In this document: piece after piece, positions 1-32,000 of the stretch | Numbering within the stretch: the first letter of the stretch is position 1 | How the letters are laid out: every line of letters begins with the position of its first letter | Assembly (NCBI GenBank): GCA_965225735.1 | Contig: CBDDBN010000025.1 | Span: 169,963 to 201,962 of the forward strand | Source: Denitrobaculum sp. | GTDB taxonomy: Bacteria > Pseudomonadota > Alphaproteobacteria > Kiloniellales > Kiloniellaceae | Length of the DNA stretch: 32,000 nucleotides | Reading direction: 5' to 3' | Notes under the pieces: generated by a model | Database searches by the model: none | What the model was told of the DNA's origin: nothing | Seen by the model: the letters and a program-made list of their open reading frames with translations, nothing else | Position numbers and translations under genes: made by a program

Positions 1-605
1 TCGGCCCAACCGCGATCGAGTGCAAAGGTTAGAACAGAGGCGCCGAGACTGCCGCCCAGATGGTGCCGGCGCTCACTCCAGTCGATACAACGGCGGCAGA
101 GAGGCCGTCGCTTCTTCGAAAGGCCCTCGATATCTATCCCGCGCAAGGCGAGCGCGGCCCTGCCCTCTGCGGTCAGATGCACGACCTCATCACGGGTTTG
201 GAGGATTCCGGCGTCATGCCATTGCGCGTAAAGCTGAACTGCCAGATTGCCTCCCAGATGATCGTAACAGGACCGAGCCCGCCTCATCGCTTTATCGCGA
301 GGTCCAGGGCGCGTCCGCATGTGACCGGTCCGCGCCGCCACAGTTACCAGCGCTTCTATGGCATGGGCGACATCGGGATCCGCTAGATGGAAGAAATAGT
401 GACGCCCCTGCTTTTCGCGCCAGACTAGGCCTGCCGCCTCCAGTCGCCCGAGATGCCCGCTCGCCGTAGCCGGTGTCACACCGGCTTCGCGAGCAAGCTC
501 CGTAGCCGTCAGTGCCATGCCAGACATCAGGGCCAGCAACATGTTTGCCCGGGCCGGCTCGCCAAGGCTGGCCGCAACCAGTGCGATGTCCGGTCCTTCT
601 TTCAT
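1..605 (-). CDS. ArsR/SmtB-family winged-helix transcriptional regulator, N-terminal ~200 aa only (gene runs off the window start)
   Basis: Absent from the ORF track because there is no stop in the window. The minus strand from ATG at 605-603 reads MKEGPDIALVAASLGEPARANMLLALMSGMALTATELAREAGVTPATASGHLGRLEAAGLVWREKQGRHYFFHLAD... and stays open to the edge. The pattern (L..L....lTa.ELA...gvs..t.S.HL..L..AGLV....qGR...y.L) is the ArsR-type HTH. It is divergent from the LysE gene, 76 bp away. Confidence 0.7.
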   Translation of the reverse strand, partial: MKEGPDIALVAASLGEPARANMLLALMSGMALTATELAREAGVTPATASGHLGRLEAAGLVWREKQGRHYFFHLADPDVAHAIEALVTVAARTGHMRTRPGPRDKAMRRARSCYDHLGGNLAVQLYAQWHDAGILQTRDEVVHLTAEGRAALALRGIDIEGLSKKRRPLCRRCIDWSERRHHLGGSLGASVLTFALDRGWA

Positions 606-681
606 ATTTTGGTCATCACCAAACTATCCATCTGGCAAACTGTGCTAGCTTGCAGCCATTCGGTCAACCAGGAGCCCTGCA

Positions 682-1323
682 ATGGACGCAATCTCACTTT
701 ATCTGCCAGGCATTTTGCTCGCCTACACGGCTTTTCTGCTCTCAATCATGAGCCCTGGTCCGAACATCCTGGCCATCATGGGTACCTCGATGAGCAGCGG
801 CCGAACCTCCGGGCTGGCACTCGCGCTGGGCGTCTCCAGTGGTTCCGTTTGTTGGGCACTGCTGACGGTGACGGGGCTCTCCGCGCTCCTGGCGGCCTAC
901 GCCTTTGCCTTGACCGTAATCAAGGTCGCTGGCGGCCTCTATCTACTTTGGCTGGCTTACAAGGCCTTTCGATCCGCGGCATCGCGGCACGATATCGAAG
1001 CCAGCACATTGGATGGGAAGACGCTCAGCCCGCGCGGCTACTATCTCCGCGGCCTGACAATCCAGATGACAAACCCCAAGGCCGCTTTGGCCTGGATCGC
1101 GATCATCTCGCTGGGACTCCAGGCCGGCGCGCCGATCTGGGTTGCCGCGGCGATCGTTCTTGGCACCAGCTTCTTCTCAGTCAGCATTCACTGCCTCTAC
1201 GCCGTCGCCTTCTCGACGAAACCTATGGTGCGGATCTACGGACGCGCGCGGCGCTGGATTCAGGGTCTGCTCGGCGCTTTCTTCGCCTTCGCCGGCGTGA
1301 AGCTTTTGGCAACCAGAACCTGA
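682..1323 (+). CDS. LysE/RhtB-family amino-acid efflux permease
   Basis: 213-aa ORF that is hydrophobic throughout with several TM-length stretches. The N-terminal SPGPN and central KVAGGLYLLWLAYKAF patterns are typical of LysE/RhtB translocators. The overlapping 315-aa ORF in another frame is R/G/P-rich shadow. Confidence 0.85.
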   Translation: MDAISLYLPGILLAYTAFLLSIMSPGPNILAIMGTSMSSGRTSGLALALGVSSGSVCWALLTVTGLSALLAAYAFALTVIKVAGGLYLLWLAYKAFRSAASRHDIEASTLDGKTLSPRGYYLRGLTIQMTNPKAALAWIAIISLGLQAGAPIWVAAAIVLGTSFFSVSIHCLYAVAFSTKPMVRIYGRARRWIQGLLGAFFAFAGVKLLATRT

Positions 1324-1336
1324 CGGCCCGTTTGCT

Positions 1337-1765
1337 TCAGGCGGCAATCCTGCGGCGCAGCTTGCGAAGCAAGGCACCGATCAAGGGGAGTTTCTCGTAG
1401 ATCTGGCCGGCTGCGTCGTAGTGATCGATGTGTGCCGTCACCTTGCCGTCTTCTCCGAAGATAATCACGCTCATGCCCTCTATCGGCCAGACCTTGGACT
1501 TGCCACGCGGCGTGAGCTGAAATGCCCAATTGAGATAGGCCCGGTCGCCAGCGAAAGCATAGTCGAGCACCTTGAAGCTGTGGTCCTCGACATCCGCGAA
1601 CATCTTCTCAAAGACCTTCCGTACGGCCGACACCCCACGGGCATCGTTGAAGGGATCGCGAAAATGGGCATCCGGCGAGAACACCTGCCCGAAGCGCTCC
1701 AGATCGGCCGGCGCCAGATTTTCTAAGAAGGAAATGTAGTCGGCAACCGTACCTTCGGTGACCAT
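1337..1765 (-). CDS. NTF2-like (SnoaL-like) small protein, function unknown
   Basis: 142-aa ORF with normal composition, unlike the overlapping shadow ORFs. Its size and the segments FSPDAHFRDPFND and GMSVIIFGEDGKVTAHIDHYD recall nuclear-transport-factor-2 family proteins. This is from memory and was not searched. Confidence 0.6.
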   Translation of the reverse strand: MVTEGTVADYISFLENLAPADLERFGQVFSPDAHFRDPFNDARGVSAVRKVFEKMFADVEDHSFKVLDYAFAGDRAYLNWAFQLTPRGKSKVWPIEGMSVIIFGEDGKVTAHIDHYDAAGQIYEKLPLIGALLRKLRRRIAA

Positions 1766-1874
1766 TTGGCCGGATCTCCAATTATCTCGGTGTCTAGCTA
1801 TCGGACATCATACGCGCCGCAAAGCCAAGCAGATCTGCTCTCGCAAGAGATGCACTGGCGACGCTGCTGCTTGC

Positions 1875-3287
1875 TTAGAGGCCCAAGACAGCCTTCAACA
1901 GCAGACCCGCCAAAGAGCAAACTCCAAGAGTCTTGAGAACACCCAGTTTGAAACGGAAAAGCGCGACTGACGCGACCAGAACGATCCCCAGCGCAGGAAG
2001 ATCGAGGCTCGTGAGGAGGGGTAGATCGACGGATAGCCCCTGCCAGATAAGCGGCCGCACCTCAGAGAAAACCACCTGCAGGCCAAACCAAAGCGCGAGA
2101 TTTGCGATCACCCCAACGACCGCGGCCGTGATCGCCGCCAGCGCACCCGCAAGAGCCCGCTTTTCCTGCAGGCGCTCGATTGCCGGCGCCCCCAGAAAAA
2201 CGAAAGCGAAGCACGGTGCGAAGGTCACCCACAGTGTTAAGAGAGCCGCCGCCAGACCGCCTACCAGGCCAGAAAGACCGGCATTCGCCCCATGGCCTGC
2301 CAGGAAGCCAACGAACTGCAGCACCAGGATCAAGGGTCCGGGTGTCGTCTCTGCGAGCCCCAGGCCGGTGAGCATTTCGGTGGCGGACAACCAGCCATAA
2401 CCCTCAACCGCTTCCTGCGCGACGTAGGTCAGAACCGCATAGGCACCGCCGAAGGTGACGACCGCCATCTTGGAAAAGAACCAGGTCACATCCGCGTAGA
2501 CACCGGAATAGGGCAATAAAGCCACAAGTGGCGCCGCCCAGACGGCGAGGGCCAGGAAACCAGCCCGCCGTGCGCTACGCGCGAGCCTGCCCGCATAGCC
2601 AGGGTCGGCCTCCATGACGGAATCAAGCAGAGCTGGCGGTCCCGCCTTCGCCGATCCGTGCGCCCCGCCTGCAAACCATCCGGGCCCCAAAGCGCCGATC
2701 AAAGCAGCGCCAAGGACCACAACCGGAAAAGGCACCGAAAAGAGAAACAAAGCGATGAAGGCAGCGGCAGCAAGAGCCCAGGGAACCGCGCCTTTCAAAG
2801 CCCGCCCAGCCACCTTGAGCAAGGCTTCGAAGACGATGACCAGCACCGCGGCTTTCAGACCGAAAAACAAGGCAGCCACCACGGGCACATCGCCGGCGAT
2901 CACAAAGATCGCCGACAACGCAAACATCACCAGGGCGCCGGGAAGAATGAACAGTAAACCCGCGATAAGGCCACCCTTCGCCCCATGCAGCAACCAGCCC
3001 AGATAGGTCGCCAGTTGCTGCGCCTCAGGTCCAGGCAGCAACGAGCAGAAATTCAGCGCATGCAAAAACCGCCTGTCGCTGATCCAATTCCGGTCATCGA
3101 CGACCTCCCGGTGCATCAAAGCGATCTGGCCAGCGGGCCCGCCGAAGGACAGACAACCGATCCGCAGCCAGACCTTTGTCGCTTCGGTCAGGCTCGGCAA
3201 TTTGGCCTGCGAGCCATGATCAGAAGCCGGACCGCTGTCGGAAGTTGAAGACGAGGACATAGCGTTCGAACTCTGGTCCATTGTCAT
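1875..3287 (-). CDS. chrA: Chromate ion transporter (CHR family, long-chain ChrA)
   Basis: 470-aa polytopic membrane ORF. The N-terminal half carries the CHR hallmark RIGCLSFGGPAGQIALMHREVVDDRNWISDRRFLHALNFCSLLPGPEAQQLATYLGW. A degenerate second copy sits in the C-terminal half (VVTFGGAYAVLTYVAQEAVEGYGWLSATEMLTGLGLAETTPGPLILV). Confidence 0.9.
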   Translation of the reverse strand: MTMDQSSNAMSSSSTSDSGPASDHGSQAKLPSLTEATKVWLRIGCLSFGGPAGQIALMHREVVDDRNWISDRRFLHALNFCSLLPGPEAQQLATYLGWLLHGAKGGLIAGLLFILPGALVMFALSAIFVIAGDVPVVAALFFGLKAAVLVIVFEALLKVAGRALKGAVPWALAAAAFIALFLFSVPFPVVVLGAALIGALGPGWFAGGAHGSAKAGPPALLDSVMEADPGYAGRLARSARRAGFLALAVWAAPLVALLPYSGVYADVTWFFSKMAVVTFGGAYAVLTYVAQEAVEGYGWLSATEMLTGLGLAETTPGPLILVLQFVGFLAGHGANAGLSGLVGGLAAALLTLWVTFAPCFAFVFLGAPAIERLQEKRALAGALAAITAAVVGVIANLALWFGLQVVFSEVRPLIWQGLSVDLPLLTSLDLPALGIVLVASVALFRFKLGVLKTLGVCSLAGLLLKAVLGL

Positions 3288-4105
3288 GCCGCCACCGTCT
3301 CTGCTGACGGCCAGTCCCGAGTTTCCGGCCTGACGTCCCTGCGCCAGCGATAGAGGGCGTCATAAATTGCGAATGAGGCTGAAAGCTGCGCCAGATCGTC
3401 CGGATATATACGGGACAACCCGCGCACTGCGGCGAGGAGGCCAGCGGCTTCTGGTGCCTGCTCAAACTGCGCGCTCTCCGCGCCTCGAACGATTGTTGCC
3501 AACTGGGCGAGCGGATCGGACGTCAATCCAAGTTCGGCCAGCATGCTATCGAAGGCACATTGCTCATCACCGGCGCTCCCGAAGCCACCCTCGACAACGA
3601 ACGGAGCCGCGCCGAACTTTTCCGCAACACCCATCACTTCTTCCGGCGTGGCGAAGAGGATGACCGCGTCAGATTCGATAAAACGCCGGATCAGCCACGA
3701 AGAGGCGGTGCCGTCGACACCTGGACGCGCGCGTGTCACCCACAGCGTCCGTGCCTCGCCATCCCGTGGAGGCAATTTCGTGGGATCAACGGCCGGCATG
3801 CCGGCATCGGCCCAGCCTTCGAACCCCAGCGCCAGAGGCGCTGCTTCGATTCCTTCATGACGCAACAAAGCCGCGACACCCTGGCTGAGTTTCTTACCGC
3901 GATGACAGACGACAACGACCTTTCGACCGCGATAACACTCGCGCCAATCCTCGATATCCTTGTGACTGCGGCGGCGGGATGCGGGGATCAAACGCGGATC
4001 CAGCGCGAAGTCCTCATCGATGCGCACATCGATGATCGCGGGTGCGTCGGGCAAGCCGATCAGGCGGGAAAGTTGGTCGACGGAGATTTCAGATGGAGAC
4101 GTCAT
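3284..4105 (-). CDS. Rhodanese-domain / ChrB C-terminal (chromate-resistance) domain fusion protein
   Basis: 273-aa ORF. The N-terminal ~100 aa look rhodanese-like (IIDVRIDEDF...VVVVCHRGKKLSQGVAALLRHEG, active-site-loop CHRG). The C-terminal part (LWVTRARPGVDGTASSWLIRRFIESDAVILF...) matches my memory of the Chrome_Resist/ChrB C-terminal domain. Its stop overlaps the chrA start by 4 nt (ATGA at 3284-3287). Confidence 0.75.
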   Translation of the reverse strand: MTSPSEISVDQLSRLIGLPDAPAIIDVRIDEDFALDPRLIPASRRRSHKDIEDWRECYRGRKVVVVCHRGKKLSQGVAALLRHEGIEAAPLALGFEGWADAGMPAVDPTKLPPRDGEARTLWVTRARPGVDGTASSWLIRRFIESDAVILFATPEEVMGVAEKFGAAPFVVEGGFGSAGDEQCAFDSMLAELGLTSDPLAQLATIVRGAESAQFEQAPEAAGLLAAVRGLSRIYPDDLAQLSASFAIYDALYRWRRDVRPETRDWPSAETVAA

Positions 4106-4447
4106 AGCACGCCCTCCCTTTCGTTAAAGGCCAAGGACGCGATACTTGGGCTGACGCCTCACGGGGTGATCGCTAACCCCATGCTTATGGGGTAGCAACG
4201 GATCTGAAGGCTGTCAACCTGGAACGAATTTCGTCTCAGAACTTTCACATTTCGTTCAACAACGGCCCGGGAACTGCGCTGAAATGGCTGATTTCCGTAG
4301 TTTTGGATAGTCTGTGGGTTGAATAAGTTCGAGACGACGCGGAATGAAACGGTTATCGTCTCTGCGCATTTGAAACCCAGTTCCGCACGGTCCTGAAGGA
4401 ACAGGGCCGCAAGCAAACCTGTTGAGTATCAGCTTACCGGAAGTCTT

Positions 4448-5632
4448 ATGTCGCATCGGCGTTTCCTGTTCCCTGTCCTTGCAACCTGCCTGCTCGCTTC
4501 CCTCTTCAACACCCCTGCCCTCGCGCAGAACATCGACTACGAGCGGCTAGACCGCCGCCTGACCGCCTTGGCACAGGATGCGGGCATCGTCGGTCTTGCC
4601 GTGGCGGTCATTGAAGCGGGTGAGATCAGCTTCGAGCGCGGCTACGGTGTGACCAGGCTGGACGGCGACCCGGTGACACCGGATACGGTCTTCCGCTGGG
4701 CATCGCTCTCCAAAGGCGTCGCCTCAACGCTCGCCGCCAAGCTCGCATCGCAGGGTTCGATGGCGCTCACCGACAGCATTGGCAGCTTCGAGACTTCACT
4801 CCGGCTGCCCGGCGGCGCCGAGCAACGGGGCACGATCGAGAACCTTCTCTCTCACATGGTCGGCATCGTCCCAAACGCCTACGACACTACGCTGGAAGAC
4901 GGTCAGGACCCCAAGGAAATCCGGCGCAGCCTGGCGAAGCTCGATGCGGTCTGCCCGGTCGGCGACTGCTACAGCTATCAGAACGTCGCCTTCGATGCGG
5001 TTTCCGAAGTCGTCGAGGACGTGACACAGAAAAGCTATGCCGAAGCGCTCGCAAGCGAGCTCTTTGAGCCGCTGGGGATGAAGACCGCGAGCGTCCGCCG
5101 CGAAGATCTTCAGGGCGCAACTTCCTGGGCGGAACCTCACCGCTACTACCGTGGCAACGCGAAGGCCATGCGCCGCAAGGTCAAGAATGCCTATTACCGG
5201 GTTCCGGCCGCCGGCGGCGTCAACGGCTCGATCCGCGATCTCGCGCGCTTCGCCCGCGCGCAGATGGGGCTCGCGCCCGAGGTCATTCCGCAGGAAGTCC
5301 TCGACAACCTGCACACCCCGCGAGTTTACACCCGCAGCGAACAGCGGCGCATGAGCAGCCAGTATGGCGGGCATCTGCGCGATGCGCGCTACGCCTTGGG
5401 TTGGCGGGTTTACAAGTACGGTAAGGCCGGCACGCGCGTCGTCGGACATCGGGGCGCGGTGGACGGATATCGCGCAATGATTCTCTTCGACCCGGCCCTC
5501 GACACCGGTGTGGTCGCGCTCTGGAACTCCAACTCCCGCCGCCCCTCAGCAATCCAATTGGAGGTCATGGACATGGCCTACGGCCTGCCCGCCCGGGATT
5601 GGCTCAAGCTCGACAAGAAGGCGGCGCAGTAG
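4448..5632 (+). CDS. Secreted serine hydrolase, beta-lactamase class C / PBP-like family
   Basis: 394-aa ORF with a signal peptide (MSHRRFLFPVLATCLLASLFNTPALA|Q). It has the S-x-x-K motif (ASLSKGV), a Y-x-N motif (YSYQNVAF) and a late H-x-G triad variant (GHRGAVDGY). Confidence 0.85.
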   Translation: MSHRRFLFPVLATCLLASLFNTPALAQNIDYERLDRRLTALAQDAGIVGLAVAVIEAGEISFERGYGVTRLDGDPVTPDTVFRWASLSKGVASTLAAKLASQGSMALTDSIGSFETSLRLPGGAEQRGTIENLLSHMVGIVPNAYDTTLEDGQDPKEIRRSLAKLDAVCPVGDCYSYQNVAFDAVSEVVEDVTQKSYAEALASELFEPLGMKTASVRREDLQGATSWAEPHRYYRGNAKAMRRKVKNAYYRVPAAGGVNGSIRDLARFARAQMGLAPEVIPQEVLDNLHTPRVYTRSEQRRMSSQYGGHLRDARYALGWRVYKYGKAGTRVVGHRGAVDGYRAMILFDPALDTGVVALWNSNSRRPSAIQLEVMDMAYGLPARDWLKLDKKAAQ

Positions 5633-5652
5633 CGGCCAGAGGGGTCGGCTGC

Positions 5653-5820
5653 TTATTCTTTTTCTTTCCTGAAAAAGGGAATGAGAAACACGAGACAGGC
5701 GAGCAAGAAGAAGCCGCTGCCCAGCATCGCCCAGAAATCGCCGATACTGGCGATGAGAAAGCCGATGGCTGAGACAATAAAGAGAAGCCAGCCAAGGAAG
5801 TTGATCTGACGATTGGTCAT
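5653..5820 (-). CDS. Small (55 aa) two-TM membrane protein, hypothetical
   Basis: Hand-translated and below the ORF-track cutoff: MTNRQINFLGWLLFIVSAIGFLIASIGDFWAMLGSGFFLLACLVFLIPFFRKEKE*. It is preceded by GGGAGGGAGCAGG just upstream of the ATG, giving a strong Shine-Dalgarno. There are two hydrophobic helices and a basic tail. The competing 128-aa ORF (5546-5932) in another frame has implausible composition. Confidence 0.5.
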   Translation of the reverse strand: MTNRQINFLGWLLFIVSAIGFLIASIGDFWAMLGSGFFLLACLVFLIPFFRKEKE

Positions 5821-5894
5821 CCTGCTCCCTCCCCCCGGAGAACGAGAACGGATTGCGGTTCAGATCGTCACAGTGACCTATACCGCCCGGTCTC

Positions 5895-6590
5895 TCAAGC
5901 GAGAGCAGCCTGCCCTTGCAGCGGAACGGCACCGATGCTGCCCAACCGGCTCAGGCTCTCGCAAAAGCTCACAGCTGCGGCGACACCATCGATCACGGGC
6001 ACACCGAGATCCGCTGACATTTCCGCCGCCAGGCGCGCCATTCCCGCACATCCCAGCACGATCACATCGCAGTCGTCTTCCTCCAGCGCCCGCAAGGCTT
6101 CCGCGCGAATTTTGCCTTCGGTCTCGATATCCTGGGTCTCCAGCACCGGCACGGCCGAAGCCCGCACGGCGGCGCAGCGATTGCGAAAACCATATCGCTG
6201 GATGTTTGCCTCGATCACCGGCACGGAAACCGCGAGCGTTGTGACCACCGAGAAACGGCCGCCGAGCATTAGTCCGGCATGAAAGGCGGCTTCGCCAATA
6301 CCAAGAACCGGAACCGGCGAGCGGGCCTTCAGTTCTTCCAAACCGGTATCGTCGAAACAGGCAATGACAACGGCGTCATAGGCGCTGTTACCCGACAGCT
6401 GTTGGTCGAACAGCGCAAACAGTCCCGGGAGCGCCGCCTCCCCATCTGCCGCGCCTTGGATGGCCGCCGGCCCCTCAGATGGATTCATCGCTGTTATCGC
6501 AGTCCCCGGCAGCGCAACTTTGCACGCCGCCTGTTCGATGGCGGATGTCATCTCCGCGGTCGTGTTGGGATTGATGATCAACAGATGCAT
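5895..6590 (-). CDS. Asp/Glu/hydantoin racemase family protein
   Basis: 231-aa ORF. The segments MHLLIINPNTT..., ...DAVVIACFDDTGL... and ...VIVLGCAGMA... contain the two conserved Cys regions of the Asp/Glu/hydantoin racemase family. It starts 6 bp after the upstream permease stop and is the last gene of the ABC operon. Confidence 0.8.
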   Translation of the reverse strand: MHLLIINPNTTAEMTSAIEQAACKVALPGTAITAMNPSEGPAAIQGAADGEAALPGLFALFDQQLSGNSAYDAVVIACFDDTGLEELKARSPVPVLGIGEAAFHAGLMLGGRFSVVTTLAVSVPVIEANIQRYGFRNRCAAVRASAVPVLETQDIETEGKIRAEALRALEEDDCDVIVLGCAGMARLAAEMSADLGVPVIDGVAAAVSFCESLSRLGSIGAVPLQGQAALA

Positions 6591-6595
6591 AGCGA

Positions 6596-7429
6596 TCAGG
6601 CTTCCTCGACCGGACGCACATCGCCCTGCTTGCGGCGCAGCAGTCGGACGATCAGCAAGAAGCCGACGATGATCACGATGGAAAAGCCCGTCGTCAGCGT
6701 ACCCAGCGCATAGAGAACCGGAGAGGTCACGTTGGTTGTCATGCCCACGATCTCGAGGGGCAAAGTGTTATTCGAACCTGATGTGAGAAGCGTTCGTGCG
6801 AATTCATCGTAAGAGAGGGTGAATCCGAAGAGGCCGACGCCGATCAGGCTGGGCGCGATGATCGGCAGCACCACATGCCGGATGGTCTGCCACGACGTTG
6901 CCCCGAGATCTCGCGCCGCCTCCTCATAGGAGTTATCGAAGCGGTTAAAGACCGCGAACATGATCAGCATGCCGAACGGCAGTGTCCAGGTGAGCTGCGC
7001 CCCGAAGCCGGAGGTCGACCAGTGCACATCCCAATCGAGGATGTTGAAGATCAGACCGACACCGAGCGAAACCAGGATCGAGGGGATAATCAGGCTGGCG
7101 ATGATCAGATAGAAGACGACTGTGGAGCCTCGGAACCTTCGCCGGAAAGCGAGACCGCCCATCACCGAGACGACCACCGTGACCACCATGACCATCAGGC
7201 CGAGCGCGAAGGAGCGCCGGAACGAGCCCCAGATATCGCCGACCGCCTGGGTCTCGAAGAGATCCCTGAACCAATGCAGCGATACACCGTTCATGGGGAA
7301 CGTCAGGCCACCGTTCGGCCCCTGGAAAGACAGCAATCCGATGGTCAGAACAGGGCCGTAGAGAAACAGCACAAAGAGGCAGAAGAAGGCGGCCAGGAAG
7401 TAGAAAGAGCGCGGACGGCTATCCATCAT
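6596..7429 (-). CDS. ABC transporter permease (PotC-like, binding-protein-dependent inner-membrane component)
   Basis: The track ORF extends to 7846, but its first 139 aa are R/H/G-rich and overlap the upstream permease. The plausible start is ATG at 7429 (MMDSRPRSFYFLAAFFCLFVLFLYGP...), 5 nt after the upstream stop. EAA loop: EEAARDLGATSWQTIRHVVLPIIAPSL. Confidence 0.85.
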   Translation of the reverse strand: MMDSRPRSFYFLAAFFCLFVLFLYGPVLTIGLLSFQGPNGGLTFPMNGVSLHWFRDLFETQAVGDIWGSFRRSFALGLMVMVVTVVVSVMGGLAFRRRFRGSTVVFYLIIASLIIPSILVSLGVGLIFNILDWDVHWSTSGFGAQLTWTLPFGMLIMFAVFNRFDNSYEEAARDLGATSWQTIRHVVLPIIAPSLIGVGLFGFTLSYDEFARTLLTSGSNNTLPLEIVGMTTNVTSPVLYALGTLTTGFSIVIIVGFLLIVRLLRRKQGDVRPVEEA

Positions 7430-7434
7430 CCATC

Positions 7435-8361
7435 TCAGAGCTCCTTCCTGATATCGACAAAGCGCATCATGATCCCGATCATGAGCAAAACGGTGATGAG
7501 AAGCACCACGGCGCTCGCCGCCGCTGCCGGATACTGCAGCAACGCGATTTCGTTGGAGATGACCCGCCCGACAGAGGCGCTCTGGCCGCCGGACATGAAG
7601 CGGACAGTCACGAAGTCTCCCATGACCAGCGTAACCACGAAGATCGAACCGATCATGATGCCCGGCTTGGCCAGTGGGATGATGACGTTGGTCAGGATCT
7701 GGAACCCGCTGGCGCCGGCGTCGCGCGCTGCCTCGATGAGAGAACGGTCGATGCGCATCATGGTGTTGAAGACGGGTACGACCATGAAGAGCGCATAGAG
7801 ATGCACAAAGGCCAACACCACGGCGAAATCTGAAAACAGCAGCCACTCCAGCGGCGCGTCGATGATCCCCACCTCCATCAGCGCAGAATTGGCGATCCCG
7901 TTGCGCCCCAAAAAGGGGATCCAGGAAATCATGCGGATGACGTTCGAGGTCCAGAAAGGCACGGTGCAGACCAGAAAAAGCGCGATCTGGACCGGCAGGG
8001 ATCTGATGTGAAAAGCAAGAAAGTACGCAACGGTAAAGCCGATAAGCGTACAGAAAATCCAGGTCAGAATGACGAACTTGAAGGTCTTCAGATAGGTCGC
8101 CAGCGTGACCTTGGAGGTTAAGAGATAGCTATAGTTATCCAGGATAAAGGCCGGGAAGAAATTGTATTCGTTGTAATCCCAGAAACTCACCGCGACGATG
8201 GTGAGGATCGGCAATACGAGAAAGAACCCGAGGATCAGGATCGTCGGGCTGATCAGCATCCAGCTTCGGTCCGTCCGTTGCGCGGAGGACCTCAGAGATT
8301 GCTGCAGGTCGGTTCCCGGCACCTCCGCGGCGCCGGGAACATCTTTGGACAAAAGGCTCAT
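7435..8361 (-). CDS. ABC transporter permease (PotB-like)
   Basis: 308-aa polytopic ORF with the EAA loop IEAARDAGASGFQILTNVIIPLAKPGI. It lies 13 nt downstream of the binding-protein gene. Confidence 0.85.
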   Translation of the reverse strand: MSLLSKDVPGAAEVPGTDLQQSLRSSAQRTDRSWMLISPTILILGFFLVLPILTIVAVSFWDYNEYNFFPAFILDNYSYLLTSKVTLATYLKTFKFVILTWIFCTLIGFTVAYFLAFHIRSLPVQIALFLVCTVPFWTSNVIRMISWIPFLGRNGIANSALMEVGIIDAPLEWLLFSDFAVVLAFVHLYALFMVVPVFNTMMRIDRSLIEAARDAGASGFQILTNVIIPLAKPGIMIGSIFVVTLVMGDFVTVRFMSGGQSASVGRVISNEIALLQYPAAAASAVVLLITVLLMIGIMMRFVDIRKEL

Positions 8362-8374
8362 CTAAGCGATCGAC

Positions 8375-9667
8375 TTACGCGGCGATGAACTCGTTCCATT
8401 TGCGGACCATGTACTTGTTCTCGTCCATGACCGCGTTCCAGCAGGCGACCGCCCCCATGCGGTCGTAGAAGGATCCGCCGTCACGAACGGCGCCGGCCTT
8501 CTCCATAACTTTGCCCTGCGGATTGACGATATCTTTCTGAGCGCTCTTGCCCTCGAACCAGAAACCCCACTCGTCTTCGGTCATGAAGTTCTTGGAGGTT
8601 TCCGGCACGGCGGAGTAATAGCCCTGACGCATCAGGAAGCCACCGACCCAGCCGGAGAGATACCAGTTGATGTACTCATAGGCCGCATCGAGTTCGAGGC
8701 CCGAGAGGTTGGCGGAAAGACCGATACCGCCACCCCAGGAGCGATAGCCTTCTTTCAAAGGTTGATAGACGCAAGGGATGCCTTTGGAGCGCACGGCGGT
8801 AATGGCCGGCGACCACATGGATTGGATCACGACTTCGCCGGAGGCCATCAGGTTGACGCTTTCGTCGAAGGACTTCCAGAAGGCGCGGAACTGGCCGTTC
8901 TGTTTGGCCTCGGTGAAGATCGCCATGGTCTTGTCGATCTCTTCCTTGGTCATGTTGCCCTTATCGCCGTATTTGATCTCGCCCATGGCTTCGCAAACCA
9001 TGGCGGCATCCATGATACCGATCGAGGAGATATCCAGGATCGAGGCCTTGCCCTTGAACTCAGGATTGAGCAGTTCGGTCCAGCTCTCGATCGGACGTCC
9101 GATCAGGTCGGGACGAATACCTAGCGTATCGGCGTTATAGATCGTCGGGATCAGGGTCATCCAGCCGGATTCATTATCCACGAAAGACTTGCCGCCGGGC
9201 CCTTCCACGAAGCCCACGCTGTGCGGCGCGGTGCCCTGCGCGATGGTCGATTCCGGCGTCAGCTTGCCGTCGCGGAAGATGCCCACGATCTTGTCGTAGT
9301 TCTTGATCTTCGAGGTGTCCATGGCCTGCAGATTGCCGGCGCCCCAGACCTTTTTGCAGATCCAGTATTCAATATCGGCGATATCGAAGCTCTTCGGCTG
9401 CGTGGCCGCGCGTTGTGTGACGCTATCGGAATCCAACGCTGTCATTTCCAGCGTGAAGCCCAAATCTTCCTTCACCTTGGCCGCCACCTCATTGAGGTTG
9501 GAAACGCCCGTGCCGAACTGTCTCAGGGTAATGTCCTTGATGTTCTGTGCCCAGATGGTCGGAAAGCCTGTGACAGCACCCGAACCCAAGGCCACGCCGG
9601 CCGCAGCCGCGCTTCCCTTCAGAACGGCCCGGCGGCTGACACCCTTTTTGAAGTCCCCTGTTTTCAT
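8375..9667 (-). CDS. ABC transporter periplasmic substrate-binding protein (PotD/PotF-like) with twin-arginine signal
   Basis: The start is trimmed to ATG at 9667, preceded by AAGGAGA. The N-terminus MKTGDFKKGVSRRAVLKGSAAAAGVALGSGAVTGFPTIWAQ is a Tat-type signal (SRRxxLK). The rest resembles family-1 solute-binding proteins of the polyamine type. Confidence 0.85.
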   Translation of the reverse strand: MKTGDFKKGVSRRAVLKGSAAAAGVALGSGAVTGFPTIWAQNIKDITLRQFGTGVSNLNEVAAKVKEDLGFTLEMTALDSDSVTQRAATQPKSFDIADIEYWICKKVWGAGNLQAMDTSKIKNYDKIVGIFRDGKLTPESTIAQGTAPHSVGFVEGPGGKSFVDNESGWMTLIPTIYNADTLGIRPDLIGRPIESWTELLNPEFKGKASILDISSIGIMDAAMVCEAMGEIKYGDKGNMTKEEIDKTMAIFTEAKQNGQFRAFWKSFDESVNLMASGEVVIQSMWSPAITAVRSKGIPCVYQPLKEGYRSWGGGIGLSANLSGLELDAAYEYINWYLSGWVGGFLMRQGYYSAVPETSKNFMTEDEWGFWFEGKSAQKDIVNPQGKVMEKAGAVRDGGSFYDRMGAVACWNAVMDENKYMVRKWNEFIAA

Positions 9668-9725
9668 TGCAAGATCTCCTTGTATTGGATTGATTGTTTT
9701 AGATTTTCTGCTTCTGCGGCAGATC

Positions 9726-10754
9726 TCATGCTGCGAGCCTGTGGGCGTCCTCCTGCTTCCACTGCAGGGTGACGCTTTCGCCGATTTCAACTGGCTGCTC
9801 GAAAAAGAGTTCATCGCGCAGGGTCGCGGTCAGGAGGCCTTTGGACCCGCCGTCCAAAGCGACGTTGACCGTTGTTCCCAGGAATTCGATATCCCGCACC
9901 TGCGCTTCCAGAACGCTGGCGACATCGATCTCTCCACCCTGACTTTGCGCGCGGATCTGAATACGGTCCGTCCGGATCGCGATCGGTCCTTGCTCCGTCT
10001 GGACGACATTGTGTCCACCGATAAAGCGGGCAACAAACTCCGAACGCGGCGCGTTAAAGACTTCATGCGGCGTTCCTGACTGCTCGATCACCGCCTCGTT
10101 CATCACGATGATGTCGTCTGCGAGTGCCAGCGCTTCGTCCTGGCTGTGAGTCACATGGACGAAAGAGATGCCCAGTTCGCGTTGCAGCTTCTTGAGTTCC
10201 GCGCGCATCTTGGTGCGTAAGAAAGGATCGAGAGCCGACAGCGGTTCGTCGAGCAGAAGAATGGAAGGTTCCGTGATCAGGGCCCGCGCCAGCGCCACCC
10301 GCTGCTGTTGCCCGCCGGAGAGCTGAGCAGGCAGACGATCCGCATAGGCCTCCATGTGCACCAACTCGAGCAACTTCATCGCATCGGCCCGGCGGATTTC
10401 CTTCGCGACGCCCTGCATTTTCTTGCTGAACGCGACATTGTCGACGACGGACAGATGGGGAAAGAGCGCATAGTTTTGGAACATCATCGCCGTACCGCGC
10501 TTGGCCGGCGGCAGATCGGTGATGTTGACGCCGCCCAAGACGATATCCCCAGCCGAAACCACCTCGTGACCGGCAATCATGCGCAGCGTCGAAGACTTGC
10601 CGCAGCCCGACGGCCCCAGCAGACAGGAGTAGCTGCCCGCTGCGAATTTATGATTGATCGCGTTCACCGCGATCGTCTCGCCGTACGCCTTCGTGACAGT
10701 CACAAGTTCGAGCGTGGACAAGGTCGATCCCCCGAAAAGAGTCCCTCTGCTCAC
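9726..10754 (-). CDS. ABC transporter ATP-binding protein (PotA-like, with C-terminal TOBE-like domain)
   Basis: Walker A GPSGCGKSS, signature LSGGQQQRVALARAL and Walker B ILLLDEPLSALD are present. At 342 aa it has a ~100-aa C-terminal extension typical of PotA/MalK-type importer ATPases. Confidence 0.9.
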   Translation of the reverse strand: MSRGTLFGGSTLSTLELVTVTKAYGETIAVNAINHKFAAGSYSCLLGPSGCGKSSTLRMIAGHEVVSAGDIVLGGVNITDLPPAKRGTAMMFQNYALFPHLSVVDNVAFSKKMQGVAKEIRRADAMKLLELVHMEAYADRLPAQLSGGQQQRVALARALITEPSILLLDEPLSALDPFLRTKMRAELKKLQRELGISFVHVTHSQDEALALADDIIVMNEAVIEQSGTPHEVFNAPRSEFVARFIGGHNVVQTEQGPIAIRTDRIQIRAQSQGGEIDVASVLEAQVRDIEFLGTTVNVALDGGSKGLLTATLRDELFFEQPVEIGESVTLQWKQEDAHRLAA

Positions 10755-10887
10755 TGAATTGCAACGGCTATGCCAAGGTTTGAATTTCTTTTTAACCGTT
10801 GATTTTACTTGATAATTTTTTCCACCTCTGGAGCAGAACCAACATTGCTGTCTAAAAAACCATCATTCTGCACACGATTCAAGCAGT

Positions 10888-10901
10888 AATCGTATACGAT
10901 T
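10888..10901. promoter_or_regulatory. Candidate GntR-family operator: perfect 14-bp palindrome AATCGTATACGATT
   Basis: The palindrome is perfect and sits in the 301-bp divergent region between the ABC operon and the GntR gene. It fits the GntR/FadR operator shape (..GT-n-AC..). An extra ACGATT half-site lies at 10874-10879. Confidence 0.45.
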
Positions 10902-11055
10902 TTTTCTTGTGCCTTTTCGTGACCGGGTCTATGTCCATTAGGGCTTGCTGGCTCATGTGCTCGCTGGAGACCGCAACTTTCCAGTTGCCCCTCTGTCGAA
11001 GAAACGCGATCAAGCATCACACTGTGTGACAGAGCCCGTTTGGAGATTTTTGGAA

Positions 11056-11808
11056 ATGTCCTCGCCCGCTGCCAAGTCAGGGACGGCCTCAGCGAAACCC
11101 TCTCGCGTTGAGGGTTTTGACGGCGCTTTTTCCCTGCCGCCGGGACGCGCGCTCGGCATTTGCCTGCAACTACAAAACGCCATTATCGAGCACCGCCTGC
11201 ATCCGGGCCTTAAGCTTTCGGAAGACGAAGTGGGCGAAATTTACGGCGCGGGCCGCACAGTGGTCCGTTCAGCGCTGCAGGCCCTCGCCCACAGCGGCCT
11301 GGTAGAGATCAAACGCAACCGCGGTGCCTATGTGGCCAAGCCGACTGTTCGCGATGCCCATGAGGTCTTCGAAGCCCGCGCATTGATCGAACCGGAGGTC
11401 GCCCGCCTCGCCGCGGGTAAGATATCCGACGCAGACCTGAAGCGCCTGGAGCAACACATCGAGGCCGAACACCAGGCCCTTGCCGAGAAGAATATGGGCA
11501 AGGCCCTCGCGCTCTCAGGCCTCTTCCACATCGACATCGCCGACATCGCCGACCACAGCGTCTACGCCGCGATGATCCAATCCCTGATCACCAAGTCGTC
11601 GCTGATCATCGCCCTCTACTGGATGCGCCCCGACACCACCTGCGAAAGCCACGCCCACCACGCCCTCATGGACGCCCTCGCCGCGCAGGACGGCGATGCG
11701 GCACATGCGGTCATGCGCAGTCACCTGATCGATCTGCACTCAGGACTGAATTTGAAAGGCCAGCCGAAGCAGGAAACGTCGCTGGCAGAGGCGTTGGCGG
11801 GGGGGTAG
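11056..11808 (+). CDS. GntR-family transcriptional regulator (FadR/FCD subfamily)
   Basis: The start is trimmed to ATG at 11056, with GGAG 11 nt upstream. The HTH is LKLSEDEVGEIYGAGRTVVRSALQALAHSGLVEIKRNRGAYVAKP, followed by a helical FCD-like C-terminal domain with His residues (HIEAEH...HHALMDAL...). Confidence 0.85.
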   Translation: MSSPAAKSGTASAKPSRVEGFDGAFSLPPGRALGICLQLQNAIIEHRLHPGLKLSEDEVGEIYGAGRTVVRSALQALAHSGLVEIKRNRGAYVAKPTVRDAHEVFEARALIEPEVARLAAGKISDADLKRLEQHIEAEHQALAEKNMGKALALSGLFHIDIADIADHSVYAAMIQSLITKSSLIIALYWMRPDTTCESHAHHALMDALAAQDGDAAHAVMRSHLIDLHSGLNLKGQPKQETSLAEALAGG

Positions 11809-11899
11809 ATGAAATCATACGAGCTTGGGAACTTAGGAATTTCCGGCGTGAGCCCAACTCCATCCACAGTCGGCGTTCGCGAAACACAGTGTTGCAATG

Positions 11900-12736
11900 C
11901 TAAGAAAACGAGCGCCGCAAAACGTTACTCAGGTTGTCGACGAGTGTCACAGCGATCAGGATGACGATGAGGATTGCTCCGACCTGCGGGTAATCCAAGA
12001 GCCGCAGTGAGCCAACGAGTTCCGTTCCAATCCCTCCAGCGCCAACCATTCCCATAACGGTCGATGCCCGGAAATTGTATTCCCAGCGGTACATGCTGAC
12101 ATCCGCAAACTGCGGAAAAACCTGCGGGAGGACAGCGTGGGTGACCACCTGCATTTTTGTTGCGCCGGTCGCCTCGGCGGCTTCGATTGGGGCGGGATGG
12201 GCGTGCTCGATGGCTTCGGCGAAAAACTTGCCAACCATGCCGACGGAGTGAAGACCGAGTGCGAGCACACCGGGCAGCATGCCGAAGCCAACGGCTGCAA
12301 CAAAGACAATCCCTAGGATCAATTCGGGAATGGAACGCAACGTGTTCAGGACGAGGCGCGCCGCATGATAGACGGACTTGTTTGGCGCCGTATTCGAAGC
12401 GGCGAGAAAGCCCAGCGGCAGGGACAAGACTATGGCCAGCGCCGTACCCGCAACAGACATGGCAACGGTATCGATAAGGGGACTGATCCAGGCGCGCCAG
12501 CGGGTAAAGTCAGGCGGCACCATTTCCCCGAAGACGATGGAAATGGCCGGAATGCCTTCCGCCATGCGCCCCGTGTTTAAAAGCTCTGTGACCCACATGC
12601 ACATAAGAATAAAGACGATGGCGCCGACAACCTTTGCAAGCCGCGTAAAACGACCACGCCTCTCCAGGTCCAAAACGGCGCCGATTTCATCGTCACGGCG
12701 GTCAAAGGACGGAACATCCGCCATTGCCATCTCCAC
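11900..12736 (-). CDS. phnE: Phosphonate/phosphite ABC transporter permease (PhnE / PtxC-like)
   Basis: 278-aa polytopic ORF with the PhnE-like loop IEAAEATGATKMQVVTHAVLPQVFPQF. It is the third gene of the phnCDE-like operon. Confidence 0.85.
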   Translation of the reverse strand: MEMAMADVPSFDRRDDEIGAVLDLERRGRFTRLAKVVGAIVFILMCMWVTELLNTGRMAEGIPAISIVFGEMVPPDFTRWRAWISPLIDTVAMSVAGTALAIVLSLPLGFLAASNTAPNKSVYHAARLVLNTLRSIPELILGIVFVAAVGFGMLPGVLALGLHSVGMVGKFFAEAIEHAHPAPIEAAEATGATKMQVVTHAVLPQVFPQFADVSMYRWEYNFRASTVMGMVGAGGIGTELVGSLRLLDYPQVGAILIVILIAVTLVDNLSNVLRRSFS

Positions 12737-12780
12737 AAATTCGCCCGGCGGCGCGAAACCGCCGGGCGGGCAAGAACTGC

Positions 12781-13665
12781 TTATTTCACGTTTGAGCGGA
12801 TATCGCGGATGATGTCATAGTCTTTGTCCGCAATCTCGGCGAAACCATCCGACTTGAACGGCTTCAAGACGGCATCACCTTCCGGCGTACCTTTTTTGAG
12901 GCTATAGAAAGCAGTGCGCAGTTGATTGCGGACATCTTCCTTCAGATCGGTGCGCAGCACCCAGGGGTACTGTGGGATGTCGGCTGAATAGGTCAGGACT
13001 TTCACCTTGGCCGGGTCGATCTTGCCCTTTTCGACGAGGCTTTCGAAGATCGGGCGGCTAAGGCCACCCACCTGGGCGTTTCCGCGCTGCACGTTGATGG
13101 CGACAGCATCATGGGCACCCAGGAAGTTCTGCTTGTAGTCCTTCCCATGCTTCACACCAGCGAGCTGCATAGTGTATTTCGGCGCGAAATGACTGGATGT
13201 TGAGGCCTGATCGCCAAAGGCAACATCGACGCCAGAACCCTTTATGTCGTCGATACTTTCGATACCGCTTTCCGCATTCGCGATAATCACTGACTGATAG
13301 GTTGTCGCACCCCCTTTGAGGCGTGCCGCGAAGGGTTCGATATCCAGCTCGCCACCTGCCATTTTCTCTTTGGCAATGGTGTAAGAAGCCGGACCGAAGT
13401 AGGCGATATCGATCCGGCCGAATCGCATAGCCTCAATCATGGAAGAATAGTCCGTGGTCACGATAAGCTCGATGGATTTGCCAAGCTTGTCTTCCAGGTA
13501 ATCTTTGAGACCTTGATTGTCCTGGATCACCGTTGCGGCATTTTCATCCGGCAACAGAGCGACCTTTAGTTTGTCCGGGTTGTAGTCACCGGCCAGTGCA
13601 AAACTGGCCCCAAAGATGAGGCTCGCGGCAGCAGCCACAGTTGATAGGAACGCACGACGTTTCAT
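12781..13665 (-). CDS. phnD: Phosphonate/phosphite ABC transporter periplasmic binding protein (PhnD / PtxB-like)
   Basis: 294-aa ORF with a signal peptide (MKRRAFLSTVAAAASLIFGASFALA). PhnD-family patterns are present: LKVALLPDENA, YSSMIEAMRFGRIDIAYFGPASY. Confidence 0.85.
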   Translation of the reverse strand: MKRRAFLSTVAAAASLIFGASFALAGDYNPDKLKVALLPDENAATVIQDNQGLKDYLEDKLGKSIELIVTTDYSSMIEAMRFGRIDIAYFGPASYTIAKEKMAGGELDIEPFAARLKGGATTYQSVIIANAESGIESIDDIKGSGVDVAFGDQASTSSHFAPKYTMQLAGVKHGKDYKQNFLGAHDAVAINVQRGNAQVGGLSRPIFESLVEKGKIDPAKVKVLTYSADIPQYPWVLRTDLKEDVRNQLRTAFYSLKKGTPEGDAVLKPFKSDGFAEIADKDYDIIRDIRSNVK

Positions 13666-13726
13666 TTTCAGTCTCCCTCAGTTCGTCGTCTCCGAAATGA
13701 GCAAACCGGACGCGGTCTGCTCGAAA

Positions 13727-14527
13727 CTATGTGCCGTAAATGCCTTTGAGGACCGTCTCCGTCAGCCTTTCCGGCCTGTCGTCGAAGACGACGTGTCCGC
13801 TCGAAAGGCCGATGATCCGGTCTGCAAATTCTCGGGCATATTCCAACTGGTGCAGGCTGACGATCACCGGGATCTTGTCTTCCTTGCAGATCTGCTTGAG
13901 CAGCGAGAGCACGCGGCGGGACGAGGCTGGATCGAGCGAAGCCACCGGTTCGTCCGCGAGGATCATGCGCGGCTGTTGCGCAAGGGCGCGGGCGATGCCG
14001 ACGCGCTGTTGCTGACCGCCGGAAAGGCTATCGCAACGCACCAGGGCCTTTTCGAAAAGCGACACGCGGTCAAGACATTCCAGCGCAATCCTTCGCTCGT
14101 CAGCGCCCAGGGGCAAAAGCGTGCGCCAGAAGGAATGTCTACCAAGCCTGCCGGTCAGCACATTTTGAAGTGCGGTTTGACGTCCGATCAGCTGGTGCTG
14201 CTGAAACACCATGGCCGTCTCGCGGCGGTGTTCGCGGATGGCCTCTGCGGTCCCAAGCTCGCCTTTGTCGCGTACCGAGATCGTCCCGCCCGTCGGCTTA
14301 ACCAAGAGATTCATAGAGCGAAGAAGGGACGATTTTCCAGCGCCTGACGGCCCCAGAAGAACCGTCACAGAGTCATCGTCGATGTCGAGAGAAAGAGGTG
14401 ACAGCGCCACTGTGCCGTTGGGGTAGATAACCTCAACATCCTGAAGGCTGATAATGGGTCGCCGAGTCTCTTCGGATACCAGCCGCGTATCGCGCATCTG
14501 AATTGCGAAGCTTGCCTGGGTGTTCAT
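13727..14527 (-). CDS. phnC: Phosphonate/phosphite ABC transporter ATP-binding protein (PhnC / PtxA-like)
   Basis: Walker A GPSGAGKSS, signature LSGGQQQRVGIARAL and Walker B ILADEPVASLD. At 266 aa it is the first gene of the operon and has GAGGAG upstream of the ATG. Confidence 0.9.
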   Translation of the reverse strand: MNTQASFAIQMRDTRLVSEETRRPIISLQDVEVIYPNGTVALSPLSLDIDDDSVTVLLGPSGAGKSSLLRSMNLLVKPTGGTISVRDKGELGTAEAIREHRRETAMVFQQHQLIGRQTALQNVLTGRLGRHSFWRTLLPLGADERRIALECLDRVSLFEKALVRCDSLSGGQQQRVGIARALAQQPRMILADEPVASLDPASSRRVLSLLKQICKEDKIPVIVSLHQLEYAREFADRIIGLSSGHVVFDDRPERLTETVLKGIYGT

Positions 14528-14565
14528 GTGCCACTCCTCATAGGGAGTTCACTTAACATTCTAAG

Positions 14566-14583
14566 ATGTAATTCAAATGACAG
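14566..14583 (-). promoter_or_regulatory. Pho-box-like direct repeat (CTGTCAT-TTGA-ATTACAT on the minus strand) upstream of phnC/ptxA
   Basis: Read on the minus strand, the site is two 7-nt repeats spaced by 4 nt. The first is a perfect CTGTCAT and the second matches 4 of 7. It ends 39 nt upstream of the phnC start, consistent with replacing a -35 element. Confidence 0.35.
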
Positions 14584-14638
14584 TTGATTTGTTTTTTACA
14601 ATTTATTAGATCTTGCAAATCTTCAGACTGCAGAGCAG

Positions 14639-15649
14639 ATGAGCGCGATGTCCCCATACAAAATCGTTGTTGCCCAACCGGTTGAGAAGGATGTGATCGA
14701 CGATCTCTCCGCCCTCGGCCCCGTTTTCATGAATGAAGGCCCTGAGCCTCTTGTGAAGGACGCATTACACCAGCACTGCACAAACGCAGCCGCCTTGATG
14801 GCCTTCATGACCGAATGCGTGGATGAAAGCTTTCTCGACGCCTGTCCGGATTTGAAAATTGTGGCGGGCGCGTTGAAGGGGTTTGACAACATCAATGTTG
14901 ATGCCTGCTCGCGGCGCAACATTGCCGTTACCATCGTCCCGGACCTTCTGACCGAACCCACGGCCGAGCTCGCCATCGGGCTCATGATCGGCGTGTCACG
15001 CCACATGATACCGGCAGATCACTACGTTCGGTCGGGGCAGTTCGCCGGATGGCGGCCACGCTTCTATGGAAGCTCCATTCAGGGCGCAACGGTCGGTGTG
15101 GTAGGCGCCGGGCGCGTGGGTCAGTCGATACTGAAACTGCTCGAAGGCTTTCGTTGCAAGCGGCTTTATTTTGATCACGAGGCCTTGTCACCAAGCCAGG
15201 AACTGGCATTGAAAGCCACATACGCACCGTTGGATGAGTTGAAGACGCAGTCTGATTTCCTCGTGCTCGCCCTGCCGCTCACGGACGAGACGATGGGGCT
15301 CGTGGATCAGAACTTTATCGATGGCATGAAGCCGGGCAGCTATCTCATCAACCCGGCCAGAGGCTCTCTCGTCGTGGAAAGCGCCGTGGCTAACGCTCTG
15401 GAAAGCGGTCATCTTGCCGGTTTCGCCGCGGATGTTTTCGAGGCCGAAGACTGGGCGCGGGCCGACCGTCCTGACAAGGTGCACGCGAGCCTTCGACAGT
15501 CGGACCGCACCATGCTCACGCCCCATATCGGATCGGCGGTGACCGATGTGCGCAGGGCTATCGTTCGCTCTGCTGCGGACAGCATAAATTCCGTCTTAAG
15601 CGGTACCTTCCCAGCGACAACCATCAATGCCGATGCGCTGAAAGGGTAA
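14639..15649 (+). CDS. ptxD: NAD-dependent phosphite dehydrogenase (PtxD; D-isomer-specific 2-hydroxyacid dehydrogenase family)
   Basis: 336 aa, the same length as I remember for Pseudomonas stutzeri PtxD. It shares long blocks with that protein as I remember it: ALKGFDN.(D/N)VDAC, VPDLLT.PTAELAIGL, (F/Y)VRSG.F.GW.P.FYG, NP.RGS.V, ADVFE.EDWARADRP, TPHIGSAV. The NAD fold is VGVVGAGRVGQS. It sits next to a phnCDE-type importer. Confidence 0.85.
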   Translation: MSAMSPYKIVVAQPVEKDVIDDLSALGPVFMNEGPEPLVKDALHQHCTNAAALMAFMTECVDESFLDACPDLKIVAGALKGFDNINVDACSRRNIAVTIVPDLLTEPTAELAIGLMIGVSRHMIPADHYVRSGQFAGWRPRFYGSSIQGATVGVVGAGRVGQSILKLLEGFRCKRLYFDHEALSPSQELALKATYAPLDELKTQSDFLVLALPLTDETMGLVDQNFIDGMKPGSYLINPARGSLVVESAVANALESGHLAGFAADVFEAEDWARADRPDKVHASLRQSDRTMLTPHIGSAVTDVRRAIVRSAADSINSVLSGTFPATTINADALKG

Positions 15650-15653
15650 GAGC

Positions 15654-16550
15654 TTGGTGAACCTCACATTCGTCAAAAGCTTTGTCACCCTTGTCGAAAC
15701 CGGCTCCTTTCAAAAGGCTGCCGAGCGCCTGAATCTCGCGCAACCAACTCTGTCGCAACACATTAGCAAGCTTGAAGAAAGTCTTGGCGTCCAACTGATC
15801 GAACGCCGGCGCGTAGGGAGTCGCGCCACACCCGAGGGTGAGACTGCGCTGGCGATCGCAAGAACGTTGCTGACGACCGCTGAGCATATGGTGCAAGCGG
15901 TGAAGCATGACTTCGTACGGATAGGCGCCAGCAGTAACATTGCGGAATACTATGTTGCCCCTGCCCTTTCGCAGCTTGAGTTAGCGGATGGGCAGACGCT
16001 TCAATGGCAGATCGAGCAAGCCGACAACCCCAGTCTGATTCTGCGGCTAAGAGACGGCTTGGTCGACATTGCGATTACCGAATGGGAACCGGATGAACAG
16101 GGCTTTGAGTCCCGTTTCTGGCGATCCGAAGAGATGGTCATTATCCTGCCGCCAGAACACCGTCACGCCTCTCAAAGCGAAATATCCCTGGCCGATTTGT
16201 CGGCGATACCGATGATTGGCGGCGGTCAGGGCACGGGCACGGGCACCCTTCTGCGCGAAGTTTTGGGGCCCAAGGCTAACCAGCTCAAAACCAGCGTTGC
16301 CATGGGCTCGACGCAGGCGGTCAAGAGCGCCGTAGCATCGGGCCTGGGCTGCTCGATTGTTCTGCGCGGTTGTGTGGAGACTGACCTGAAAGCCAAGGCT
16401 TTGGCAGCTTTGACGCTGAAGGGCTATGAGCTCCGAAAGTCCTTCTACATTTCCTTTTCAAAGGACCGATACAACCATCCCGCCATTCAAAGCTTTATGA
16501 ATGGACTGATGGTACCTTTCCCTAAAACTCCACGCCTTTCTGTGCCTTGA
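15654..16550 (+). CDS. LysR-family transcriptional regulator (PtxE-like by position)
   Basis: HTH FQKAAERLNLAQPTLSQHISKLEESLGVQLIER, followed by a LysR substrate-binding domain. The track start is TTG at 15654; GTG at 15657 is equally possible. It begins 5-8 nt after the ptxD stop. Confidence 0.85.
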   Translation: MVNLTFVKSFVTLVETGSFQKAAERLNLAQPTLSQHISKLEESLGVQLIERRRVGSRATPEGETALAIARTLLTTAEHMVQAVKHDFVRIGASSNIAEYYVAPALSQLELADGQTLQWQIEQADNPSLILRLRDGLVDIAITEWEPDEQGFESRFWRSEEMVIILPPEHRHASQSEISLADLSAIPMIGGGQGTGTGTLLREVLGPKANQLKTSVAMGSTQAVKSAVASGLGCSIVLRGCVETDLKAKALAALTLKGYELRKSFYISFSKDRYNHPAIQSFMNGLMVPFPKTPRLSVP

Positions 16551-17201
16551 CGCCCTGCTCCCGGAAGGGGTGTTTAATCTGCGTCATCTCCGTAACCAGG
16601 TCGGCGACCTCGATCAATTCGGGCTTGGCGTTGCGGCCGGTGACGATGACATGCAGGTCTTCGGGCCGGTTGTCGAGGAACTCGACCACCTCTTCCAGCG
16701 GCAGGTAATCGTAGCGTAGGACGATATTAAGTTCGTCCAGCAAAACCATGTCGTACTTGGGTTTTTCGCCATTTGACTTATCGACCCGACAAGCTTCGAT
16801 CATTTCCTTGGAGACTTCCCAGGCGCGCTTGGCGGCGGCGATGTCGCGGGCACGGTCCTGGGTATCCCAGGTGAAGCCCTCGCCCATAGTACGGATCTCG
16901 GCCAGGTCGGGGAAACGCTCCAGGACCACCCGCTCGCCGGTCTCCCACTTGCCCTTCACGTATTGCACCACGCCAACGCGCATGTCGTTTCCGATGGCCC
17001 GGGCGACCAGGCCGAAGGCGGCGGTCGACTTGCCCTTGCCTTTACCGGTGTGGACGATCAGGAGGCCCTTTTCCTCGGTCTTGGTCGCGAGCATCCGTTC
17101 GCGGGCGGCCTTGCGCTTGCGAGCTTTTTCGTTGGCCCGTTCGTTGATCTCGTCCTCGGTCAGTTCGCTCCTGGGTTTGTCGCTGGTCTGATCATTGGCA
17201 C

Positions 17202-17205
<4 letters not shown>
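16522..17205 (-). CDS. cobO: Cob(I)yrinic acid a,c-diamide adenosyltransferase
   Basis: 227 aa. LLIVHTGKGKGKSTAAFGLVARAIGNDMRVGVVQYVKGKWETGE and LLDELN match the CobO/BtuR P-loop family. The start overlaps the cobN stop (ATGA at 17202-17205). Confidence 0.9.
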
Positions 17206-21029
<3,824 letters not shown>

Positions 21030-21112
21030 GGATGCTCTCGCCCTTCACGCCGATTGGTGCGTCCGGGCTCATGGATCCGGACACCCTTTTTACCTTATCC
21101 CGCAATCGCCCC

Positions 21113-22201
21113 TTATTCGGCAATTGCTGCGGCAGCCGCCTGCGGGACGCCTTGCGCCGCGGAACCGCCGGACGCCAGCTCCGCCCGGATCGCGTCGCTG
21201 TCCATATCCGCCTCGCCGATCACCACCAGCCGGGTGGACTGAATCTCCGCCGGCTGCCAGTCGCGGTCGTAGTAATGCTGCAGCCGCCCGCCAACGCCCT
21301 GAAGCACCAGGCGCATGTCCTTGCCGGCAACCTTGGCGAAGCCCTTGACCCGCAGGATGCCGTGCCGGGCGATCACCGGCAGCAGGCGCGCGACCAGGCT
21401 CTGCGGCGTCTCGACCTCGCCCAGGTCCACGGCGAAGGAAGTGAAGTCGTCATGGTCATGCTCGTGGCCATCGTCGTGGTGGCTGGGCCGGGAGTCCAGA
21501 TCGTCCTCGGCGGCGGCTTCCAGGCCCAAAAGAACCTGTGCGTCGACCTTGCCGTAAGAACTGCGCACCACCTTGACCTCGGGCCGGATCTCTTTCTTCA
21601 CGTCGCCCAGAACCTGCTCCAGCGCCGTCTCGTCCAGCAGGTCGGTCTTGTTGATCACCACCATGTCGGCGCAGGAGATCTGCTCCTCGAAAAGCTCCTC
21701 CAGCGGGCTTTCGTGATCGAGCGACTCGTCGGCCTTGCGCTGGGCATCCACCGCCGCCGGGTCGCTGGCGAAGAGGCCATCGGCCACCGCTGGGCCATCG
21801 ATCACGGTGATCACGCCGTCGACCGTCACCTTGGTGCGGATTTCCGGCCAGTTGAAGGCCTTGACCAGGGGCTTGGGCAGCGCGAGGCCGGAGGTCTCGA
21901 TGACAATATGGTCCGGCGGCTCGGGCCGGTTCAGTAGGGTCTCGATGGTCGGAATGAAGTCGTCGGCCACGGTGCAGCAGATGCAGCCGTTGGGCAACTC
22001 CAGCACCGCGTCTTCCTCGCAGCCCTCGATACCGCAGCCCTTGACGATCTCGCCGTCGACGCCCAGGTCGCCGAACTCGTTGATCACCAGGGCGATGCGC
22101 TTGCCGCCGGCGGTCTCCAGCAGGTGGCGGATGGTGCTGGTCTTACCGGCACCCAGGAAGCCGGTGATAACGGTTGCCGGGATTTTATTCGATTGGGACA
22201 T
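21113..22201 (-). CDS. cobW: Cobalamin biosynthesis metallochaperone GTPase CobW (COG0523)
   Basis: P-loop GFLGAGKTS, CxCC motif (GCICCTV) and the His/Asp-rich stretch SRPSHHDDGHEHDHDDF typical of CobW. 362 aa. Confidence 0.9.
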   Translation of the reverse strand: MSQSNKIPATVITGFLGAGKTSTIRHLLETAGGKRIALVINEFGDLGVDGEIVKGCGIEGCEEDAVLELPNGCICCTVADDFIPTIETLLNRPEPPDHIVIETSGLALPKPLVKAFNWPEIRTKVTVDGVITVIDGPAVADGLFASDPAAVDAQRKADESLDHESPLEELFEEQISCADMVVINKTDLLDETALEQVLGDVKKEIRPEVKVVRSSYGKVDAQVLLGLEAAAEDDLDSRPSHHDDGHEHDHDDFTSFAVDLGEVETPQSLVARLLPVIARHGILRVKGFAKVAGKDMRLVLQGVGGRLQHYYDRDWQPAEIQSTRLVVIGEADMDSDAIRAELASGGSAAQGVPQAAAAAIAE

Positions 22202-22237
22202 CAGATCTGCTCACCACTGCCTGTTTAGCTTTTATTA

Positions 22238-22792
22238 TCATGAGACCGGCGCTTTTACGGTCATGGGCAGTCCCGCGACCATGAAAACCACCGAATCCGC
22301 CACCGCCGCCACCGCCTGATGCAGGCGGCCGGCATGGTCTCGAAAGTCTCGCGCCAATCGGTTCATGGGCACAATCCCAAGACCGACTTCATTTGAAACA
22401 AAGACGACCGGCCCCGCGAGCTCCGGTAGGGCCTTCACCAGGGTCTCGATCTCCACCTCAATCTCCCGCTCCTCCGCCATGAGGTTGGAGAGCCAGAGGG
22501 TCAGGCAATCCACCAGGATCGGCCGGTCCGCCTGCGCTTCACGGGTCAGGACCCCGGCGAGGTCCAGAGGTTCTTCAATCGTCGACCAGCGCTCGCCCCG
22601 CCGTTCCTTGTGGGCCGCAATGCGCGCGGCCATCTCGGAGTCCCGTGACGCCTGCCCCACCGCGGTGGCGATATAGAGGCAGTCGCCAGTCCCAGATTCG
22701 ACCAACTGCTCCGCATGGCGGCTCTTGCCCGAGCGGGCGCCGCCCAGGATCAGAGAGACGGCGGGAAGCGTCGTGAGGTCGTTCGGAGACAC
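22238..22792 (-). CDS. cobU: Bifunctional adenosylcobinamide kinase / adenosylcobinamide-phosphate guanylyltransferase
   Basis: 184 aa with the P-loop LILGGARSGKSRHAE, plus the family's size and position. The start is GTG at 22792. An ATG at 22802 is out of frame. Confidence 0.88.
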   Translation of the reverse strand: MSPNDLTTLPAVSLILGGARSGKSRHAEQLVESGTGDCLYIATAVGQASRDSEMAARIAAHKERRGERWSTIEEPLDLAGVLTREAQADRPILVDCLTLWLSNLMAEEREIEVEIETLVKALPELAGPVVFVSNEVGLGIVPMNRLARDFRDHAGRLHQAVAAVADSVVFMVAGLPMTVKAPVS

Positions 22793-23161
22793 CGGAGTCC
22801 ATAAGCCTTCAGAATTGCAAAGTGGCGGCGAGTTTCCTTAGCGGGCACGGCCGGCGCAAGGACAAACTGAATGGGGCAGAAAATCGCAGAAAATCAACAA
22901 GATCGGGCTGTGGTTCGCGAAACCCACGCTAACGCATATCACGTTGAATTGCGGTCTCCGGCTGATCCGAACGCGTTGTGCTCCGCAAACGCTGCCTCGG
23001 ATCAGCCTGCAACCACACTTATTCAATAGAACGCGATACACGCTAAATTGTGATCGCCCTGTGTGTGGCCGTCTGGGGTACGCGAACCCAGATGATTAAC
23101 CACGAGGCTGCTAACTCGACCGCCTCATCTCCATGAGACGGTGCAACCGGGAAATTGAACC

Positions 23162-23908
23162 ATGCTGAAACGAACCGCTTTGACCACACTGCAGATCTTC
23201 GTGATTCTCGCCGTGATCACCTTCATGCTGACCTCCGCCGTACGCGCGGCGGGCTTCCACGCACCGGCGTCACAGGCCAAGGCCTTGTCCGACAACGCCC
23301 AAGCTCAGAGCGGCGAAGTCATCAAGGCCGGATACTTCAAAAAGCGCCACGGCCATCGGGGCTACGGCCACCGGAAGTTCGGTCATAAAAAGTTTGGCTT
23401 CCGGAAGTTTGGACACAAACGGAAGTTTGGTCATCGTAAGTTCGGGCACCGCAGCTACGGCCACAGAAGCTTCGGACACAAGAAATTCGGCTTCCGCAAG
23501 TTCGGCCATAAGCGGAAATTCGGCCACCGGAAATTCGGTCATGGCAAGTTCGGCTTCAAGCGCCACGGCCACAAGGGCTACAAACACTCAGGCTACGTGC
23601 ACAAAGGCTACGGCCATAAGGGTTACGCGTACAAAAGCCACCGACACGACAAACACAGTCACAAGAGCCATGGTTACCATCAGCTCAGCGACGGCAAGTT
23701 CGATTACGGCGCCAGCAGCTATAAATCCACCGGCCCCAAACACCACGGCCATAACTTCAAAAACGGCAACAGCCAGAAGAAATTCGCCGTCAAGGTCCTG
23801 CCCCGCCGCAAGCCCGCGGTGAAAAAATTCAACTACGGCAGCAGCAAGTTCAAACAGAAATCCCCGAAACACCACGGGCATGATTTTAGGAATGAGCCGA
23901 GGTATTGA
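23162..23908 (+). CDS. Secreted histidine-rich, hyper-basic (K/R)(K/R)(F/Y)G(H/F) repeat protein, function unknown
   Basis: 248-aa ORF with a signal peptide (MLKRTALTTLQIFVILAVITFMLTSAVRA|AG). Residues ~60-175 are a near-continuous array such as RKFGHKKFGFRKFGHKRKFGHRKFGH. I count about 30 His. There are two C-terminal copies of a K(F)(D/N)YG.SS(Y/F)K...PKHHGH(N/D)F module. The frame choice is supported by the signal peptide and by synonymous-only divergence between the internal repeats. Confidence 0.7.
   Translation: MLKRTALTTLQIFVILAVITFMLTSAVRAAGFHAPASQAKALSDNAQAQSGEVIKAGYFKKRHGHRGYGHRKFGHKKFGFRKFGHKRKFGHRKFGHRSYGHRSFGHKKFGFRKFGHKRKFGHRKFGHGKFGFKRHGHKGYKHSGYVHKGYGHKGYAYKSHRHDKHSHKSHGYHQLSDGKFDYGASSYKSTGPKHHGHNFKNGNSQKKFAVKVLPRRKPAVKKFNYGSSKFKQKSPKHHGHDFRNEPRY
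23366..23551 (+). repeat. Tandem 93-bp (31-codon) duplication inside the His-rich gene
   Basis: Unit 1 spans 23366-23458 (GHRKFGHKKFGFRKFGHKRKFGHRKFGHRSY). Unit 2 spans 23459-23551 (GHRSFGHKKFGFRKFGHKRKFGHRKFGHGKF). 27 of 31 residues are identical, and 19 of those 27 codons differ synonymously. Confidence 0.9.
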
Positions 23909-24452
23909 TGGGTGGCATATAGAAAAGGTTGTAAGACCCAATATAGCGATCTTACTTTTCCGCTAGTCAAACTCAAAAAATATCTAAACGCTCAACTCCA
24001 ATGGACAAACTTACCGCCCCATTCTTAGCTCGAAATTGAAGATAATCTTAGCGATCTAAGAATAACCAAGCGCTCCCGCGTAGAAGAACTCTACCTGAGA
24101 AATCCAGGGCAGCTCACTATGTCCCCGGCAATTGCGGAACCGGGAAAGTTCGTTTCCCAGCGCTCTCGATAACCTAATCGCCGACAAAGGTCGATCACAA
24201 AGCCACAGATGCTGTTTTCACACCTTTCGACGAGCACAGGGTCAAGTTAAAGGCTGTGGGGTTCCTCACATTCTACAACATGCATCAGTCACATAATCAA
24301 ACTTAGTTTTTACCTACTTCATACCATTACCCCGCGTTCGCCAGTGTCAAGAATCTCCGCAGCCTCGGAGTTGCCCTAGCCCGAAGTCTACCGCAACTCG
24401 CTAGCGAATGGTTTGGATCCGACGAACGGTTGGGAAATTGAGAGGCTCGGCG

Positions 24453-27263
24453 ATGAAAAAGTTCGCTTTGGTTGCACTAATTCTTTTGACCGCTTCTGCT
24501 TGTGGTAATCCGTACGGACTAAAATTCGACAGTGTTAACCTAGACGCCGATCAACAGAAAGGCGTAATCCAATTCACTGACCCCAAACTCTACAAGCGCG
24601 AAGCTCTTATTAACGAAAGGAAAAGAGAGCGAGCCTATCTCAAAAAACTACTGGACAAGACTGAAGAAGATACTTTCGCAATTGAACCCGAGATCGTTCG
24701 AGAACTCGAAACCATTCAAGCATTTTCAGCGAGCCTTGGCCTGAAAATTGATCCCACTGCGGGCGCCAACTTTCAAAGAGACACAGAAATAGCAGAACTC
24801 AAACATCAATTTGAGCTGACTCGTCTCGACATGCAGCTATCTCAATTGAAACGCGACGCCGAACTTCTCAACGACCAACTATCGAATCAACAAACGCTCT
24901 CCCAATCAGTTGGAACGCCTTCCGGCAGCACAACCGTAAACAGCAGTGTCACACCCCCAGATCCAACAACACTCATTACTAAGATCGAAGATCTTAGGGC
25001 CAAACTTGAAAACCGGCTTAATGCACAAGTCTCTCAACCGCGGAAAGTTTCCACTGCTGTCGCTGGACCTATAGACACGCTTAACGATATTTCCGCTTAT
25101 CGCAACGCTTTAAAGAGCGCAATGAACACAGTGAGCTTAGATGAATTGCACGACAAAGGAGGCAATTCCCTTTTTCGCGTGCAACTTAAAGCGACTGTGC
25201 TTCCGGGCGACAAAGATTATCTAGATACGCTCGGTGTCTTGCGGATGGAAATCGGAAAACCAACTTGGACGGTTGACGATAAGCGGGAGCTATATCTCAA
25301 ATGGCTCCTGCATGTGAACCGCAATCTCAATCTGGTTCCCGATCCCCAAAACGCAACGGATGAAAAACGGATAAGGACGAGCCCAGGTCTAGTCACTCTT
25401 GGACAGATTGGTGATCTCTACGAAATCACCTTACTGGAGATACCAAAGCAAGGAACGACTGAAATAAGCAATGATATTGGTGCTTTTCGGTGTAAAGGAG
25501 TTCAGCAAACGGAGCGCTTTCCAGATGCTTGTTGGTACGTCAGAGTAGCAACACCTCCACTATCGTCCAGTGGTGTTACTTTAGCTCAAATGCTTGACCA
25601 AAGCGTTCAGTTCTCTTCCCGAGTAACTGGCACACTACTTGGTGCACGCAAAAGCCTTATTGAGGGAAAAGGCTTCGACGGCATCCCACTTCCTGAAAGT
25701 ACATCAATCCTTAATATGGACTGCAAAACTTTCGTATCAGCCGAAAATGAAACGTTCATCCTGCAACGCACTGATGACCGGAACCGGAAAGGCACAACAC
25801 TAAAAGCTGCGTTAGTTCAGGCACAATCAGTTCGCACCTGGTGGCCCTATGCTTCTGCCGTTATCGGTTTCCTGACCGAGTTTCAATTCGGCAATGGCCC
25901 ATCGGAACAAGCCATTCCAAAACAACTCACCCAAGTATTGACGCGGTTCCGTTCGGTTCACGAAGCGGCAGGCGCATTTCTAATCGAGCTTGCAAAAAGA
26001 AACCCATCTTGCAAAGCACAGATCCTAACGCCGGCCATCACAGTCACTCCTGATGTTTTCAAAGCAATCATTGAAAGCGCAAATCCAAGAGTCTCAGTCT
26101 ACGATGTAGCTCCGACAGAGCGAGTCCAGAGGATATCGACAGCAGCTAGAGCAGCCGACGCTATCGCTCTTGCAGCTGCGGCAACCGGACAACTTCCGAG
26201 TCACGGTATTGGGTTGAGCGGCAATTTCGCTTATTCACGGACGGCAACTGGCAAGGCAGATGCATTGGAACGCGCACCACTTGTCGTTGGTTTCGCTGAG
26301 CCTGGAGCCGACACGAATCAACATAAACCTTCATTCGGCTGGCTTCTCGGGCCTCAGATTGGCTTGAATCCAGAGGACCAATCCCTCTTTCTAAGCCAGC
26401 GCGTAAAGCCTTATGAACTATATGCCGATCTGTCTTTGCCGGGTTGGTGGCCTCACTTCGAACTCAGGACTTTTACTGCTTGGGCACCCGAATGGCGTTC
26501 GACAACAGATGGTTCAACAATAACATCCGAGGCCCTTAAGCGCGTTGTAACAGTTCCGATGGAGCACAATGCCGCCGATCTTGATGGCTTAACATCCTTG
26601 ATCCTAGAAACAACCACCGGCGAACGCGTGGCATACCCCACCATACTCTCAATCGAACCACCTGAAGTATCAGCGTGCGCCGACAACATCGAACTCCAAG
26701 TACGCGGCGAAAACATCTGGCGGGCTTCCCTAGTCCATATCGGTGGTCTTGCTATCAAAGACGCAAGCATCGAAGTGCTTCCAGATATGCGAGGTGTATT
26801 GGTCTCCGTGCCCACTAAGGATATACCTAAAATCGACAATGGACAGAATCTCGTTACCGTATGGACCAAGGATGGCCCTGCTTCCTTCCCCATCTCTTTC
26901 GACAACAAACGCAAGGCCGATGGAACATGTGAAGCCCGAACGGCTCCAGCACCGCAGCCCAAAGGTCCGGTTATTACGAGTGTTGCGCCTTCTGCTATCT
27001 CTGTCTGCGATACTGACGCAGTTTTTACAGTAGTCGGAAAAAATCTTCAAAACATTGGCAGCGCAGTCTTAGGCACAATGACCGCAAGCAGCGTGAGCGA
27101 GGTCGGGCCTCGAAACGGCACGGTATTAGAGATCAAAGTGAACGGCATCGATGGAAAGAAAAAGATCGACGCCCTTCAATTCATAAACTTGGCTATCCGG
27201 ACGCCTAAAGGTGCCACAACTGCCGATATCAACGTCGTCCAGTCACCGACAAGATGCAAATAG
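24453..27263 (+). CDS. Large orphan lipoprotein (936 aa) with an N-terminal coiled-coil-like region and two C-terminal IPT/TIG-like Ig-fold domains
   Basis: The start is trimmed to ATG at 24453, with GAGAGG 8 nt upstream. The lipoprotein signal is MKKFALVALILLTASA|CGNPYG. A charged helical region covers roughly aa 55-210, followed by an S/T/P linker. At the C-terminus are YPTILSIEPPEVSACADNIELQVRGENI... and GPVITSVAPSAISVCDTDAVFTVVGKNL.... I recognised no catalytic motif. Confidence 0.8.
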   Translation: MKKFALVALILLTASACGNPYGLKFDSVNLDADQQKGVIQFTDPKLYKREALINERKRERAYLKKLLDKTEEDTFAIEPEIVRELETIQAFSASLGLKIDPTAGANFQRDTEIAELKHQFELTRLDMQLSQLKRDAELLNDQLSNQQTLSQSVGTPSGSTTVNSSVTPPDPTTLITKIEDLRAKLENRLNAQVSQPRKVSTAVAGPIDTLNDISAYRNALKSAMNTVSLDELHDKGGNSLFRVQLKATVLPGDKDYLDTLGVLRMEIGKPTWTVDDKRELYLKWLLHVNRNLNLVPDPQNATDEKRIRTSPGLVTLGQIGDLYEITLLEIPKQGTTEISNDIGAFRCKGVQQTERFPDACWYVRVATPPLSSSGVTLAQMLDQSVQFSSRVTGTLLGARKSLIEGKGFDGIPLPESTSILNMDCKTFVSAENETFILQRTDDRNRKGTTLKAALVQAQSVRTWWPYASAVIGFLTEFQFGNGPSEQAIPKQLTQVLTRFRSVHEAAGAFLIELAKRNPSCKAQILTPAITVTPDVFKAIIESANPRVSVYDVAPTERVQRISTAARAADAIALAAAATGQLPSHGIGLSGNFAYSRTATGKADALERAPLVVGFAEPGADTNQHKPSFGWLLGPQIGLNPEDQSLFLSQRVKPYELYADLSLPGWWPHFELRTFTAWAPEWRSTTDGSTITSEALKRVVTVPMEHNAADLDGLTSLILETTTGERVAYPTILSIEPPEVSACADNIELQVRGENIWRASLVHIGGLAIKDASIEVLPDMRGVLVSVPTKDIPKIDNGQNLVTVWTKDGPASFPISFDNKRKADGTCEARTAPAPQPKGPVITSVAPSAISVCDTDAVFTVVGKNLQNIGSAVLGTMTASSVSEVGPRNGTVLEIKVNGIDGKKKIDALQFINLAIRTPKGATTADINVVQSPTRCK

Positions 27264-27297
27264 CTCTGCTCTAGAACAGCGTGAGAGGAGAACCACC

Positions 27298-27492
27298 ATG
27301 GAAAGAGGCCGCGTTAAGTCATTTGGAGGCGGTCAAGGCACTATTGAACCTGATGAAACTGGGAAGCCGGATGTGTTTTTTCTGAGTACTGTTGTCGAGG
27401 GCTCCAAAACACCCGCTGTCGGCGCCGCTGTCGAATATAAACTTTATCAGAGTGGCGGCGAACCTGAAGCAAAGAGGGTGGTGATTATTTGA
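27298..27492 (+). CDS. 64-aa cold-shock-domain-like (OB-fold) protein with degenerate RNP motifs
   Basis: ATG at 27298 is preceded by GAGAGGAGAA. MERGRVKSFGGGQGTIEPDETGKPDVFFLSTVVEGSKTPAVGAAVEYKLYQSGGEPEAKRVVII aligns by eye to CspA (G.VK.F...G.G.I.PD..G.DVF...S......G..V.....G..P.A..V). It lies 34 nt downstream of the lipoprotein gene. Confidence 0.6.
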   Translation: MERGRVKSFGGGQGTIEPDETGKPDVFFLSTVVEGSKTPAVGAAVEYKLYQSGGEPEAKRVVII

Positions 27493-27653
27493 AGTCACTA
27501 AATGTATGACCAAAAACTATTGGGGAGCGTAGCGACCAACATTCCTTTCGTACATAGTAATTAGGCACGGATTTCTTGTTGCATTAAGAATCCAGTTTTA
27601 AAATCATGTTCGATAACCCGCGAAATTCCAGTGACACAGCACCCAAGTTTCGG

Positions 27654-27680
27654 CGCGAATTACAGAAACATAATGCTTAA
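27654..27680 (+). repeat. Left copy of a ~25-nt imperfect direct repeat flanking the IS (cgcgaattacagaaacataatgcttaa)
   Basis: It aligns with 29235-29259 at 23 matched positions with three 1-2 nt gaps. Confidence 0.6.
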
Positions 27681-27978
27681 TTATTCGGTCGGGCGAACTA
27701 CCTCTTTCTTTTAGAAATGACGATGAACTTGGCTGGAGAGTCAAGACATCGGGCGTTAAACCAGCAACCGATCACGCCCAAACAAGGACCCAATCCCGCT
27801 TGCTCGGTGACGATCTCATCGGACCGATCCAATTGAGCTATTGTGTCGTGTGTCTGGTCCGTGTGTCGGGGATATTGAAGCATCGGGGACATGGCCGTAA
27901 TCGCGGCTGGTCACGCTCCGAGCCTATAGTAGGGGTTCTGTGTTGAGCAGCCCCAGTAGGCCATGAAGGAGCGCGACC

Positions 27979-29007
27979 ATGGAGTATTATATCGGTTTGG
28001 ATGTGTCCCTGAAAGAAACCCATCTTTGTTTGGTCGATCAGGCAGGTAAGGTTCTTGGCCGGCGCCGGGAAGTGAGCCGTCCGGATCTTCTGGCTTCGGC
28101 GATCAGGTCTCTTGCGCCCGAGGTTCGGTTGGTTGTTCTGGAGACGGGTGGACAATCGAGTTGGCTGCAGCGCGAACTGAGCGCTTTGGGTGTGCCGGCG
28201 GTGATCGTCGATGCCCGACGCGCCAAAGCGGCCTTGAGTTGCCGGATGAACAAGAGCGATGCCAATGACGCGGAAGGCTTGGCGCAGTTGGCCCGCACCG
28301 GCTGGTACCGGGAAGTGGCCGCCAAGCGGCCGGAAGCGCGCCTGGCGCGGGCGTCTTTGCTGGCCCGTCAGCAACTGGCGAAGCAGCGGCGCGATCTGGA
28401 GAACTGCATCCGGGCGCTGTTGCGGGGTTTTGGTCTTCCTGTTGGGATGGTCAGCCGGCGCGGTTTCGAAGCGCGGGTGTGGGAGTTGCTGGGTAAGGAA
28501 ACTTTACTGGAAGAGGCCGTGGCGCCTCTGCTGCAGGCCCGCCGTGGCTTACTGGTTCAGATCGAGGTGCTGGAACGTGACATCAAGGCTCTGGCAGCGG
28601 CCTCTGCGGTCTGCACGCGCCTGATGAGCGTTCCCGGTGTGGGTCCTATGACGGCGCTGGCCTTTGTGAGCGCCATCGACGATCCGGACCGCTTTACACG
28701 CTCGAGCGCGGTGGGTGCCTATCTCGGCCTGACCCCTCGACGTCATCAATCGGGTGAAGTCGACTGGTCCGGCCGGATCTCCAAGCGGGGCGATGCGCTC
28801 GCGCGGCACATGCTCTATGAAGCGGCCAATGCCTTAATGGTCAGGACCAAGAAGTGGTCGGCCCCCAAGGCCTGGGCCTTGCGCAAGGCGGCCCGCATCG
28901 GCCCCAAGAAAGCTCGGGTGGCCCTGGCCCGCAAGCTTGCTGTGGTCCTGCACCGTATCTGGGTCGATGGCAGCGAATTCCGTTGGACGAAGGAGGAAAC
29001 CGCCTAA
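27979..29007 (+). CDS. IS110-family transposase (DEDD RuvC-like N-terminal domain plus Tnp_20 C-terminal domain)
   Basis: 342 aa. MEYYIGLDVSLKETHLCLVD, VVLETGG and NKSDANDAEGLAQL give the DEDD pattern. The C-terminal LMSVPGVGPMTALAFVSAIDDPDRF...YLGLTPRRHQSGEVDWSGRISKRGDALARHMLYEAA is the classic IS110 signature. AAGGAG is upstream. Confidence 0.95.
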   Translation: MEYYIGLDVSLKETHLCLVDQAGKVLGRRREVSRPDLLASAIRSLAPEVRLVVLETGGQSSWLQRELSALGVPAVIVDARRAKAALSCRMNKSDANDAEGLAQLARTGWYREVAAKRPEARLARASLLARQQLAKQRRDLENCIRALLRGFGLPVGMVSRRGFEARVWELLGKETLLEEAVAPLLQARRGLLVQIEVLERDIKALAAASAVCTRLMSVPGVGPMTALAFVSAIDDPDRFTRSSAVGAYLGLTPRRHQSGEVDWSGRISKRGDALARHMLYEAANALMVRTKKWSAPKAWALRKAARIGPKKARVALARKLAVVLHRIWVDGSEFRWTKEETA

Positions 29008-29176
29008 GGCACCAAATACACTAAGACCAGTTCCGTCCCCGCCGGGACGCGAGGCTCGGGCTCATCCCGCAAGTATTGTTGCGCCCCGAAAGGGACAAAC
29101 GCGTGGCAGGGACATTGGGAAGCCTGGACCTCTTGGAAGCCATCCTGCGGCGAGCCTCATGAAAGGCCCATCAGAC

Positions 29177-29195
29177 CGCGTAGACAACCATGATA
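29177..29195 (+). repeat. Internal third copy of the flank motif (cgcgtagacaaccatgata) in the IS 3' non-coding end
   Basis: It matches 29235-29254 (cgcgattagacaacataata) except for small indels and one substitution. It lies 170 nt after the transposase stop and 28 nt before the right subterminal IR. Confidence 0.55.
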
Positions 29196-29234
29196 CCGGC
29201 GGTGACGTACAAACCGGAGCTTGACCGAAACACT

Positions 29235-29259
29235 CGCGATTAGACAACATAATACTTAA
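29235..29259 (+). repeat. Right copy of the flanking imperfect direct repeat (cgcgattagacaacataatacttaa)
   Basis: See the left copy at 27654-27680. Confidence 0.6.
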
Positions 29260-29302
29260 CTCAGCGCTCCTGCTCAGGTCTCAAAAAAGATTCTTAAGGT
29301 TT

Positions 29303-30015
29303 CTAGCGGTGAACGCAACGCTCCGCGTCGGGCATGTGCGGCGGTAAGGCACGCTGTAGGACTCGGGCGGTGGCAACGACGTAATCAGCGTCCGGCTGTG
29401 ATATCAGAGACCCGATGTGAGATATGACGCGATCAGGGGGTTCGAGGTGACCCTCCAATAGAGTTCCTGCAGACCGGGTGTTCGCTCGAGCAAGCCAGGC
29501 AGCCATTCCAGGTATGAACTCAATGCCTAGGCCAGGACGACATCGGCGAAGGTCATCTGGTCCGCAACGCAAGAACCCGACCCCTGCGTCACGATGATCA
29601 CCTCGAAGCGCGGGCTGAACTTGGCAAAGCGCGCTTCGAGTTCGGCGGTTGCGATTTCGACACTGGGCCTAAAGGCGACTTGCATCACAGTCTCGGCGAA
29701 GGCAGCAACGACACCTGCGATCATGTCGGCCCACATGGCTTCCGTATCATTGGCGCCGTAAAGCCCGCCCCGCCGCGCGAGATAGCGGATCGTCGCGGAG
29801 GACTGACTGGGGTGATGGCCGTCCAGCTCCAGCAAGGGCATCTGGTCAAAGTGAGGTTTGCCGGATGCGCGCAGGTCCGCCGGTTCTGCCGCAGTGTCTA
29901 TGGGCAGATTGACGAAATCGACACCGGTGCCGGTCAGCGTTTCCGAAGTAACGCCGTGATCACGAAAAAAACCGAAGAAACCTTCGTTACCTAGAGTACG
30001 GGTGCCAAAAAGCAC
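29303..30015 (-). pseudogene. Glutathione S-transferase, disrupted by a frameshift
   Basis: ORF 29527-30015 carries GST-like N-terminal and central blocks (HFDQMPLLELDGHHPSQSSATIRYLARRGGLYG, ...CVADQMTFADVVLA) and then stops. The expected C-terminal block (LGIEFIPGMAAWLARANTRSA) continues in another frame in ORF 29303-29572. An in-frame TAG lies directly upstream of the GTG start. Confidence 0.55.
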
Positions 30016-30136
30016 CTAGGAGAACGAAAACCCTTCTCGGAAGGTAGGTCGCGGACTCACACGAGAGAAAACCTCGGTCTGCCTGACGTGGAATTGGAAG
30101 AAATCGACTGTCTTTTCGCAGGGAGCACATAGATTC

Positions 30137-30718
30137 ATGACCAGAAAAATACTCGGCCACTATCTTGCACTTGGTGTCATGCTGATCGCCATACAGTCTG
30201 CCAGCGCGGCGGAGAGCGGTGATAAGAGCGACTTACTGTTGCTCGAGAAATTCATAACCAACGCAAAGGGTGTTCATTTTTATACTATTTTCACACCGAA
30301 CTCCAAATGTCGTAAGATGAAGGTGGTCGAGCACACCCCCGGCGATAACGTCAGGTTTTCAGTCACCAATGGAAATTCGGAAGGTTATTTCGGCGTCGGC
30401 GGCCGCAATGGCTATACCACCTATTTTCCAACCGTAACGGATGTAGAGAGATCCGGAACGATCAGCGACTCAAGAGCGATTCAGTGCGCCAAGTTTCCAG
30501 ACTATCGGAAAGCCGCGTACTCGAAGTCGATTAAGACCAAGGAGGGCATCCCCTTCGTATGGGTATTTAAAAACGTCCAAGGCTTTTGTTTGCGAAAGTC
30601 TGTGCTTCCCGGCTGCAGGGTCTCGTGCTTGCAGCGCGTGCCAGAGCAGAGGGATGTTTTTGCCATCGCGATGACAAAGGAGGTCGCGGAAAAAGTCTCC
30701 GGTGGGCAGTGCTACTGA
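30137..30718 (+). CDS. Secreted hypothetical protein (6 Cys in the mature part)
   Basis: 193-aa ORF with a signal peptide (MTRKILGHYLALGVMLIAIQSASA|AE) and lower G+C. I recognised no family. The overlapping antisense ORF 30470-30820 is less plausible. Confidence 0.55.
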   Translation: MTRKILGHYLALGVMLIAIQSASAAESGDKSDLLLLEKFITNAKGVHFYTIFTPNSKCRKMKVVEHTPGDNVRFSVTNGNSEGYFGVGGRNGYTTYFPTVTDVERSGTISDSRAIQCAKFPDYRKAAYSKSIKTKEGIPFVWVFKNVQGFCLRKSVLPGCRVSCLQRVPEQRDVFAIAMTKEVAEKVSGGQCY

Positions 30719-30757
30719 ACAAGAGGCGGCATACATTCGTCCTACCAAGCCGCGTAC

Positions 30758-30799
30758 GACCCGATCGGCCTTAGCTTCTTCAGAAAGACCGATCGGGTC
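30758..30799. terminator. Candidate bidirectional terminator hairpin between convergent genes
   Basis: A perfect 11-bp stem (GACCCGATCGG at 30758-30768 pairing with CCGATCGGGTC at 30789-30799) with a 20-nt loop. A short T run (agattcagtttt) follows on the plus strand. The loop is long for an intrinsic terminator. Confidence 0.35.
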
Positions 30800-30887
30800 A
30801 GATTCAGTTTTGTGAATCAAATCGACAACCGACGCACAGCTTTGAACCTGCCCTCAGCTTCAGACCTCTGCGAACCCAATACATCGC

Positions 30888-31412
30888 TTAATGTCGGACG
30901 ATTTTATAGGTTTTATCAGAGAGGATCCACTGATTGGCTGTGTCGGGATAAAGATCGCCACCCTCGGCGCCTAGCTTTTTGTAAAAGGCCTCCGCTTCAT
31001 CATCGAGGGGTGCAAATGTTATGTGCCCCTTTTTCGCTTGATCTAACTCACAAGAACGTCTGACGGCCTCTTGGACCAAAGCCTGCCCGACACCGTTTCT
31101 TCGCGCGCTCGGCATGACCAATACACCGATGATCTTGTTTTCGCTCATTGCAAGCACGCCGGCCAGTTTTCCGTTCAACCGGTACAAACACAAGAAATCT
31201 ACCGCATCGGCTTCCATGTAGATGAGTCCCGCAACCTTTACGACTTTAGGGTCCTGCAGGTCCTCTGGGTTTTCATTGATTCTGCTTTCTATAAAATCGT
31301 ATGTCTTCCTGGATCGCGAGTCGGTCTTGGTTAAGATGCGGAAAAACGGCGCACCATTGATCCAATTGGGATCCCACTTTTTAAGTCTCTCAATATCATC
31401 TAAATCGGACAT
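30888..31412 (-). CDS. GNAT-family N-acetyltransferase
   Basis: 174-aa ORF. Motif A is IIGVLVMPSARRNGVGQALVQEAVRRS (the Q/R-x-x-G-x-G/A acetyl-CoA pocket), and a late FYKKLG block is typical of GNATs. Confidence 0.8.
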   Translation of the reverse strand: MSDLDDIERLKKWDPNWINGAPFFRILTKTDSRSRKTYDFIESRINENPEDLQDPKVVKVAGLIYMEADAVDFLCLYRLNGKLAGVLAMSENKIIGVLVMPSARRNGVGQALVQEAVRRSCELDQAKKGHITFAPLDDEAEAFYKKLGAEGGDLYPDTANQWILSDKTYKIVRH

Positions 31413-31727
31413 CTCAAATTCTCCAATATTGAAAATACATCCCTTCGACTGAGATTAATCCTGTAGTAGAGGCAAGTGACCGTCCGGAAAATCAGATGGA
31501 TACTTTACCAGTTCGACTGCGAATGCAGCGTAACACTAGCCGCGAAGTTCGTCGACGCGAGTGACCTTGCGATTGATTTTAGCCCGAGAGTGAAATTACA
31601 AAGGCAGTTCTGCGAGAGCCTTAGAAGTTCCGGCGGCACGACACACAAGCTCTGGACCTCATCCTGTTGGAATCTTAAGAGGCAGGCCGTAACTTGTACG
31701 TCATTTCTCGACGACACTCCCCCTCCC

Positions 31728-32000
31728 GGCCCTTCAGTGAGGGCTCACTCAAATTTGAGTCCGCACCACAGATTTCCCTCAACCAAGAGGCTGAGATCGT
31801 TCCTGTGCGTTTGACTTCATCACCGGGATTAGGTCGCAAACGGCTTGCAAAGAAAACCGGAATCTTCATTCAATATCAATATTTTAATCACTCTCCAACC
31901 TAAGCCCCTTCGGCTCACTGTCTCCTCACTCCATTTTGAGCGGGCACCACAGATTTCCTCCATCTTTGACACTTACATCGTCACTGAGCGGGAGGCTGTT
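31728..32000. repeat. Two diverged copies of a ~100-bp non-coding element (second copy truncated by the window end)
   Basis: The shared blocks occur in the same order: cccttc, ggctcact, (a)tttgag, gcaccacagatttcc, tttgac, catc, gaggctg. Copy A spans about 31728-31830 and copy B about 31903-32000. The best block is GCACCACAGATTTCC at 31763-31777 and 31944-31958. Confidence 0.5.

Follow-up and report, generated by a model that had tools for sequence, protein, structure and literature searches.

Histatin 5, a vertebrate salivary peptide of 24 aa, is His-rich and cationic and carries an N-terminal ATCUN Cu/Ni site. SilE is a disordered periplasmic "molecular sponge" with His/Met motifs that is encoded in a metal-efflux operon, and SilE and PcoE bind Ag+/Cu+ (PMC5008109). 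The 57-aa loop of Bap1 from V. cholerae, a secreted aromatic and cationic pseudo-repeat with Gly, His and the core SYWFFGWHTK, adheres non-specifically to abiotic surfaces and lipids and is functional at high ionic strength (PMC10102183). In the His-rich proteins of squid beak, at least four tandem GHGLY pentapeptides drive a coacervation that is triggered by His deprotonation (PMC6884462).

Here we describe a gene for a KFGH-repeat protein in a 32,000-nucleotide window of Denitrobaculum sp. DNA and compare it with these systems. The gene and its parts are as follows, with positions given along the window.

23149-23154, + strand: ribosome-binding site GGGAAA (GGGAGA or GGAGA in orthologues), found by alignment, 7 nt before the ATG
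23162-23908, + strand: KFGH-repeat coding sequence from the list of open reading frames, with ATG start and stop included, 248 aa
23162-23248, + strand: predicted Sec signal peptide, aa 1-29 (MLKR, hydrophobic core, then TSAVRA followed by A), from hydropathy, with V27 at -3 and A29 at -1
23249-23329, + strand: early-mature spacer, aa 30-56, 27 aa with net charge 0
23330-23641, + strand: repeat core, aa 57-160, about 15 regular and 4-5 degenerate (K/R)(K/R/S)(F/Y)G(H/F) pentads, from the unit list and periodicity
23363-23548, + strand: 31-aa internal duplication, aa 68-98 and aa 99-129, 90% identical in amino acids and 73% in DNA
23642-23692, + strand: H/K-rich segment RHDKHSHKSHGYHQLSD, aa 161-177, poorly conserved and of variable length among orthologues
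23699-23764, + strand: C-terminal module 1, FDYGASSYKSTGPKHHGHNFKN, aa 180-201, pattern kept in 8/8 orthologues
23828-23893, + strand: C-terminal module 2, FNYGSSKFKQKSPKHHGHDFRN, aa 223-244, pattern kept in 8/8 orthologues

The first-pass annotation had described a hyper-basic, His/Gly/aromatic-repetitive protein with about 30 His in 248 aa and a repeat core essentially free of acidic residues, and both composition and periodicity agree with that description. The counts are K 41, G 33, H 30, F 24, R 19, Y 13, D 5 and E 2, with a single acidic residue in aa 57-170 and 7 in the whole protein. There is no Cys or Trp, and aliphatic residues are almost absent. The mature chain, about 219 aa long if cut as predicted between VRA and AG, contains no Met and has a net charge of +50 when K and R alone are counted. 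His runs never exceed 2 residues; HGH occurs at aa 63 and aa 135, HRHDKHSHKSH spans aa 160-170, and aa 133-172 read KRHGHKGYKHSGYVHKGYGHKGYAYKSHRHDKHSHKSHGY.

Orthologues were found at 8 loci in Kiloniellaceae (Denitrobaculum, Pelagibius), encoding proteins of 225-337 aa. Two of the carriers are in culture, Denitrobaculum tricleocarpae R148 (L008) and Pelagibius sp. Alg239-R121 (L006). An interrupted frame at orthologous loci had been named beforehand as grounds for rejecting the gene, and all 8 frames are intact. Long antisense open reading frames in the window (23270-23587 and 23588-23941), antisense frames of 253-300 aa at two orthologous loci (L005 and L008) and the low complexity of the sequence would all be compatible with a non-functional frame, either a chance product of a simple DNA repeat or one whose true gene lies antisense. 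However, the internal duplicates differ by 20 synonymous and only 5 non-synonymous changes in the + frame (pN/pS 0.06), and when they were read in the other five frames 27-67% of residues were conserved, as compared to 90% in the + frame. The ATG, the ribosome-binding site, the signal peptide and the non-repetitive C-terminal modules are conserved in 8 genomes, dN/dS among orthologues is 0.14-0.25, and codon usage is host-like, with a GC3 of 0.75 beside 0.78-0.87 for the cob genes. Judged by these comparisons, the gene is real, under purifying selection and native to the host genome, and a chance or antisense origin is effectively refuted, being improbable in the extreme. Horizontal acquisition had been suspected from a drop in GC at 23000 and was rejected, as GC3 is host-like and foreign DNA begins past the stop codon; the low total GC of the gene is due to its Lys, Phe and His codons.

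The orthologous proteins are 43-68% identical, as compared to 79-96% for the neighbouring Cob proteins, and their repeat number varies. Fast divergence together with variable repeat number is typical of exposed, interaction-type proteins. Despite the range of lengths, mature net charge stays between +48 and +54 in 7/8 orthologues, a constancy that is suggestive only, because the orthologue sequences are related. Across the family the basic-aromatic-Gly pattern and the net charge appear to be conserved more than His, which is still enriched at 12-14%.

The protein looks exported, as had been proposed from its apparent Sec signal. Its signal peptide, judged by rules (hydropathy and small residues at -3/-1) that make the cleavage site a prediction only, has a hydrophobic core of 12 residues (I12-L23) followed by V-R-A and A at residues 27-30, and it is nearly invariant across all orthologues (8 loci). 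The predicted mature N-terminus is A-G-F-H, and the orthologues begin AVPQ. The spacer that follows has a net charge of -2 to +1 in 8/8 orthologues, whereas the remainder of the protein carries +40 to +56; a near-neutral early-mature segment may thus keep the polycation compatible with Sec export.

The repeat core contains 15 [FYH]-G-[HF] units between residues 61 and 137, spaced by 5 residues and twice by 6, and degenerate GY-x-H units, 4-5 in number, continue as far as residue 158 or so. At a lag of 5, H, G, F/Y and K/R were more periodic than in 2000/2000 shuffles, and Tandem Repeats Finder (TRF) gave periods of 15 bp and 93 bp. The count of about 20 consecutive pentads in the first-pass annotation is therefore right if some 15 regular and 4-5 degenerate units are taken together, but the strict (K/R)(K/R)(F/Y)G(H/F) pattern matches only 9 times. 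The statement that the protein is almost entirely repeats was too strong, since the core makes up 104 of 219 mature residues. In units anchored on F/Y/W-G, an anchoring that itself fixes the aromatic and Gly positions, position -3 is K/R in 74% and position +2 is K/R in 71%. His follows aromatic-Gly in 75% of units in the orthologues, as compared to 56% in 24 small secreted analogues (described below), and is the least conserved of the positions that define the unit. The two PKHHGH(N/D)F modules noted at the outset were located at aa 192-199 (PKHHGHNF) and aa 235-242 (PKHHGHDF). The wider pattern around them, F-x-Y-G-x-S...P-K-x-H-G-H-x-F-(K/R)-N, is present in 8/8 orthologues and, outside these, in none of 1.84 billion representative proteins.

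AlphaFold2 gave a mean pLDDT of 47 and no folded domain. A helix at residues 2-29 was the sole confident segment, no secondary structure was modelled past residue 48, and the repeats (pLDDT 36-46) formed no strands, so that the mature protein is predicted to be intrinsically disordered. These units are thus distinct from the Pfam Pentapeptide clan, whose A(D/N)LXX repeats form a right-handed quadrilateral beta-helix: the protein matches no model of that clan even at E<=10, and where the helix needs a small residue at i-2 and Leu/Phe at i, the KFGH units, with Phe as i, have Arg/Lys at i-2 in 74%.

Searches of Pfam with the whole protein and its parts (E<=10), of NCBIfam and PHROGs, of PDB sequences with profiles (E<=10) and of the literature for the repeat string found no family, match or relevant report, and the C-terminal 73 aa alone recovered no word-sharing candidates. 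These blanks agree with the earlier failure to recognise a described family; by these searches the protein belongs to none and is confined to one family of marine bacteria, the Kiloniellaceae. A metagenome scan added two further short repeat-level matches only. Small secreted proteins with basic aromatic-Gly-His (Ar-Gly-His) repeats, all annotated as "hypothetical" (for example P0003, P0035, P0064/P0155, P0097 and P0158), are similar in architecture, with HMM E-values of 1e-5 to 1e-11 over the signal peptide and repeats. Such analogues share the signal peptide, a neutral or acidic spacer of 25-40 aa ending phi-x-V-G-(F/Y)-(K/R)-(K/R), and (F/Y)-G-H-basic pentads with a net charge of +9 to +31. 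At 100-165 aa they are shorter, neither C-terminal FxYGxS..PKxHGHxFRN module is present, and many finish with a few hydrophobic and basic residues, as in ...KKKFF; some have only 2-5% His. Their lineages are scattered and mostly metagenomic, and the genes around them are unrelated; none of the six loci examined lies near cob genes or has a neighbour in common with the others. The analogues may be convergent low-complexity sequences and not true relatives.

The position of the gene beside cobalamin-synthesis genes had suggested its first proposed function. Two features of the upstream DNA bear on this proposal.

22793-23161, no strand assigned: divergent intergenic region common to the KFGH-repeat gene and cobU, 369 bp, from open reading frame coordinates and alignment
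23041-23111, + strand: putative promoter/operator formed by two conserved upstream blocks, CGCTAAAWYGTGATCG..YGTGTSTGG (23041-23068) and CCCARAT..TTAACCACGAGGCTGC (23087-23111)

The divergence from cobU-cobW-cobN-cobO and the 369-bp shared region reported in the first-pass annotation are both accurate: the distance is exactly 369 bp, and Pfam confirmed the four genes, with CobW carrying HHDDGHEHDHDD. The gene adjoins cobU divergently in 8/8 orthologous loci, and in four (L001, L006, L007 and L008) the next backbone protein-coding gene on the side opposite cob is a DUF1636 gene. DUF1636 is often seen in cob clusters. Since His is able to coordinate cobalt and corrinoids, this arrangement would suit a protein dedicated to cobalamin synthesis as an accessory, one that scavenges cobalt or corrinoids outside the cytoplasm and is controlled jointly with cobU-cobW-cobN-cobO from the 369-bp region. 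However, adjacency to cobU is confined to Kiloniellaceae genomes in which CobN is 88-94% and the Cob proteins 79-96% identical, and because the Cob proteins of the carrier genomes are so similar, the synteny is shallow and uninformative. On its other side the gene is the last conserved one ahead of a variable insertion hotspot, which here holds an insertion island. A functional pairing with the downstream 951-aa open reading frame was considered and rejected, as that frame has no counterpart in any orthologous locus.

The upstream blocks also speak against control in common with cob. They are kept in 8/8 loci, with variable intergenic DNA flanking them, and include a conserved direct repeat, YGTGAT-N5-YGTGTS, at 23049-23065. 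The blocks adjoin the KFGH-repeat gene, separate from the cobU-proximal blocks, and their motif has no other occurrence in the window or the orthologous loci. At the Rfam gathering threshold neither the window nor 6 orthologous loci gave a cobalamin riboswitch, and 22600-24500 searched at E<=10 gave only chance-level Rfam matches. A sigma-70 scan gave 0 promoters, no + strand terminator was found, and a crude consensus scan covering Fur, Zur, Irr, RirA, NikR, Pho, EcfG, sigma-54, CtrA and B12 boxes gave nothing above shuffles. No metal efflux or uptake gene and no cobalt or corrinoid transporter was found near the gene, and the only metal-related genes besides cob, chrBA, lie 19 kb away. The CbtB/CbtA predicted cobalt transporter, which is cob-linked and has a His-rich small subunit, has no likeness here, given the lack of a Pfam match and of an adjacent membrane-protein gene. 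Moreover, picomolar seawater cobalt would need a high-affinity site and not a cation-repelling array, and the analogues are never cob-linked. We consider a dedicated role in cobalamin synthesis very unlikely, and the link to cob is weak, a matter of inherited gene order with no sign of common function. The lead proposal of the first-pass annotation, a Co/Ni/Zn buffer tied to the cob operon, is likewise not supported, given the shallow synteny, the missing riboswitch, B12 and metal boxes, the cob-free analogues and the poor conservation of His.

A periplasmic buffer for Zn2+, Cu2+, Ni2+ or Co2+ deserves separate consideration. In such a protein, similar in action to SilE and PcoE, the His array and the HGH/HHGH motifs would bind excess or scarce metals. 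The protein has 30 His, including HGH, HRHDKHSHKSH and the two conserved KHHGH(N/D) modules, and because His is enriched (12-14%) and HGH/HHGH motifs are classic metal ligands, metal binding could be its primary role. Like SilE (PMC5008109), it appears to be exported (by rules here) and disordered (by prediction here), with His and potentially many weak metal sites. The position beside cobW/cobN and, for analogue P0003, an ECF sigma factor and a Metal_resist-family gene 4-6 kb away point in the same direction. In contrast, it has no sequence match to SilE/PcoE (Pfam and PDB sequences, E<=10); their HxxM and MxxH motifs have no equivalent in a hyper-basic mature chain with zero Met, and their metal-resistance or efflux operon is replaced by cobU-W-N-O and the insertion island. 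Likewise, Hpn and the His stretches of HypB/CobW belong to cytoplasmic Ni/Co storage proteins and chaperones and mix poly-His with Asp/Glu or Cys, whereas the KFGH-repeat protein has a signal peptide, His runs of at most 2, 7 acidic residues and no Cys. With two cationic residues in each pentad and a charge of +50, cation binding is disfavoured, and metal chemistry leaves these charges unexplained. Met and Cys ligands are missing and Asp/Glu almost so, among the unit positions His is the most replaceable, some analogues have hardly any His, and the genomic contexts of the analogues are heterogeneous. Together with the lack of metal transport genes, metal-regulator boxes and a riboswitch, these observations make a metal buffer a possible but doubtful explanation; if correct, it would be a new, His-only and polycationic type of periplasmic buffer. 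Whether metal is bound or not, the attractive but unsupported link to cobalamin synthesis is removed.

The two alternatives originally listed behind metal buffering, a polyanion binder and a histatin-like precursor, fit the conserved features at least as well as a metal buffer does. A cationic protein secreted as an antimicrobial or directed at a host, perhaps a precursor cut at its many dibasic sites into short K/R-F-G-H peptides, could serve in competition or in interaction with a eukaryotic host. The palette (H, K, R, G, Y, F, S and few acidic residues) is nearly identical to that of histatin 5, as aa 133-172 illustrate, and both molecules are disordered and secreted, by prediction in our case. 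Rapid divergence, changing repeat number, a host-associated lineage and, in one Acidobacteriota analogue, a trypsin-like protease gene directly downstream would agree with this role. However, the bacterial protein is 219 aa long with a strict 5-residue periodicity, shows no homology to histatin 5 (no family or PDB match), and has no ATCUN site (X-X-H) at its predicted mature N-terminus (AGFH). In the Kiloniellaceae loci the gene has no neighbours for immunity, processing proteases or export, and the C-terminal modules are well conserved, as is the total charge, which argues that the chain functions uncut. With almost no aliphatic residues, an amphipathic membrane-active structure is not expected. 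An antimicrobial or host-directed role therefore seems quite improbable.

Our best guess, which we hold tentatively, is that the protein binds polyanionic surfaces or polymers multivalently, with His giving metal- or pH-tunable cross-links. After Sec export and cleavage near VRA-AG, a disordered chain of about 219 aa and about +50 charge would display some 20 flexible "sticker" units, each with Lys/Arg, Phe/Tyr and His arranged in turn around a Gly. Electrostatic and cation-pi contacts would come from Lys/Arg, Phe/Tyr would add salt-tolerant cohesion, and His, uncharged at seawater pH, would provide the tunable cross-links, while the two FxYGxS...PKxHGHxFRN modules could act as specific docking or metal sites. 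Candidate partners outside the cytoplasm are the cell's own envelope, an exopolymer matrix, or anionic surfaces of algal or invertebrate hosts. Where the chain is cut, where it ends up, what it binds and what His does are inferences. The conserved signal and neutral spacer ahead of a +40 to +56 domain look like a design for export, and the predicted disorder and the conserved charge and aromatic-Gly pattern are consistent with such a binder, the charge part being suggestive only. On the other hand, a polycation of +50 could harm the membranes of the cell that makes it, and no secretion-system, matrix or exopolysaccharide genes are adjacent.

Precedents with a similar sequence grammar, which are compositional analogies and not homologues, also favour a polyanion binder. 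The Bap1 loop resembles the KFGH-repeat protein in composition only, through aromatic and cationic pseudo-repeats with Gly and His; it is Trp-rich, far less charged, and inserted in a folded beta-prism/beta-propeller adhesin that binds Vibrio polysaccharide, whereas our protein stands alone with no predicted folded domain and no Pfam domain. With 15 regular pentads on a predicted disordered chain, it has more than the four tandem Gly/His/aromatic pentapeptides that suffice in the squid-beak proteins. Those proteins (GHGxY repeats) are near-neutral, with a pI of about 6 and no Lys/Arg, and are not homologous, and at +50 self-coacervation would need a polyanion partner or high salt. Kiloniellaceae have been reported from corals, octocorals, sponges and algae. 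A bolder and rather unlikely extension is that the protein is a stand-alone bacterial "glue" or condensate, an exported cation-pi/His sticker polymer that has converged on mussel-foot and squid-beak proteins. At the salinity of seawater it would form coacervates with host glycans or anionic exopolymers and so fix Kiloniellaceae that live with corals and algae to surfaces; it would then be the first of its kind and the long form of a wider, unrecognised class of small secreted Ar-Gly-His proteins. If so, bacteria would have independently reached the animal grammar of wet adhesion and coacervation, with short tandem units of cationic, aromatic, Gly and His residues. It would also provide a model for salt-tolerant adhesives that is simple genetically and needs neither Cys nor DOPA, and a handle on the attachment of host-associated marine alphaproteobacteria. 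More generally, the comparison draws attention to a thinly spread group of secreted low-complexity proteins without annotation, which standard pipelines either mask or call "hypothetical".

A hairpin at 22947-23020 had been considered as a regulator or leader of the KFGH-repeat gene because of apparent compensatory changes, and was rejected because it is missing or replaced in 3 orthologues and because L007 and L004 have inverted copies of it past the end of the gene. It behaves as a REP-like repeat.

The repeat gene appears, from sequence and structure prediction, to encode an undescribed polycation that is exported, disordered, restricted to one lineage and built on a strict pentapeptide grammar. 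The features of the gene and its product are as follows.

Repeat gene and its C-terminal modules
23162-23908, + strand: KFGH-repeat coding sequence, ATG start, 248 aa
aa 180-201 of the protein: module 1, FDYGASSYKSTGPKHHGHNFKN
aa 223-244 of the protein: module 2, FNYGSSKFKQKSPKHHGHDFRN

The protein contains 41 Lys, 33 Gly, 30 His, 24 Phe, 19 Arg and 13 Tyr, only seven acidic residues, no Cys or Trp and, in the mature chain, no Met; its net charge past the predicted signal is +50. The N-terminus runs from MLKR through a hydrophobic core (I12-L23) to TSAVRA/AG, and its n/h/c layout with small residues at -3/-1 agrees with the Sec signal predicted by the first-pass annotation. Residues 61-137 comprise 15 (basic)(basic/S)(F/Y/H)-G-(H/F) units, spaced by 5 and twice by 6 residues, followed by four to five degenerate G-Y-x-H units, an H/K-rich stretch and the two near-identical modules that end the protein, described earlier as PKHHGH(N/D)F modules. 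None of 2000 shuffles reached the lag-5 periodicity that H, G, F/Y and K/R show in the protein. The earlier description was thus accurate, except that the chain is not almost entirely repeats, since the core occupies about half of its mature length; the count of about 20 units holds if degenerate units are included, although the strict pattern matches only nine times.

AlphaFold2, supplied with the alignment of orthologues, gave a mean pLDDT of 47 and a pTM of 0.15, with the signal helix as the sole confident element and no strands. This model makes the chain an intrinsically disordered polycation rather than a beta-helical pentapeptide-repeat protein. In all eight orthologues, the 27 residues past the predicted cleavage site have a net charge of -2 to +1, and the rest of the chain carries +40 to +56. 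This neutral spacer may give the Sec machinery a hold on the chain ahead of the basic domain.

A search of 5.8 billion proteins found only five relatives, two of which are full-length orthologues that have the signal peptide and the two C-terminal modules in common with it; species-representative genomes, when scanned, yielded five more orthologues. All hosts are Kiloniellaceae (Denitrobaculum, Pelagibius and other genera), and the nearest orthologue is 68% identical, which points to a related member of this marine alphaproteobacterial family as the source of the window. The first-pass annotation had named interruption of the repeat frame as evidence against its proposal, yet all eight coding sequences are uninterrupted (225-337 aa), and their ATG start is conserved, as is a ribosome-binding site of GGAG type. 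Pairwise dN/dS was 0.14-0.25. An old duplication of 31 codons also lies within the gene (TRF period 93), and its copies differ at 20 synonymous versus 5 non-synonymous positions (pN/pS 0.06) and have 27-67% of residues in common in the other five frames. This frame-specific conservation ruled out both an ORF that arose by chance and a gene on the antisense strand, and identity of 90% in protein versus 73% in DNA shows that the repeat is kept up by selection on the protein and not by recent slippage. Among orthologues, pS was 0.79-0.93 in the repeat core (23330-23641) versus 0.19-0.49 in the signal peptide and 0.38-0.56 in the C-terminal region, reflecting either alignment of non-orthologous units or codon scrambling selected to suppress recombination between repeats.

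The first-pass annotation did not recognise a described family, and none emerged: neither the whole protein nor its parts matched Pfam to E = 10, there was no match in NCBIfam or PHROGs, none when a profile was run against every PDB sequence, and nothing relevant to the exact repeat strings across 8 million papers. In general kind, the protein is one of the secreted low-complexity proteins that are His-rich or cationic. HMMER, run exhaustively on 1.84 billion representative proteins, returned 204 matches. The C-terminal modules were matched by the orthologue cluster alone; the remaining matches cover only the repeat region and are mostly unrelated low-complexity pentapeptide tracts. About 20-25 matches have the whole front architecture, in which a signal peptide precedes a neutral or acidic spacer ending in phi-x-V-G-(F/Y)-(K/R)-(K/R) and then Ar-G-H-basic pentads. 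These analogues are 100-165 aa long with a net charge of +9 to +31, and every named one is annotated "hypothetical". With its modules unique and its front shared, the Kiloniellaceae protein is probably the long form, with two modules, of a sparse and undescribed group that may be either monophyletic or convergent.

One analogue locus, from an Acidobacteriota MAG (L010:7990-11560), encodes a 305-aa secreted HRSFGH-repeat protein with a non-repetitive C-terminal domain, to which P0156 and P0162 are related forms. Genes for a histidine kinase and an OmpR-type regulator precede its gene, separated from it by one 219-aa ORF lacking a Pfam match, and a trypsin-like protease gene follows it directly; the context of this sub-group may be of an envelope-stress type.

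At 43-68% identity, the protein has diverged far more quickly than its neighbours, and repeat number changes among orthologues. Although length varies by 50%, seven of the eight orthologues have a mature net charge of +48 to +54, and the eighth has +40. When units were anchored on aromatic-Gly, which fixes those two positions, flanking positions were basic in 71-74%. The unit His occurs in 75% of orthologue units, with F, S, Q or A taking its place in the others, and in only 56% of analogue units; several analogues contain 2-5% His. Judged by these sequences, the constants are charge, aromatics and Gly, and His is frequent but replaceable, a design that fits a multivalent binder of anionic polymers or surfaces better than a dedicated cation ligand. 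Two precedents share this sequence grammar and have a documented function: in V. cholerae Bap1, a loop of 57 aa that is aromatic and cationic gives non-specific adhesion (PMC10102183), and at least four tandem GHGLY units of squid-beak proteins drive His-switched coacervation (PMC6884462). Kiloniellaceae are reported repeatedly from corals, octocorals, sponges and algae. On the basis of these constants, the replaceable His, the precedents and the host-associated habitats, we tentatively favour an extracytoplasmic binder of polyanions or surfaces, in which His would add cross-links tunable by metal or pH, and the pair of HGH modules would serve as docking or metal sites. By analogy to SilE (PMC5008109), the protein might instead be a periplasmic metal buffer, a reading supported by its HGH, HHGH and HxHxxHxH motifs; this main rival is rather unlikely given the +50 charge, the lack of Met, Cys and acidic ligands, and a gene context devoid of metal homeostasis. 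A histatin-like antimicrobial or host-directed role is less likely than either and looks improbable.

The most eye-catching link of this striking sequence and unannotated family, that to cobalt chelation, fails. The divergent cob operon lies 369 bp from the repeat ORF, as first reported, with gene identities confirmed by Pfam.

Genes of the cob operon
22238-22792, - strand: cobU
21113-22201, - strand: cobW, carrying HHDDGHEHDHDD
17202-21029, - strand: cobN
16522-17205, - strand: cobO

The arrangement occurs at all eight orthologous loci. The Cob proteins there are 79-96% identical to those of the window, so conserved adjacency is expected from shallow synteny and carries no functional weight. 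Rfam detected no cobalamin riboswitch in the window or six orthologous loci, and no B12, Fur, Zur, Irr, RirA or NikR-like boxes scored above shuffled controls. Intergenic alignment placed conserved blocks near cobU (22828-22865) and a separate pair adjoining the repeat gene (23041-23068 and 23087-23111), the first of which contains the direct repeat YGTGAT-N5-YGTGTS; this pair had no further copies elsewhere in the window and loci. No cob genes were found near analogues at six loci, where neighbours were unrelated between loci.

Neighbours at the six analogue loci
1: DUF3303 and GMC oxidoreductase
2: two-component system and trypsin-like protease
3: PPDK and Vut_1-family putative vitamin transporter
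4: DsbA and AmtB
5: purA and histidine kinase
6: OmpA-domain protein and M23 peptidase

These results do not support the lead idea of the first-pass annotation, a metal protein tied to the cob operon; its observation was confirmed, and its interpretation stands in part, without the cob link. A cob-specific cobalt or corrinoid scavenger is likewise less likely than a binder or metal buffer, and very improbable. The operon itself (16522-22792) has a short leader of ~45 nt behind conserved blocks TTGTCCTTGC..CTAAGGAAACTCGC on the cobU strand, which, with no detectable riboswitch, suggests that its B12 feedback is protein-based or absent.

Total GC falls at 23000, and GC3 of the repeat ORF is 0.75 versus 0.78-0.87 in the cob genes; its low total GC is due to Lys, Phe and His codons. 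It is a native gene at the edge of an insertion hotspot, and similarity to the closest relatives stops at its stop codon.

Insertion and mobile features
23917-29316: insertion of ~5.4 kb relative to the closest relatives
24408-27263: 951-aa ORF, lipoprotein-like N-terminus, GC3 0.46
27979-29007: IS110-family transposase
L008:11323-11414, L009:11204-11295, L007:11138-11229 and 12661-12751, L001:17107-17198 (loci of relatives): unusual 92-nt tRNA gene
22947-23020, L007:10736-10773, L004:4193-4230: REP-like hairpin
L008:9701-9963, L004:3043-3305: MITE-like insertion, ~260 bp

The 951-aa ORF had no Pfam, PDB or PHROG match; its sole match, to the NCBIfam "choice-of-anchor Z" repeat, fell below threshold (25 bits versus a cut-off of 30). 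Since the insertion begins past the stop codon and other genomes carry different cargo at this position, between the tRNA gene and a DUF1636 gene, this ORF was rejected as a partner of the repeat protein.

The tRNA gene is located downstream of the repeat gene, at a distance of 200-450 bp, and is absent from the window, L005 and L006. Its anticodon is UAU (Ile/AUA), its variable arm is long and class-II-like, and A73 and an encoded CCA are present; it scores 58-64 bits as an Rfam tRNA and shows a compensatory T-stem change (GUGGG/CCCAC to GUCGG/CCGAC). An Ile anticodon on a long-arm tRNA is odd and could cause mischarging. Differing insertions beside the gene suggest that it may be the integration hotspot. 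The REP-like hairpin, with perfect 11-bp arms GGCTGATCCGA / TCGGATCAGCC and a conserved 26-nt loop, lies upstream of the repeat gene in five loci with compensatory arm changes and is absent or replaced in three; L007 and L004 have inverted copies a short way downstream of the repeat gene. The MITE-like insertion lies within the 5' leader of the repeat gene and is 96% identical between two genomes; L006 carries a different insertion of ~110 bp at this site.

Elsewhere in the window, the only Rfam family, the chrB-a RNA motif, was found immediately upstream of chrB.

Chromate locus
4103-4185, - strand: chrB-a RNA motif (RF03078), 72.9 bits
3284-4105: chrB, ChrB_C plus rhodanese
1875-3287: chrA, chromate transporter

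Follow-up and report, generated by a model that had tools for sequence, protein, structure and literature searches.

Several described systems resemble parts of the two-gene cassette analysed here. Small cold-shock proteins such as CspA and CspE (PF00313) carry aromatic and basic residues in the motifs RNP1 (KGFGFI) and RNP2 (VFVHF). The Bacteroides protein SGBP-B is anchored by a lipid at its N-terminus and carries a string of Ig-like domains, and the retron Se72 effector (NCBIfam NF038236) and PADLOC CSD_V are small stand-alone CSD-type proteins found in accessory contexts. In barnase-barstar and staphopain-staphostatin, the operon carries the gene of an exported enzyme and, behind it, that of a small acidic cytoplasmic inhibitor, which in the case of staphostatin is a beta-barrel. 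EACC1 modules consist of a short protein with a single TM helix, followed by a caspase fusion (PMC7159879, 2020), and the same publication names cold-shock domains among the effector domains of conflict systems.

The window, i.e. the whole 32,000-nucleotide stretch of DNA that was analysed, contains two co-oriented genes 34 nt apart (Table 1), and the coordinates and sequence agree with the original prediction that each has a GAGAGG Shine-Dalgarno. The ORF of gene 1 extends 5' to an alternative ATG at 24408. The start was set to 24453, because GAGAGG precedes it by 7 nt, the lipobox signal starts there and the identical database protein P0001 is 936 aa long. GC content was 0.491 in gene 1 and 0.497 in gene 2, compared to 0.654 in the cob genes (17202-22792) and 0.632 in the IS110 transposase gene (27979-29007). 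The AT-rich setting adjoining an IS was thereby confirmed, with 49-50% GC against 65% in the cob genes and IS110 beside the cassette. At the closest relative locus (L022), only 24507-27166 and 27368-27448 of the window were conserved, corresponding to both coding regions. No upstream DNA motif common to the loci was found by comparison between loci, simple scans of the window gave no promoter or terminator signal around the pair either way, and no known RNA family was found next to the pair using Rfam.

Table 1. Features of the two-gene cassette, with positions in the window
Feature	Position	Strand	Description	Basis
AT-richer segment	22900-27980 (approximate)	.	contains the cassette, from cob genes to IS110	GC profile
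Shine-Dalgarno, gene 1	24440-24445	+	GAGAGG, 7 nt upstream of ATG	sequence
Gene 1	24453-27263	+	936-aa lipoprotein (large, uncharacterised family)	ORF, identical database protein P0001
Signal peptide and lipobox	24453-24503	+	MKKFALVALILLTASA, followed by lipidated Cys17	sequence; Cys17 conserved in 95% of 165 members
N-terminal hairpin and helix	24504-24665	+	residues 18-71, conserved (NPYGL...VIQFTDPKLYKREALINERKRE)	alignment, AF2 model
Helical/coiled-coil stalk	24666-25067	+	residues 72-205, with S/T/P-rich hinge	AF2 secondary structure, sequence
Head/core	25068-26282	+	residues 206-610	alignments, core-only AF2 model
Highly conserved loop	26199-26273	+	residues 583-607, SHGIGLSGNFAYSRTATGKADALER	AF2-unstructured, alignment
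Trp-rich beta-sandwich	26283-26627	+	residues 611-725 (FGWLLGP, PGWWP, TAWAPxW)	AF2 strands 611-702, alignment
Two Ig-like (E-set, IPT-like) domains	26628-27263	+	residues 726-936, then stop codon	AF2, Foldseek, Cys positions
Shine-Dalgarno, gene 2	27283-27288	+	GAGAGG	sequence
Gene 2	27298-27492	+	64-aa degenerate cold-shock-fold protein, no signal peptide	Pfam CSD, profiles

The signal of gene 1 has a basic N-terminus and a hydrophobic core, and its lipobox reads LLTASA before the lipidated Cys. It follows the PROSITE-type (PS51257-type) rule, as do the lipoboxes of 136/165 family members, and those that fail the rule are mostly N-terminally truncated or near-misses. At +2, counted from the lipidated Cys, the window protein has Gly; of the 136, 100 have A, G, S or T there and 2 have Asp. 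Having no Asp at +2, gene 1 agrees with the rule for outer-membrane sorting, which was established for E. coli and may not hold here. Judging by these signals, the product is very probably exported and lipid-anchored and is probably located in the outer membrane. Family-wide conservation is 90% or more at R49, E50, L52 and R56. The full-length AF2 model (pLDDT 75.6, pTM 0.65) contains helices at 49-71, 82-92, 102-145, 171-190 and 206-232 and a disordered S/T/P hinge at 145-169, followed by a mixed alpha/beta and helical core. The pLDDT was 82-87 for residues 31-70 and low in the stalk at 78-112, 145-169 and 192-205. Eight Cys are present in the mature lipoprotein, including conserved Cys that bracket each Ig-like domain, and four disulfides are likely. 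Both the sequence and AF2 supported the predicted layout of lipobox, charged helical region, S/T/P linker, ~500-aa core and Ig-like C-terminus.

The head is made up of an alpha/beta subdomain, a variable helical bundle and a conserved segment (RVSVYDV...STAARAADA...GKADALER). Invariant in the alpha/beta subdomain are L-D-x-x-H-D (229-234), R242, Y281 and W284. The core-only AF2 model reached a pLDDT of 77.2 and a pTM of 0.74, and no analogue of it was found with Foldseek (best E=0.25 in PDB and E=0.044 in BFVD). The loop at 583-607 had a pLDDT below 50 in the full and the core-only models, and its residues G585, G600, E606 and R607 are conserved to at least 90%. Searches with Pfam, NCBIfam and Foldseek identified no toxic or catalytic domain in the lipoprotein.

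In the Trp-rich domain, conservation is 100% for G629, W630 and P634 and at least 95% for W665, W666 and W677. Beta-sandwich domains were placed by AF2 across residues ~611-930, with pLDDT mostly 80-90 over 730-930, and conserved Cys pairs (742/826 and 852/935) lie around the Ig-like domains. Foldseek of the full model gave matches solely in the tandem Ig-like part (E=3e-7 to 1e-4), and the predicted beta-sandwiches resemble solved Ig-like (E-set) domains. The sole NCBIfam domain match of gene 1 was CoaZ_rpt_PGGG at 729-815 (E=1.3e-5, under the cutoff). Pfam TIG (PF01833) gave no match in the window protein and was recorded in the homologues P0014-P0016 and, as 'faint', in L002. The model suggests three consecutive beta-sandwich domains in which the Trp-rich domain may be a third Ig-like unit, because Foldseek alignments to three-domain Ig proteins run over ~350 columns. 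Where two C-terminal IPT/TIG-like segments had been proposed, the Ig-like fold was thus upheld by AF2 and Foldseek, the count of two appears understated, with three suggested, and Pfam TIG itself does not match the window protein.

The lipoprotein family is large and previously undescribed. By the core profile it counts 1134 protein clusters or more (50% identity), all uniform in architecture and without a Pfam domain. Homologues of gene 1 were P0001, which is identical, and 42 further clusters with identities up to 71%. The pair is present in Sphingomonadales, Comamonadaceae, Lysobacter, Pseudomonas and one Vibrio megaplasmid, and given this recurrence and the family size the module cannot be called an orphan, as had been done. 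Gene 1 matched nothing in Pfam or PADLOC (PADLOC-DB v2.0.0), no significant match was obtained in PHROGs, and the pair had no phage or viral relatives in IMG/VR or INPHARED. The statement that the two proteins belong to no described family or system held for Pfam, NCBIfam, PADLOC, PHROGs and Foldseek. A match of the large protein to a well-characterised family, which would have spoken against the original prediction, was found neither with Pfam or NCBIfam nor with Foldseek of the core. Two candidate assignments were rejected: a phage or prophage gene (no significant PHROG match, no IMG/VR or INPHARED relatives) and a type II toxin-antitoxin system (gene 1 encodes a 936-aa exported lipoprotein, and no TA family was matched in Pfam or NCBIfam).

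Gene 2 scored 24.7 bits (E=2.2e-5) against Pfam CSD (PF00313) and did not reach the gathering score of 27 bits, which was exceeded by its orthologue L003 (31.5 bits); 4/22 partners matched Pfam CSD at E<=0.01. Homology to cold-shock proteins was found at the profile level, where the short-form partner profile scored 39.1 bits for CspE and 33.3 bits for CspA. Searched against solved structures, the family profile matched cold-shock proteins at E=1e-4 (3cam) and many CspB, CspC and CspE chains. A five-strand cold-shock pattern is predicted for gene 2 from its alignment to Csp proteins. The CspA positions W11, F18, F20, F31, H33 and F34 are occupied mostly by non-aromatic, varied residues in 24 partners, and the window protein has GGGQGTI and VFFLS in place of RNP1 and RNP2. 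Partner N-domains are mostly acidic (pI 4-5.5). The description of gene 2 as a degenerate cold-shock domain was borne out by the sub-threshold Pfam match, the CspE and CspA profile matches and the loss of the RNP aromatics.

Across the family, the same ~60-aa partner domain occurs in four forms: alone, duplicated (in tandem in L056), with a basic helical tail added, and fused to HU. The fusion, in Sphingomonas sp. dw_22, joins the partner N-domain to a bona fide HU (PF00216, E=5.5e-27). The extra helical tail of the long forms measures ~80 aa and was net-basic by hand count in one example (L007); it had no detectable HU likeness after the one HU fusion was removed. The partner is a clear case of an exapted cold-shock fold, in which the RNA-binding signature was lost and HU, a helical tail or a duplication was gained.

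Among the 31 closer relatives in which the 3' flank could be read, 25 carry a small gene directly behind the lipoprotein gene on the same strand, at a distance of -4 to +45 nt and once of 119 nt. Of the 23 pairs measured, 6 have overlapping start and stop codons (gap -4 or -1) and 7 more have a gap of 1-3 nt. The adjacency is kept across several orders, down to ~30% identity, and pairwise identities of lipoproteins and partners were correlated (Spearman 0.68), with 0/5000 permutations as high. No other neighbour gene was conserved around the family loci. The partner is missing beside an intact lipoprotein in some lineages (L006, L054, L029 and L052), and no fusion of lipoprotein and partner was found among 165 family members. 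Both ORFs are taken as real genes whose adjacency is not due to chance, because homologues reach 71% identity and the pair is conserved. An accidental adjacency of two unrelated genes in one genome, on which the simple scans for promoters and terminators did not bear either way, is highly improbable and effectively refuted by this conservation: the pairing extends over several orders to ~30% identity, start and stop codons overlap in several relatives, and lipoprotein and partner diverge in a correlated manner. Homologues that are never neighbours had been named as the finding that would overturn the original prediction; they were neighbours in 25 of the 31. The locus is very probably a self-contained, horizontally mobile two-gene operon, encoding an exported lipid-anchored lipoprotein and a cytoplasmic cold-shock-fold protein that lacks the canonical RNA-binding residues. 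The combination was rightly called unusual, as the lipoprotein is exported and disulfide-bonded and the partner has no signal peptide.

As to function, we tentatively favour an envelope-acting lipoprotein with a cytoplasmic partner that would regulate the cassette at the DNA or RNA level. The lipoprotein would be the working part, active in the envelope, where it would probably bind, and perhaps process, a glycan or another envelope or foreign surface polymer, using its conserved head together with the Trp-rich and Ig-like domains for contact. The partner would remain in the cytoplasm and act on cassette expression, which it could do by autoregulation, by counter-silencing the acquired, AT-rich DNA or as an mRNA factor specific to this operon. 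The analysis shows the gene pair and its conservation, the export signals and the assigned folds; compartments, ligand and regulatory role are all proposed with low confidence. CSD homology, together with the HU fusion, the tandem domain and the helical tail, points to nucleic acids; against this, the canonical nucleic-acid-contacting residues are not conserved in the partners, most N-domains are acidic, the loci share no upstream DNA motif and the helical tail is not detectably HU-like. A glycan ligand is weakly hinted at by the invariant Trp of the beta-sandwich and by the surface glycan-binding lipoproteins that rank first in Foldseek, and no family or fold match in Pfam, NCBIfam or Foldseek supported a particular ligand or activity. 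These Foldseek matches reflect generic Ig similarity, which was counted against the ligand idea. Conflict-type genes recur near relatives and fit a reading other than regulation.

A role in biological conflict is a live, if rather unlikely, rival, given the recurrence of patatin and peptidase genes, and of CBASS-like and restriction genes, in the neighbourhood. The lipoprotein would then serve as a surface barrier or sensor against phage, conjugation or competitors, and the partner as a cytoplasmic effector or signal receiver. This would suit the accessory-genome traits of the cassette (49% GC against 65% in the flanks, adjoining IS110, patchy taxa, a Vibrio megaplasmid copy), the listing of the CSD as a conflict effector domain (PMC7159879) and the weak matches of the partner to PADLOC CSD_V and the retron Se72 effector. 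A related membrane patatin lies near the lipoprotein in L029, L047 and L052, and SMODS and patatin immediately upstream in L050. Other neighbours are a trypsin-like peptidase and Peptidase_C1 (L051), Peptidase_C1 and DUF4760 (L029), CHAT (L025), a subtilase and cyclase-AAA_16-TPR (L023), Eco29kI, a methyltransferase and AbiJ (L002), Mrr and SRAP (L036), and integrase, TrwC and TrwB at other loci. However, these are raw occurrences and do not by themselves show an enrichment, and no defence genes are nearby at many loci (the window, L001, L048, L054, L056). The lipoprotein had no PADLOC match and the partner just CSD_V (16.6 bits, E=0.0013), relatives were absent from IMG/VR, INPHARED and PHROGs, and the cassette has no inner-membrane component that would link the exported lipoprotein to the cytoplasmic protein. 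The envelope exclusion or sensing module originally proposed thus receives circumstantial support from the conflict-type neighbours of relatives and is still speculation. Its extension to a new class of conflict module is unlikely; this would combine a new-fold outer-membrane lipoprotein as guard or sensor with a cold-shock-fold partner repurposed from RNA binding, with membrane patatin phospholipases and cytoplasmic peptidases, which accompany the lipoprotein gene in several lineages, as effectors.

Less probable again is an exported enzyme with a dedicated inhibitor or pre-export chaperone, in which the acidic beta-barrel would bind the precursor before Sec export. Tight translational coupling (overlap in 6/23 pairs, 1-3 nt in 7 more), co-inheritance of lipoprotein and partner, an acidic partner without RNA-binding residues and the many invariant, enzyme-like polar residues of the lipoprotein head are all compatible with such an arrangement, but it hardly accounts for the HU fusion and the basic helical tails. 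Furthermore, no toxic or catalytic domain was identified, the two proteins were fused in none of 165 members, and some lineages have an intact lipoprotein without a partner. Because of these lineages, the partner is more readily seen as a regulator of the cassette than as an essential inhibitor.

If the pairing is functional, an exported surface protein would be linked to a cytoplasmic protein of nucleic-acid-binding fold without an obvious transducer, and we know of no described system with this logic. The lipoprotein family has no entry in Pfam, NCBIfam, PADLOC or PHROGs despite its size and uniform build; therefore even a modest result would annotate many genes, across Proteobacteria, Verrucomicrobia and Planctomycetes.

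Among the known systems, EACC1 modules are likewise two-gene, membrane-associated and patchily distributed, and CHAT or caspase genes lie near some family members, but a lipoprotein of more than 900 aa with a 64-aa CSD-fold protein is not the same system. The cassette shares with retron Se72 a small CSD-type protein in an accessory context, paired here with a lipoprotein instead of a reverse transcriptase. The partner scored 13.7 bits (E=0.044, cutoff 82) against NF038236, and a retron Se72-type system was rejected on this effector score, with no reverse transcriptase among the ORFs examined and no Rfam RNA nearby. Barnase-barstar and staphopain-staphostatin also combine an exported protein and a small acidic cytoplasmic protein in one operon; the likeness is one of analogy, and neither the HU fusion nor the absence of the partner from some lineages agrees with it. 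SGBP-B structures (PDB 6e57, 6e9b, 7k44) ranked first when the full lipoprotein model was searched with Foldseek (E=3e-7), and they have the N-terminal lipid anchor and string of Ig-like domains in common with it. However, the match is confined to the generic Ig-like region (TM-score ~0.1-0.2, 12-15% identity), the ~400-aa head and the stalk have no counterpart, and the window contains no SusC/SusD-type genes; a TonB-dependent receptor and GH31 are found upstream only in Lysobacter (L048). An SGBP/SusE-like polysaccharide-utilisation lipoprotein was accordingly rejected, the window having no SusC/SusD, TonB-dependent transporter or glycoside hydrolase neighbours. With CspA and CspE the partner shares its length (~65 aa), the predicted five-strand pattern and profile matches; it differs in that the aromatic and basic residues of RNP1 and RNP2 are not conserved, and that its gene is always tied to one lipoprotein gene, with variants that carry a tail, a second domain or HU.

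Clusters returned by a word-index search with the lipoprotein of the window (gene 1 product) numbered 43, at 33–71% identity and none of them named. An exhaustive profile search using its core alone reached much further: a cutoff of E<=1e-3 admitted 1134 cluster representatives, one of E<=1e-10 admitted 829 and one of E<=1e-30 admitted 376. In all 150 best matches, proteins of 800–1400 aa, the core is placed at about residue 200–240. Loci encoding relatives were gathered by exact protein look-up, a scan of one genome per species, a scan of metagenome contigs, and plasmids; exact look-up of two database proteins, P0001 and P0130, on contigs gave no match. A small gene on the same strand lies directly 3' of the lipoprotein gene in 25 of the 31 non-redundant closer-relative loci with a readable 3' flank. 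The original prediction had termed the pair an orphan, which does not hold given the reach of the profile and the frequency of the pairing.

The reading frame of gene 1 extends upstream to an ATG at 24408. Its start was placed at 24453 based on the GAGAGG motif 7 nt ahead, the onset of the signal peptide and the identical protein P0001, which is 936 aa long. Gene 2, coding for the small partner resembling a cold-shock domain (CSD), starts after a spacing of 34 nt from the gene 1 stop codon, and the earlier placement of both genes agrees with the reading frames and GAGAGG sites. GC content was ~49–50% in both genes, ~65% in the cobalamin genes and 63% in the IS110 transposase gene. Promoter and terminator scans gave signals no stronger than in shuffled sequence.

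Locations of the features in the window and at loci (L-numbers) carrying relatives of gene 1
Feature	Sequence	Position	Strand	Remark
chrB-a RNA motif	window	4103-4185	-	Rfam, 72.9 bits (gathering score 43.9); only Rfam match of the window
CobO, CobN, CobW, CobU	window	16522-22792		cobalamin genes
KFGH-repeat protein gene	window	23162-23908	+	248 aa
Tandem repeat	window	23361-23538		93-nt repeat
GAGAGG ahead of gene 1	window	24440-24445		
Gene 1	window	24453-27263	+	936-codon reading frame
Segment 583-607 of gene 1	window	26199-26273		
GAGAGG ahead of gene 2	window	27283-27288		
Gene 2	window	27298-27492	+	64 aa
Interval between gene 2 and transposase gene	window	27493-27978		~490 nt
IS110-family transposase gene	window	27979-29007	+	NCBIfam 'IS110 family RNA-guided transposase', E=2.3e-74
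~372-aa gene	L003	10222-11340	-	
~372-aa gene	L006	4117-5238	-	
~372-aa gene	L054	4378-5493	-	Pfam DNA_alkylation
CSD-HU fusion	L013	10859-11317		NZ_JAAVVE010000003.1; 152 aa
Tandem CSD-like partner	L056	3267-3695		142 aa
Patatin-like phospholipase	L029	9094-12208		
Patatin-like phospholipases	L047	4205-5662, 10237-13551		
Patatin-like phospholipase	L052	104-2581		
SMODS cyclase and patatin	L050	3093-5885		
Trypsin-like and papain-like peptidases	L051	9854-11754		

A gene lying between the cobalamin/CobW metallochaperone genes and the cassette encodes a protein (16% Lys, 13% Gly, 12% His) whose N-terminal segment is hydrophobic and whose body consists of KFGH/RKFGH-type repeats. The protein had no match in Pfam, NCBIfam, PADLOC or PHROGs, its exact sequence was absent from the protein collection, and it may bind metal. 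Just 3' of the cassette, the interval ahead of the transposase gene could hold the end of the IS110 element and its guide (bridge) RNA; Rfam gave no match there.

In the 23 measured pairs the gap lay between -4 and +45 nt, except for a single one of 119; start and stop codons overlap in six and the gap is 1–3 nt in seven more. The partner of the Vibrio pair (L057) starts at the base following the lipoprotein stop codon. Pairwise identities of the lipoproteins and of the partners were correlated (Spearman 0.68, reached by 0 of 5000 permutations), which at sequence level shows co-inheritance of the two, from which physical interaction does not follow by itself. Chance adjacency of the two genes is effectively refuted. 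When all flanking ORFs were clustered, no further gene proved to be conserved across loci, and between the window and its closest relative, L022 (71% protein identity), only the two coding regions are similar at the nucleotide level. The unit is accordingly a cassette of two genes. At L002, an IS fragment lies immediately 3' of the lipoprotein gene. The partner is absent from the Nitrotoga-type clade (L006, L054), from L029, L035 and L052, from a distant branch (L050, L051) and from the Verrucomicrobia and Planctomycetes members (L018-L021). No fusion of lipoprotein and partner domains was found among 165 family members.

The N-terminus of the partner is always the same ~60-aa domain, occurring in four architectures. 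It stands alone (61–79 aa) in the window, Pseudomonas sp. C9 (L001), the Vibrio sp. MAO6 megaplasmid (L057), L003, L022-L025, L034 and L036, and is present in two tandem copies at L056. It carries an ~80-aa helical tail (128–163 aa in total) in Hydrogenophaga, Ottowia, Acidovorax, Sphingopyxis, Sphingobium, Allosphingosinicella, Erythrobacter and Lysobacter enzymogenes, and is fused to a true HU domain (PF00216, E=5.5e-27) in Sphingomonas sp. dw_22 (L013). The L013 gene is publicly annotated as a 94-aa HU protein (P0190), with a start that is probably too short, as the frame opens with an ATG overlapping the lipoprotein stop codon and encodes the CSD-like domain ahead of HU. Profile-to-profile comparison of short and long partner N-domains gave 90% probability (E=1.7e-6), making homology probable, which is not proof. 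The helical tail was ruled out as a degenerate HU domain: a tail profile without L013 matched no HU protein, and earlier HU matches of the partner profile came from that single true fusion alone.

Gene 2 narrowly missed the Pfam CSD cutoff of 27 bits (24.7 bits, E=2.2e-5), and its 64-aa product was the sole result of a word-index search with that sequence. With a profile built from nine short-form orthologues, E. coli CspE scored 39 bits and CspA 33 bits, and a profile of 22 partners matched cold-shock proteins among solved structures at E=1e-4. The nucleic-acid contacts of CspA (W11, F18, F20, F31, H33, F34) showed no consistent conservation across 24 partners, whose N-domains are mostly acidic. 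Because CSD homology and residue loss are found across the partners, the label of degenerate cold-shock fold, proposed originally for gene 2 and borne out by its sub-threshold match and unconserved contact residues, fits the whole partner family. Membership of gene 2 in retron Se72 or CSD_V was rejected, with scores far under the cutoffs and no reverse transcriptase seen among the ORFs examined.

The lipoprotein begins with the signal MKKFALVALILLTASA|C. In family N-termini, a lipobox precedes a variant of PYAL...SDPxLYxREALINER; the PROSITE-type lipobox rule was satisfied in 136 of 165 members, exceptions being mostly truncated or near-misses, and Asp almost never occupies the +2 position after the lipobox Cys. 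An AlphaFold2 model built with 30 homologues (pLDDT 75.6, pTM 0.65) showed a confidently modelled hairpin and helix (about residues 30–71), long helices up to residue 232 broken by a disordered S/T/P hinge (145–169), an alpha/beta plus helical core, and beta-sandwich domains from about 611 to 930. Among the eight cysteines of the mature protein are conserved pairs that bracket each of the two Ig-like domains (726–936), an arrangement that would fit an oxidising compartment. Model, alignments and profiles uphold the domain anatomy initially described for both proteins.

At least 85% conservation across the 165 members was seen for residues including R49, E50, R56, D230, H233, D234, R242, Y281, W284, Y550, Q559, S562, E606, R607, G629, W630, P634, D659, W665, W666 and W677. 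The lipoprotein combines an invariant L-D-x-x-H-D with a Trp-rich sandwich (611–725); like the first reading, ours found no textbook catalytic motif. Segment 583-607 (GxGxSGNxAYSRxxxGKADALER), in which small or hydrophobic residues tend to alternate with polar ones, is among the most conserved of the family, yet unstructured in both AlphaFold2 models (pLDDT <50). One possibility is a functional loop whose folding requires binding, oligomerisation or membrane contact.

Gene 1 had no significant match in Pfam, PADLOC or PHROGs, and its sole NCBIfam match was a sub-threshold Ig-type repeat at 729–815. None of 14 distant members tested contained a significant Pfam domain, and the sequence profile returned only coiled-coil noise from all PDB chains. 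With the whole model, Foldseek retrieved tandem Ig proteins only, headed by Bacteroides SGBP-B (E=3e-7, TM-score ~0.1–0.2); its alignments to three-domain Ig proteins extend over ~350 columns, which suggests that the model has three sandwiches in a row, not two. For a second model, of residues 205–725 alone (pLDDT 77.2, pTM 0.74), neither the PDB nor the BFVD viral structures offered an analogue, the best E-values being 0.25 (probability 0.03) and 0.044, respectively. No literature on the family was found.

Surroundings of the lipoprotein gene differ between loci, with certain gene kinds recurring. Related membrane patatin-like phospholipases lie beside or near it at L029, L047 and L052. L047 carries two patatins plus the CSD-like partner, which weakens the idea that patatins or peptidases substitute for the partner. 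A SMODS cyclase and a patatin immediately upstream give L050 a CBASS-like look, and the two peptidases immediately downstream at L051 both lack a signal peptide. Further neighbours are a papain-like peptidase and a DUF4760 protein (L029), a CHAT protein (L025), a subtilase and a cyclase-AAA_16-TPR protein (L023), Eco29kI, a methyltransferase and AbiJ (L002), Mrr and SRAP (L036), and integrase, TrwC and TrwB genes at other loci; the window, L001, L048, L054 and L056 have ordinary metabolic neighbours. The recurring conflict-type neighbours, counted without a background rate, amount to a lead and do not establish enrichment. At L003, L006 and L054, suspected to be Nitrotoga/Gallionellaceae-type, a ~372-aa opposite-strand gene follows the cassette; the three share position and size, which does not imply homology, and BLASTP among them (E<=1e-3) found no similarity. 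Phage origin was ruled out, with no significant PHROG match, no relative on IMG/VR viral contigs and no INPHARED phage-genome match.

The cassette is conserved and mobile. Its first gene codes for a lipoprotein that carries export signals, cysteine pairs and Ig-like domains, its second for a degenerate cold-shock-fold protein without a signal peptide. The two products would occupy different compartments, the lipoprotein being the putative working part, acting in the envelope. On the favoured reading, held with low confidence, the partner may act at the nucleic-acid level upon the cassette's own expression, given that its constant domain is repeatedly joined to DNA- or RNA-binding-type modules (HU, helical tail, second CSD copy), that the tail is net-basic in one hand-counted example (L007), and that lineages drop the partner yet keep the lipoprotein. 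Against this stand the loss of RNA-binding residues, the acidity of the N-domains and the lack of a conserved upstream motif; comparison of the window with 13 other loci revealed no shared upstream operator or leader. A conflict or defence module, which would take in the exclusion or sensing role speculated on at first and to which the genomic context in relatives points, seems unlikely in that no family match exists and the cassette encodes no route across the inner membrane. Translational coupling and partner acidity would suit another reading, in which gene 1 encodes an exported enzyme and gene 2 its inhibitor or chaperone in the cytoplasm, but the fusion to HU and the lineages that have lost the partner make this quite improbable.

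The pair had been called unplaceable, and indeed we found no described system containing it. It is a real, conserved, uncharacterised two-gene module whose larger protein is a member of a sizeable unannotated family, and its interest is that of a well-defined unknown rather than a demonstrated new mechanism. A known defence system was rejected for gene 1, which had no PADLOC match, and the EACC1-caspase two-gene membrane system (Kaur et al., PMC7159879) was ruled out, being built from different proteins. An SGBP-B-like identity was also rejected, as only the generic Ig region aligns in Foldseek; with SGBP-type surface lipoproteins, gene 1 has only the lipid anchor and generic Ig-like domains in common. 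Gene 2 shares the cold-shock fold with the CSD family as a distant relative, but fails its defining RNP motifs, and the window copy falls below the Pfam threshold.

What the first reader, a model, noticed from the sequence alone, without database searches (positions are those of the whole stretch)
27654..29259. IS110/IS1111-type element with a motif present at both flanks and once inside its 3' non-coding end (candidate bridge/seekRNA guide)
Seen in sequence: an intact IS110 transposase gene sits between cgcgaattacagaaacataatgcttaa (27654-27680) and cgcgattagacaacataatacttaa (29235-29259). Just inside these lie 7-bp inverted repeats (27684-27690 and 29223-29229). A third copy, cgcgtagacaaccatgata (29177-29195), lies in the ~230-nt non-coding tail after the transposase gene. 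Established knowledge: IS110-family recombinases are guided by an element-encoded non-coding RNA whose loops match target and donor ends (bridge RNA, Durrant et al. 2024; seekRNA, Siddiquee et al. 2024). IS1111-type members have subterminal IRs and encode the RNA downstream of the gene. Inference: the internal copy may be the guide segment specifying this insertion site. The flank similarity is too diverged (5 mismatches or gaps) for a fresh target duplication.
Basis: partly seen in the sequence, partly recalled or inferred. Interest (0 to 1): 0.6.

Follow-up and report, generated by a model that had tools for sequence, protein, structure and literature searches.

The report
IS1111-type insertion sequence with bridge RNA

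Summary
The three motif copies and the IS110-family gene are real. The boundaries and the reading of the motif needed correction.

- **Ends:** seven 97-100% identical copies in this genome place the element at window 27889-29248. That is about 1358 bp plus a duplicated AC core, not 27681-29234.
- **Right motif (29235-29259):** it is the right subterminal repeat, the IS terminus and the first bases of the target.
- **Left motif (27654-27680):** it lies 205 bp outside the IS. It is a decayed, unoccupied copy of the ~28-bp repeat that this IS targets.
- **Internal motif (29177-29195):** it is the donor (right-end) guide of the RNA, not the target guide.
- **Target guides:** these sit at 29071-29079 and 29107-29115.

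[quoted passage not shown] In that alignment 93.6% of cells are paired and 28 of 35 pairs show compensatory changes. Guides and flanks change together across eight lineage classes, so natural reprogramming is visible.

RNA expression and transposition were not testable here. Verdict: a new, unnamed member of a known kind, of modest interest.

The parts
27889..29248 (+). The insertion sequence, counted with both copies of the AC core (27889-27890 and 29247-29248). That is about 1358 bp of element plus one duplicated core.
   Evidence: There are seven copies at 97-100% identity in the same genome. Homology begins and ends here. Whole-element contigs of relatives are 1361-1370 bp.
27898..27905 (.). 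Left subterminal inverted repeat TAATCGCG, 9 nt in from the left end.
   Evidence: Read from the sequence. It is conserved as TAATCGCGGC in relatives at 61-76% identity.
29235..29242 (.). Right subterminal inverted repeat CGCGATTA, 6 nt in from the right end.
27979..29007 (+). DEDD transposase/recombinase of 342 aa, carrying the GLTPRRHQSG motif.
   Evidence: All 7 genomic copies are full-length.
29035..29206 (+). Predicted bridge RNA / long seekRNA. A closing helix (29039-29045 with 29196-29202) holds a target-binding arm and a donor-binding arm.
   Evidence: Covariance model R1 gives 173 bits here, the only hit in the window. The minimum-energy fold of the single sequence contains the same helices.
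29071..29079 (+). Target guide A (AAGTATTGT), on the 5' side of the target loop. It is complementary to the top strand of the 9 nt to the right of the core (A-T/C-AATACTT, with a G.T wobble at +2).
   Evidence: L115 has the same guide and the flank ACAATACAT.
29107..29115 (+). Target guide B (CAGGGACAT), on the 3' side of the target loop. It is identical to the top strand of the left flank plus the core, so it would pair with the bottom strand.
   Evidence: Left flanks of the 7 copies read C-n-GGG then ACAT. It changes with the flank in relatives.
29139..29143 (+). Donor guide on the 5' side of the donor loop (GCCAT). It is complementary to the left end, ATGGC.
   Evidence: The distant clade has ACACCAT against ATGGTGT. 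L045 and L058 have GGG against ATGGGG.
29181..29188 (+). Donor guide on the 3' side of the donor loop (TAGACAAC). It is identical to the right end plus the core.
   Evidence: GACAAC and GAGAAC change together in the loop and in the terminus.
29221..29226 (+). Conserved TTGAC(C) box in the right end, a candidate -35 of a promoter formed at the circle junction.
   Evidence: It is conserved as CTTGAC in nearly all relatives. The function is inferred from ISEc11 (PMC11187229).
27861..27888 (.). Left half of the occupied target repeat, ending ...GAAGCATCGGGG.
   Evidence: When the two flanks are joined, the site has 5 mismatches to the 28-bp target consensus.
29249..29264 (.). Right half of the occupied target repeat (ATAATACTTAACTCAG).
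   Evidence: This is the only stretch that varies between otherwise identical copies. It matches unoccupied sites.
27654..27684 (.). It is not part of the IS.
   Evidence: It sits at the position homologous to a full-consensus repeat in the paralogous element L008. A sister variant lies at C30:404559. There is no RNA-model hit and no right-end homology here.

Best explanation
Window 27889-29248 is an intact, recently active IS1111-type insertion sequence of the IS110 family. Its 342-aa DEDD recombinase would work with an RNA transcribed from the 3' non-coding region (about 29035-29206).

**Predicted RNA fold.** A closing helix holds two arms, and each arm carries an internal loop.
- **Target loop.** The 5' side (29071-29079) pairs with the top strand of the 9 nt to the right of an AC core. 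The 3' side (29107-29115) pairs with the bottom strand of the left flank plus the core.
- **Donor loop.** The 5' side (29139-29143) pairs with the left end of the IS.

**Predicted action.** The RNA would bring together the circularised IS junction (right end, AC, left end) and a ~28-bp REP-like genomic repeat with consensus GAGTTCCnGGGG-AC-AYAATACTTAAC. Strands would be exchanged at the AC core. The result is orientation-specific insertion with only the core repeated.

**Shown and inferred.**
- Shown by comparison: the ends, the fold, and the guide-target and guide-end matches with their co-variation.
- Inferred from ISEc11 and IS621: transcription of the RNA, RNA-protein complex formation, a circular intermediate, and the chemistry of exchange.
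For: **Ends.** Seven 97-100% identical copies share 27889-29248, and their flanks differ. All copies encode a full-length 342-aa protein at 97.7-100% identity to the window copy.

**Family.** PF01548 and PF02371 match. NF033542, 'IS110 family RNA-guided transposase', scores 250 bits. The protein is 342 aa with GL-P----SG. The subterminal repeat is 8 bp. The non-coding parts are 90 nt at the left end and 241 nt at the right. These fit the IS1111 criteria in PMC11187229 and PMC11208160.

**RNA.**
- The tail is homologous across relatives at 42-77% protein identity.
- In that alignment 93.6% of cells are paired, 28 of 35 pairs change on both sides, and the covariation score is 0.330. Slid controls give at most 0.065, and 0 of 500 shuffles reach the observed values.
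- The rival fold scores 0.175 and gives about half the bits in relatives outside the seed.
- The single-sequence minimum-energy fold contains the same helices.

**Guides.**
- Cognate guide-flank matches far exceed non-cognate ones. Guide A averages a 5.85 nt longest run against 2.96. Guide B averages 4.77 of 6 against 1.86.
- Only 1 of 20,000 random permutations of the 8 guide classes reached the observed score.
- A 76%-identical lineage has both guides and both flanks changed together.
- The top-strand match lies 5' of the bottom-strand match, as reported for IS1111 seekRNAs (PMC11187229).

**Target.** The genome holds about 10 unoccupied copies of the same 28-bp repeat, often as inverted pairs.
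Against: - There is no expression or biochemical evidence.
- No Rfam family matches.
- Folding the whole 255-nt tail alone is no better than shuffled sequence (z = -0.05).
- The pair counts come from an alignment fitted to the model, which leans towards it.
- Donor-guide co-variation rests on only about 4-5 independent changes.
- The exact crossover cannot be fixed from sequence. AC is the minimum shared between junctions, but ACAT is shared in 5 of 7 copies.
- Two copies (L003, L007) lack the AT after the core, and this is unexplained.
- No empty-site allele of any copy was found in the 20-30 related genomes searched.
- ISEc11 transposes with a short RNA that lacks the 3' half (PMC11187229). 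The donor loop may therefore not be essential in this group.
Confidence: 0.85

Rival explanations
1. The IS spans 27681-29234, the motif at both flanks is the target, and the internal copy (29177-29195) is the guide that specifies this insertion site.
For: All three copies exist. IS110-family guides do match their targets (PMC11208160, PMC11187229).
Against: - All 7 copies include 29235-29248 and exclude 27681-27888.
- The internal motif matches the conserved terminus, not the variable flank. It changes with the terminus across clades.
- Other segments match the flanks.
Confidence: 0.03
2. The conserved tail acts only as DNA, as transposase-binding sites and a junction promoter, and not as an RNA. 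On this view the motif resemblance between tail and terminus is an old internal duplication with no guiding role.
For: - The subterminal repeats and the TTGAC box are DNA signals.
- No transcript evidence was obtained.
- The short ISEc11 seekRNA works without the 3' half (PMC11187229).
Against: - Compensatory base-pair changes occur in 28 of 35 pairs, including long-range helix S0.
- Complementarity to the flanks is strand-specific and changes with the target. DNA-binding sites would not produce this.
- The family is experimentally RNA-guided.
Confidence: 0.07
3. The left motif (27654-27680) is the leftover right end of an older, related IS inserted at the same kind of site. On this view it is not a plain unoccupied target repeat.
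For: - CGCGAATTACAGAA resembles the right terminus CGCGATTAGACA.
- Homology with the paralogous element L008 breaks just upstream of it.
- A more distant IS group ends in AATTACAGATC.
Against: - There is no further right-end or RNA homology upstream by blastn with word size 7 or by the covariance model.
- Only one IS110-family transposase type exists in the genome.
- The same GAATTACAGRA variant occurs at C30:404559 with no IS nearby.
- It aligns position for position with the target left half, GAATTCTGGGG, in L008.
Confidence: 0.1

Closest known systems
IS1111-group elements with seekRNA (ISEc11, ISKpn4, ISPa11, ISPst6; Siddiquee et al. 2024, PMC11187229)
   Same: - The transposase is 342 aa, with the GL-P----SG motif.
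- It has subterminal inverted repeats and a long non-coding region downstream of the gene.
- Insertion is site- and orientation-specific, with no real target duplication.
- The RNA segment complementary to the top strand lies 5' of the one complementary to the bottom strand, and the two overlap at the junction.
- Natural reprogramming is seen among relatives.
   Different: - The best plasmid-borne relatives are at most 52% identical, and the best metagenomic ones at most 77%. No ISfinder comparison was possible.
- The target is a different ~28-bp repeat.
- Here the 3' half of the long RNA shows a second loop that matches both IS ends. That paper left the role of the long form open.
IS621 bridge RNA (IS110 group; Durrant et al. 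2024, PMC11208160; Hiraizumi et al. 2024, PMC11208158)
   Same: - It uses a DEDD recombinase.
- One RNA carries two internal loops. One loop reads the target and the other reads the joined IS ends, each with one guide per strand.
- A 2-nt core is shared by donor and target.
- A candidate promoter forms at the circle junction.
   Different: - The RNA is encoded at the 3' end rather than in the left end.
- The strand order of the guides is reversed.
- The core is AC rather than CT.
- The subterminal repeats are long.
- The right target guide is 9 nt and does not appear to cover the core.
- A long-range helix closes both arms.
REP-targeting IS110/IS1111 elements (ISPpu9, ISPpu10, ISPa11; Tobes & Pareja 2006, cited in PMC11208160; PMC12288879)
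   Same: It inserts into a short repeated, partly palindromic extragenic sequence that is present many times in the host genome.
   Different: The repeat here has only about 17 recognisable copies. No RAYT (PF01797) gene was found in this 91%-complete assembly, so calling it a true REP is not established.

Membership tests
IS110 family, IS1111 group | DEDD (RuvC-like) N-terminal domain plus the Transposase_20 C-terminal domain | tested here: met
   PF01548 at 6e-16 and PF02371 at 4e-26. NF033542 scores 250.6 bits against a cut-off of 140.
IS110 family, IS1111 group | Transposase of 330-350 aa with a GL-P----S/TG motif (PMC11187229) | tested here: met
   The protein is 342 aa and GLTPRRHQSG is present in the translation.
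IS110 family, IS1111 group | Subterminal inverted repeats of 7-17 bp, a few bases in from each end | tested here: met
   TAATCGCG lies at 27898-27905 and CGCGATTA at 29235-29242, 9 and 6 nt from the ends. They are 10 bp long in close relatives.
IS110 family, IS1111 group | The longer non-coding region lies downstream of the transposase gene (right end longer than left end) | tested here: met
   There are 90 nt upstream and 241 nt downstream once the ends are corrected.
IS110 family, IS1111 group | Site- and orientation-specific insertion without a target duplication beyond the core | tested here: met
   All 7 copies sit in the same repeat, in the same orientation, and only AC (or ACAT) is repeated.
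IS110 family, IS1111 group | Circular intermediate with a junction promoter | not testable with these tools
   Only a conserved TTGAC box in the right end was seen.
Bridge RNA / seekRNA | Conserved structured RNA with internal loops in the non-coding end | tested here: met
   The model hits 41 loci. In that alignment 93.6% of cells are paired, 28 of 35 pairs are compensatory, and the fold beats a rival fold.
Bridge RNA / seekRNA | Two loop segments complementary to opposite strands of the target, changing with the target | tested here: met
   The identity assignment is the only one of 20,000 permutations to reach the observed score.
Bridge RNA / seekRNA | Loop segments matching the left and right IS ends (donor loop) | tested here: met
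   GCCAT pairs with ATGGC, and TAGACAAC matches the terminus. Both change in step in other clades, but few of those changes are independent.
Bridge RNA / seekRNA | The RNA is expressed and bound by the recombinase, and is needed for transposition | not testable with these tools
Bridge RNA / seekRNA | Match to a curated RNA family | tested here: not met
   An Rfam 15 scan of 27300-29600 found nothing relevant. No bridge RNA family matched this sequence.
REP/REPIN (as the nature of the target) | Short, repeated, often inverted-paired extragenic sequence | tested here: inconclusive
   There are about 10 unoccupied and 7 occupied copies, several as inverted pairs of about 70 bp. The copy number is low for a REP.
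REP/REPIN (as the nature of the target) | An associated RAYT (Y1 transposase) gene | tested here: not met
   There is no PF01797 hit in the own genome, which is 91% complete. A weak Y1_Tnp gene lies beside the same repeat on a metagenomic contig, L110.

The most novel reading that the evidence does not exclude
In this IS1111-type clade the 3' half of the 'long seekRNA' may be a genuine donor-binding loop that reads both IS ends. That would settle what the long form is for.

If so, several oddities could be footprints of RNA-guided recombination at left junctions, which mimic the target through left flank + ACAT. The oddities are:
- tandem duplications of 'left target half plus the first bases of the left end';
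- solo 26-64-bp left-end fragments beside target half-sites, seen in several genera.
Probability: 0.2. Interest if true: 0.55.

Novelty: new member of a known kind. Interest (0 to 1): 0.35.

Why it matters
- It gives a fully annotated natural example of an IS1111-type RNA-guided recombinase. The ends, the AC core, both target guides and both donor guides are mapped to the base.
- It comes with a series of relatives at 42-77% identity that show natural retargeting.
- It adds comparative evidence that IS1111-type RNAs carry a donor loop, a point the seekRNA work left open.
- For genome annotation, it shows that conserved target sequence is easily mistaken for IS ends in this family, and the reverse.
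- It does not reveal a new mechanism.

Tried and rejected
- **Empty-site alleles.** The left flanks of the window copy and of four other copies were searched in 20-30 related genomes. Only one partial flank homologue appeared, in G003, and it lacked the site. The ends were set instead from the 7-copy alignment and from unoccupied paralogous sites.
- **Rfam.** No relevant family matched.
- **Single-sequence fold of the whole tail.** It was not better than shuffled sequence.
- **Rival local-hairpin fold from RNAalifold on the close clade.** It was modelled and rejected.
Rejected, because its left arm is outside the IS.
- **The left motif as a remnant of an IS right end.** No supporting homology was found.
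- **RAYT gene.** A search to confirm that the target is a REP found none.
- **Other IS110-family transposases in the genome.** None were found.
- **A closer relative in a related genome.** G028/L095, at 76% DNA identity, is truncated after about 370 bp and has no tail.

Full report
**Observation.** The three motif copies are in the sequence as stated. The ORF at 27979-29007 encodes a 342-aa protein with the two IS110-family domains (PF01548 and PF02371). It passes NCBIfam NF033542, 'IS110 family RNA-guided transposase', at 250.6 bits against a cut-off of 140. The sequence facts are therefore confirmed.

**True ends.** The assembly holds seven copies at 97-100% identity, all with a full-length ORF.
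- Aligning the copies with their flanks shows that the left flanks become unalignable upstream of ...GGG|ACATGGCCGTAATCGCGG (window 27889).
- The next 11-15 bases (ATAATACTTAAYTCC) are similar in all copies. They are the only stretch that varies between otherwise identical copies: two copies lack AT, one reads ATATTT and one reads ATCGTT. That is the behaviour of conserved target, not of IS sequence.
- The element is therefore 27889-29248. The real subterminal repeats are TAATCGCG (27898-27905) and CGCGATTA (29235-29242).
- Several relatives occur as whole-element contigs of 1361-1370 bp, the same size.

**The target.** A scan of the genome for the right-half motif, and then for the 28-bp consensus, found about 10 unoccupied sites of the form GAGTTCCnGGGG-ACAT-AATACTTAAC.
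- Several of these lie in inverted pairs about 70 bp across.
- The left flanks of the seven copies supply the left half of this repeat, and the bases after GACAAC supply the right half.
- The window's left motif sits at the position homologous to a full-consensus repeat at the start of a 180-bp paralogous element 8 kb away (L008). A sister variant lies at C30:404559.
- The covariance model and a sensitive blastn both find no IS-tail homology there.
- The left motif is therefore a decayed, unoccupied target copy. Its likeness to the right motif comes mainly from the shared target half, ACATAATRCTTAA.
- No RAYT gene was found in the genome, so 'REP-like' is a description and not a classification.

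**The RNA.**
- The 3' tails of about 40 relatives from reference genomes (42-55% protein identity) and of nine metagenomic lineages (61-76%) are clearly homologous to the window's tail.
- RNAalifold on the distant set gave stems that flank two internal loops.
- A covariance model (R1) was built from the close clade with that architecture: closing helix S0, three-part basal stem T1, stem T2 and stem D1. It hit 41 loci, always downstream of the transposase gene, and hit the window only at 29035-29206.
- On that alignment 93.6% of cells pair, 28 of 35 pairs change on both sides, and the covariation score is 0.330. Slid controls give at most 0.065, and no shuffle in 500 reaches the observed values.
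- An alternative local-hairpin fold, treated identically, gave 0.175. It also gave roughly half the bit score in sequences outside the seed, for example 36 against 75 bits for L019.
- The single-sequence minimum-energy fold of 29035-29206 contains the same helices.
- Caveats: the alignment was fitted to the model, and folding the whole 255-nt tail alone is unremarkable.

**Guides.** Four unpaired segments sit in the two internal loops.
- **Guide A.** Between T1 and T2, the 5' side (29071-29079) is the reverse complement of the 9 nt to the right of the core.
- **Guide B.** The 3' side of the same loop (29107-29115) is identical to the left flank plus ACAT.
- **Co-variation with the target.** Both guides change with the flanks across eight guide classes. 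Examples are ACGTCGCTA, CTCTACAGC, CGTTTTTGG, CGGCCCGCG, GTGCACT and AYAATACTT.
- **Statistics.** Cognate matches far exceed non-cognate ones. Only 1 of 20,000 random permutations of the classes reached the observed score.
- **Order.** The top-strand match precedes the bottom-strand match, as reported for IS1111 seekRNAs (PMC11187229).
- **Donor loop.** In the second loop, GCCAT (29139-29143) complements the left end ATGGC. TAGACAAC (29181-29188) equals the right end plus the core. In the distant clade these become ACACCAT against ATGGTGT and AGAGAAC against AGAGAAC, and other lineages show GGG against ATGGGG.
It is therefore the donor guide.
- **Core.** The smallest sequence shared by left and right junctions across all lineages is AC, which I take as the core.

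**Mechanism.** By analogy with ISEc11 and IS621 (PMC11187229, PMC11208160), I infer the following steps:
1. The IS excises as a circle that joins ...TAGACA-AC-ATGGCC...
2. A conserved TTGAC box (29221-29226) may supply the -35 of a junction promoter.
3. The RNA-recombinase complex pairs the donor loop with that junction and the target loop with the repeat.
4. Strands are exchanged at AC.

**What remains open.**
- The exact crossover within ACAT is not fixed.
- It is unexplained why two copies lack the AT after the core.
- It is unknown whether the donor loop is required, since ISEc11 works with a short RNA (PMC11187229).
- No empty-site allele was found in related genomes.

**Novelty.** IS1111-group bridge RNAs encoded in the right end were predicted for 93% of catalogued members (PMC11208160) and shown experimentally for several (PMC11187229). 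This is an unnamed new member. The best plasmid relatives are at most 52% identical and the best metagenomic relatives at most 77%. It is not a new kind.

Noticed in passing
window 27668-27845; L008:1501-1679 (G000:C25:205668-205846): A non-coding element of about 180 bp is present twice on this contig at 75% identity. Each copy begins exactly at a copy of the IS target repeat. It has no Rfam match and its function is unknown.
   Followed up: partly
L006:~1470-1510; also L097, L109, L110, L116, L122 just upstream of the IS left end: Tandem duplications of the left target half recur directly before the left end in six independent lineages. In two of them (L006, L097) the repeated unit includes the first bases of the IS left end, for example GTTACGGGGACATGGC twice in L006. 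They could be recombination footprints or natural repeat arrays.
   Followed up: partly
G000:C18:47894-47958 (L009), G000:C23:22967-22992 (L010); L097 (G004), L099 (G012), L101 (G019): Solo fragments of the IS left end (26-64 bp, 89-97% identity) sit beside target half-sites. They occur in this genome and in three related genomes that lack the full IS.
   Followed up: partly
L110-L113 (metagenomic contigs), about 1789-1900: A 73%-identical relative is cut off right after guide A and joined to tandem copies of the target repeat. It lies next to a gene with a weak Y1_Tnp (RAYT-like) hit, which hints that the target is a REP in that organism.
   Followed up: no
L095 (G028:C200:33777-34146): A copy of a related IS at 76% DNA identity sits at the same kind of target (GAATTCCGGGG). 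It is truncated after the first ~370 bp of the element, which include the first 94 codons of the gene.
   Followed up: yes
L034:81-236 and 2391-2546: Two copies of the tail RNA lie 2.3 kb apart on one 2.9-kb contig. That means two IS copies of a distant relative in the same orientation, close together.
   Followed up: no
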